A stretch of 63,445 nucleotides of DNA, filler included, from Hyphochytrium catenoides (taxonomy: Eukaryota; Protista; Hyphochytriomycota), in the NCBI GenBank assembly GCA_900088475.1. It is 8 parts of 8 records of this genome, joined end to end, with 100 filler letters (N's around TTAATTAATTAA, not from the genome) between each part and the next. Parts side by side here need not be neighbours in the genome. Positions count along the whole stretch, not along the records: positions 23,181 to 53,825 come from FLMG01002679.1; 7 more parts are not named here. One strand, written 5' to 3'. The position numbers and the translations under genes were made by a program. The notes beneath the pieces were generated by a model. It searched no databases. It was given only the letters and a program-made list of their open reading frames with translations, and was not told where the DNA came from. This document shows, piece after piece, positions 1-63,445 of this stretch; position 1 is the stretch's first letter, and every line of letters starts with the position of its first letter.

Positions 1-369
1 AGAGAGAGAGAGAGAGAAAGGATTCAGCAGCAGGAAGAACTTCAACAAGCTCTTGAATCTTCTTCCCAAGTATGTTGGTCGAATCCTATCCCTGACTGCA
101 CCGCCCAGCGTGGCCAACAGCCACAAAAGGGAAGAACGGGACAACAGCGCGCTTCGACCCGTCGCTATTATAGAGAAAGCCAGGAGAGAGAGAGAGAGAG
201 AAAATCAATGGGGAAGGAGGCTCAGGATGGATAGAGGGGTAGAAGACAGAGCAAAGGGCGGAAAGGAAGTAGAGCCTTAGTTCCGAATCAATGAGATGAC
301 ACCAAGAATTGACCCTGACGAACATTGATCCGCGACAATTCCTTCGGCAGCCATCAAGTTCTGCCTCAG

Positions 370-403
<34 letters not shown>

Positions 404-649
404 CTCTCACTTCTGCTCCCTACTCTCCGTAGCACACGCCGTCTCCGTCGTTCGCAATCACTGCCCTGGTTACAATGCCTATCGCTCCTAAAATGCTTGA
501 GTCTTTGTTTTCGCTCTGCCAGTGTCACTTCCAAAATCACCCGCTCCCTGACACACAGAACGAGGAAGAGGCTAGCGATCTGGTCCAACTCCCAGACGGT
601 GTCCTCTCACTCTCTCTCTCTTTGCGTGAACACCTTGTTGTCGACCAAG

Positions 650-2747
650 ATGCTGGGCCTCTCTTCTCTCTTGGGTTCCGTGGCTGTGCTCTCTCTCTTC
701 CTCTCCTCTCCATTGCATGCAGAAGAGGGAAAGCAGCTACGCGGTCTCTTCGAGGTGGAAGATGACCTCCAACTTCACTTGGCCGTGACTGGTGTCTCCT
801 CTCCCAGTACCGTCGTCATGTTTGCTACCAAGTTCTGGGAGTAAGTACAAAAGCAGTTCTCGTCCTCTCTGTCTCTCTCTGTCTCTGTCTGCTACCATGT
901 GGGAGAACCTTCGTCTCTGCTTTGCTGCTTATTTTTGACACTATGAACCGGAGCCCAGCCCTCTTCATTGAGCTTAATTTTCCCTCGCTTTCTAACCTTC
1001 ACCTCTTGCTCACTTCTTGCATCGTAGGACCAGTGACCCTCGCGTGGAGGTGAAGGCTCAGGATGGGAGCCAGAAGTTCACTTTGAAGCCGGCATACAGC
1101 GATGGCTGGTGGAACTCTCTCTATCGCACCTACAAGACAGAGATCCCGGACCTCGTGCCAGGTACCTCCTTCTGCTTTTCTTCTCAATCTTTCGTCGGGG
1201 GCTGAAGTCGGCGCCTCTCTGCGGGCATCCTTTTCTTTTTCTCTCATTCGTCTGCTTAGATCTCCCTGAGCAATGTGGGTCCTTCAATCTTCTTACCTCG
1301 GGTAACCAACTCTCTCCTTTCCTCCTCTCGCTTAGGCAAGGAGTACACCTACCAGGTCTTCCTGAATAACAATGAGGGCTCAGCGCCGAAGAAGTTCAAA
1401 GCTCCCTACCCAGAGGTCAAGGGCACCAACGCCTCTCCAGACACTCCTTGGGGCTTCTTGGTTCTTGGAGACATCGGAATATTCCCCGCTTCCAGGAAGA
1501 ACCTGAAGTTGATGGCGCAGGAAAACCTTGACTTTTATGAGCTGATGATGGACGTCGGAGACTTAGCCTACGCCTTTGGCATCGATAAAGTTTGGAACGA
1601 GTACATGGAGATGATTGAGCCTGTCGCCTCACGGATTCCGTGGATGACTTGCCCTGGCAATCATGTAAGGCGTTTCTTTGGTTATCATCAATCTTGTCTG
1701 TTTCTCCTCTTTCAACTCTGTCCCTCCCATCTTGCACCTCTGCCCCGGCGGGCCATAGGCCTTGGTCCGGTAGGCAACCTGTATGAGGTCTTGGACTTCC
1801 ATCTTTCTCTCCTCTGCTGCTCGGTCCTAACCCTTCCTAATGCCGGCTATTTCTCCACGCAGGAACTCCTCGCAGTCGACAGTGGCTTAGAGTTTGGCGG
1901 ACCCATGCGCGCACGATTCTTCATGCCTAGCAAGCAATCCAACAGCAACAACCCTCACTGGTACTCCTTCAACCATAGGATCGCGCACTTCACCACGATT
2001 AGCACGGATGACGACTACTTCCCTGACACTGAGCAGTACAAGTGGCTGGAGCAGGATCTGAAGGCAGCGAACACACCAGAAGCTAGAGCTGCCAGGTAAG
2101 GGAGAGCTGATGACGGCAAGGAGACCACCCTAAGGGAGAGAGCTACGACGAGGAGGTACAAAGAGAGAGACAGAGAGATGCTTGGAAAAGAAGGAGGCAG
2201 TCGACCTTCTTAAAGACAGCTCCTCATATCCTCCTCTTAGGCCATGGGTCATTGTGGCCATGCACAAGCCTATGTATGGCACCTTTAAAAGAGGGAGCAG
2301 AGGCGATGATGCAGGCAGAGGAGAACCTGGCAGTCTCATCAAGAATTTGGAACCTCTTTTCACCAAGTATAAGGTTGACCTCGTATTCACTGGACACGAG
2401 CACTTCTATGAGAGGTAAATGGTCTTCCAATCCAAGCTCTTCTCTCTCCCTCTCTCTTCTGGGTCTCACCATCTTTTGACGCATCGCGTAGGATGTTCCC
2501 TGTAAGCAATGATGGCAAAACCATCGGCTCTTCCTACTCTTCCCCAACCTCTCCCGTGCATATCTTGGTGGGCATGGGAGGCTTCCTCCGCACCACCGAC
2601 AACCTTGCACCAGAGCCATATTCTGCCTACAGAGAACAGACTTATGGCTATGGCAGAGTCAGCTTCCTTAATGCCTCCGCTGTGAAGGTGGAGTATGTAG
2701 AGCAGAATTCCGAGAAAGTGAAGGACTCTGTTATCATCACCAAGTAG
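650..2747 (+). CDS. Secreted purple acid phosphatase (N-terminal Fn3-like domain + metallophosphoesterase), 6 exons
   Basis: Exons 650-840, 1028-1161, 1336-1664, 1863-2095, 2241-2414, 2492-2747 joined by phase-consistent GT-AG introns. Signal-peptide-like N-terminus MLGLSSLLGSVAVLSLFLSSPLHA. All five PAP metal-binding motifs present: GDIG, GDLAY, GNH|E (split by an intron), VAMH, GHEH. Confidence 0.93.
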
Positions 2748-4054
2748 GTGTCACATCGTAGCATAACAGAGAGTGAGAGAGAGGACGGAAAGGCACAGGA
2801 GTGAAAATCAGCGGGCACTAGGAGACCATGGGTATATGTGGATTGGTAAGGTAAGAGAGAAGCAATGGTTTGACAGAGAGTGGGAGGACATCTAGGTTAG
2901 GAGAGAGGAACAAGCAAAGTTCATCGGCCTCACTTTCTGAGGTCTATGATAGAGTACAGATCAACGGATTATTTGAAAAGATATCGTTATAAAGAAAATA
3001 AAGAGTTTGAGCCTTCAATTGATGTTCTGATGACAACAATCTCAAAGGGTCAGCTCCGGGCCTAGACTAACTTGTCACTCTGCTCGGCTCGTCCTTACGA
3101 CGGGTAGACTGCCCTGCATTATTCTTTGTTGATGCCGTTGTTTAAAGGTAGTGCCCAGCATGCAGCGAAAGATACACATGCAGGAGAGTCGACTGGAAGT
3201 CGTTTGGAGCTAGTTCCCCGGCTGGGGCCCGGTAATAATGACTGGATGGGGCCATATCCTACAGCTCAACTGGTAAAACACTTCTTCACTACCCTCAAGA
3301 AAGAGCGCGCGAGCAGCATAGACAAGCCAGCGGCCGTGAGATAAGTGTGCCTGAGAGAATTGACCGCCGCTTATACTCAAAAGCATGGGAGCTTGGAAGC
3401 ATTCTGATGCATCTTTGCACCTTCCATAAAACAGTCTTTTGACCTACACCGAACACTTAAGCGCGACAAATCCAGAGCCCACTAATAACGACCGCGACAG
3501 GGAGATGCCAGAAGATGGACGCAGGGAGCATAAGACAGCGCGCCCAAGGCCAGAGCGCGCGGGCATAGGAGAGAGAAAGAGAGAGACAGAGAGTCATTGT
3601 CTTTCTTGAGGCATCACTGGCACGCGGAGTTACGGTCTCTTTCTTGTCTCTTCAGAACCCGTTGAAGGTTGAAGCACATCAGCATGAGACAGACGTGAGG
3701 CCCGGGTCGGATCCTATTCGAGACGTAACCGGAGCTCCATGAGAGCTTTACAGTGCATATTATAACTCGAGTCCCGGGTTGCAGACTTGGGTTAAGGTGC
3801 CGAGACTACCGTCCGAATCTTGTTATCGTGAATGTTGCGGTGGCCTCGTGCTCTGAAAGGCGAAGCAGGGATCGAGACAGAGTACGAACTAAGAAAACGC
3901 GAATGGTATCGAAGCCCCTACTCAATGACGGTTATTGGGTGAGACAGAGTGACCTCATAGATCACAAGACATATGTTTCGGATAAAGCTGGTAGATTTTC
4001 TTACCCCTAGAATAAAGTACGCGAGTCATAGATAGAGAATCAAAGGGCAGGAAG

Positions 4055-4074
4055 GGAGAGAGAGAGAGAGAGAC

Positions 4075-4130
<56 letters not shown>

Positions 4131-4320
4131 GAGAGAGAGAAGAGAGAGAGAGACAGACAGAGAGAGAGAAAGGGAGAGAAGAGATGAGAGAGAATAAGAA
4201 TCATCGAGCACTTTTGTGGTGGGGTGAGATAGAGTTGACAAGAGAACAATAATGGAGAGGAGAGGATGCGTGAGAGGGAGAAGGGAGAGAGGAGGGAAGA
4301 AAGAGAGAGACAGAGAGGAA
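4055..4320. repeat. (GA)n microsatellite tract; similar tracts at 24480-24625, 41027-41086, 41641-41705, 55273-55400, 56030-56125 and 62815-62940
   Basis: Directly visible dinucleotide repeats. Confidence 0.95.
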
Positions 4321-4394
4321 GACGAAGCAGAACTTCAATAAGGTCTCGGGAACATCAAACCACAGCATCGATCAGATCTGATTGAACGATGGTC

Positions 4395-4442
4395 TGGAGC
4401 CTGGAGCCTGATGGAGCCTGGAGCCTGGAGCCTGGAGCCTGA
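4395..4442. repeat. Tandem heptamer (TGGAGCC)x6 with one TGA interruption
   Basis: Directly visible. Confidence 0.85.
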
Positions 4443-4503
4443 AGCGACAAAAGAAGCTGGTCGGTGGCTATTGAACCTTTCGATGAGCCATAGTAGAGAC
4501 GGA

Positions 4504-4538
<35 letters not shown>

Positions 4539-4638
4539 NNNNNNNNNNNNNNNNNNNNNNNNNNNNNNNNNNNNNNNNNNNNTTAATTAATTAANNNNNN
4601 NNNNNNNNNNNNNNNNNNNNNNNNNNNNNNNNNNNNNN
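4539..4638. other. Artificial contig linker N44-TTAATTAATTAA-N44
   Basis: Exactly 100 bp with a six-frame stop 12-mer at its centre. The same structure recurs at 23081-23180, 53826-53925, 55173-55272, 57781-57880, 60936-61035 and 62269-62368. Confidence 0.97.
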
Positions 4639-7600
4639 TTAGTAGTAGCGGCGCTCTGATAAGCCTAACCAAGAGGCCTTTCCTTATAAATGCAAGATTA
4701 AGATGGAGCAAATGAAAGAAGGAGTGGTAAAATGCACTGAAGGAGGCAACCAGGCACATATATATAAATATATAAATAGAGAGAGAGAGAGGCACATCTT
4801 AGGAAGAGAGGCACGTAGTGAGGGTTAGGCGGAAAGCAATGGTCCACATTATAGGCTCTCGTTACAGGGTAGAATTAGACGAATTATTTAGGAGTGTAGA
4901 AAGCGAAAAGGAGGCAGTGAGGAAAGAAGACGGAAGACCAAGGAAGAATGGGACGCGAGGAAAGGAGAAAGTTAACAGCGAGAAGGAGAGAAAGACAGAC
5001 AGAGACACAACGAGAGAGAGGGTCATGGTGAAGGCGATGGGAGGCGAGTCAACCTGAGAAGAGAAATCTTTACTCTCCTTCTCTACATCTTCACTCTACC
5101 TAATCAAAGTTCCCAGGGAGTGCAACCCAATTCTGACATTAATTCTCATGCTTGGCTCCATGTCAATCTATCATAAAGAAGACAGAGCTGAGTTAGGAAT
5201 AGTCTGCGCGATGCTATTATGAAAGCGGGTTGGGAGAGTAGCAGCGAGAGGGAGAGGATAGAGGAAGGTTCATGACTGAGGAGGGAAAAGGTCGGAGACA
5301 CTGAAGGAGGAGAAAACGATCGTGCAAGGAAATAGAGGAGGAGCGGTACAGCGAGAAAACGAAAACAAAGAAGGTGAGGGTGATTGTGACTGCAGAGAGA
5401 GAGACACACGAAGAGAGATAACACACGAGAGAAAGGAGAGAGTGGAAAGAAATCTGATGACTTTTGGCAGAGGTAGATGTTGATGATGTCTGAAGCTCTG
5501 TCTGGATGAGCATGTAACAAAGGGACTTGATGATAATTATGTGTCAATTGGAATGACTGTGTCAATCTTGGTGCTCTATCTGCGAACAGCGACTGGAAGA
5601 AATAACTAGGGAGAAGCGGAAAGAGAAGCAAGAAGAAGGCCCGCTGCAGGAGGAAGAGTAAGAAGAAAGGCAGTCATGGCGAAGAGAGATAAGGTTAGAG
5701 AAAGAGGAAAAGACCCAGCCGTAGATAGCGAAGAGGCCAGGTAAGGCCGAAAAGGGAAGGGAGAGGGCCAATTTGAAGAGGAACGAGAGATTTACGGTAA
5801 CATAATAGGAGAAGATAAGAGAGTCAAGGCAAGATAGCAAGGCGGAACGGAAGAGACATGAGGCAAATCTGGAGAAAAAGAGAATGATTGATCAGTATGA
5901 AGGCGCTTCGTCCTGAGAAGTTGATTCAGACATAACTCCAGATTCCCTCTTTGTTGCGCCCTCCAGATCCGCTGTCAACGATAAAAGCAAACTTGGCGGT
6001 GACTCGAGCCTAGCCTGCCACCTGGAACCTGTGGCAAGACGATGAAAGTTTTTTGAGACTCAAAAGATTGATGAGCAAGAGACAAATAGAGAGGAGATTA
6101 AGAAGAGCAGCAGAAGGGGCACAGCGAGACAAAAGAGAGAGAGACGAAGACGAATGCAGATGACGCAGAAGATCATTATCAGCAAGAGAGTGTTCATCAT
6201 CGTGTCGCTTTGATACAAATCGTCCTCAAAGACTTGCCCCTCCGACAGCAAACTGACATCTGGCCGCTGTTGCTGTCTCCAAGGTGGAGAAGTAACTCAG
6301 CAGACGGGTATATCAGCCATCAGGGCAACTCTGACTCTGACTCATCATGCAGCACTTTTTGGAAGTGCCAGCCACTAGTGGGGCGGCGGGCCTGTATCGC
6401 CGCTGCCGCGCTGCCGCTACCAGCTTGTTGAGAAGTCTCTGTGCAGTGGCCTCCCCTGTGCTACAGAAGGACAAAAGGACCACACCAGGTACAACCCCAG
6501 GACTCCCCCTGGAAGGAGCCAACCGTTACCCGTCCCCCTGTGCAGACAAGTCGAAAAGACCAAGCTGCCAGCATTTTTTTTTTGAACGAAGAGGGGACCC
6601 ATCGGAGCTCTGAAATCTCTGTCTGCCGGTCAGGCGCCATCTACTTTATATCCCGTTGAGAAGAAACCACTGCCCGGCTTTCCCTGGAAGAAGGTCTAGG
6701 CGCCCAAGCTGGGCGATCAGTGGTCTTTACCAGAAGAACGCTCTCAACAACTAGTACTATTTGTTGCCCATCATCACATGAAGAATCACGCTGATCTGCT
6801 GGCTCTTCTTAAGGGAGAGGGAGCAGAGAGTTCGCTATGCCGGGATAACACTGCCACTTGACGGCTGCTCTTTTTTCAGCTCAAAATATCGACAGTGGCT
6901 GAGTTGACGATGATGCTAGGCCTTAAACCGGATGAACAGGAGAGTAACTTACTTCTCATGTTTCCACTTTGGGCCTGCTGATGCGCTCGATTTCTATCAG
7001 ACTCGGTCGATACTCTGCGCAACTGTTTGAAGGATATCTCCTAATGCCGTTGATTCTACCGTCCGTCAATCAGTCATGGCAGCTTGGCGGTGGTTGCCTC
7101 TTTGTCCCTACCGTCTTTACACAGACGCCGCTCTCTTTTCCCTGTTAGGTAGGAGCGGAATGGAGCTGCCATTCTGTGCGCTCTACCGCACTGAAACGGT
7201 CACCCCTACGTATAGTCTGTACATTATGAAGTCTGATGCCTGTGTAACCTTAGCACTTTGTCATTCATCGGCTGCTGGACCGTGGTTAGATGTTGAACGA
7301 AAGATGACAGATGTTCAAACGCGTCGAACTCCTTCATCACGAGAGGGAGCAGCTCTTGTTTTCATTAAGGGTTATGGCTCAATTCTATCAGGCTAGCTCT
7401 CGCTCTCTTTTCAGTCCCCTTGTCTCTCTCTCTATCCATTCAGCTCTTATATTTGCCTTGCCTTCTCTCTCCGTCTTCCCTAAGCACACCCTCGCTCTAT
7501 GCCAACTATTAACAATCATCTCCCCTGCAGACACAATCTTTGGTGGTTCTTTCAGGTATCCCACCAAAAAGCTCTCGGTCTCTAATCCTGTGTGTTACAG

Positions 7601-10439
7601 CCTGGGCAGCTCGATCTTCAGTTGCGGGCCACATAAATTGATTTTCTTGATCTATGGTTATTGCTTCCCTGCCATGGCCTAACCCTTGTTTATCATCTTT
7701 GCCTTGTTCCCTTTCCTTTCCACTCCATCCATCGCCTTCCGCTTTACTTCTGATAAGTGAAGAAATGCCTTAGCAGTGCTTCTCGTGCTGCGGGCAACTA
7801 AACTGCTATCACCCTCTTGTAGTTTGCTGTCATATGCGTGTTCTTAATTCTCCGGCTTTCCCTTCTCCTCCACTGACTATTTGACATCAACAGACCTGAC
7901 TTGCAGGCCATAGGATACAAAGCGGCCATGACTCAGGGACATCCCTCCTCGTACCCTCTCCTAATTTTTGTTTAGTGGACATGCTCGTTCGTTCTTATAT
8001 TGTCTATAGAGTATCGTCTTTCTGCCCACGAGTACCCATCTGACTTCTCTGGCATCACAGCTGCCGCAGCTAAAGCCTCTAATACAGAGTAGAGTCACGT
8101 TGCTAGCGTCTTTTTCTGCTGTATCACAACCTCATTTCGTTCTCTCTCTAGTATCATCTCCACCCTCTCTCTGTTCAAGGGTCTTTTCCCTTATGCTATC
8201 TTTTATCGCTTCTGCCTTCACTTCCAGAATCATCCTCTTCTTTCCTATGGACATTTCCTATCCCAGCGTTCTTGTTATCACACCGCGTCGCTGTTACACT
8301 CTGCGGCTCTTTCTTTGTCTAAGTCCTAACCTTTTCTCTTCGTACTACCTACACTTCTTTTACAGACCGCTCTCATTCTCTTACAGCCCCATTCCTTCTT
8401 CCTCTTCTCTCTTTTCATCGCCGAGTATTTCCCTTTTTAATCTTGTCCGTTGTGGTCATAGCATCCCTGTTACTCCCCTCTTTACTTGATCTAGCAGCTT
8501 AGGGAACAAAGAACTATTTAATGGACCACAAAATCGTCACGCTTATTATATCTGCTTCCTGGTGCCAACCTTTCACCTGCACATTCTCCACTTCTCAATC
8601 CTCTCTCTCTCTCTGTCTCCTCCTTACTATTCAAGATGTTGGCTGTCCCGACGAAGAGCTTTGATTGTCCTATTCGGATGGCAAACAACATGGAATAGAG
8701 AACAGATAATGGGCAAAAGTCTTGGAAAATCTTCCTTACTCGACGACTTGAACGGCGGGGACCGGCCTCAATGGTTACCCGCTGTAGGTGCATAGGTCAA
8801 GGAGTAGAGAATTTGATATTCAATGCCCAGGTTGGCTTGACCTGAGCAGCCCAAGGGTACTTAACGTGTTGAGTAAGGGAAGATAAGAAGATAAATCCTA
8901 TCATGTAGAGCACCAGGGTTATTACATAGGAGGCGAGGCCGCAGTCTGAATGGAAGGTCCCATCACCGATCCTCGACGTAGGAGCAGAGAGTTCAAGAGG
9001 TTCCAAGGACGTGCACTATGGATTATGAATGCTATGCGAGAACTATAATAATCAACAGGACCATAATTAGAAGAAGAAGAGTAAATGTGAGCGGCTGACG
9101 GATAGATTCAGAAATCCACTAAGGATTGATTAGCACTAGCCGTAGGGGTAAGGCGGAGAAGTATGAGGACACGGCCGCACTACATACACTACCAGGGACA
9201 TCATAGACAACAATTCTCTCAATGGCCCAGCGCACTTTCTACAGTCTAAACAATTCTGTCAAAGAGGGAAAATTGAACCACCTATCAGACGGCATAAAGG
9301 CTTTTCCAAAAGAGCTCAAGAATGAAATGAAGAGCACAGAGCAGCAGCTGGAGAACGTCTGTCTTTGACTGCGCCTAATGACCTGTGGAATGCCGCGGCA
9401 CCAGGAGCTTGCTAAGCATTTGGCTCGTTTAGAATAGCAGCAAATTCTACCGTAGCCGTTGCACAAGCTTCATCGTCCACTTTACTTCTGCAGCAGGAAG
9501 AGCGATGAGTGGTTTAATCCTCGACTGATGACTCACCTACAACAAAGAGGATGAGATGATTGGAAGGTCAGGAAGGCGTCTGAGCGTTCTGACCCAACTG
9601 AATACGATGAGCGGCGACCGCACGAAGCGGCAGCACAAAACAGCAGGAGGCGCATGACACAGCCAGGCAGAGAGTGTGAGAGATCCAAGAGGCTGTAGGA
9701 CATCAATTCTCAGGGTGTTGTCATTTCCCTGCTTCCTGCTGGAACAGCAAAGAAGTGTGAAGGAGAGAGACAAAATGTAGCCCTCTTGATTCTCCTCCTC
9801 GAGACCAGCTGCCGACATAGAGCGCTAAGGAACTCAACCCTCTTTTGCCACTTTCCGTTTCGTCTCGCGAAGAAAAAAGCGAGCTTTTTGGGTGCCAAGA
9901 AACGTGTTCTCACGGTATTAGTAGTGGGTTACATGTGCAGTTAACAGGGATAGGAACCAGAAGCCTATCAGATAATCACAGTAACTACGACAATTGTCGT
10001 CCCTGGGCGGTGATGGAGGACTCAGCTCCATTCTGAGTCCTGTCTAAAGATCCACCATGATCTGTGAGGCAGCTGCTTCAGGCTTGGCCCACAATCAGCC
10101 TGGGCAGCAGCGATCATCACTCTTGCTTCTAAATTTGTCAGCATTTGGTCTTTGTCTCTAGAGAACTGCGCTGAGCTTCCAAAGAGTGGTGGCCTTTGTG
10201 TTGCCATCCTGGGCATCTCGTTGGAACCATATCCTCTGCAGTAAGCACCGAAAGCGCGAAGATGCTCAGTTGACTACTTCTACTGCGCTGCATGGGTGTA
10301 GTCAGCTGTGCCTGCCCTCTCTATTGCCACTGTGTCTAGGTTCTGGGCAGGCGCCAAAGGCTGAGGAGGCTGACCGAACAAATCTGAGACTGAGGAGCGA
10401 GGTCACCCCCATCCTCTAACGGCGGCAGGAAGACCTAAC

Positions 10440-13400
10440 ATTTTCCGATATTTCGCCTAAATCTAATCGCCTGCCTAAATGGCAACCTAGGTGTCAGTCC
10501 CAGTGCCAGCCGACTTACCGGGGTAGCTTGGTCCCAGGCTAACCATTCGTGATTGACCATAGTCCTTAAGCAGCGCCAGCTTAGCTGCCAATCAAAATGC
10601 CAGCCTCAACCGGCTGATTAGGCCTAGTTGCCGAGATAGGTGCCAGATCAGTTCCAGGCTTAGGCCGGCCTGGTATCACGTACCAACATTGACGATTTGA
10701 CCCTATTTTATGCAGGACCAACCCAGAAGTCCGCTGAGGCGTCAGCACCAACAAGTGCCGCAGCACCCAGAGGCGAGCGGAGGTTATTGACCCCAACGCT
10801 AAGAAGCGTTCATTGCAGGTCAGCCACCGCGAGCCAGAACAAATGCGCTTGCTCGCCTACTCGACAGTTATGATGGTCTTGTGTGCCCTTTCTTCCCCTC
10901 CTCTCTCTCCGATTGTAAGTGCTGAGGAAACCAGCAGCTATGATGACTCCTTTCCGCTTTGATCCTGACCCATCGTATAGCCAGCAGCAGCTTCTACAGC
11001 TACCCCATATTGCTTCTTCCGCCCTCTCAACATCCCCGCTACTGCAAACGCCCTGCTCATAGTAGTAGGTGCTAGTGGCCCAGGTGCCACCATAAGTCCC
11101 AGCTTTAGAAAGAGCCTTTACTCGTCTTAGAAGCCAATAATGGTGTCCGCCTCAAACTTGATAACCTAGCTGCCATCCTAGGAGTCTTCCAGGCTGCCGC
11201 CAGCTTCATATATACCAACTTAAAGTGCCACCCCCATAGGCCAACTTAGCAGGTCCACGCCTGATCAGGATTGTAAGCACACGAAAAGAAGGCCTTCGTC
11301 GGGTCCGTTAGCCCTGTTTCTTACCTTGACTGAACACATCCCGATGCAGGCAAACAAGCAGAAGAAGTGTGCGGACTTTAGTCGATGCGATTTTCCTTCA
11401 ATAGAGTGCTTTACCTAGATAACTACACAGATAGAGTAGGTCGTAAGACTCTCGAGGCAGTAGAGAACAAAGAGAAGGGGAAAAGGAGGGCCCCCTCGAC
11501 TGCAAGTGCCGGGATAATTCCTCTCGCGATTGGCATCTGCCTTTCAGTCTTGACTTCTGTCGCCGATACGCCAGCCAGTCGATACGGATACTATTATGGC
11601 CAAGTATGCACCGGAGGTTGGACCAACGACGGTTAGCAAGTACCACACGGATTAGCTAGTTGCCAGATGTTCTGATAAAGTCTGTCTAACCTCCTCTATC
11701 GGCATAAATGCCAGCCTGCTGTGTGCTCGGCTTGAGCCAGACTAGGTGGTGCCAGCTTCAATAGCAAGCGGAGGGTGCCAGTCTAATACTGCTGACTTCG
11801 GACTCTGTACTGGAGGGCTGCTGCGCACTGTCGCGTGCACTAGGCCGTGCTGCTTATCTGCGCTAGACTTTGCAGATGAAAGGTGTGATGGCGCTCTGAG
11901 CCTCTTTGCTGGTCCAAGGACCGAAGCTCTTGAATGCCTTTCATGTTTCTTCTGCAAAAAATCTTTCTTCTCTCCCTTCCTACTTCTATCATCTTACGTG
12001 TGTTGCATTCTTATCTAAGGGCTCAAGGGTATAGGAGCCAGCTCAGTGGCGATAGCTCGTAGTTAGAAGCTTTACTAGCTTAGCTAAAAGAACTTTCGCA
12101 AGAGCTTGATGATCACTTCTCAGTTGATCAACTCATTCACTCATCAATCTCCTACGAAGAGCACAAGTCCAGCACTACCTCTCAACGAGCATTTTTCCCG
12201 CTTAGGGCCAGCCTTGAAGTTAACAACCGCACTATATTGCAAGTCTAGATGCCAGTGTTACTGCCAGCCCTGGTACCCGTCTTCGTGCCAGCGTTGGTGC
12301 CAATGTTAGTGCCGACTCTAAGTGCCATCTTCTATGGTAGCCTGGCTAAGGTGACAGCCACAAGTGCTACCATAGGTTGCAGCCGCTGTTTCAGCCTAAG
12401 CCTATAGCGATAGCCTAGGACCGACATAGATGCAGCCTTAGCTGGCTAGAAATCAGCCTTGACGCCCGCCTTAGTCCCAGCCTTACACGCCAGCGTAATT
12501 GTGAAAGTAGGGGGGTCACCGCATTTGTCAAACTAGGTGCCAGGCCAGGTACCCATTCTAGGTGCCAGCGTAGGAACCAGCATAAGTGCCCTCTTTGACG
12601 TGAATTTGTTCGATCCCGCATTGGTGTCAGCGATGGTTACCGCTTTGGTCCGAGCCTAGGTTCCCAGTCTTGGTGCCAGCCCGGATCAGATCCAGCCTAG
12701 GTACCAGCCTTTGAAGATAACAGGGGGATTGTAATAACATCACAAGAGACAAAAAGTAACACCATCATCCGCAAGATGTTTAGGGCATTCTGGGTGCGTA
12801 ATAAGAGGATGGAGGTCTTATTTCTCTCGATAAGCTTGGGCCAGCGCCACTTCGGTCGATAAGCTTGGGTCAGCGCCACTTCGGTCGGACGCATCCAAAT
12901 CCAGCAGCATGATGAGCACTGACGCTCTCTATACGGGCGGTACCGTGCTCAAACTTCAGCACGAAGAGTCGTGTAGCGCAGTAGTAAGTAGTTGTTCAAG
13001 TAGAGTTGTTTACAAGCACCTTAGCCTTCCAGTTGCCGCGATGGTGTTGCGTAAATAGCGCACGTGCCTATGTCAGTGCCCCCAGTTTATGTGGCGACCT
13101 GGGTTTCGGGGAAATGGCGGTATCGCATACTTCTTTTATAGCTTCAGTGTCGGTCTCAAGCAGCATTATTGGTGGGCTAGAGGAACAAGGGCTAGATGAC
13201 ACGTTATCATAGGCTGATCTTACCCTACGGTCTGGTGGATAAGACCAGACAGAGAAGGCTGGCCTCTCAGCAAGAAAGCGTGGTAATGTGTACAGTCACG
13301 TGCCAAAGTTTATAAAGATTTGTAATAGGTCACATGGCCCAACGAGAAGCACCAGTGCGTGGTTCGTAGGGACAGACAAAGGGAGAGAGAAGGCAGAAAA

Positions 13401-16400
13401 TATTGCTGCGGTACAGTTAAGACAAAGCTGCTGATAAGAGTTAATTGTTTAGCCGTAAGTTTAGTTCTCAATATGAATATTGGCGTCGCCTTGTAGGCAC
13501 TCGCTAGCCTTGTTGCAACTGTTGTTGCGTTCCAGCTTGCTGTCAACCGTCGGTGCCATCTTATGTGCCAGCATAATTGCCAACATAAGTATTTACATAG
13601 ATGCTACTCTAGCGCTCAGCCCTAGTAAATTTTACGTTCCACTAGTCTAGGTGTTAGTCTAGGTATCGGCCGTCGGTACTAGTAGCCTAGTACCGGTCAA
13701 CCTCAAATGACATAAATGTCAGCAGTTAGAGTTGTCAGCCTTGAATGAAAGCTTAAAGGCCATCGAGGTGTTAAGCTAGGTATGTCTTGGAGATGTTTTT
13801 GATGCCAGTCTTGCTGCCAGCCTTAGTTATTAGTGTCAGCCTAACTTGCCGCGGACGTCTCAGTCTGGATATCAGCTAAATAAGTGCATGGTTTAGTGCC
13901 AGCCGTAGTTGCCCACTTCCATTCCAGCAGCTGAGATCCCAGGCAGTCAAGCAGGTGCCGCTTAATTGGCCTCCTTGGTGTCAGCCCTGATGCTAGAGTA
14001 GGTGGCTGCCTGGGTTTAATAAAGTAGGTGCCACTCTATTCTTAGGGCCAGCCTTTGGGCCAGCGGAATAGATAGCAGCATTATCGGTGATCCTCGCTTT
14101 CATTCGCGTCACTTTGCCTCGCGTCGGCCGACGTGCCACCCATAAGACCACACTTAGTTGCTGGCTTCCTTAGGTCATACATCCTAACACTAAGCGGCAT
14201 GTAGCAGCTTAAGAGATGCCAGCCATTGTACAGTAATACGTGGGTGCGAATCTACCAGCCATACTCATTACCAGCTCCAGTCGTCAGCGTAATCGCCATC
14301 CATGCAGTAGAGCCAGCGCTGGTGCTACCCTGTGCGTGTGCCAAATGTCAGGGTTAGGGCCAGCCTACGTGCCAGCAGCCTTAGGTATCAGCCTAGGTAC
14401 CGGTACTGGCGGCTCCGGAGACCAATTAGTTCTTTTCCTTGATGTCAACCCCTAGTAGGTGCCCGCGTAGATTCTAGCCTACTTGTCAACCTAGCTATAG
14501 CAAACGTACGTGTCAGCAAACTTTGTTACCAGCTTAGTGGATAATCTAATGGCCTGCCTAGATGTCAGCCTACATGTCAGCCTACATGTCATTCTCACTG
14601 GCAGCCTATTTACCGCGGTAGCTTCCCAGGCTAAGCATTGGTGGTCCTTTAAGCAGCGCCAGCCTGGCTGTCAGCCTAGATGCTAGCCTCAAACTAGTTG
14701 CCGGCAGAGGTGCCAGATAGGTTCCAGGCTTAGGCCAGCCTACTACTACGTACCAGCATTGACGATTGACCCTAACCCTAAGTAGGACCAACGATGGTCT
14801 GCCGAGGCGTCAGCACTATGTGCCAAACCCAGAAGTGAGCTGGGGTCGTTAACCTTAACGCTACCTTGGTGGTGGACGGGGGAGTTAAACAGACGAAGCC
14901 TTCGTAGCTGATGCTTCTTCTTCTCTCCTTCTTCTTTATGCGTGCTTCTTCCTTGTTACCCTTGCTTTTTCTGACAAAGTATTGGTGCCGTAAAGGTAAG
15001 ACAAAGCAGCTGACGATAAGAGCTTCGTGTTTGGCCGTAAGTTTAGTCTCCAATTTGAATACTACTGGCACCGCCTAGGCAGCTGCCAGCCTTGTTGCAA
15101 TTGTTGTGGCGTTCCAGCTTGCTGTGAGCCGTCGGTGGTGCCAGATTATGCGCTAGCATAAGTGCCAACCTAAGTGCCAGACAACATAGGTGCTATTTTA
15201 CGTCAGCCTTAGTAAAATATACGTCCCAATAGTCTAGGTGTTAGTCTAGGTGTCGGCCGTAGGTTCGAGTACCCTAGGCGTCAGCCTATGCGTATGGCTA
15301 GGTACCGCCATAGTAAGTAGTATTGTTACACGACAACCTCAAATGACATCCTAGATAGCTGCCTTAGGTGTTAGGTAGGATGATAGTGCTGGGTGCCAGC
15401 GTACAGTTTATGTGCCCTCCTTGGTGCCAGCCTGGTTTAGACGTCAGCCTACCAGGGACTACCTAAGTGCCAGCCTTGGTGCCAGCCTTGACGCTGCCAG
15501 CCTTAATGCAGCCTTGATGCCAACCTTGGGGCGGGATAAGGTGTCGAGCCTTACCGTCGGACTTACGTGCCACCATACGAGCCCATCTAAGTTATAGTCT
15601 TCGCGTACAGGTTAGGCGCAAAAAACCTCTTAAGTGTTGGTCTAGTTGCCGTTGGCCCTCTTCTTAACGCAAGCCATGGTGGCCAGCGTGAGGTGGAGCC
15701 TATGTACCAGCCTCGATTTTATTGGCCTACGTTTCCAGGTTAGGTGCAAACCCTACGTGTTGGTCTAGTTGCCATAGGCCTCCTCCTTAGCGCCAGTCAT
15801 GGTGGCCAGTGGAGGTGCAGCCTATGACGTGCGAGCGTAGGTGCCACTCATAAATAGAGTGCCAGCAGCGTAGAATTGCCAGCCTGTGGCAGCTTTAGGT
15901 CGGAAAAGGCCATCGTAGGTGTCAAGCTCTGTATCCCTTGGAGTTGTTTCTGTTGCCAATCTTGCTGCCAGCTTTAGTGAGTATCAGCCGAACTTTCAGC
16001 GTCCGTCTCAGCTCGATACCAGGGTAAATACGTACCAGCCTAGGAGGCCACTTTGGTGTATGGCTTAAATATGCCAGCCTCCAGTGGTAGTTGCACACTT
16101 AGATACCACCCCAAGATGTCTAGTAGCTCAAAACCTAGGCAGTCGAGCAGATGCAGCTTAATTGGCCGCCTTGGTGTCAGTCCCGCTCCCAGGGTAGGTG
16201 GCTGCCTAGGTGATTATTGTAGGTGCCACTCTATTCTTAGGGCGGGCCTTTGGGCCAACGCAATAGGAATCAGCATTATTGCTGATTGATCAACCCTCGC
16301 TCTTATTAGCGTCAGCATGCCTCGGTGCCGGCCCGGTGCCACCCTTAAGACCACACTTAGTTGCTGTCTTGGTTTGGTTATAGTAATTTCTAACACTAAG

Positions 16401-16510
16401 CCGCATGTAGCAGCTAAGAAGATGGCAAGCCCTGGTACCAGTACTACGTAGAAGCCACCTACCTGTCATACTCATTACCAGATTTAGTTGTCAGCGTAAT
16501 GTATGATCGT
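10440..16510. repeat. Degenerate 12-bp-period repeat tract (consensus ~CTAGGTGCCAGC) with diverged internal segmental duplications
   Basis: GTGCCAGCC/GTCAGCCT/CTAGGT variants recur throughout (e.g. 15465-15525). Blocks 10501-10800~14597-14862, 13400-13712~14980-15348 and 13720-14293~15862-16500 align by eye. Confidence 0.8.
12827..12884. repeat. 29-bp tandem duplication (TCGATAAGCTTGGGYCAGCGCCACTTCGG x2)
   Basis: Two copies with one mismatch. Confidence 0.9.
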
Positions 16511-16627
16511 CATTGAAGGAAGAGCTAGCTGTTGCTTACTATACCTGGATGCGATCTCCCTAGTGAAGGTATAAGGTAGGTACAATGGCAAACGTACTCA
16601 CTACTTAGCCTTTAATTAATGTTAGGA

Positions 16628-18676
16628 TTAGTGCTCGCAAAGACTGCACACTCTCTCAAAGTATTCATCATTCACTTCTTCTACGACAGCTGCCCGAGCT
16701 TCCATTAGCGCCTCTCGATACTCCTCTGCCTTCTCCCTAGACATGCAATAGTCATCTAGGTAGCCAGAAATCATTGGCTGTAACTCTGGTGGGATCACCT
16801 GCTGCTCCTGCACTGCGACAGTCTCACCACTTTCGCCGCTCCCTGTACCAGCCGTACCTTTAGCGCTCATTCTGCAAAGAAGCTCATTTAATACCCATCT
16901 GGACTGCTGAGGAGGTACAGAGGCGGTAGAGAGAATCTCCTTCTTTGGGTCCACCAGAAAGAAAGCCAAGATCTTACGATGCCCTGGCTTGCTCTTGTCC
17001 GCAAGCTCAAACGGCTCCACCTTGTGCTGGATCAGGTTAGGAAAGACGACAAAGCTTCCTTCCTGGGCTTTGATGCACCCGCGATACTGGGACAAGACTC
17101 CATGGTTCTTCACTCCATACAGCAGCCTTGGGGTGACATAGTCATCTTGTTGGCGCTGAGCATCTGATAGGCATTCCTCACGAAGCCCTGTGCGAAATGA
17201 CAGCCGAGATTCCGTTAGATTCTCAATCGAGTAATAGTAGATGCCAGTCGCCACAATCCGTTCCGCGTCCGTGCCCTCTAAGTGCCACACTCCACCTTCG
17301 TAGACAGGCTTTTCTGGTGTGAGATGGATGTTTGCCAGCTTCACAATGACTTGTAGCTTTCGGCCCCTGAGGTCAACTCGATGTGGGAAGCAGCACGACA
17401 TGAAACCTTCCCCTGGAGTGAACTTTGTTAAGGTCGGCTGGATGAACGTTTTGCGAAGCCTAGTCTCCCAGTCGTCCTCATCATCTTCACCATCAAATCT
17501 AGTATCCATACATTCCACCTGGTTGATGTGTATGGCTCGTGCAACAGGGTTGAGAATCGCGCTCAGGCAACGCTCAAATCCAGGTAGGGCTAGCTGGAAA
17601 ATAGATTGTAGACAGGCATAGAGCTTCTCGTGCTCTTTGGGGTGAAGATTGTTGATGTACGAATCAATCTTAACTTTGCCATCAGCATCGACTAAAACGT
17701 CAGCAGGCAACCACTGAAACCGATCATGAGAATCTTCCTTTTGCTGCTGCTGCTCCATTAGCACCTTGCGTGGCGCAACAACGAAGTCCTTCCATGCCAG
17801 CGTCCTTTGCTTGTCAGCAGGAACTAAGACAGGCGAGACGCCTCTAACGTAGCAATAAAGGGATGGATGGACAAGATCCAACACCTGTTCGTTAGAGTGC
17901 GGATGCCAGTCCTTCTTGCCCCCTTCAGGATGCTCTTCGAGGTTCTTGATTGCTTCCAGGAAATCCTGTCGTAGGGTCGGACAGGTAGAGAGGAGAGGAC
18001 CACAACTAGCGATCACGTTGTCTACTCCTGCTGGGGCAAAAAGAAGCGGGTAATGAAAGAGCTCGTCACCGTCTTCCTGAGCCTTATCTGGGTTGTCCAG
18101 AGCTTGCTGAACTTTTCCCGCTATTGCCCATTCTGCCAGCCGTTCCAGACGCCGAGCTATGTAAAGCGACTCCTCGATGGCATACTTTGCTATTTTCTTC
18201 TTAATGCCACTCTCAATTGCTTCTTGGAGCCACCTCTCCCGAATGGCAGGATCCTGGATCTTATGAAACCACTCGGGTTTTTGCCGGATCTGTCCATTGA
18301 CCTTTTCTATACGCAGCTCCACTAAGGTCGTTGGCCGGGGCGCGAACTTGCAAGCTTCATCCTTATAGAAGTGTTCTGTCTCCTCGCTTTCCGGGAAGGA
18401 CTCTACATCACTCTCACTTTCTTCTCCATCATAGTCGCCGTCGCTACTTTCTTCACCATTCTCGTCCTCATCAGCTGAATCCTCATCGTCCTCCTCCTCA
18501 TCACCTGTGTCGTCATCGTCCTCCTCCTCGTCTTCACTCCCTGTGGAGTCATTGTCCTCCTCCTCATAATCCATGTGGTCAGAGCACTCCTCCTCCTCAT
18601 CACCACGTCTGTTGTCGTTGCCCTCCTCCTCTTCTTGTTCCTGTTGCTGAGGAGGGTTAGCTTCATCGTCTTCCAT
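16628..18676 (-). CDS. DUF4246 family protein (682 aa, single exon, long acidic N-terminus)
   Basis: Uninterrupted ORF with family-typical motifs WHPHSNEQVLDLVHPSLY, FQWLP, SYINNLHP, LQVIVKLANIHLTPEKPVYEGGVWHLEG, FPNLIQHKVEPFEL..PGHRKILAFFLVDP, VPPQQ and C-terminal SLCEH. Confidence 0.9.
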   Translation of the reverse strand: MEDDEANPPQQQEQEEEEGNDNRRGDEEEECSDHMDYEEEDNDSTGSEDEEEDDDDTGDEEEDDEDSADEDENGEESSDGDYDGEESESDVESFPESEETEHFYKDEACKFAPRPTTLVELRIEKVNGQIRQKPEWFHKIQDPAIRERWLQEAIESGIKKKIAKYAIEESLYIARRLERLAEWAIAGKVQQALDNPDKAQEDGDELFHYPLLFAPAGVDNVIASCGPLLSTCPTLRQDFLEAIKNLEEHPEGGKKDWHPHSNEQVLDLVHPSLYCYVRGVSPVLVPADKQRTLAWKDFVVAPRKVLMEQQQQKEDSHDRFQWLPADVLVDADGKVKIDSYINNLHPKEHEKLYACLQSIFQLALPGFERCLSAILNPVARAIHINQVECMDTRFDGEDDEDDWETRLRKTFIQPTLTKFTPGEGFMSCCFPHRVDLRGRKLQVIVKLANIHLTPEKPVYEGGVWHLEGTDAERIVATGIYYYSIENLTESRLSFRTGLREECLSDAQRQQDDYVTPRLLYGVKNHGVLSQYRGCIKAQEGSFVVFPNLIQHKVEPFELADKSKPGHRKILAFFLVDPKKEILSTASVPPQQSRWVLNELLCRMSAKGTAGTGSGESGETVAVQEQQVIPPELQPMISGYLDDYCMSREKAEEYREALMEARAAVVEEVNDEYFERVCSLCEH

Positions 18677-19691
18677 GATGATAATATAGTATCAAAGTCT
18701 CTTCTTTTTTTTTCTTGTGCTGAAAGACGTAGACGTGCCGTTGTTCACTCTAGATGCAAACTGAAATCTGCCTAGTTGCTAATACCTGTAAAAGCAACCT
18801 CTTCGGATTTCATGCATCTGCTTGAGATCAGCGTGAAACTCAATCTTCTTCGGCACTGAACCGCCATCATGGGGGATCATTCATGCTGCTGCTCCTTGGG
18901 CGACTTCACTGCTCATTGTGAGCACCATCAGCAGCAACGGTGACGGGTGACGGACCTCCTGCAGGTTACTCCGTATGTAAGAAAGAAACTTGACTCATTT
19001 TTTTAGGACAGAGAAAGTATCCATCACACCTGCAGCTCACTACCAATTATATCACGCTTGATGAGCCCCAAAGCTCAGAATCTAGTCCTTTAGTACCGTA
19101 GGAAAAGTATTCCAAGCGAGTCCTCCCCTTGGTTCTCCCACCCCCCTGGCCAAGCCCTTATAAAACCCCATATGTTCTCAGCTTACCCGCACATCCCAAC
19201 AAATAAGTTTGTAGCTTGGAGGAGTATACAGCAGGTACTGTAATAAAGGGGAGTTCTTGAGGACAAGGACACGGCAGCTTTGCTATTCGCAACAAACGAT
19301 CTACGAAAGAGAGAAAGCCAGTGCCAGGGGCCGAAAACAAAGTCAGGGGAAAGGCGATGCAGACATTGCCAACTTTTTGCATACCTTTGCTATGAGCTAT
19401 GAGCAGCAACGGGGTTTTCTACTTTGGGGTCCAAAAGCTCCACCCCAGGCTCCACCATAAAGGCAGCAGGCAATGAAAGAAAGTATTTCAGAAAGAGCTC
19501 TGTTGTGGCGATAGATGTGCCACAATGATCAAAACAGGTGTCGAGCGGAGGCTTGAACACAGGCCATCAGAGATAAATGCAGAGAGCGAAGGAATGTGAG
19601 AAGACGACCAATTCGTCTCTTGAAGCGCATTCCTGCTGAACAGCTGGACCCTTCTCTTGCTTGTCTCGCGCAGGCTGAGCTCGACGGTGTT

Positions 19692-19763
19692 GACATGATG
19701 GTTGCTGGTGATGACATGGTTGCTGGTGATGATGTGGTTGCTGGTGATGACATGCTTGCTGGT
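19692..19763 (+). repeat. 18-bp tandem repeat x4 (GAYRWSRTGSTTGCTGGT-like; reads DDMVAG in frame)
   Basis: Four units directly visible. Confidence 0.85.
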
Positions 19764-20244
19764 GGTTCACCTCTTCCTCCTCCTTCTTCTCCGCTCATCA
19801 TTACTGAGGAAATCAACTATGATTCTTCTTTTACTGATGATGAGCAGGGAGCAGGTCGAGCTGAGATGATGGAAGAGCCTATGGCTTCTTAGCTTTTCTT
19901 CTCTTCTTCTGCCTCTTCTTCTTCTTCACTTTCTTCTTCTTCTAGAATTACTCTGTTAGTAGTGATAGTAATAGTTTTTCATAGTTAACTGCCTCTTCTT
20001 CTTCTTCTTCACTTTCTTCTTCTTCTTCTAGAATTAGTCTTCTAGCAGTGATAATAATCTTCAATCTTCATGAACTCCGACGAGCGAAAATAAAAAATTT
20101 CCTTAAGGAGGAGATAGAGATAGGTGTAAGCATCGCATCCAGGGGAGGAGCAAACTTCTTGCTAAAGTTCGCTTCAACACCCCAACAAGCATCACAGCCG
20201 CCTCGACACGAGCGCAGGTAATAGAGGCAGTAGTTGGAGTCATA

Positions 20245-20835
20245 ATGACGCTTTTGCCAGCCATACTGCCTGCAATGGAAGGGTCATCCCTGGCGGTTCT
20301 GAAGTACGCAAGCGGACAAGAGCTCCAAATGCTAAGTCGTGGTGGAGGCGATAATTTCTCTTGCTCAAGGTTGGCAAGCGACCTTGGAGAACCCTCTGAA
20401 TCTGATGAACATCCAGCAGTGTCAGCTTGCCAAAGGATCTTTCCTCCTACACTGACCATAGAAGATAATAATAAAGATTTGAAAGTGTATTTAACTTACT
20501 ATTCAGTGGTGGTCCCGATGGAGCAATGTGACCCATCCGAGTACCCGCGTTTTATAGATAAGAATGTAAGGTTCTTGAGAGCAAAGGAAAGGCTGTTAGT
20601 GACTACTTTCCGGCTACTAGCCAAAAATAAAAAGGAACGCCAGACATGTACATGGTACGACAGGACGGCGGTTGGGCTAAAGTATACTGCACATAGAAGA
20701 GCAGCGGGCCAGATAAGGGACAACTACGTGAACAATAGTTTTTCGTCTACTTCATCGAATGGCATTGAAGAGAGAGATAGAAAAGGAGTGGTCCGCCGTG
20801 GTAGCTTCAACGCGCCTCAATGCGACTCACTCTGA
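20245..20835 (+). CDS. Hypothetical protein (196 aa ORF), unassigned
   Basis: Longish ORF of ordinary amino-acid composition in otherwise stop-rich DNA. No recognised motif. Confidence 0.25.
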   Translation: MTLLPAILPAMEGSSLAVLKYASGQELQMLSRGGGDNFSCSRLASDLGEPSESDEHPAVSACQRIFPPTLTIEDNNKDLKVYLTYYSVVVPMEQCDPSEYPRFIDKNVRFLRAKERLLVTTFRLLAKNKKERQTCTWYDRTAVGLKYTAHRRAAGQIRDNYVNNSFSSTSSNGIEERDRKGVVRRGSFNAPQCDSL

Positions 20836-22528
20836 GATCTTGCAATAACTATACATTCAACTTGAGGATGATGGTGGTGGTTACTTTGGCCCAGCTAAAT
20901 TCCTCCACCAAGGAGAACTGCTGCGGTGTCGACATTCGTAAAGCTCATACCACAGCCACCAGCGCTCTGTAAGGAACGATACTACTCGGGTCGGACGGAC
21001 AATCCTACACCGAAGGGTTTTTTGCTCGATGCATGGCCGAATGCAAGAAGTCTGCCTCTGCCACTCAACGAACGGGCTGCGATCGATCATATATATTTTT
21101 TATGATCCCTACCTCCTCCAGGTAAATACGTCACCGGGAAGACATTCTGAGATGACAATTAAGCTCGACGGGCACGACCGTAGTCCGGAGCAGCTCACTC
21201 TATGATGGGCCCTTGGCCTAGCCGTGTTAAGTTTGTCTATGGGTCGTGTGTACTGATGAAGGATCAACAGAAGAAGAAGGTCGAACTGACTGAGCTTTCG
21301 TACATCACACGGACGATGTTCATCATCATCTCGATGATGTTTACCGTACCTCGGCGTACCTATATTTCTATATTGTTGAGCGACACGTCAAAAGTTCAGC
21401 AGTCTTATTACCTTCCTTATCATCATCATGCTATCATCAGATCGATGATAAAGTCAAGCGAAAACTGCTGCTGCAGGTGGTACTGTTTACGCAACGGCAG
21501 GGATTATACCAAGGAAAGATGAGGATAGAGTCGTATTCACAACCACATCATAACAGGCAGTATGATCATAGGGGTGAGGGCGGGGTCATCGCAAGGTTGC
21601 TGGCTAGATAAACCTTGTGAGAATGCAGTTTTACTGCGTTCTGTAGCTCAAGCTCCGATGAAGAAGACAGAAGACTCATCATGGGGAGAAGCTCATGAAG
21701 GAGATATTTTACTCTTACACGAGATATTTTACTCTTTCACTCCTATACAAAAAGTCTAGCAAATTAATGTCATGACCAGTTCAACGACTGTGCTAGGACA
21801 GTGGAGAACAGGAACAGAGAGAGGGGCAGAAAGAACGAGGAGACAGGTTTCTCTGTGTCTCTTCGGTAGTATAGTTAAAAGAGCAAGAGGGCATTTTAGA
21901 TGATGTTCTCTTCTCTTCGAGGCAGTCAACAAGAAAAGCTAAACACTACTAAAGGCTCTCTCTCTCTCTCTAAAGGTTCTTCTCTTCAACTTATCTTCTT
22001 CCTTCACCTCACCTGCGTTTCTGCTGCGACTCTTTTCCTTTAGTGCCCTTCCCTTCGAAATTGTCTCTCCTGCATTCTCTCTTCATTCTGTTCTTACTTT
22101 GCGTCCTTCACTCCCTTCTCTGGCCCTCCCTCTCTCCCTGGCTCTCTCCCTCTCTCATGCATCCCTTACTTCTACTACTCTTTTCTTCATTCAGGATCCA
22201 TGGAGAACATTTTGGGAGACAAGGTGAAGATTGTGATGATGATGGTAGAGAGGGTCTCGACTCGCAACCCTGTGCCCGACAACCTGCCCCTTTAGACGAC
22301 AAACTTCTCTCTAGCGCTCTTCCTGCTGCAAAATCACCTCTGCTCCTGATATCCTTTCTTCCGCCACCATACTTCCCGGTTTTCTTTTCTGCTTCAAGTT
22401 TTTAACTTCCCCTCACATGCTCTCCTGCTGCATCCTGAGGCCATTACTGCCTAAAGACGCTCCAAAGGAACCGCCTTCTTAATCTTGCCGGAACACAAGG
22501 CCAGCAGCTTTCTCTATCAGACTTATGG

Positions 22529-22664
22529 TTCTGACAGATACGTACTAATTTCATACAGGAAGAACAGAACGATAGACTGACCGAAGGTTTGCGAGTTTCT
22601 GACAGCTACGTACTAATTTCACACAGGAAGAACAGAACGATAGACCGACCGAAGGTTTGCGACT
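22529..22664. repeat. 68-bp tandem duplication (2 copies)
   Basis: TTCTGACAG[A/C]TACGTACTAATTTCA[T/C]ACAGGAAGAACAGAACGATAGAC[T/C]GACCGAAGGTTTGCGA repeated with few mismatches. Confidence 0.92.
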
Positions 22665-23180
22665 TGGTAATAATCAGGAGTAGGAGGAAAGTGCAGCTAT
22701 ATGGGCTAACAATGTAAAGTGCTAGTTTAAGAAGGAACAGATGCCATTTGCAACGTGTAAAAAAGCGATGTGCCCCCGACTAAGCCGAGAGAGACAGACC
22801 CGGGAATGCTGTCAGAAGGAATAGCATTGTGGTGTGAAGAGCAGCATGGAGCAAGAGATATGTAAGGTACCTATCAGGAGTACTTCACCATCGTGCCAAC
22901 CCCATAGCTTCAGCTGCTCCTTTCGTGGTTATTGACTTATTGTTGTCTATGATGTCGTGATCAATTTATCTACAAGTCGCTGCCATGGCCCTTCCGTTCT
23001 GCCTCTTCTTTTCTTCTGCCTGCAAAATGCATCTATACGCTACTAGCAGGGTTCTATCTCATTCCTCGTTCCCTTTCATTNNNNNNNNNNNNNNNNNNNN
23101 NNNNNNNNNNNNNNNNNNNNNNNNTTAATTAATTAANNNNNNNNNNNNNNNNNNNNNNNNNNNNNNNNNNNNNNNNNNNN

Positions 23181-23719
23181 CGTCACAATCATCACGCGGC
23201 CCAAATGGTGAGCACTTTGAAGAAGCTCCAAGACGAGCTCCTCAAAGGAGGCAAGCTGACGTTTGTCCTCTGCCTCCAGACTGACACTGCCCTGGCAGGC
23301 CTCCCAGCCCTTCCCCTCCAGCCATGAGGACGGAAACAGAGTATCATCTAAGGATGCAGGCGAGCGAAGTGTGAGAGACATAGGTCTTGCCAGCGCAGGT
23401 GCTGGAGCTGAAGGAAAGAAACGGACTAGAGACATATCGAAGACAACGTAGACAATGGGAGACGAACACACAGAACGTGAGAGAAAGAGAGAGAAACTGG
23501 TGCACCCGACCGCGTACCCCAATCGAAGACAATAACTGTTTCGGCCTCCTCCTCAGTGCTGTCGACTCTTTCCTTCTCCTTCTCGTTCAGGCATTTGCCA
23601 ACTGCGACAGTGGCAGCCAAAGCTCCGGCCGCCGACAATTCTGCAGGCGCCTTCTCCTCTCTCAGCAACCCCAATCCCTCCTGCAGCACCCCAGTGGGCT
23701 GTAAAACGCTTGGCGGCAT
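23181..23719 (-). CDS. HAD-superfamily hydrolase-like protein, 3'-truncated at contig end
   Basis: Removing GT-AG intron 23348-23517 gives TVIVFDWDDTLFPSSWL (DxDxT motif I) followed by LLQSAHHLGRVMIVT (motif II). The start codon is uncertain. Confidence 0.78.
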
Positions 23720-24493
23720 TGCTTCAGAGTAGCAATGGCTGGACTATCCCAAAGGAGCTGTCGGCAAGGAGGCGGGATGCCTGACGAGACAGTGCTTCAG
23801 GTTTGATTGGCAGACGGCACATGGGCAACTCAAAGTCCAGTCCCAGATGAGAGAAAGGAGAGAGAGAGAAAGAGCGACACCAGCAGGACAAGGAGCAAGA
23901 GAGAGGCTTTACGAAGAGAAGCAAGGACATTCTTGGTGTGGCCTTGTATACCTTGGAGTCAACAGAGTGTCTCCTTCTGCATGCAGCGCCAGAAAGCGCG
24001 CAGCTCAGCCTCCTAACTCTGCACGTCTCTCCTTCAGTGCTGCGTGCCTTGTGTCTCTGTCACTGGGCTCGTTCAGGCTGAAGCTGTCTCGCCAGCAGAC
24101 GCGAGCGCAAAGAGAGAACCCTCCTAACACTCTCTCTTTCTCAGGTTTCTATTCGTATCGCTGAGGTTGTCGGTATCAGCTTTGGAGAGACAATAGGGAG
24201 AGAAGCGCGAAAGAAAAGAAGAGACACGGCGCTGGCTAAGTGGCGATAGAGAGAGAAGAATGGAATGCGAGGATGCAGATGCGGGCGCGGCCGCAATGTG
24301 GGCCTCTTCCTTCATTGGCAAGGGTTAGAAGATGCGACCGTGACTTTGGGAAAAAAGTGTAGAACTAGCAACTGCCGTACAGAAGATGGAGAAAGAGAGA
24401 CAAAGAGCGACGGGAACAGAAAGCAAGCTGGAGAGAGAGAGGAGCGAGGACGAAAGAAGAAAGAAAGCGAGAGAGCAAAGAGAGAGAGATACT

Positions 24494-24536
<43 letters not shown>

Positions 24537-25888
24537 TACAGAGAGAGAGAGAGAGGGAGGAGGAGAGAGAGAGAGAAAGAGAGAGAGAAAGACAGAGAGA
24601 GAGAGACAAGAGAGACAAGAGAGAGGCACTATGTAAACACTGTAGGGGCCTGATACTAGCTGTTCCAATCTTACTGCTATACATTATCTATAGCCTATAC
24701 AGATTACTATTCTCGGGTGGGGTATTATTACTACAGTTCCTAGTGCCTTGCGAATCTTCTTCAATTCGGACCCCAGGCGGCGTTACTTTAGGGAACTAAT
24801 GGCCAAAACCTCTAATATTCGAGGAAAGAAGAGTTTATCTTCGGGTATAAGGAGCAGAGAGATGCGGGCGAGCTGATCTTCAACACAGACTTTCTGCCCT
24901 CTTTTTTCTTTTTTGAAGCTTTGAAGACAGTGTCATCGCTTTGCGCTCTATGCTGCGCGCCGGCTAGTGAAGATTCATCATCGTAGAAGCAGGTCCGTCC
25001 CTCAGATCATCTGCGGATGTTCGATGCTCTATGAAGCCCAAAAGACGGTGGTAATGGCTGCCGGGAAATAGTAAGTACACTTCTGAGGCAATGTTGGAGG
25101 GCGTGATGCGTTTATAGCCCAGTCTCCGTTCTTGACTATGGAAACATGCTTGTATCCCGTCTTCATAGGCTCGCCCCCCGAAAAAGTGGAAGATTACATG
25201 TCTGTCCGCGGCTCATTTCCTTCTCCCCCTATTCTACTATTTCCAATTGGCGACATATCTGGCATATACCTGGTCTTCTTTAGATACGGACGCACCAAGT
25301 GCTAGGGAAATTATGCAGACACTAGTCCTTCCTCCTCTGCCGCAGTCATTGGCTTAGCGAAAGTGTTGATGCATTGCGGAGCAGGCACACAGATGATAAA
25401 ATAAAGCCTGGCTTCCGTACGTCGCTGTTTGATTTGGAATGACATATCCTGAGTAACAAGAGGAGGAGGTGTTAAGCTTTTCACACTGATGCTCAGCCGA
25501 CGCCACACCCAGAGTTATAGAGAGGTTGCTAACCCTATCTTGACTATGGCGACGCTCATAGAGAACCTAAAACCCTTTAAAATGTCGAGTTCTGAGGATA
25601 GGTGTATGTCAACGGAGCCTATGCAGTGCTGCTGTTGGTTTGGTCCCTAAGTAAGAGTACACCATTGGAAAAAGATCATCCAACGGATGAAGGTTGTGCA
25701 CCAGTGCGGCTTTTCATATGCTAGCCTCGTACCAAATTATTGCCGTGATGATCTTGTGTGACAAGTCTAGAGATTAAACGGCAGTGGCCCGACCACAACC
25801 TTCAATGCTTTCTTGGCCAAGACCGTGCTAGTAAACAGAGTTTTATATATACGCTGGGGATCGTCCTGACCGTGAACTAATTTCCTCT

Positions 25889-26555
25889 TTACTCGGTGTA
25901 GATCCCAAACATAATAGCGTTTGCCCATAAAGATAGCTGTTTAAACATGGAAGAAAGAGGTCGAGCGAGCCGACGGTCAAAGACAAGTATTGGCTCATCC
26001 AGAGGATTTTGTATATCCCTTACACTCTTATAGGACGCCGTGGCATAGTTGTCAGTCTGCGTGTCCCACAACGACCGAGATGCGACCCGCACACCTTGAT
26101 CCTTGTTCTGCCCAATCGTGACCTGAACGATGATCTTATATCGAGGGAACTTGCACTCGTCTGCAGCAACACAGGGTAGTAGGCAGTTGTGTCATTATAT
26201 TCGAGTAGAGGGTTATAGTTCAATGCCGGACAGTTACCTTTGATGCGCTTCTTGATTGTCTCAGCGATGGTAATAGCCCATTCTTTCGAATCTTCGTCGC
26301 TAAAGCTCTTACCTTGCAGCGTCTCCGTAAGCACTTCGTCCGCAATTTTACGTGCTTTTGATGGAAGGAATCTGCGCAGAGAACCAAAGGGGTAGTCAGA
26401 TCCTGCTTTGACTGCTGCGGAGAAACAGGAACGCATGGCATCACTTACTGCTCACCCTCGCCAGGGCCCATTATATACGTCGGCTCAAAGACTTCTATGA
26501 CCTTTGGAGTCATAACCTGTAGCTGCGGTACAGGCTGAGGGCTTTCAGGCGTCAT
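25889..26555 (-). CDS. TCTEX1D2: Tctex-1 family dynein light chain (TCTEX1D2/DYNLT2B-like), 4 exons
   Basis: Spliced product MTPESPQ...FEPTYIMGPGEGEQRFLPSKARKIADEVL...IKKRIKDECKFPRYKIIVQVTIGQNKDQGVRVASRSLWDTQTDNYATASYKSLSLWANAIMFGIYTE. The RYKxxVQV and SRxLWD..TD motifs define the family; the subfamily label is less certain. Confidence 0.88.
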
Positions 26556-28045
26556 GGTTTTGACGAAGAAACTCTTATAGAGAAGCCGAGCACAATGTCC
26601 TATCAAGGTGTGGGCGACCGCCTATCCGACCGGTGTGGAAGCTGTACTGAGCTCTATAATAGCTAAACCCTTCTTACGTGTGCGCTCTTTCTCGTTACGG
26701 CTCCTTTCAACAGCTTTTTGGTTTGCTGGAGGTTGACAAGAGCAGCCCTTCTGGAAGCTGATCACAAATGGATATGAGCCTTGCTTCGGCAGACCCTGAA
26801 CGGTTCGTGCTCTGGTAGCTTTCGCGGTAGGTCCACAGGTGTCAATCAACAAGTGTGTCGTCATCATCGCCAAAACTCCGACAGACTTGGCTGTTATTAT
26901 TAGAAAACCCAATAATATCACTCGGCAACTCTTCATCTCCAGCTCATGCGCGACGCTTCAATAGCTTACTGATTACTGAAAACAGATATGATAATCTCAC
27001 TTATGAATTCTGTGTTTGATTCTCTGACTGATTCTGACTCACAAAAGGTGCAAGAGAGCGTGAACCGAAGCGAACAGTCACTGGATTTGCTGGGTCATTC
27101 GCTCCAACCTTGCCAGGCCGCCCGCAGGTGCAGCAGTGCAAGCTCTTCTCACCTGCTGAGCCATCAATCATCACTTCCTCTCAGCCCTGAGATGACTAGT
27201 TCTTCTACTACCCTTGCTCCTCACCGTGGTAGAATCAGCAGCCCCCACACTTCGTCCAATGCATCTTTGTACCATGGTTATTTTTTTGGAGTCGGACCCA
27301 ACAGCTGGTCGCCAAAGGCTGCCTTGTGCTGCTTTTTTCCTTCTGCATGAAGATTGAAGAAGGGCTGTGTTCTCAAAAGGGCGAGCGTTTGGCCTTCTCC
27401 AGACACACCCTATCGAGTTCCTACAATTTCTAATAGCATCCAATAGCCGGACACTTGCAAACAGTCCCGATTCCAGAGGCATTAGCAGGTTTACGACTTC
27501 TCTCTTCCCTCGACCTCTTCGGACGACAGTGCTGTCCACCGTGGACAGACTTAGATTCCTCCTCTGTGTACCAGTTGTGGCTCCTGGTTTCCTCTAAGCA
27601 GGCTGACTGATCTTAGCAAGGAGCTATGACTGAAGAGAGCAATGTGATGAACTCTTGTCCACATCTTTTAGATAGAGGCACAGCTTCTCGTCGGTTAGCT
27701 CTCTGAGCCAGCCAGCCATGGTGGCTGTAGGCAATCACTTTGAGATCTCCCTAGTTCGTGACAAAGCAATAAAAAGGTTAACCTCAACACGGGGGAAGCC
27801 ATCAGGGCCTTCCTGACTCTCAAAGCTTGCTAGACCATATTGAGTACCCTTTCTTGCTAAGCCCTGTCAAATACCCTGCTTTCCTTTGCTCAACGCTGGT
27901 GCTACAGCTAACGTAGACAGCTACGTTTCGACTGCTTGTCCAGCTGTCAAGCATTTCCCTAAAATCCGACGCCATTGGAAGCGTTAGAACTATCTGTGCT
28001 GACAAAATCCGCATATCTTGAAGCCCCACCTTCGTTCGTGGTTCG

Positions 28046-28918
28046 ATGATTTCCACTTGTCCACGTTGCGGGGAGCCCTTCGGCTCTCCCGAAGAGAAAT
28101 TTTGCGGTTATTGTGGAGCTCCTCGCCGCCCGCCATCCTCAGCGTCAATGCACGGAGCCCCAGAGCAGCATCGTAGCCATGTTCCACCAGTCGCTCAGAC
28201 AGCGGTAACAAATGAACATAGTACGAGCAACTTGAGCATCCCGCGTTTCTACAATCATGATGATGGGAATCCGTCTGTACTAAGAGATAGGACCGGAGAA
28301 GCTGATAGCTATGGGTACCTTCTGCCCCTTACTGGACGGTGGAGAGCTAGCATTCTCACTGCCTGCCTTCGGCATCCACTACCAAACTGCTTAATGCCGT
28401 GGTGCCTTCCTTGCGTCACCTTCTCTCAGATCAATGCACGGCTTGGAGTCCGATCTTACCAGAGCTCTCTCATGCTATCGCTTAGCATTTGGCTTGGGAT
28501 GATGCTAGCAGCGGCGCTTGCAGGCTCATTGACTTGCGTAGATGATGGATACTATCAGTACGGCCGGTACTATACATATCGTAGGTGCAGTTATGGAGTC
28601 CTCTACGCATTCGGGTCATCCTTTGCAAGTCTGTTTGCCGTCCTGTGGCTCATGTTGCTCATTGCTCAGCGTAGTATCGTGAGGCGGCTGCTGTCCTTAC
28701 GTGGTAGTATTCTCTCGGACTGCTGCTGGTCGTTTTGGTGTGGATGCTGCTCTCTGGCGCAGTTGGGCACTCAAGTGGGCTCCTATAAGCCTGGCTCTTG
28801 CGACTTCAGAGCACCCCCGTTCAGAGAAGCTCCCGGTTATTACTATGGCGGAGTCATGGCGACCCCAACTGCGACACCTCCATCACAACCGGCGGCCGTC
28901 GCTGAATCCAGAGTGTAA
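28046..28918 (+). CDS. Zinc-ribbon + PLAC8 (Cys-rich) membrane protein, single exon
   Basis: N-terminal CPRCG..KFCGYCG. PLAC8 motifs GRWRASILTAC..PWCLPCVTFSQI..RLG and RSIVRR..LRGSILSDCCWSFWCGCCSLAQ. Two hydrophobic segments. Confidence 0.88.
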   Translation: MISTCPRCGEPFGSPEEKFCGYCGAPRRPPSSASMHGAPEQHRSHVPPVAQTAVTNEHSTSNLSIPRFYNHDDGNPSVLRDRTGEADSYGYLLPLTGRWRASILTACLRHPLPNCLMPWCLPCVTFSQINARLGVRSYQSSLMLSLSIWLGMMLAAALAGSLTCVDDGYYQYGRYYTYRRCSYGVLYAFGSSFASLFAVLWLMLLIAQRSIVRRLLSLRGSILSDCCWSFWCGCCSLAQLGTQVGSYKPGSCDFRAPPFREAPGYYYGGVMATPTATPPSQPAAVAESRV

Positions 28919-30133
28919 GCAGACTATCTGCCTGCACTATCTCTATAGTACATAGAATGGGCAATAGCAATGGAAGCCCTGGTCCGCCATTAGTCTATAT
29001 AAGAGCCTGTGCACTAGGTAGACCCCGGCTGGTTTTAAAACGCCGGTGGCGCCGGTAAGGCTTTCTCTCAAGAAGACGTACACGATAAAATCAATATAGA
29101 TAAATAGAAGTGTTGACGCGCTGGCATTTGACTCATTGCTTATAGCGGTCCCCTACGTCTATAGATGGAATCCACAGAAAAAATTGACACATTGACCGCC
29201 TTGTTTACTGTGGGGAATAGAGATAGGAGAGTGCTACAGGCTCGTCTTGGAGGTTTCCGGAAAGAGAGACCGCACAGAGATGTACCAGCAGGGCTAAGTG
29301 TTGTTGAAGCTCCTCTGGTGTGTACGCATGTATTTCAACGCATCACCTGTCTTGTTGGATTCCTTTGGATCAGCTTTGCCCGTCCAACAACTAATAATTC
29401 AGGGCTCTTCTTGATTATGCTGCCGGGCAATGAACAAGGCACCAGGTCCTGAAGCCTGTCCTTCCGCATTAATTAGTTCCCTACTGAGCTCTCATATATC
29501 TTTCCTAGCAAGTCATATCGTCTCTCGACCATGTGCACTCATCATCATAGCTTCATCATCGTGGATCCTCCTCGCCTGACAGCCAGCTCTTCATGAATGA
29601 AGAAGAGGAGAGGTGGTCCAAGGAACAACAAGGGCGTGATGAGTGATAAGAAGAAGGAAGAGAAAGAAGCTCCGTCCGTTACATACATCGTCAGGCTGAA
29701 GCGCCAGGGGTATATCTGGGGGATCCTGGGGGATGAGAGAGAGACAAAGAAGATGCGAATCTTCTGAAAACCCAAAGCTGCTGAAGAGCTCTTCGCCCCA
29801 GACAGAGCGCGGCCGCCGCAGAGATTATCGGGAAGCTGTCATCGCCTTTATGAGGGACTACGCTGAGCCTGCACGCAGATCCTCGCTGGGATATAGAAGT
29901 ATAAAGCGAGATACATCTATAAGAGAGGCATTGGCGTTCGGACAGAGAGCTGCACGAGGCGATAAAATGATATCACGGCAGTAAGGAGGTTCTACCTGAG
30001 CGCACTTCCTAGCAGCATGTAGTGCTGATGTCCACAATGAGAGAAGAGGTCATCTCGCTCTCATCAGTTCAGCCGCAGCTGTCACTCACTGTCTTCTCGT
30101 ACATCTTGGCGTCCCGTCACCGAGAGTGGCGCG

Positions 30134-33100
30134 ATGATAAGCATTATTCGTCCCAGATGCTCCAGTAGATCTATAAGTTACGTCTCCAAAGCCCGGGCCT
30201 ATCTCAGACTCCGCCCCTCTGTGGAAGCGTGCAGATTCTCCCATTCGCATTACACGTGGCACACTCCTGTTGTCCAAATACTGAAGGAGCGACGACTCCG
30301 CGGCATGCAGAGCTCCCTGCGACCACCTAAGGCGACGAAATTTAGAGCGCTAAGCGCTATGGCGCCATCAATGGCCGTACAACGGGGCCGTTATTTGCCC
30401 AAACTGTTTCACCCAGCGTCCATCGCAGGTTCGTCTTTGTGCGCCCCTGTACTGTCGTTATAGCCGTCCATTAAGCGGTCAAAATGCTTTAAGAAATGAC
30501 TTTCCGCTCTCTTCTATAAAGTGTTCGGTACCACCGGATCCCCGGAGGATGTGGCAGGCTCCCAGCTGCTGAAGAATCTTACGGAGGGCAGAGGAGCAGC
30601 CAGCAGACGCGAACCGAGACGAATATATGTCGTCAATGACTCAGTGATGGCCATTGACGACGTTGAAAGCTTCGCCAGGTGGGCTTACTATCTCCTTTCT
30701 GTCGGCAGTGCGATAAGAGGACCTTCGCTCAGGTACTTCTTGTACGCCTTGTGATCTTCTTTGCCGCCTGTAGCCTTGAGATGGTTCCTGAAGCTCCGGA
30801 TATTGCTGTTATCCTCAGTCCTGCGACAGAAGTTCCTGCCATTATTAGATGTAAGCAAGCAGAAAATGGATACTTCCCTTTGGCTTCAACTCTCTTATCA
30901 ACGCCCTTTATTAGATAAGGACATGGGGCTTCTCCTATCTGGCCTCAGATCATACTTTCTGCCATAGGCTCTATGCATTGAAGTTCTAATGCCTTGTAGA
31001 CTCGGCCTGTTCTTTCTGTAGACTCGGCCTACTCTTTCTTTAAAGGAGCCGCTTGATGTCGTGTTTGCCGCTCTGCTCGTCTACTAACACTTATCCTCTG
31101 CTTTGATGGAAGCCTGCGTTCGAAAGGAAGTGAAGATCGCAGTCGTAATGAGCAAAGGTTTCAGGGAATGTGGAGAGCGAGGAAGGCTGCTTGAGGAGGA
31201 GCTATTAGAGATCTCTCGGAACACGATCACAAGGTGTTTGCTTCTGAAAGGGTGGTCAACTCAGGCAAACTCTTTTGCAAATCTGCTACCTTGCTGACCT
31301 AAACTCTGTTGCTCTGTGCCGCCTGCTTCTGGTTGTCCCAGTATAGCCTAATAGTAACCATTGCACTGTGTTACTTTGCTGCTCAACCTGTTCCGATACT
31401 ACAGAATCCTTGGTCCAAACAGCAGTGGAGTGATGGTGCCCAGCGAGGGACTAAACATCACATGCTTTCCCTGCCTCTCTTCCCCTGGACGAGTGGGCTT
31501 TTTGTTCGAAGGGTCTGGCGGCTCTTCGCTAGTCGACTGGAGCCAAAACCAGAAGCTTGGGGTCAGTGCCTACGTCTCTGTGGGAAACAAGTGCGACATT
31601 AACTGGGGTAAGTTTGCGCAAGGAAGACAATTCGCAGATACCGAGCGCTTATTGCTCTTCTCATATATACCTTTCACACCTTTCTCCTCTCTGCATACCT
31701 GCTGTCCATGGAGTGGATTGTCCTTTGTATCTCTGGCTCTAGAGGCGAATCAGACTTAGCAAATCGCCTAACCACTCTTCGGCCTTCCTTGCCGCGTAAT
31801 CGGGTTTCTGCTTTTACCTCTACTTGTAGGCGACATTATAGGCCTCTTTCGGGATGATCCTAACACCAAGGCCCTATGCCTCTTTATTGAGTCAGTCGGG
31901 CAGAATGCCCGCAGCTTTATCTCTTCAGCTCGGGAGTTAGCCTTACGCAAGCCCATAATCGCTTTACATGCCGGGAAGACAAAGGAAGGAGCGCTTGTTT
32001 CTGCAAGGGACTCAGGCGCACCAGCTTCAGATGTCAAAGTTCTGGAAGCAGCTCTTTTGCGCTGCGGCATCCTAAGAGTGGTACGCTGAGAAGCGTTCGC
32101 AGTGACCGTAGAGAGGCGGTCTCTCAGTCACCAACTCCGCTGGTTCTTGGTAGTTGATGTTCGTTGACCTCTTGTTCGTTGACCTCTTGTACTTTCATCT
32201 TCTTCTTGGTTACGCTCACTCTCTTGTCCTACGCTCCTCCGAGATTCGCAGGGAGAGCTTACTTTAAGTGCTCCATTCTCCTACGTCTCTTCAAAACAAT
32301 CTGACGGATACCATATGCTATGCAGACTGCATTAGTGTCTAAGTGTGGCGTGTCTGTTTCCTCCTGTCTGTTAAGATAACAACCTCCTTATCACAGGGAA
32401 CCCTGAGTACACTCTACAAGGCGGCAATGACTCTTTCTCTCCAGCCAATCCCTAAGGGACCACACTTGTCAATCATCTCCAACAGTAATGCCGCAAGTGT
32501 CCTAGCCACAGATGGACTCATCTATAACGGCGGCCAGCTCGCCTCCTTCAGTGAAGAGACGAGAGATGAGCTGCAACGCCTTCTCCCTCCACACTCTAGC
32601 CCCGACAACCCTATCTCTGCTGCGCATGCAGCGACTCCTGAACACTATCAAGAGGTAAGAATGCCTAGCCATAGACATCAGGGATATCTTCTCAAGCTCC
32701 TCAGTGAGAATTCAGCCCAATACCCTTTGCCAGCTGGTACTTACCTTGTTCAAAGTTGCAGCCGAACCAATTAGATGTCTTGGAAGCTTACGAAAGCGGT
32801 GCTAATGGGTAGCTGCTTTTTGCCTCTTAGATAATAGAGACCGTTCTGAAGGACCGGCAGACAAGCGGTGCGATGATCATCCACACGCCCGAGCCAGGAC
32901 TCTCTCCTCATACGGTCGCCGAGACCATCACGTCCGTCCGAAAGCCACCAGGCAAGATATTGATGGCCTGCTTCATGGGAGGGAACGACGAAGTGGAGGA
33001 AGGTAGGGCCTGGAGAAGCTCCTTTAAGATCTTGGACTGCTTCTCGTCTCTCACTCTATTGCTGTTCGCGTATGATCTTGTGCGCGAGAGGCTCACTCTA

Positions 33101-35161
33101 AGCGTTAATATGTAGCCAAGAGGCTGTGCATTGAGAAGGGCGTTCCTACTTTCAGGTTCCCGGACACGGCGGCGAGGGTTTTTGACATCGTGCAGCAGTA
33201 TTCCTTCTCCAGGGATAGGTAAGAGGCAGCGGAGGCCGCCACGGAGCCTGCACTAACCAGGAATCCTACCTTTGTGCTTGGGCTTTAATTTGGTGCTACG
33301 TCGACCTCACATTGCCTGTCTGATTTTCTTCTCTATCTCTGTTATTTCTTTCCCCTCTCCCTGGGTGCCTCGGTGTCCCTTCATCTCTCTTCTCCTCTCT
33401 CTTTCACTTCTCACACACTCTCTCCTTTGTGTGTGTGTGTGTGTGTGTGTGTCTTTCTCACTTTTCCCTATCCATACGCCAAGATTCACGGGAATCTCTT
33501 GACTCAGGCTGTATGAGACGCCTGTGTATCCTAAGAAAACCATGGAAGTCATAGAGGAGCGCAAACGAGTAGAGGCGTTGATAAATGTCAGTGAGAAGTA
33601 TATGCGATCGTCCTCTGGGTTATCGTTGCTTATCTTTGGCTCATGCTTGACGCGTAGGCTGCGAGGGCGGAGAACAGGCACTACCTCACCCAGTCGGAGA
33701 CCTCGTTGCTTCTTAATCTCTGCGGCATAGAGTTACTTCCTTATGAATTAGCAAAAACTGAGGATTCCGCCGTTGCCCTAGCGGAGCGCTTAGGTACACC
33801 GAATGTTCTCAGTCTCAGGGACACTGTACTACCATCTTCTATCCTCACACCCACTTCTGTTCCTGCGTCTAGGCTTCCCAATAGTGATGAAGCGGTTAAC
33901 AAGAGTTGGCAGAAGAGATGCCGTCCTGGGCCTCACCGACGAGGAGTCCGTCCGCCGTGCATTCTGTCTCCTCCAGTCGACAGACGGTCGTGGCAGACCG
34001 CCATCCGAGGAAGGGAAAAAAAGAGAGCAGTTTGCGGGAGTCAAGATCCAAAAGATGGTTCATGCTGGATATGAACTCCGTTTGTCCAGCAGAGTGCATC
34101 ACGCGGTAAACTTCTTCAGTCCCGCTCCAATGAACGCCGCCTTTGCCCTGCCTTGGCCATAGATCCGGTTCAACATGTACCGTTCGTTCTTGTCCTTCTA
34201 CTAGCAAATGCTGCCCCCCTGACTGCAGTCCTGACTATTCTGTCCATCGCAGTTTGGACCTATCATTGAGTTTGGAGCAGGAACAAGATTGGGAGGAGAA
34301 TTTCAAGATGACGCGGTAGGCTTGCCTCCCTTAACCTCAACCCTAGGTGCGAAACGAGAATTGGCCCTCCGTAGCGGAGAAATATGGGTGCGAGGATAGG
34401 GCACATCAGAGAGCGTTAGGGAAGAAGGGAGAGACGAAAGAGAGAGGAGTATTCAAGGACAGAAAAGAGAAGACAGAGAGAGAGAGAAGAGATTGGGAGA
34501 GAGAGAGAATGAGAGAAAGAGAGAGGAGGAAGAGACGTAGAGCGGCATATAAAAAGGTGAAGGAAGCGGAGGGATCAGAACAAGATAATTTTGCGCACTT
34601 CCCTGATATGATAAGCCTTTCTCCCCTTTTCTTCTTCTTCTCTCCTACTGCAGCTCGTCGCATGATGGAGAAGACGCGTATCTACAAAGCTCTCAGGGCC
34701 ACATCTTACACTCTACCTTCCCTCTCCTCCGACTCTAAAGCCGCTGCTAAGCGCGAGCAGGGCCTTGAGACACTGGAGTGCGCCATGGTGCTCTTTAGCG
34801 AGATGGTGGCAGACTTTCGCTATGTTAAGGCTGTCACTGTGAACCCACTCCTCATCATCCCAGATGAATACGACCGGTTGACGCGCTTGGTTGCGCTGGA
34901 TGCCTCTGTGTCTCTCTACGACAGAGAGACAGGAGAAGATGAGTTAGTCCCCACAGCCATCCTTCCCTACCCTCAGCATCTGGTGCGCAGAGTCTTTCTC
35001 CGTGACAAGGAGTTCACGGTTCGGCCGGTCAGACCGGAGGACGAGGAGCGATTGAGAGAGTTCCATCAAGACCTGAGTGAGGACACAGTGAGGCTCAGGT
35101 ACTTCCAGGTAAGGCCACCACAGTGTCAGATTCACTTTTTGCGAAGCGTCTTCGTCTTCTA

Positions 35162-35202
<41 letters not shown>

Positions 35203-35784
35203 ATACACACAGACACACGCACACACTTGTAAGGATGCAATTGCCTCTAACGATACTCTCACCTTCCTTCTCTTAACTCCTACCCTTCATTTACCTTATA
35301 TGGAGAACTGCTATAGCTGCGTTTTCCTTCCCTTCTCGACTGTCTATCGACATAAGACCCTCTCGCTTATATAGCCATTCCGCAGAATTTCCGTCTTTCG
35401 CAAAGGGTTTCCCATGAGCGTCTCTCTCGGTCCTGTTTTATCGACTATTCGCAAGAGATGGCTCTACTCGTCCTGGAGAAAGGCACACGGCGAGTCCTAG
35501 GAGTGGGCAAGCTTTTCAAGCACTCCGAGGCTGTGTCCGACATCCCCACAGCTGAGTACGCGATCCTCGTCCATGACAGCGCCCAGCAGCAAGGGATAGG
35601 CAGTCTCCTCATGGAGCAGCTCATAGAAGTGGGTGCACGCGACTGGGGACTGAGGAAGATTGTGGCTGACGTCCTTCCGACAAATGCGGGAATGAAAGCT
35701 CTTTGTAAGAAATTTGGCTTCTCCAGCCACTATGATCAAGAAGAGGGAGTGCTGAAGATGGAGTTATCTCTTTCTCCCTCTTGA
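30134..35784 (+). CDS. Pat/PatZ/YfiQ-type bifunctional acetate-CoA-ligase-like/GNAT protein lysine acetyltransferase, 15 exons, ~1010 aa
   Basis: Exons 30134-30428, 30522-30678, 30774-30850, 31113-31233, 31405-31607, 31830-32080, 32397-32654, 32831-33002, 33116-33218, 33508-33586, 33658-33793, 33873-34105, 34253-34346, 34654-35108, 35386-35784 sum to 3033 nt in frame. Motifs: LFHPASIAVFG, SKGFRECG, RILGPNS, SVGNKCDI, DDPNTKA..IES, FGPIIEFGAG, LPPLTSTLARRMM, NPLL..LDA, PYP, RPVRPED, RYF, FIDY..EMAL, AEYAILVHD.AQQQGIG, N.GMKALCKKFGF. The start could alternatively be 30305 or 30359. Confidence 0.92.
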
Positions 35785-36222
35785 AATTGAAGAAGAAAGA
35801 AAGCAAGGCACAAGATATTGCCAAGACCTTGACTTCCTCTCAAATTGAGATTTTGATTCCCTGAAGCCCTAATAAGTGTTGAAGAGATAACTGAGTCCGT
35901 TTTTTAGTCAGAGCTCTTGCCTAGCTCGGTTAGATGGGCCAACCCTGGTTCAGGAGGGTAGCGAAAGAAAAGTATCTGTAAGGATCAGGCCGCGCAATGA
36001 CCTTCTAAGCGATAGGTAACTATGTAACGAATGCTGGCCACCTGCTACCTATCAAGACTTAGGCATCAGCGTCAGAGGTGCGCAGGAGACAGCGCGCAAG
36101 TCGAGCGGTCAGAGTGGTGGCCATTAGCTAGGGGACAACCCACAGGTTATTGCACCCAGGGAACAGGAAGGCTGCAGAGTAGTTGAGGAGCATCAGCGGA
36201 TCAGAAAGCTTTCAGGAGCTCC

Positions 36223-38289
<2,067 letters not shown>

Positions 38290-39307
38290 CTTGACGCCCC
38301 GAGCTCGCAGGGCAGCGCACTGGGGTGATAGAGACGGCAGAGGCTACGGAGGGGGAGCTAGTGGCGAGAGCTCCACAAGACTGGTAGTGTGCGCTTAACT
38401 ACGAATAAACGCACGCTCTGCTAGCGATGTATTGTGTAAGGCTAGAAGCCTTTACGCTCTTCTGGTCCACAGCTAAGGACCCTTCCATCACCCTAGCACT
38501 CATTATGCGAGCCCAGCCTCTCTCAGACACTAGTAGAGGCGCTTCTTATCTTCTCATCGCGGTTACCGAGCTTCAGAATGGGCGTCTGCAGCTTCTTCAG
38601 AAGCTTCATCGTGTGACTTCTTTGCCCTGCTGTCGTTTCGAACAGGTCATTCCTATTCCTGATATGACAACCATATGGATAGATATCACGAATCAATGCT
38701 TGAAACAATGCAAGGTCATCGCCTCGAGGAAGAACGAAGGCCGATAAGTCTATGTCTCATGACCAATACCATCATAAACACAGGGGATACTCAACTCTAG
38801 AGCAGCAAATGACCATCAGGAAGAGGACAAATGTTGTGTCATAGAAAGGGTGCTTGGTGCGCTCTAAACACAGATGGCTATGAGTTACTGACACCGATCG
38901 TATTACTATGTTGGCGTTCCAATGTAATAAGAGTACTTATGGTGTCACGTTCGGAGGATACTACTATTCATTAGCATTACTATCCCTTCAGAAGCTCATC
39001 GCGGCAGTGGCTGGCAGACAAAGCGCCAGCTTCGGAGACTTAGCAGAGATTTCTGCACCTTCGTTTCTCGATAAATCAAGCTCCGCGCGCAGCATAGCAG
39101 TGGAAGGTAAGATCATAGCATGGTTTGGTCTCATAGGGTTGGAGCAGTGAGGCACCCCCTATAAGGAATCAAGGTGTTGTTATAGAAGAGTATTTTCGCC
39201 GGGTTCTCTAAACTGTTCTCTGCTCCTCTCCATGCCTTTCACAATCAGTATCTTAATCTTATGCAAGGCCTAATGAGATACTTGATGCGTAGGAAAGGTA
39301 GTGAACC

Positions 39308-40046
<739 letters not shown>

Positions 40047-41020
40047 TTGTCATGGAATAGAGCGAGTCTCCCGGCGCAAGGAGCGACAATAAACCTCTCC
40101 TCTCACTGCTTAAGCCCTTCTTTCACTGGTTATTCAGGAGTCTTTGCATCTTTGATAGGCTACATTGCTGAGCAGCAGCTTGAGGATGCAGGTTAGTGCT
40201 TTAAGGTATTGGCAATGTCGCAGCGCGAGGAATACATCGACATGGAAGCAAGCTTATGATGTGGTGGATGTTGCCTCAAAGCCTTCCGAATGGGCTGGTG
40301 GAGGTGGTTTGCTTATTATTGGTATCGGGACAGCTGTCTAGACCTCTTACCCACCAGGTGCACACTCCTTGATTTGTAGCCAGGCCACCACCCTTTTCAT
40401 TGTCACACAGATAGCACAACAGCCGAAGCTGTCCTTACTCGGTTAACAAGACGGGGAAGCACTACTTGCCTTGATCAGAGCTCCTCCGTGATAAGCTGCT
40501 ACGCTCAGACCATTGCCACGTCTATTCACACATGATCAGAGCTCCTCCTCTGGTACGAAGTGCTCTTTGGGGCAGAACTTGCTTGAGCTCTTCTTGGGCA
40601 TCAGACGTCTTTCTCTTGCTCTTTCCCTTCCTGAACCTCAACTCCATAGATCTTGAACATGATAATCAATCCTTTCCAAAAGAAAGACTTTTCCTCTCCT
40701 GGGGGTCGTCAGAATGGTCGGGGAAAGGAATGCAAGAAAGCCCATGAGATGCAAAACGGGGTTTAGAGAAAGTTCTGCATTGTGGAATGTCAGTATAGGT
40801 TGTATAACAGGCACGCCAAATCAATAGCGAAATAAGGTTCAAAGAGATTAATTCTTAATACGCACTTGGCTCTTTTGTGATTTCACTTCGCACAAGAAAG
40901 TTTGGTCAGAAGTGACGAAAGAAGAAGGGCGAGACAGAGGCATGCCACACCTAGTAGAAGAAGAGATGAGTGAAGAGAAGAGATATGATGATAAGAAATC
41001 AAAGAAAACGCGAGAAAGAG

Positions 41021-41088
<68 letters not shown>

Positions 41089-41478
41089 CCAAAAGACAGT
41101 GGGAAACTGGAGGAAAAGTGAGGGTTGAACTCTCTTTGTAAGCTTTGTACTGTATGAAGGCTGTGAGAGACGAGGGCGATGTCTGCCCTGGACGACGAGG
41201 CTTGTGCCTGACGCCTGCCTCTCTGAGAGCTCAGGCCTCACTCGCATTGCTCTCCAGCTGCACACTCATCGTCAACTCAGCGCTGGCCTGACAACCGAAG
41301 GAAAGCCAAAGGAAAGGGAAGTCATCGATGGTCAACTGACAATTGCTGCGCCTCAGAGAGCATCCAGAGATACGCAGAAGGTCCTGAAACGATAAAAGGA
41401 GGCCAGCCTCAGCTGTTCTTGTCAAGGAAGGAAGCATCAGAGGCGTCCTCGAGCACAGAGGAAGCAAACAGACTTACA

Positions 41479-41638
41479 ATGGCAGATGCGAAGGCTCGTG
41501 AGGTGAAGGTGGTGCTGCTGGGAGACACCGGAGTAGGGAAGTCAAGCCTGGTCTTGCGCTTTGTGACGAACAACTTCAAGCCTTACTCCGAGAGTACCAT
41601 TGGGTGGGTGCAATGGACAGAGGAATCAGCCGCAGTGC

Positions 41639-41692
<54 letters not shown>

Positions 41693-42890
41693 TCTCGCTC
41701 TCTCTCTTTTTCTTTCTCGTTGTCTCATTTCCTACTCAGTGTTGTTTCATTTCTCCTCTTCAGAAGTCTTTCCGCCCCTGGATTTCCGCTTGGAGGATTC
41801 TGCTGATCTCTCTTTCTCGTCATCATCTGTTCTTCTCTCTCTTTCTCTCGCTCTCTCTCTTGATCAGTGCCTCTTTCATGTCCAAGATGATAATGGTGGA
41901 CGAGGTGCCAATCAAGTACCAGATCTGGGATACGGCGGGTCAGGAAAAGGTAAGCCAATCTTCGCACGCCTTTGCACTTCCTTCTGCCCTTTTGAGGCTG
42001 ACCTCTCCTCGCTGCCTGCAGTACCATAGTCTAGCTCCCATGTACTATAGGGGAGCTGCCGCAGCCATCGTCGTCTATGACATCACGAGGAAGGTAAGCA
42101 GAAGAATTCCACCTCTAAGAGGTCCTCTCTGCCGTCCTTTTCCTCGTCATGGGCGGCGCTTTATCTAAGCTTCTTTCCCTCTCTGGTCTCAAATTCTTTC
42201 CACGTCTCCCCCTAGCAATCCTTGGCAACGCTAAAGAACTGGGTGAAGGAGCTCAAGCAGCTGGGACCAGATAGCATCGTCATTGCTATCGCTGGAAATA
42301 AGAGTGACCTGGAGGACAAGCGGGTAAGGCCACTGTTATCCCTTTTCTCGGCTCTGCGTGCGGCCGGAATCGCTTCAGCTTCTAATATCTTTGATGGTGA
42401 TATCTTCCTTTATGTAGGAGGTTCCGTCTGAGGTGGCCAAGGCGTACGCTGATGAGATTGGAGCGCTCTTTGTGGAGACATCGGCCAAGGAGGACAAGAA
42501 TGTTTCTGAGCTCTTCATCAACATCAGTAAGGACACCGATGACCACTTAGATAACGCTCTGGTTCTTTGTCATGTCTCTCGGTTGCTGCTGTGCATCTAA
42601 TTCTGTCTGTCATAACCTGTCTTTGCATGTATGCGTCTGCTCTTTTCCCTCTAAGACTGTGGGCTCTTAAGCTCTGTGTCGTGATCACAAAAGGCCATGA
42701 CTTCGTCGTCAGCGTAGACTTTCTCACTTCTCACATTTAAATGCCTGTTCTAAAGCTCGTTTTCCTCGCTTGTACGCTTGGCCTCTGGACTTCAGGCAAA
42801 AGGCTTCCTCAAGCCACTGCAGAGAGAACCTCGCTGCCACTAGGTGACACTGAGCACTATGGAACCAGTCGGCGATCCAATTGTTGTTGA
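41479..42890 (+). CDS. RAB22: Rab GTPase, Rab22/Rab31 subgroup of the Rab5 family, 6 exons
   Basis: GDTGVGKS, STIG|ASF, WDTAGQEK, SLAPMYYRGA, LKNWVKELKQLGP..IVIAIAGNKSDL, ETSAK and C-terminal CC prenylation site. Confidence 0.9.
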
Positions 42891-43153
42891 GTCAGAGCGC
42901 AGTGGGAAGAAGAGAGAGATAAACGAATTATGGTGAAGGGAGAAAGCGGACCGAAGGAGCGGCAATCCCGTTAGACGTCCTCATGTACATAGTGATAAGC
43001 AGCTTAATAAGGAAATAGAAGCGCTTAACGACTCGCTAATGCTTCCCGTCCCCATCTTTTGTGGGGACAATGACATTGGACTGAAGGAAAGAGGAGGAGG
43101 GGGCCCACGCCAAAGGATGACAACTGGAACTGAATATTAACTTTGATATAAAC

Positions 43154-46100
43154 CTAACGTCTACGATCACCGCCCCGATACCCTCCGCGTGACCCGTCAC
43201 GCCGCCCACGATATCCTCCGTCCAGTCTTGACCCTCGCTGCAGCCGAATGCCATCCCGACCGCTGGTACGAACTGCAGACAGGAAGGGAAGTGTCAGAGG
43301 GGCTTAACAGAAGGCGGAAGGGGTTACGCTCAAGGAGAGAGAAGGGGTATGTACTCGGATTGCACAGCCAAACAGTCATGTTGAAGGTCTTGAATACCTT
43401 GGTTGGACCACCGCGGCGGTCTGTCACCATCTCTTCGGTCCCTGCCGCCCCAGTTTCTGTCAGGACGGTCGGTCCATCCGCGTCTCTCTCCTCTTCCACC
43501 TTGCCAGTCATCCTTGTAGGCGTAACCTCCAGATCGGGAGTCCAGTAGCCTCTCATTGCTTTCGACAAACATGGACGCCTGTCATTTAGCAGAGAAAGCG
43601 TGAGCACACTCCCTTAATCATTGACTCACAGAAGCAAACCCAAAGGATAGGCGTCTGATAGAAGGGGAGGACAAAGGCCGAAGAGCTCCAAGAATAGCAT
43701 GCAGGTACGGCTCTGTCCAAATTCTGCTGAGTAAATGTGTATGCAACGTGGGTCATTCAGGTAGAAGCGTCTTCAATGAAGGTTCAGGCTCATTATATCA
43801 GATATATAGCCATCATTATGACCCGCAAGAGCACAGAAGAGGGAGATGGCAGCACGAAGGATGTGGAGAAGAGAAACAAGGCGCTACCTTTTCGGCGAAC
43901 TGCAGGGCCAGCGCCTGCAGTTGAGTTGGCTCGACGCGCTGGAATACGACGCTCTCGGTGGTCTGATAAAAATAAAACGAAAGCATTAGTGACATCTGCT
44001 TCTTCCCTATTCCCGATATTTGAGAGCTTCCTCTTACCTGGTCCCATGCTGCATGGACTTCCTCGTTGATCATCATCTTGCTGAAGACGCTGTGCACCTT
44101 GTTCGGAGGTAGCTCAAACATTTTGCAGAGCTGGGGTAGGCTCATCGAGTCGTAGTAGGCTNNNNNNNNNNNNNNNNNNNNNNNNNNNNNNNNNNNNNNN
44201 NNNNNNNNNNNNNNNNNNNNNNNNTCTTTCTACCGCGCCTTCTCCCGGGATCAAGTTCCAGACTTTCAGCCCGAGAATCAGCTCACAGCAGCGCTTCCAG
44301 TTTCCTGCCGCAAGAGCCTTGGCACCTGCAACGACATGGTCGCGAGTGTTTTCTGGAGGACCATTGAACACCTAACAAAGGCAAGGCTTATTGAGCACAT
44401 TCAAGAAGGGAGCAAAAGGGTCTAAAGACGAACACATTCAGCGGATCATAGACAGAGGAATGTAATGCGCTCGCGGCTGGGAAATGAAGAGGAAGACAGA
44501 GCCTAGTCAGCCCGAAAAGCCTGCAATGTCCCACCTGCCGGTCGCTAATCTCCAGGTACCGCCGGAAGGATTTTGAGATGAGCCTTCTCCTATAATCTGT
44601 AGGGTGCTGAGCCATATTTGGCACCTCAAGAAGCATAGCAGAGGTCAGATGGACGCACTCGAGCAACTCCAGGTTGATGTGCATGTGGAAAGGAATCTGA
44701 CGTCTCTTCTCAGCCTTCTCTTGTTCAGGATTTTTGTCGCTGAACCGTGCAGACTGCATTCCTTGAGCGAGAAGCTCCTTGGTTCTTGCGCCGGAGCAAA
44801 GCTCTGAGAGACAAGAATGGGCTTCATAGATTAGTCCACTCCTGAATGCGCAAAGCCCAAGCTGTGCCATCGTTCTGTTGAAAAGGATCTGTGTGGGCAC
44901 GTCTGCATAGGTGATCGACTCCTGCAAGTGGCTCATAAGAAGGAGGTCTCTGGCCTGGTAAAAGCGGTCGTGGATGCTGTGGTGGAAGATGTGGCAGAGC
45001 ATAGCCCTTGTCTTAGCCCTGTCATCGCCGTGCTTGTATACGAAAGAGCACAAGTCTCTCATCAGCGCCTCAGTGTCTGTGAGCTCTGCCTCCACAGAGG
45101 GAGAGCCTGTCCAGCTGCCTGGGTGGAGGACGCTAGCGTTCCTCTCCGAGGGCTTCACAGACTTGGCATTCTCCCCTCTGCATGCAGGATGAAGATCTTG
45201 GGTCCGTCCGTACTTATTTCTAAATTGCCGGGCTTTCTGCAGGGCTCTAGCAATGGAGTCGTGCTTATAGTGCGTGTACTCGATGCGAAGAGTGGCAACC
45301 TGAGCCGCTGTGGTCTTATCGTTGATCCTGACATAGTACTTCTGAGCACCGTCTGCCAGGTCTAGAAGAAGATCTTCATCGTAGAGCCTGTCTACATAGT
45401 CGCTAGAGTGAGGGTCGATCTGCTGAAGACTCTTTGTGTACTCGTCGGCAAGTCTCTCGAGGAAGGAGAACACACTGCCAGCAACGCGGATAACTCCTTC
45501 TGCCTCTCCAGCCGGAGGAGCACTGGTCTCCTCTTCTGGCGTGTCCTTTAGCTCTCCTCTGCCTGCTCTAAGGATCTCAGCATGATCTTCTGCTGAAAGC
45601 GCTGCGAGTGTGATCTTGGGGTTGTCTTCTAGGACAGTGAGTACGCGCTGAATGTCACCGTGGGCCAATCGCCATTGGTCCGCTGTCATTAGGGCGTCAA
45701 TCTTAGACTGAGTGTCAAATAGCTGGGCGGAGACGAGATGCATTCTGGCTGGAATCTCCTTGAGAGGGCCAAACTTCATAGATAGGGTCGCGAGCTTCCT
45801 AAGAAGCTTGAGATGCTCATTGATGTCAGTTCCTCTTTTGCCCCGTTGTGCCACAGTCTCCTTCAGCTTGCGGTCAAAGGCTTCAGGAGTGAGAGATTCT
45901 TGCTGCTGTTCCTCCTGCTTCATGCGCGACTCGTAGCTCAGCTTCCGAACCTTCTTCTCTGATGGGCCCTTCTCCTTCGGCTTCTTCTTCTCTGCCTTGG
46001 TTTCTGCTTCGACAGTGGTGCTCTTCAACCACCGGGCGCGACCCTTTGGCATGCTCTCGTAGTCCTCATCCTCAGATTCAGAGGATGAAGATGACTCACC

Positions 46101-47235
46101 GCCAAAGAAGTCGGAGTCATCAGACTCAACAGACTGTAAGAGATAGGTAGAGAGAAGGATAGGGGGCAGGCGGTGGTGTTAAAGCAGGTGGAGGAGAGGC
46201 TCGGAGAGTGGGATAGAAGAAACATATATGCGCTTTCTATAGCCAATGCTCCACTATATAAAAAGGCATTGGCCTCAAACAGGCGCTGAAGCTCTTGCAA
46301 GTTTGCGAAGGTGAGCCAGGTGGGGAAGCTACCGACACACCACTAGATACTTGCGGACCACGAGTTTGTCCCACTCCTTCCCTTACCTTCTTCCTTGAGG
46401 GCTTGCCTTCATCTTCGGACTCCTCCTCTGAGGACGCCTCATCAGAAGAAGAAGAGGACGAGGAAGACTCGTCAGAATCACTCTCATCGCTTTCACTTGA
46501 GTCTTCACTCTCTTCGTCACTGGCATACGCATCGGGGTTCTATGTGTCCGAGGGGTCAAGTTAGCCTGGACGAATGGAGCAATGGCTTGGAAATATTACA
46601 ACGCACCTTCCTATACTCAGAAATCTGTTTCTCATAGCTGGCGTTGTGCTTCTTCAGCTTGACCTTCATACGGTTAAAGGATCTCATATTCTCCTTGTTC
46701 ATTTTCTTTTGAGTTTCCTTGTCCTTCAAGGTCCCGTTGACGAGATCTTCAAGCTTGGCAAGGAGCTGAATGTAGGTCTTAGGGAGGCCATGGTTCTCGA
46801 TGACAGCCTTTGCCTTCTCAAGCTGCTTGGTCAGGTCATCAAACTCTAATAGTGCATGTGCTACCGTTAGCCCAAGGCGTAATCCAGGATAACCTGAAAT
46901 AGTTGTCCAAACCTGTGAGGATGCTGCTCCAGTCATTGATCTTCATGGAGTTTCTAATCTTCGCAATAGACTTCTGCACGCCTTCGAAGGCACGCTCTTT
47001 GGCTGATCGCACCACGCGGCGCTCATCTTCGGAGGAGGATTCGGACTCAATCTCCCACTTGCGACCTTCCTTCACCTGTAATAGCAACACATGTAGGTAA
47101 GAATCACCGCTTCGTCAGCCTGACTCCATCCTGTGGGCATAAATAACAGACCTGGGTGGTCTCTACGAACTCATCACTGCCGGATTCAGATTCAGATTCG
47201 GACTCGGACGAGCCCGCCCAGAATCTAGAAGCCAT
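43154..47235 (-). CDS. EIF3C: Eukaryotic translation initiation factor 3 subunit C, multi-exon (63-N gap at 44162-44224)
   Basis: MASRFWAGSSESE start; RRVVRSAKERA; MKINDWSSI; RARWLK; RGKRGTD; RAMLCHIFHH..DRFYQARDLLLMSHLQE; QILFNRTMAQLGLCAFR; PFHMHINLELLE; FNGPPENTRDHVV; PCI-end SKMMINEEVHAAWDQ. Confidence 0.96.
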
Positions 47236-49192
47236 GCTTGTCTACTGCTTTAGCAAAACAACTGTCTTCAGGTCCTAGATAACTGCCTTCTATACGTATT
47301 GTGACCACCTTCACCGGTATCTTGAAGATCCGGAAGCTCTAACAGATGGCCGCAAGGCAGACTGACAGCAGACAGAGCCTCTACTTACGATGAGCGGCAG
47401 ATGGATCCCCGCGCCTCCGAACAGCAAAAAAGCTTTCAGCGCCTCCCACCATCCACCACAAACCCAAGAAATCTTAGTAATAGTCCTGACCCATGGAGCA
47501 TTAACCAGTAATATATCATGGGGCTGCGTATGTTCAGGGGGCGTAGTAAGACCGGGCATTGTACGGCTGGCCAGCAAGGTACAGCACCCACGGGAAGAGC
47601 CGCTAACGGATAAGCTGCAGATCTGACAAAAATCAACGATCTTTCTTAGTGGACGATCTTCGCCTCAGATCTGCGTGAGATCTCGCTGATGATAAATGAA
47701 GACTGGCTGAGTTGTGGAGCTCTCATCAGGTGAAGCTTTTCTAGTTGATGAAGATTGCTGAGTCTTGCTTGCCGAACACGGTGTGTTGTGAGGCTCTCAC
47801 TGATGGGAGGTTCTCAATGATCATTATCTTAATCGCGGTCTGAGGCCACAATATTATGACTTAACAAGCGACTGGACGCTTGCGATGTATAAAGTATTGC
47901 GGAAGGCATCACTCCAGAGTCTTTATTAGAGTGCGCCGATCTTGCCCGTAATGTTCCCCCAAAGGGTGGAGACATCACCTGTTCCCCATAGCTGAGCGTG
48001 CCAAGCGCCATTTTGCTGGCAGTTAGCAGATTCGATGGGCATTCGATCGGTTGTCACACCTCAGCTATTGCAGGGGCGACGCTTAAGTCTGTTTGTGACA
48101 ATGGGATATCGGCTACCACCACGAGCACGACAAAGCTCTATCGTAACAACTTAAGCACGATGCATCGTCTCCTTGCAGGCCAATCCCAGACTTTTACAAA
48201 CAACCTTGCACTCATAACTATTGCAGCTCGCTCCGGCGCCCAAGCAGCCCGCTGCAGCCCATCAAGGCATTCTGCTATGGTTAATAGGGTATGGCTGTTA
48301 GCGCTTGTACGACCGTCAGCTCTAACTCGACGAGCAATGGCCTCGATTCAGCGCTAGTTAATTCTAGCAAGAACTTCCTCAAAGAGTGGTCGCAGTACCT
48401 TCCCTGTCGCCACTCCTCAAAGTTACCTTGCAATGAATGATGGTTGTTAGCTCTCATTCGCCGCCAGCGTGACTAGTCCACCGTCCATATGACATCTTCG
48501 CTAATGAGCAGAGAGGACGGCCGCTCTGCAAGAGCCAGACTTTGTCGTCTGGACTAGCTGGAGAGCTCTAGCCTCCTGTCTCGCTCATTAGTTTTGAGAA
48601 ACACCAACAATCGCTAACTAAAAGCCCTGCTCTTAGCGCCAATAGAGCTCAGGGCCCTACCTCGTAGCGGTGTCCGCGGACTCGTGGACGCTGCTTTTAG
48701 AGATGATGATGAGATGAGAGGAAGAAGGTGCGATGATGAGGGAGTGATGAGAGAAAACTTCACTGAGCTGTAGAATAGAGGGAGAGAAGGAAGGGAGAGC
48801 TTGGGAGACACTGGAACTGAGTTACACAGAGAGCGAGCAGGATTTGGAGAGGAAGAGAAGAGAGAGAAGTTGAAAGAAGGGGAAAAGCAAAGGGGGAAGA
48901 TTGACAGAGTGTGTGAGAGATACAGGGGGACGAGAGAGAGAGAGAGAGCAAAACAGGTAGGGGATGGATGAGGTCGCTCTTTTATTCATTTACGAGCCCA
49001 TGAAAGGCAAAAAGAGTAGTGCTAGGCAAGTACAAAGTCAAAGATTGGTAATCCATTCGTCTGGGCGGCATGACAAAAAGGGAGACCTCGTAAAATTCAC
49101 AGAGTTGTACGTTTGCGGCTATCTGTTTGTCTGTTCATCAGCCAAGAGTCCCAGTCTCCAAAGTTGCCATGCCGCAGCGGCAGCGCCGCGCC

Positions 49193-51245
49193 GCCTGATG
49201 CGCTGGATCCAGACCGCCGGGAAGATCAGCTTCATCAGTCTCAACTTGCTCTGTTCTCCATTTGACGTCGGAGGGAAGAATCGCGGCCGGCAGTGCAAAT
49301 TAACCGCTTTTTGGCGATTGGTCCTTCTTTCTGCTATGACTGCAGAACCCTGGGCAGCTCGCCAACTCAAGTAACTTCAACTCCTGAACGCTTATGTGAA
49401 TAGTCATTTCAAGGAGGAACTTGGACAAGAAGACTCGCCCACTAAAGGACTTGGGCGGCACTGCTGCTAATCCTCGACTGAGGTGAAAGGAGATGCATGC
49501 TTGTCTTCCCAAGATGGAAAAGAATATACTAGGCTTAAGCGCAGCACCGTGCGCTTGTGATGTCTGTATCTTTTACAATTGAATTTTTAGTCCATTCTGA
49601 TTGTGGGGCATCACCTCTTTGCTGGGCTAAAACTTGTCCGACGGTGTCCAGATCTAGTATATCCTTTCCTACCTTGGCAAGACAAGCATGCATCTCCTTG
49701 AACATCAGTTGAGAGTTTGGATTCTTGCCCAAGTCTTGCAGTAGTTGAGTCTTCTTGGGTACGAAAAGACTATGTCCCGACCTCAGAAGCTCAGTAGAGG
49801 AGAGCCTTCCGGAGCATTGTCGTTGGGAAGCACGTGCATGTCCATGTCATACTCCTCAGAGTTGCTAGACCATTTAGCCCAATATTACCCGTGGCAACAG
49901 CCCAATGTCCAGGGCTCTCATCATCATTTACTCTCTCTATGCTGCTAGCCCCAAGAGCTCCTCTCTCTAGGTGATGAGTCCTTGTCTCCCCTCTCTATAT
50001 TGGGCTTCCTTGGCTTCATCTGAGTTTCCAGTCAATTTTGTATAGAGCTTAGCATGAGCTTGCACTGACAGAGCCATTGAAAGAGAGCTGGCACAATCTT
50101 CTGTCGAATCGCATCTGCAGAAAGCCAATGCGATGAATCCCAGCGTGTTACCGATCGAGAGCCGGAAGTAATAAGTGGATAGCGAGAGCCACTGTGGCCA
50201 TGGACAATGGTCTACTTGCCTCTTCACAATATCTTTGACGGCAGGACGGTAAAGGTTTTGTATGCTCCCTCTGAATTACGTCACAAGCGGGACCTTTGAA
50301 ACTCCCGAATACCTGGTGAGGCGCCCTCCTCGCCTTGCATAGCCATAAAGCTCGTCAACCTTGTCCACCTGGTGACGCCCTTGCGCATCGAATGAGTTAA
50401 CGAGTCTGCTAATAAGTTCACCGTCAGGGAAGTCGGCGCGATAGTTCATAAGAAAAGTAACGCTGCACTTGCGGCTTTTCCTTCTTTGTCTCCTGGTTAG
50501 ACCTGCCCCTTGGCTTCTTCGGCGTGCGTAGCCAACTTCGTAATCGAGAACAACACTTTGTGAAGCGATTGCTTTCACCGTCTTCAATGCTGTCGTGCTC
50601 CATCACGATGACTTTGCTTCCTCCACGTTCCTATGGTCAAGAGTGCGAGAGAACAGACTATTGTGGCTGGTGACTGAACTAAGACGAACACGAGTGTCAA
50701 CTCTGAACAAAAACGAAGAGCACTACTAGTGAGCTGCACCACCATGGGCTATCCATATAAACGTTCAGGATTCGAAGTTTGATGACCCTATGGTGATGCT
50801 GATGGAGGAGAGGTGGTCCCGATGAAGAACGAATCGATCTCTCTTCCTTTCTTCAGGTTGTGAGTTTAGCGATAGCGTAATCTTGAAGAGCACTTTCTTA
50901 AACTCACAACCTTTTCTTGCTTTTTACGGTGTAGTTCCTAGTTTATCGATGTGCAAGATGAGATACCCAGACATCGTGAATGCACATTGTTCAGATGGAC
51001 TCCACAGCATCAATGAGTCCCCCAAAGCTTCCATCTGGCTTGTTGCCGTTTAGATGAGGCTGCGCCGCTGCGCGGCCTGATGCGCTGGATCCAGACCGCC
51101 GAGAAGATCAACCTCATCAGTCTCAATTCGCTCTGTTCTCTTTCTGACGTCGAAGAGAGGAAGCGCGGCTTGCAGTGCAAATAAACCGTCGTCTTTTGGC
51201 GATTGTTCCTTCTTTCTGCTATGACTGCCGAGTCCTGAGCAGCTC
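49193..51245. repeat. Dispersed direct repeat, ~170 bp (49193-49360 and 51075-51245)
   Basis: Both copies begin GCCTGATGCGCTGGATCCAGACCGCCG and end TTCTTTCTGCTATGACTGC...GCAGCTC. Confidence 0.88.
49426..49757. repeat. Imperfect inverted repeat, ~105-bp arms (49426-49532 and 49654-49757)
   Basis: AAGGAGATGCATGCTTGTCTTCCCAAGATGGAAAAGAATATACTAG matches the reverse complement of 49654-49699 (AAGGAGATGCATGCTTGTCTTGCCAAGGTAGGAAAGGATATACTAG). Similarity extends out to CAAGAAGACTC..GACTTGGGC. Confidence 0.8.
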
Positions 51246-52252
51246 ACCCGCGCACCCCTTTCCCTCAATTTTAGTCGCTGTCCCCTCATCTCCAACAAGG
51301 GAGAACAATATCCAAAGAATGCCACGCCGGCCGGCTCCTCAAGATGCGGTCGTTCTGAGATGTAGAGAGGGAGGGCACTGGTTACATGATGCAGCGTTGG
51401 TGACCTCAAAGCTTCCAGCACCGAAGGGCTGGCCATAAGAGAAGCTTGGCAAAGCGTGCAACGCCTGACTTCGCTATTACTTTATGAGCTCACGATGATG
51501 TGACAATTCTACCCTCCTCGGGCCAGAAGATAAGAATGTAAAAGATGAAGGTCGTCAGCTTCCGGTCTCCTCGATGACATAAGAATTTGTGGCCATTGCC
51601 TCAGCTAGATGTCTTGCTGACAGAGAACTTGTCGGGCGCATCTGTGCTGCAGCGAGAAGGATGCTAAATCTAGCTGCAGAGCAGCATCCTGGAATTCGTA
51701 ACGCCTGTGTTGAGCGAATGCCCTTCCTGCTACAAGCAGTTCTCTGCATGGGACCAAGGTTGGATTAAAGCCGCCATTGCCTACTGCTTAGCAGTTAGGA
51801 AAGTGGCCGGAAGCCTTCCCCGTCCTTACACGGACAGAGGAAGATCTTATTTCTACAGCCTCTCTTCTACACCATTCCTCTATTGCCTATAAATGGGAAG
51901 GGCAGGTGTTGAAGCCCCATTGTTACGTGGACGAGGACATCATTGTCTGAGAGAGGACAAAGCATTAACCCCAAAGGAGCGTTAGCAAGCAAGTATGAAA
52001 GCAGGTGCAGAGACGCTCGTTTCTCAAGGGACAAGAAGGAGAGAATAGCTCCTTCACCCGACCAGCGCGTCCAAGAGTGTTGGGAAGGTCCATGGACTAT
52101 GACCAGGATTGAAGAGACAACAGCACAAGCATATTTGAGAATTGCTCTTCTGCGACACTCCTGTCTGTTGCAGCGAGCGGGGAGGGAGGAGGTGGTTAGA
52201 GGGGAGAGAGAGAGAGGGGTAGAGAGAGAGAGAGAGACACACATCAAGGTGC

Positions 52253-53825
52253 TTGAAGGAGTTCGCAGACCACAACGAGTACGATAAGCAAATGCTACTG
52301 CGAGCATTAAAGATGTCCTTGAAGGGACCAGATAGGATGGTACTCGCAGACCTAGTTCCTGCAGACAAGAAAACCGACTACGAGATACTAAGAGAGGAGC
52401 TGAAGGCACAATTCGAGCCCTACTACCGAAGCAGAAGAACTGCTACCGCGGACCGAGCTAGAGCAGACGCTGCTCGCATCCAGCCACCTCTGAGCAAAGA
52501 CGGCCAGGGATATACAAAGCAAGACAGCTTAAAATGGGACCAGTATGTCAGAGACAAGCAGGTAGCTCTGATTGAGTACAAGAACAAATACGAGGCCATG
52601 AATGGGCTCCTGGACTGGCAAACCCTGACAGAAGCTTTGACTGAGGACCTTAACGAGGCGGATCGAAACGCACTTTCGTCGTATATCGAACGGGTGGCGG
52701 ACCTAAACACTTACAATGAGCTAGCTGCGGCCATTAAGAGGCTGGCCAGTCGGGCACGAAACCCTAAGCGCGGAAGAGAAGGAAAGAATATCGGGGATCG
52801 TCACCAAGCCTTTCTGTCGTCAGTGCAAAGGCTATCACCCAATTGGACGACATTTTCGTTCGCGTGAATTAAGAGAGGACTCGCCCGCTCCGCTAAGACA
52901 CGATCGCGGGAGAAGAGTGCAGAAGACCCTAACCAAGGCCGACGGCCATTATGGACCTGCGGACAAACGTGGCGATCTCAGCCAAATCGAGTGCTTCAAT
53001 TGTCGCGAGGTTGGACACATGCAAGCCCAATGCCCGCGCCTAAAGGGAGATGATAAGAAGAACAAGAAACAACAATACACCGACTGGCGCAAGAAGCGCG
53101 TCAGCTTTAGCTTTACAAAGTATCACGACGAGGACGAGAGCAGCGTTGATGGTTCCAAATCCAGTGATTATGAAGATCCAGACGAGGATGCGGCCAAACG
53201 CAGACGTACCTGTAAGAAAAGACACGCTGAGAACGGACCACAGCAAACGGCCACAGGGACTCTGGTCAACGGAGAACTAGATGGGTTCAAAGTGCTCATT
53301 GAACTTGACACCGCGGCAAATGTGTCACTGGTAAGCAAGAGATGGCTAGAGCGACAGCCGGCGGAACTGCAGAAGCAATGGCGCGAGGGTAGCGTCGCCC
53401 TCTACGACGCTCAAGGCCAACCATCAATGAAGACAAGCGGTTCCCTTATCGCCACACTGTGTGTGGGCAAGCGAAATACTGAGACATAGATTCCTCGTGA
53501 TGAAGGGCTTACAGCCAGATGTGCTCTTAGGAACCGACGCATTTCAGGTGGTAGCAATGACGATCATGCTAGGCCAAGGCGACAGTGAGCCAGGAACAAC
53601 TGTACGACTCACAACTGCAGAAGCCTACACAACTGCAGAAGTAAAGACGCCTTCCTTCGATCAGCAGCTAGAAAGGAAAATCAGCCATCTCGCCGAGGGG
53701 ACGGAGAAGGAAGAATGGAGGACGGTACTCACCTCCTTTCGAGACGCCTTCTGGATAGAGGGAGACGAGCTAGGCTTCTTTAAACAGAAGCCTTTCGACG
53801 TACCATACGACACCAGCCTCCCGGC
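52253..53825 (+). mobile_element. Degenerate Ty3/Gypsy LTR retrotransposon (gag + protease + start of the pre-RT region), truncated at contig end
   Basis: CCHC zinc knuckle CFNCREVGHMQAQC; aspartic protease IELDTAANVSLVS and DVLLGTD; LTSFRDAF..ELG pre-RT motif. The three ORFs (52253, 52917, 53461) lie in different frames, indicating frameshifts. Confidence 0.85.
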
Positions 53826-54691
53826 NNNNNNNNNNNNNNNNNNNNNNNNNNNNNNNNNNNNNNNNNNNNTTAATTAATTAANNNNNNNNNNNNNNNNNNN
53901 NNNNNNNNNNNNNNNNNNNNNNNNNGGGAAATCACAAGCACTAAATAAAGACAGAGCATACAGCTTTATCGTCGTCTTGGTTCTCTCTCTTGCCACTGCC
54001 CTCCTCTCTCCTAACGACTAAGCTTCTTTTGACTTCTGGACGGAGTCAAGTCTGTTACGATCTAAGAGGATCATATCCAGCGTTGCTCCTTGAGAGGGCA
54101 CCCCACCCTTCACTCTCTTCTACCATTCTATTCGCAGCTCTGAGATTTTTATCACCTTAATAGTCAGAGTTTTTCCAGAGAGGTTTGGTGCAGCGCCGTC
54201 TCATTCAATGTGCTACGTAGCTTTAGAAGCTGGCAGACCAACCAACGTTGCATCAGAAGTGGTAAATGAGACAGCTTGGGATGGATTGCACAGCAGGGCA
54301 GGACGAGAGTTGAAGGACAATGTTGAGAGAATAGGGTCGACAGAGCGCCACAACAAGCATTTATCTTTGAACAAAGAACTGAGTTTTTCACTGTTAGGAT
54401 TACATCTGCTTACAAGGTTTGTAGACTAGCGTGAGCTGCTAGCTCCGTCATTCCTTCACTCCTTTGCTTTCTTTTGCTCTCTCCCTCACTGCCTCTCGTT
54501 CTCTTACTCTGCTTTTCTTCTCACATGTATAAGGTAAGCACTTCGCAGAGAGTTACTTCCACAGAGACAAGAAAGCGTGGGTCCCTGTACTAGAGAAGAG
54601 GTAGAAGAAAATAACTATCAAGAACCAGAGAATGTCCCTAGATATATAAATGAAGGTTATTCGGCACCCTGGGGCTCTCTCCTCTCTTTGG

Positions 54692-55172
54692 TTAGCCTCT
54701 TCTCTCCATCTCATTTAATGTCTTCTTGATGATCCCAACACACTCATGAAGGTTCTCTTCCGTCATTGTTAGCGGCGGAGCAAAGCGGATCGTGTCTCCT
54801 CTGGTTGGCTTTGCCAGCAGTCCATTGTCCCTAAGCTTTAAGCACACGTCCCAGGCATCTCCAAGTCCAGGTTTTTCCTTGATCACAATGGCATTCAGCA
54901 GTCCTTTTCCTCTTACTGTCGTGATGAGCTCTGACTTGATGCTGGTAGAAGGGCAGGAGGGGGAACAGGGGTGAGAAAACCGAAAACCGCGAGGCAGAAT
55001 CAGAAGTAGACAAAAGCAAGATTAACGCTCCAGTATGACATGCAAAGAGTCTGAAGCAAGCACATCTTTACCCCTTGAGCTCTTGTCTAAGGATCTTTCC
55101 CAGCTTCTCTGCATTCTCCGGTAGCTTTTCCTCCTTCAACACTGTGAGAGCTGTCATTGCCACCTTGCATCC
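54692..55172 (-). CDS. OAT: Ornithine aminotransferase, 3' fragment (last two exons; intron 54942-55071)
   Basis: [65 protein letters not shown], the typical OAT C-terminus. Confidence 0.92.
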
Positions 55173-55909
55173 NNNNNNNNNNNNNNNNNNNNNNNNNNNN
55201 NNNNNNNNNNNNNNNNTTAATTAATTAANNNNNNNNNNNNNNNNNNNNNNNNNNNNNNNNNNNNNNNNNNNNGAGAGAGAGAGAGAGAGAGAGAGACAAA
55301 AGAGAGAGAGAGACAAAAGAGAGAGAGAGACAAAAGAGAGAGAGAGAGAGAGAGACAAAACAGAGAGAGAGAGAGACAAAACAGAGAGAGAGAGACAAAA
55401 GAGGGGGACTGAGAGGGTGTGTGATATTGAAGAATGCGGGAGAAGGAAGAGAAGAGGGATTGAAAAGAAAAGAATAGAAACGAGAGAGTGGGAGGAGAGA
55501 GAGACAAGAAGGAAAATGACACAGCGTAGAGAGAGAGAGAAGCAAAGAGAGAGAAAGTGTGTTTGTAATATGGAACAACAAGAATATATACATGCCGAGT
55601 CAGTGAGCATGAAGGAGTTGAGAGAAGGGGAGAGAACAAGTGAGAAAGCAAGGGAAAGATAGAGGAGAGAGAACAGAGATGACCTCTGCAAGGACAGAAG
55701 AAAGCATGCCAAAAGTAGAGAGACAGCATAATAGCAGTAAGAGACGGGCAAGAAGAGAGAGAGAAAGGGGGAAACAAGAAAGAAAACTGAATCATCATCG
55801 CAAGGGAGAGAAATAAAGGAGAGAGAAAGACAACGATACTTGCTTCTTCTTCTTCTTCTCTTTCTCCAATAATAAACCACTAACAATGGCTCTGGGGACG
55901 TCCCAACAG

Positions 55910-55984
55910 GAGATGATTAACAAGCTGGACGCTGACGGCAGCGGAGAGATCGAGTTCAGTGAGTTCAGAGCGCTTCTCACCTGA
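55910..55984 (+). CDS. Terminal exon of an EF-hand Ca2+-binding protein (calmodulin/centrin/dynein LC4-like)
   Basis: Branch-site-like CACTAAC and CAG acceptor, then EMINKLDADGSGEIEFSEFRALLT* with a canonical DxDxSGxIxxxE loop. Confidence 0.8.
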   Translation, partial: EMINKLDADGSGEIEFSEFRALLT

Positions 55985-56028
55985 AGAAGGAGAAGAGGGA
56001 GAAATGGAGGACGAAGAAGAACTGGAAC

Positions 56029-56062
<34 letters not shown>

Positions 56063-56092
56063 NNNNNNNNNNNNNNNNNNNNNNNNNNNNNN

Positions 56093-56129
<37 letters not shown>

Positions 56130-57099
56130 CTAGGGGATCGCCAGCAGTAATATATGGTGGCCCTTCCTCTGTTATCAACAGCTTCTGGTCGGTTAACCTT
56201 CAGAAGAGAGCGACAAAAAAGAAGAGAAGAGAATGCACTGTTGTCAGTTTCTCCTCGATCTTCTTCTTGGATTTCTCTTCTTCTCTTCTCCTTCAGGGCC
56301 GTCATTTTCTTCTCTATCTCCCGTTATCCCACGATCTTCTCTCCTCCCTTCTTTTCTTTTTCATCATCTCTCTCCTTCTCTCTTCTTCTCTCTCTCTTAT
56401 TATCTCTCTCTTTGTCTCTCTCTCCTCTCTCTCCCCCCGTCTCTCTCCTATCTGTTTCCCCTGCCGCTTATTAACTTCCTTGTGCAACCCTCTTCTTTTT
56501 TGCCTTCCTAATTCTTTCCTCTCATAAAATCATCATTATTCTGGTTTCCACGCTATCTTTTTTCTTTCCTCGTCCATTTCACTTGTCTTCCTTCTTCATG
56601 ATTCTTCCTGTTTTCTTTTCTTCCGTGCCCTTGCTTTTTTCTCTCTCCTCTCTCTCTTTTTTCCTTCATGACCATTGTTATAGATGTATTTTGCGGTGCT
56701 CTGTCTTTTCTTTTGATTATTTTCTTCTTTTGTCGTCTTCTTCATCGTCTCCTCTCTCTTTTTTTTTTTTGCCTTTTTTTTTGCCTCTTTCTCGTGGGTT
56801 TCTTTCCCTTCTTCTAACTTCTGTGCTCTCCTTTTTCTAGCTTCTGTCGAGATGATAACGTTAGCCAGTTGTTGCCTTCGTTTCTTCTTTTCTTCCTTCC
56901 TTTCGTGCCCTTTCTCTCTCTTTCTCTTCTCATCCCTGTCGCCTTTCGTTATTCTTTCGTCTCTCTCTCTCTCTGTTTCTCTCTTTCTCTCTCTTTGTCT
57001 CACTCTCTCTCTCTTTCTCACTTTCTCTTTCTCTCTTTCTCTCTCCCTTTTTCTTTCTCTTTCTCTCTCTCTCTTTCTCTCTCTTTCTTTCTCTCTCAC

Positions 57100-57560
57100 T
57101 CTCTCTCGCCCTCTCTCTCCTCTTTCTTTCTCTTTCTCTCTCTTTCCCTCTTTGTGTGTGTGTCTCTCTCTCTCTCTGTATATATATATATATATCTGTG
57201 CCCACGCCTTCCTTTTCTCTGTTTTGCTCTCTATCTCTTCCCCTCTCTCTCTCGCTTTCTCTCTCTCTTCTTCTTTCTCTTTCTCTCTCTCTTCTCCTCT
57301 CTCTTTCTTTCTCTCTCACTCTCTCCCTAGCCCTCTCTCTCTTCATTCTTTCTCTTTCTCTCTCTTTCCCTCTTTGTGTCTCTCTCTCTCTGTTTCTCTC
57401 TCTTTCTTTCTGTCTCACTCTCTCCCTCGCTCTCTCTCTCTTCTTTCGTTTCTCTTTCTCTCTCTTTCCCTCTTTGTGTGTGTCTCTCTCTCTCTGTGCC
57501 CACGCTTTCTTTTTCTCTGTTTTGCTCTCTATCTCTTCCCCTCTCTCTCTCGCTTTCTTT
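57100..57560. repeat. CT-rich low-complexity tract with an internal duplicated block
   Basis: TCTGTGCCCACGC..TTTTCTCTGTTTTGCTCTCTATCTCTTCCCCTCTCTCTCTCGCTTTCT occurs at about 57195-57260 and 57492-57558. Confidence 0.75.
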
Positions 57561-58521
57561 GTCCTTTCAATATTATGCTGAATTATCCACGTTGATATTG
57601 TTGATAAGCAGTTTGAGTTGTCTGTTATCAATAATAATCTGCACTCCTTCGATTATAAACGTGTATATGATTATTCTGGATGATTGCAAAGGATACCACG
57701 CTTATCCCTAAAACTTTACATTGCTGTTAGACAGAAGCCAGTCTCCAGGTCTCCTCCTGGAGAGGAAAACAAGTGGTGGTNNNNNNNNNNNNNNNNNNNN
57801 NNNNNNNNNNNNNNNNNNNNNNNNTTAATTAATTAANNNNNNNNNNNNNNNNNNNNNNNNNNNNNNNNNNNNNNNNNNNNTGAGCCGTCTCTGGGAAAAA
57901 AAGAAAGTGTAACGGACGGAAGAAGTGCAGTTGAAGTGCAGCCTTGACAAGCCTGAGGCGGCAGCAGAGGGAGAGAGAGAGAAAGAGAGAAGAGAGACAC
58001 AGAAGAGAAGCGAGAGAAGAAGCAGTGTAGAGGCACCACCAACAATAGGTAGAGATGATGATGCAAGTCAACAAGGGGAACGAGAGGGAGGTGGCCACCA
58101 TTGGCAGTGCCCCCTGATCCCCTTTGTACTTATACATTTCGATGGTCCCGAAGTAAGACTTCTTCCTTCAAGAAAGCCATCATGGTGAATCCTTTACAGG
58201 CAGTGCTGGTCCCATATTCTACTCCGTTTTCCTCTCTTCTTCTGGGGCAACAGCTGCTTGCTTTCCTTGACCCGCTTCTCCTCCTGCTGCCTGCTTATGA
58301 ATTGTCGCCATCATGCTGGTCCTCCTTCAGTCGAAGTGTCCACGGACTGCTCCATGGGAGCTGGAAGAAAGACACTAACACTACTAGGAAATTCAAAGTG
58401 CCTTGCCGGCCGCGTTTAACTCGTTGCGAAAAAGCTACCTTCCACATTATACGATTCCTGGCTTCTGGGCACGCAGACTTAAAATTTGAGAGACGACGGC
58501 GTGTAAGAGAGCAGAGGGACG

Positions 58522-60499
58522 ATGAGAGTGCAGGAGCATAATCCACCAGCCCTTGAGGCTTTCGGCCGAGCTCTCTGGGCACTGCATTTGATAATGAGCT
58601 GCGGCATTATTGTTTGCTATATACAGCGTAGAAATGTCTACCCGCTTAACGTGATGGGAATACACTGGCTACTCTTGGGGCATGTCAGTACTCCGATAGG
58701 CTCGTGGGTCTATCTCTCAGGCTTCTTTGAACATAAGTGCAGCCCAGGATGGCTCTTCTTTATCTCTATCGGGGGTTATGTGCCAGCTGTACCGATGCTG
58801 CTAGCTCAGTGCTTTATCCTCTACTATACCCATCGCCATCAGCAGGAGCAGCTTTCAGGAGAGAAAGAGCGGACGCAAGCAGGGAAAGGGAGTGTAAGCC
58901 TTCTCCCTAACAGCATCACCTTCAAAACCAGAAGAGAGATCTACTCGTGGGTGATCTTCGTGGCGGTCATCTTCCTTACGCTGCCATTCCCCTTCTTCGT
59001 CACGCAAGCTTACGATGAGGCATTAATGCCGGAAACGACCAGTCCAGAGGAGGTCTTTGACCTCAAGCTCTGCAATATCAAGAAGCCGTCTGTGGTATGA
59101 AGCCGCTATTCGTTGTTTGCCCAGTCTATCCTTCCGGGAGCTCTGAACTTTCTGTCTTGTCTCTTCTTCGTATGTCGATCACGGCGTCTCATACCCTTCT
59201 TTTGACATCACATCCTTGCTTTTTGCTAACATCTGGGACCCCAGCGATCTCTAGTCCTTCGCTGCCTTCCGATTGTCTTCTATCTGCCCCTTCTACTCAT
59301 CCCTTTGGCTCTCCCTCGCTTCGGCCTGCCACGTTGTCCTCTCTAACTGGATCTCTTTCCCTTTCACAGCTCTTCTACAACTTCTTGACGATTATCGGTA
59401 TCGTCATCTTGTTGGTCATAACATACTGGAAGCTGCGGATGGTGCAGGAAGCTTTTGACATGAAAAAACAGTTTATGCGGCTTGCCACGTATACGCTCTG
59501 TGTCGTCCTTCCCGTGCAGTTGATCAGAATGGTTCTCAAAGGTCCTGGCTACGAATGGCTAGGTTATCTCTTCTACTTTGCCTCTGCCTCTCAGTACGTT
59601 TTCTACGAGGTGTTTTGCGGCCTTCTTCCTATTCGTCTGTCATTCAGAGAAGAGAGAAGGAGGATGGGCCAGGCTGTGAGCAGGAGAAACTCCACAACCG
59701 TGAGAAGCCAGCCCGCCAAGTCGACGCAGGAGCTGCGCTCTATTCTGCTGACCAAGGACGAAGAGCTCCTGAATAGCTTTCAACAGCATTTAGTCAAAGA
59801 GTTCTGCGTAAGCACTACTTCTTCACTGATGCTCGGAGTCTCACTTTATCATCGCTCTACTTTTCCTGCCTCTCTTTCTCTGTCCTCTATGGCCTTGCAG
59901 CTTTATTATCTGTCCTGGCTCTCTAGTACGATCCTTTCTCTTCTCGTCTTCACTGTTTGAATGCCCCTGTGCTTGATCAGCCTCCTCCATCTCGCGTCTG
60001 TCTCTTGATAACTCTCCGTCGTTTGCCTGTTCTTTCCAGCTATTCCCTGCTCCACGTCGTCGTCTCTCACTTAATCAAATTCCCCGTTCCTATGAAGGTG
60101 GAGAACATCCTCTTCTTTAAGGCTGTGATAGTCTTCCGCGAGATAACCAGCAAGAAAGAGATGCTTTCCTCTGCTGCAGATGTTTGCCAGCACTTCATCG
60201 CCGCGGGAACGTCCACAGAGGTCAACATTAGTGATAAACTACGCCAAACCACGCTGAAGGAGCTCTCTCTTCTTTCTGACGAGTCTATAACTAAGGACTT
60301 CTTTGAGAAGGTGGAGCAGCAGGTGCTGCGCATGATGTTGGACCCTTTCAACCGCTTCTTGGCACGAGAGGCCTTCCTTATCCCTGAAGAGGCGTATGGC
60401 AGGGGAGCAGGGCCGGGAGCTAATAACAGCGAGGAGGGAAACGGAAAGAAGAAGAGCAGTTTAGTCGTTGTGAAGCCTGTAATATCCAACACTCCCTGA
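58522..60499 (+). CDS. 7TM-RGS protein (multi-pass membrane domain + C-terminal RGS domain), 3 exons, 470 aa
   Basis: Exons 58522-59094, 59370-59807, 60098-60499 (1413 nt). About seven hydrophobic helices. RGS motifs FQQHLVKEFC|VENILFFKAV, FI..GTSTEVNISD, FEKVEQQVLRMM.DPFNRF. Confidence 0.88.
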
Positions 60500-61389
60500 G
60501 CGCTTCGGTAACTCTCTCTCTCTCTCTTTGTATTTTAGTAATATATAAATGTTATTTGAATTGGCTTCTCTCTGTCTTCTCATGTTCTCTTGTTGGCCCT
60601 CTCCGCGCTCTCTCACACTGCTCTCGTACAGCGCTCTCTCATCCCAGAAAAGTGCATCGGAAGGGTGAGCGAAGAGAGAAGAGATAAGGTTGAGACAGCA
60701 TAAGAGAGGAGAGAGAACCAGAGTTTGGACCATCGCGGACACTCTCACACCTACGATGCCGATGTGTCAGCTAGTTTCTATCATTTTATATGGAAGACTA
60801 GCTTCTCCTTTAATTTGTCTTTGTCTCCTACGTCTTCCTTTACTTCCTACTCCGGAGTAACTTTTATCCTTCGTTTTGATCTCGCTCTCCTCGTCTGTGT
60901 ACGCGCTACAGCCTTTACCCATTATTTTCTCTCTCNNNNNNNNNNNNNNNNNNNNNNNNNNNNNNNNNNNNNNNNNNNNTTAATTAATTAANNNNNNNNN
61001 NNNNNNNNNNNNNNNNNNNNNNNNNNNNNNNNNNNGCATCTTGAAAGTGGCGGAGAATACTTCGAAGCTATGTAGCGAACCTCAAAAGTGCTGCCTTTGT
61101 TGGCTAAAGGAAGGTGATCAAGGACCTCTAACCCTACCTTTGCTGAAGAGCCTGTACAAGTGAAGGCACCTAGGGACAGGTCCTGCTTCTCCACCTTTCG
61201 CTATTGCCATACAGGACGCTTTGCCAACTTGAAGATAACGTGGGATGATAAAGAGCCAGCTCTTTATGCTGCAGGCGCCATGGCTTGCACTTATCGTCCA
61301 ACCTCTTTCTATTCTATCGGGCCATAGATCATGGACTAATAATACTGGTACACGGTCGAAAGAGAAGCATATACGGTCGCCTTGATCTA

Positions 61390-62268
61390 TTATCGGAAGG
61401 TGGGCGCTGCACACTCCTGCCAGTTCTGTTTCCATCTCTAGAGAGATAATAAGCGAGAGGAACAGTGAGTCAGTGCGAGACCAATAGAATATGCCCCTCT
61501 GCGTCCTCAATCATTTGTTTGAGAAGAGCCTTCTCTCTCTTCACTTCCGCCGCTTATGTCCTTCATTTTATGCTTGCTCTCCCTTCTATAAAACCTAGAC
61601 TTCTTCGCCCTATCTTAAGGAGGACCGTACCAGCTTTCCAAAGGCCTTAACTCCTTCCTTTAGCGTCTCGTAGCTGCGAGTGGGCTGGACATTATGGACG
61701 GCAAGAGAAGAGTTGTGAGCCGGCTGCCACCAAGAAGGCGGAGGGTTTGCAGAGAATAGAGATAGAGATGGCCCTGAAGAGAATACCAATGTGAAAGGAG
61801 AAGAAACGGAAGATCTACCTTGGGAAAGCCCTTCAGTAGGGTGAAGATTTGCTGTTCAAGCTGCTTGCTGTCTTCAAAGACCATCCCATTTCTATATATG
61901 AGACAGCGTGGCATGGTGTCCAGCGTCAGATCATGCAGCAAAACGTCAAACTATCGAGAAAGTGCAATAACCGATCCAAGGGTATAAGGCAATGCTACGG
62001 GGGGAACGAGTAAAGAGAACCGCATGTTTCTACTCACCTTCCATGCTGCACAAGCTCTCCTATACAGTTGTACTTGATAGCGCAAACCTATGCAGCAAAA
62101 GTGATCATGTTAAAAGAGAGGCAGAGAAGTGTCCAAGTCTGCTGCAACAAGGCCAAAAAGAAGGCAGAGGAAGATATGGTCCACGCAAATGATTAGAGCA
62201 GGGCCGACGTACTGGCAGGCCTGATCCGAACATGTCCAGCACTTTCATGGGTAAGTCAATGCCGGAGC
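61390..62268 (-). CDS. ALG1: ALG1 chitobiosyldiphosphodolichol beta-mannosyltransferase, 3' fragment (5 exons visible)
   Basis: Spliced SGIDLPMKVLDMFGSGLP|VCAIKYNCIGELVQHGR|NGMVFEDSKQLEQQIFTLLKGFPK|PTRSYETLKEGVKAFGKL|RWKQNWQECAAPTFR*. DLPMKVxDMFG..LPVCA is the ALG1 signature. Confidence 0.9.
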
Positions 62269-62815
62269 NNNNNNNNNNNNNNNNNNNNNNNNNNNNNNNN
62301 NNNNNNNNNNNNTTAATTAATTAANNNNNNNNNNNNNNNNNNNNNNNNNNNNNNNNNNNNNNNNNNNNTGCTCTTGAGCTGTTTCCTCCTCCTCTTATTC
62401 CCGGGCATGGTTCCAGGGTAGCATAGTATTACCTAGGGAACAGTTTCGTTAACCTCGGTATATGTTTGTTTAATTCGGTAGATATCCTATCTTTGTCGTA
62501 ATATTTATAGTGTCTGTTGTTAGGAGCCTAAAAAGAGTAACAAGTTAAATCCGCTACTTCATTAACCATACGAAAGCTGATCATGAGGACTAGAAAAGTC
62601 AGCTTGCAAACCGCTCCTGGTGTCAAAAGTTATCTCTTTGTCACTCTGTCTTTATCCTCCACTCGAAAAGCATAGGGATCATGGTGATATTGTCGCCGCT
62701 CTGTCTTTGAGCTTTAGCTATTCTCGGCGTTCTCATAATCGAGAGAAGAGAACCAGCGAGAGAAAGAGAAGGAGAGAGGAGAAAGAGAGTAAGGATGGTC
62801 ATATAAACACAGTGG

Positions 62816-62852
<37 letters not shown>

Positions 62853-62893
62853 GGAGAGAGAGAGAGAGGAAGAGNNNNNNNNNNNNNNNNNNN

Positions 62894-63312
62894 GAGACAG
62901 AGAGAAAGAGAGGGAGAGAGAGAGAGGGAGAGAGAGAGTGTGAGAGATAAGAACAAAAGCAGCAGCAAAGATAAAATGCTGATGTTTCACAAGTACACCG
63001 ACACCACCTTTTGCTCAATGAAAAGCAGAGATTCTTGGATCTCTAGCAAGGTGCGGGAAGAGAGAGAGAGAGAGAAAGAAAGAGAGAGAGGGGTGGCTAG
63101 ATGGAGAGATTGAGAGCTGAAGAAAGGCAATAGAAAGAGAGAAAGAAGAAAGGAGAGAGGTGCTTATTGAGCGTGTTTCGGTCGTAGAAGAGGACAACAG
63201 CGAAGAGGAAAGCGAGTGAGAAGAGAGAGCACATCCGAAGAGACAGCAGAACAGAAAGAGACAGCAGAACAGAGGGAAGAGAACACGCCGTGGGAGTGAG
63301 AGAGAGAGAGAG

Positions 63313-63353
<41 letters not shown>

Positions 63354-63445
63354 GAGAGAAGGAGAGAGACAGAGAGAAAGAGAGGGAGAGAGAGAGAGGG
63401 AGAGAGAGAGTGTGAGAGATAAGAACAAAAGCAGCAGCAAAGATA
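62894..63445. repeat. 80-bp direct repeat (62894-62973 and 63366-63445), 472 bp apart
   Basis: GAGACAGAGAGAAAG...GTGTGAGAGATAAGAACAAAAGCAGCAGCAAAGATA appears identical in both copies. Confidence 0.85.

What the first reader, a model, noticed from the sequence alone, without database searches (positions are those of the whole stretch)
30134..35784. Bacterial-type Pat/PatZ protein lysine acetyltransferase as a fully intronised 15-exon eukaryotic gene
Seen: 14 phase-consistent GT-AG introns give a ~1010-aa protein with domain order CoA-binding / ligase-CoA / ATP-grasp-like / C-terminal GNAT. Established: this is the architecture of Salmonella Pat and E. coli PatZ (YfiQ/Pka), which acetylate and inactivate AMP-forming acetyl-CoA synthetase and are reversed by the sirtuin CobB; the characterised members I know are prokaryotic. 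From memory, the segments LPPLTSTLARRMMEKTRIYKAL, LYETP and LSQRVSHERLSRSCFIDYSQEMAL closely track bacterial members. The introns and eukaryotic neighbours on the same contig (PLAC8, TEX9, NACA) argue against contamination. Inference: an anciently transferred, domesticated Pat-Acs-sirtuin acetylation switch working in a protist.
Basis: partly seen in the sequence, partly recalled or inferred. Interest (0 to 1): 0.88.

Follow-up and report, generated by a model that had tools for sequence, protein, structure and literature searches.

The report
Bacterial-type Pat acetyltransferase gene in a protist
A protist nuclear gene split by 14 introns encodes a full-length relative of the bacterial protein acetyltransferase Pat/PatZ whose attached acetyl-CoA-synthetase-like part has lost its catalytic histidines, so it is probably an acetyl-CoA-sensing protein acetyltransferase of bacterial origin, possibly sent to an organelle.

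Summary
Fifteen exons (30134-35784, + strand) joined by 14 GT-AG introns give an uninterrupted 1010-aa protein. It aligns in one piece with about 900-aa bacterial CoA-binding / Succ_CoA_lig / Ligase_CoA_2 / ATP-grasp_5 / GNAT proteins (38-40% identity) and with E. coli PatZ (29%, E 3e-100). No junction shows a gap.

A second eukaryote-like contig (Logan SRR32051696) carries the last four exons. It has introns at the same three places and 59% protein identity, so the gene is old and under selection in this lineage.

The GNAT keeps PatZ's catalytic Glu (E935) and the acetyl-CoA loop (QQQGIG). The synthetase part has Asp in place of the phospho-histidine (D345), and its second histidine loop is disrupted. 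All 70 nearest bacterial relatives keep both. So this is an acetyltransferase with a dead regulatory synthetase module, like type I GNATs, and the loss happened independently.

An 85-residue basic N-terminal extension looks like an organelle presequence, but this is inference.

The bacterial donor is unresolved. No RNA evidence could be obtained. The Acs target and sirtuin partner are untested. The search tools found no other eukaryotic relative, and the literature searches found no paper on one.

The parts
30134..30428 (+). Exon 1. It holds the first ATG of the open frame, an ~85-residue basic extension (30134-30388) and the start of the CoA-binding domain (…LFHPASIA).
   Evidence: One search gives the model. 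One search counts 17 K/R against 2 D/E with no hydrophobic core. One search shows that the bacterial homologues begin to align at residue ~83.
30522..30678 (+). Exon 2, CoA-binding domain (VFGTTGS…).
   Evidence: the junction is gap-free against the bacterial alignment.
30774..30850 (+). Exon 3, CoA-binding domain.
31113..31233 (+). Exon 4, CoA-binding domain.
31405..31607 (+). Exon 5, start of the Succ_CoA_lig flavodoxin-like domain.
   Evidence: PF13607, E 3e-5. TIGR02717, E 8e-13.
31830..32080 (+). Exon 6, Succ_CoA_lig domain. Codon 32009-32011 encodes D345 at the place of the ACD phospho-histidine (His-alpha).
   Evidence: PF13607, E 7e-18; alignment to ckcACD1 (4xyl) puts 'aashtgs' against 'sardsga'. 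H in 70 of 70 bacterial relatives.
32397..32654 (+). Exon 7, Ligase_CoA_2 domain.
   Evidence: PF19045, E 0.006. TIGR02717, E 6e-15.
32831..33002 (+). Exon 8, Ligase_CoA_2 domain.
33116..33218 (+). Exon 9, end of the alpha-like part.
33508..33586 (+). Exon 10, LYETP linker.
33658..33793 (+). Exon 11, start of ATP-grasp_5.
33873..34105 (+). Exon 12, ATP-grasp_5. Positions 33893-33919 (KRLTRVGRRD) replace the invariant THK[TS]DVGG (His-beta) loop and are 5 residues shorter.
   Evidence: PF13549, E 0.013; the loop is invariant in 70 of 70 relatives and disrupted in both the window and L001.
34253..34346 (+). Exon 13, ATP-grasp_5 (FGPIIEFGAG…LPPLTSTL).
   Evidence: The orthologous exon in L001 has the same length, 94 nt.
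34654..35108 (+). Exon 14, the end of ATP-grasp_5, the linker and the first part of the GNAT (RPVRPEDEE…RLRYFQ).
   Evidence: PF13549, E 2e-5. PatZ 649-756; nearest relatives; alignment.
35386..35784 (+). Exon 15, GNAT catalytic domain and stop codon. E935 (35554-35556) matches PatZ E809. Motif A Q-x-x-G-x-G is at 35584-35601.
   Evidence: PF00583, E 4e-12. PatZ 761-881, E 3e-14, with the residue-level alignment..

Best explanation
This is an intact nuclear gene of bacterial origin in a protist. The neighbouring eIF3c is closest to stramenopile sequences. The gene encodes a type I GNAT, the Pat/PatZ kind of protein N-epsilon-lysine acetyltransferase.

The C-terminal GNAT domain is the catalyst. 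It keeps the general-base Glu and the acetyl-CoA pyrophosphate loop. The ~700-residue NDP-forming acyl-CoA-synthetase-like part cannot work as a synthetase, because His-alpha is Asp and the His-beta loop carries a deletion. By analogy with PatZ and SePat, this part serves as the oligomerising, acetyl-CoA-sensing regulatory module that opens the GNAT substrate channel and helps bind the substrate.

The most likely substrates are AMP-forming acyl-CoA synthetases (Acs) at their A10 lysine. That would give feedback control of acetyl-CoA synthesis. The basic 85-residue N-terminal extension suggests import into an organelle, most likely the mitochondrion.

Shown: the gene structure, the architecture, the residue states, the bacterial affinity, and conservation in a second eukaryote. 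Inferred: acetyltransferase activity, the regulatory role of the dead synthetase part, the Acs target, the sirtuin reversal, and the localisation.
For: - **Gene model.** The model is 1010 aa with 14 GT-AG introns. All junctions are gap-free against 70 bacterial homologues, and every intron would break the frame if retained.
- **Full-length collinearity.** Identity is 38-40% with bacterial ACD-GNAT proteins and 29% with E. coli PatZ over residues 3-881 of 886. Domains were found on the exons.
- **Catalytic residues of the GNAT.** PatZ E809 aligns with E935, and motif A QQQGIG is present. The motif is defined in PMC8556138.
- **Dead synthetase part.** His-alpha of ckcACD1 aligns with D345, whereas 70 of 70 relatives keep H. 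The THK[TS]DVGG loop is disrupted in both eukaryotic sequences. A catalytically dead synthetase domain is the defining trait of type I GNATs (PMC8556138).
- **PatZ mechanism.** The tetramer, the acetyl-CoA allostery and the Acs pocket formed by both domains are described in PMC12184503.
- **Ortholog in a second eukaryote.** L001 shares three intron positions. Its protein is 59% identical, its exons are 57-71% identical at the DNA level, and introns 13 and 14 are no more alike than a shuffled control, with intron 12 not clearly above that level. This indicates purifying selection.
- **N-terminal extension.** It has 17 K/R against 2 D/E and no signal-peptide-like hydrophobic core.
Against: - No transcript evidence was obtained. 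No RNA run was listed, and the single read-laying run failed on a filter.
- The start codon, and therefore the presequence, is unverified. An internal Met (M76 or M80) would remove it.
- No Acs or sirtuin could be examined, because only this window is available.
- The CoA-binding-domain arginines that bind acetyl-CoA in E. coli PatZ (R26, R81) are D108 and E170 here. They are also S/T in the nearest bacterial relatives, so allosteric acetyl-CoA binding is not shown.
- GNAT substrate choice cannot be read from sequence.
- The long stem of the eukaryotic clade could mean a change of function.
Confidence: 0.6

Rival explanations
1. The protein is a working bifunctional enzyme. It makes or uses acetyl-CoA as an ADP-forming acetate-CoA ligase, as its nearest bacterial relatives may do, in addition to or instead of acetylating proteins.
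For: The nearest bacterial relatives keep both catalytic histidines, and NCBI names them 'bifunctional acetate--CoA ligase family protein/GNAT'. The whole synthetase-like region is retained and collinear.
Against: His-alpha is Asp. The invariant His-beta loop THK[TS]DVGG is shortened by 5 residues in both eukaryotic sequences. ACDs work through phospho-histidine intermediates; this rests on established knowledge of the ACD1 structures 4xyl/4xym cited in PMC12184503.
Confidence: 0.07
2. The GNAT has been put to another use in the eukaryote, for example small-molecule or N-terminal acetylation, or a different set of protein substrates. It is then not an Acs switch, and the big N-terminal part is only a scaffold.
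For: The eukaryotic clade sits on a very long stem, with 2.3-3.9 substitutions per site in the two trees. There are lineage-specific insertions just upstream of the GNAT domain, in the end of ATP-grasp_5 and the linker. The PatZ acetyl-CoA-binding arginines are not conserved. The top NCBIfam hit of the GNAT exon is an arsinothricin acetyltransferase family, only just ahead of mycobacterial Pat.
Against: The region around the PatZ gating motif and the conserved (R/K)LSQR-x-(S/A)HERL-x-R-x-CFIDY stretch are kept, as in the bacterial full-length family. PatZ uses both domains to form the Acs pocket (PMC12184503), and retention of the entire 700-residue module argues for the same mode of use.
Confidence: 0.25
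3. It is a silent or decaying relic of a gene transfer, not expressed or not functional.
For: There is no RNA support. Catalytic residues of the synthetase part are lost.
Against: The reading frame is intact through 15 exons with canonical splice sites. The GNAT catalytic residues are kept. The ortholog in a second species is 59% identical in protein, while introns 13 and 14 are no more alike than a shuffled control and intron 12 is not clearly above that level. Third-position GC of the exons (0.58) is above intron GC (0.44-0.53).
Confidence: 0.05
4. It is an assembly artefact or bacterial contamination.
For: The closest full-length proteins in all databases are bacterial.
Against: There are fourteen spliceosomal-type introns. 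The gene is flanked on both sides, on one contig, by eukaryotic genes: PLAC8, NAC, Rab, eIF3c and Tctex-1. Base composition is uniform. The region is held by three DNA runs of the same organism.
Confidence: 0.01

Closest known systems
E. coli PatZ (YfiQ/Pka) and Salmonella enterica Pat, type I GNAT protein lysine acetyltransferases (PDB 9it0, 9isq)
   Same: The domain order and length class are the same, and the two proteins are collinear over PatZ residues 3-881. The catalytic Glu (E809 = E935) and the acetyl-CoA loop are shared. The synthetase-like part lacks the catalytic His-alpha.
   Different: Identity is only 29%. PatZ lost His-alpha by a loop deletion and keeps H531, whereas this protein has His to Asp and a deleted His-beta loop, so the loss was independent. 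PatZ R26 and R81 are not conserved. The gene here is eukaryotic, with 14 introns and an N-terminal extension.
Bacterial 'bifunctional acetate--CoA ligase family protein/GNAT family N-acetyltransferase' proteins of about 900 aa, from Acidobacteriota, Chloroflexota, Cyanobacteriota, Myxococcota, Verrucomicrobiota, Planctomycetota and Parachlamydiaceae (loci L017-L096, P0006 and others)
   Same: These are the nearest relatives, at 38-40% identity end to end. They share the motifs LPPL(N/T)(T/S)TLARRMME, LYETP, RPIRPEDE and HERLxRxCFIDY.
   Different: All 70 examined keep His-alpha and the THK[TS]DVGG loop. They have no introns and no N-terminal extension. None of them has been characterised, as far as the searched literature shows.
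ADP-forming acetyl-CoA synthetases (ACD), e.g. Ca. Korarchaeum ACD1 (4xyl) and the ACDs of Entamoeba and Giardia
   Same: The folds and order of the CoA-binding, flavodoxin-like, ligase-CoA and ATP-grasp parts are homologous.
   Different: ACDs have no GNAT domain and need both histidines. This protein lacks both, so it is not an ACD in function.
Mammalian AceCS2-SIRT3 acetylation switch
   Same: If the protein is imported and acts on Acs, the logic would be the same: lysine acetylation turns Acs off and a sirtuin turns it back on.
   Different: In mammals no dedicated Pat-type acetyltransferase is known for mitochondrial Acs (PMC11255334, PMC9433433). Here the acetyltransferase candidate is present, but the substrate and the deacetylase were not examined.

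Membership tests
Type I GNAT (Pat/PatZ-type protein lysine acetyltransferase) | [quoted passage not shown] | tested here: met
   Pfam and NCBIfam domains were found on the exons. The protein aligns in a single HSP to PatZ residues 3-881 and to bacterial full-length proteins. CoA_binding_2 is inferred by collinearity only.
Type I GNAT (Pat/PatZ-type protein lysine acetyltransferase) | The synthetase-like domain is catalytically inactive because the catalytic histidine is absent (PMC8556138). | tested here: met
   D345 stands at the His-alpha position, and the His-beta loop is disrupted.
Type I GNAT (Pat/PatZ-type protein lysine acetyltransferase) | GNAT motif A, Arg/Gln-x-x-Gly-x-Gly/Ala, which binds acetyl-CoA. 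| tested here: met
   Q945-Q-Q-G948-I-G950 at 35584-35601. It aligns with KGLGLG of PatZ.
Type I GNAT (Pat/PatZ-type protein lysine acetyltransferase) | Catalytic glutamate (E809 in E. coli PatZ). | tested here: met
   The HMMER alignment to 9it0 places E809 on E935. This column is E in 65 of 70 bacterial relatives.
Type I GNAT (Pat/PatZ-type protein lysine acetyltransferase) | [quoted passage not shown] | tested here: inconclusive
   R26 corresponds to D108 and R81 to E170. The nearest bacterial relatives have S/T at both positions, so these arginines are specific to the enterobacterial branch.
Type I GNAT (Pat/PatZ-type protein lysine acetyltransferase) | Acetylates the A10 lysine of AMP-forming acetyl-CoA synthetase, with reversal by a sirtuin. 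| not testable with these tools
   Only this window of the genome is available, and it holds no Acs or sirtuin in its long ORFs. A biochemical assay is needed.
ADP-forming acetyl-CoA synthetase (ACD) | A phospho-histidine in the alpha part (the ASHTG motif). | tested here: not met
   The window has 'SARDSGA' against 'AASHTGS' of 4xyl.
ADP-forming acetyl-CoA synthetase (ACD) | A conserved His-Lys loop (THK[ST]DVGG) in the ATP-grasp part. | tested here: not met
   There is a 5-residue deletion. The window has KRLTRVGRRD and L001 has KRAVRHGKRD. Where exactly the gap falls is ambiguous, but the motif is gone.

The most novel reading that the evidence does not exclude
A eukaryote has domesticated a bacterial Pat-type enzyme as a dedicated, acetyl-CoA-sensing lysine acetyltransferase that is imported into mitochondria. 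There it enzymatically switches off AMP-forming acyl-CoA synthetases opposite a mitochondrial sirtuin. This would be a natural example of the 'missing' mitochondrial Acs acetyltransferase that has not been found in animals. The inactivation of its synthetase module would have evolved independently of enterobacterial PatZ.
Probability: 0.25. Interest if true: 0.75.

Novelty: new member of a known kind. Interest (0 to 1): 0.55.

Why it matters
Pat/PatZ-type (type I) GNATs are treated in the literature read here as bacterial regulators of acetyl-CoA metabolism (PMC8556138, PMC12184503). The acetyltransferase side of the Acs-sirtuin switch in eukaryotic organelles is still unclear (PMC11255334, PMC9433433).

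An intron-rich, conserved eukaryotic copy shows that this regulator can be taken over by a nuclear genome. If it is organelle-targeted, it offers a tractable natural system for enzymatic, as opposed to chemical, acetylation of metabolic enzymes in a eukaryote.

The independent loss of both synthetase histidines gives a natural experiment on how a synthetase becomes a sensor domain. The nearest relatives keep both histidines, while E. coli PatZ lost one in a different way.

The scope is limited. Only two related organisms carry the gene as far as could be seen, and neither expression nor function has been shown.

Tried and rejected
- **RNA support.** The look-up of sequencing runs with kind rna listed no run. 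With kind any it listed only DNA-like runs of the coded 'organism A' plus three tiny runs.
- **More eukaryotic relatives.**
  - The exon 15 search found only the L001 GNAT ORF, and the exon 6 search found nothing.
  - The metagenome scan gave only bacterial-type loci at 36-42%.
  - The exhaustive representative search with exon 14 gave one eukaryote-like hit, P0001 at 57%, and otherwise bacterial-type proteins.
- **Scaffold alignment.** I tried aligning all exon peptides to a bacterial scaffold to build a full-length profile query. MAFFT scattered the fragments, so the alignment (A1) was discarded.
- **GTDB scan.** It worked with 8 rows.
- **Donor lineage.** Two trees leave the eukaryotic pair on a long stem in a polytomy. 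A cyanobacterial (plastid) or chlamydial origin is neither supported nor excluded.
- **Organism identity.** The organism is coded in the tools. The eIF3c ORF gives best named hits in oomycetes and other stramenopiles at only 50-53%, so no close relative is in the protein collection. An apicomplexan or chromerid guess was dropped.
- **Literature.** Six searches found no paper on a eukaryotic Pat-type enzyme. This is absence in the held library, not proof of absence.

Full report
**The gene model**

I read 29800-36100 and rebuilt the model from the three forward frames. Fifteen exons joined by 14 GT...AG introns of 71-316 nt give a 3033-nt CDS and a 1010-aa protein ending at the TGA at 35782-35784.

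If retained, twelve introns run into an in-frame stop and the other two (introns 10 and 11) shift the frame. The long protein therefore exists only after splicing. Exon GC is 0.54 and third-position GC is 0.58, against 0.44-0.53 for the introns.

**Is the model more than chance?**

- Single exons hit Succ_CoA_lig, Ligase_CoA_2, ATP-grasp_5 and Acetyltransf_1 in the expected order. They also hit the NCBIfam acetate-CoA ligase alpha model and the mycobacterial Pat model.
- The spliced protein, kept only in the scratch folder, aligns in single BLASTP HSPs over residues ~83-1008 with about 900-aa bacterial proteins at 38-40% identity. It aligns with E. coli PatZ (L097:7954-10614) over PatZ residues 3-881 at 29%, E 3e-100. 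By phmmer the best representative is P0006, at E 1e-169.
- In a 73-row alignment, all 14 exon junctions lie in stretches without gaps relative to the bacterial proteins. Homology therefore validates each junction independently.
- PDB searches with exons 14 and 15 find the two PatZ structures first.

**A real eukaryotic gene, not contamination**

The same contig carries PLAC8 (28046-28918), a NAC-domain gene (39308...), a Rab-like GTPase (41419...), eIF3c (44388-46936, minus strand), a Tctex-1 dynein light chain (26020-26433, minus strand) and a retroelement gag. Composition is even across the piece. Three DNA runs of the same coded organism hold 40-78% of the sampled words.

The eIF3c ORF finds oomycetes, Ectocarpus, Aureococcus and diatoms as best named hits, at only 50-53%. 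The organism therefore looks stramenopile-affiliated, or at least SAR, and has no close relative in the protein collection.

**A second eukaryote has the gene**

An exhaustive HMMER search of 1.84 billion representatives with exon 14 gave one outstanding hit, P0001 (57%, 159 bits). The next hits score 84 bits or less and are bacterial-type.

P0001 lies on a 2.1-kb Logan contig, L001 from SRR32051696. This contig carries the counterparts of exons 12-15, with GT-AG introns at exactly the same three positions and phases.

- The spliced partial protein is 59% identical to the window's.
- Exons are 57-71% identical at the DNA level. Introns 13 and 14 are no more alike than a shuffled control, and intron 12 is not clearly above that level.
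- The two share a 13-residue insertion that the bacterial hits covering that stretch generally lack: among the 150 best hits, only P0001 carries both of the window's extra segments.

So the gene predates the split of two fairly distant species and has been under purifying selection. No further eukaryotic relative was found.

**Where it came from**

A GTDB scan gave 80 loci from Acidobacteriota, Chloroflexota, Cyanobacteriota, Myxococcota, Verrucomicrobiota, Planctomycetota, Parachlamydiaceae and others, all at 34-46% identity in exon 14. The nearest named representatives are MAG proteins, for example from Hydrogenedentota, named 'bifunctional acetate--CoA ligase family protein/GNAT'.

In two maximum-likelihood trees, the window and L001 form a clade with 100% SH-aLRT support. 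It sits on a very long stem inside an unresolved polytomy of these bacterial groups, with E. coli PatZ as a distant outgroup. The gene is of bacterial type, but the donor is not resolved. A plastid-related cyanobacterial origin is possible but unsupported.

**What the residues say about function**

- *GNAT domain.* The HMMER alignment to PatZ (9it0) puts the catalytic E809 on E935 in 'TAEYAILV'. Motif A, Q-x-x-G-x-G as defined in PMC8556138, is present as QQQGIG.
- *His-alpha.* The phospho-histidine of ACD1 (4xyl, 'AASHTGS') aligns with 'SARDSGA', so the histidine is D345. All 70 bacterial relatives in the alignment keep this histidine, while E. coli PatZ has a deletion there.
- *His-beta loop.* In the ATP-grasp part, the loop THK[TS]DVGG is invariant in H, K and the final G in 70 of 70 relatives, and its His corresponds to PatZ H531. 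A 5-residue deletion replaces it in both the window (KRLTRVGRRD) and L001 (KRAVRHGKRD).

The synthetase chemistry is therefore lost, while the acetyltransferase chemistry is kept. That is the definition of a type I GNAT (PMC8556138). Here the state was reached independently of the enterobacterial enzymes.

The PatZ arginines that bind allosteric acetyl-CoA (R26, R81; PMC12184503) are not conserved. They are not conserved in the nearest bacterial relatives either, so the allosteric site remains open.

**Likely mechanism**

By analogy with the PatZ structures (PMC12184503) and with SePat (PMC3195501, as summarised in PMC8556138), I propose the following. The dead synthetase module oligomerises, senses acetyl-CoA and other energy-state ligands, and together with the GNAT forms the pocket for the substrate. 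The substrate is most likely an AMP-forming acyl-CoA synthetase.

The first 85 residues have no bacterial counterpart. They hold 17 K/R against 2 D/E, are rich in Ser/Thr and lack a hydrophobic signal core. This fits a mitochondrial-type presequence. It rests on an unverified start codon and on composition only.

**What remains unshown**

Expression, the start codon, activity, substrate, partner deacetylase and localisation are all untested.

**Novelty**

Six full-text searches found no paper describing a eukaryotic Pat-type enzyme. The reviews read treat type I GNATs as bacterial. Atlas clusters around the nearest bacterial relative are reported as 76-100% bacterial.

I cannot exclude that annotated eukaryotic proteins with this architecture exist elsewhere. 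The spliced protein could not be submitted as a query, and only the best 150 of 487 hits were visible.

I file it as a new member of a known kind: a type I GNAT in a eukaryote, with introns, an N-terminal extension and independently degenerated synthetase residues.

Noticed in passing
L017-L096 (GTDB loci) and P0006, compared with L097:7954-10614: All 70 full-length bacterial ACD-GNAT proteins nearest to this gene keep both the ASHTG histidine and the THK[TS]DVGG loop. E. coli PatZ lacks the first through a loop deletion. A large part of what is called 'type I GNAT' may therefore still be an active synthetase fused to a GNAT, unlike the textbook description.
   Followed up: partly
window 52253-53825 (+): ORFs of a retrotransposon run into the end of the piece. 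One (52917-53489) has a CCHC zinc knuckle (gag-like), and a following ORF looks like a protease/pol start.
   Followed up: partly
window 33425-33452, 34470-34540, 35165-35200, 41640-41700, 24400-24680: Long (TG)n and (GA)n/(CT)n microsatellites sit inside introns and between genes. The related contig L001 also starts with (CT)n and ends with a CT-rich (CTT/CCT-type) repeat. This seems typical of the lineage.
   Followed up: no
window 44388-46936 (-): The eIF3c gene is split into at least two coding blocks, a 554-aa ORF plus an upstream eIF-3c_N block at 46556-46936. A PCI-domain piece lies at 43816-44145. The best named hits are stramenopiles at only 50-53%.
   Followed up: partly
window 26020-26433 (-) and 41419-42168 (+): A Tctex-1 dynein light chain fragment and a Rab5-like GTPase are present. 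The GTPase is interrupted by an intron full of (CT)n. Together with the NAC gene at 39308, they show a gene-dense, intron-rich eukaryotic region.
   Followed up: no
window 28046-28918 (+): The PLAC8-family protein has an N-terminal zinc-ribbon and appears as a single 290-aa ORF directly upstream of the Pat gene on the same strand.
   Followed up: no
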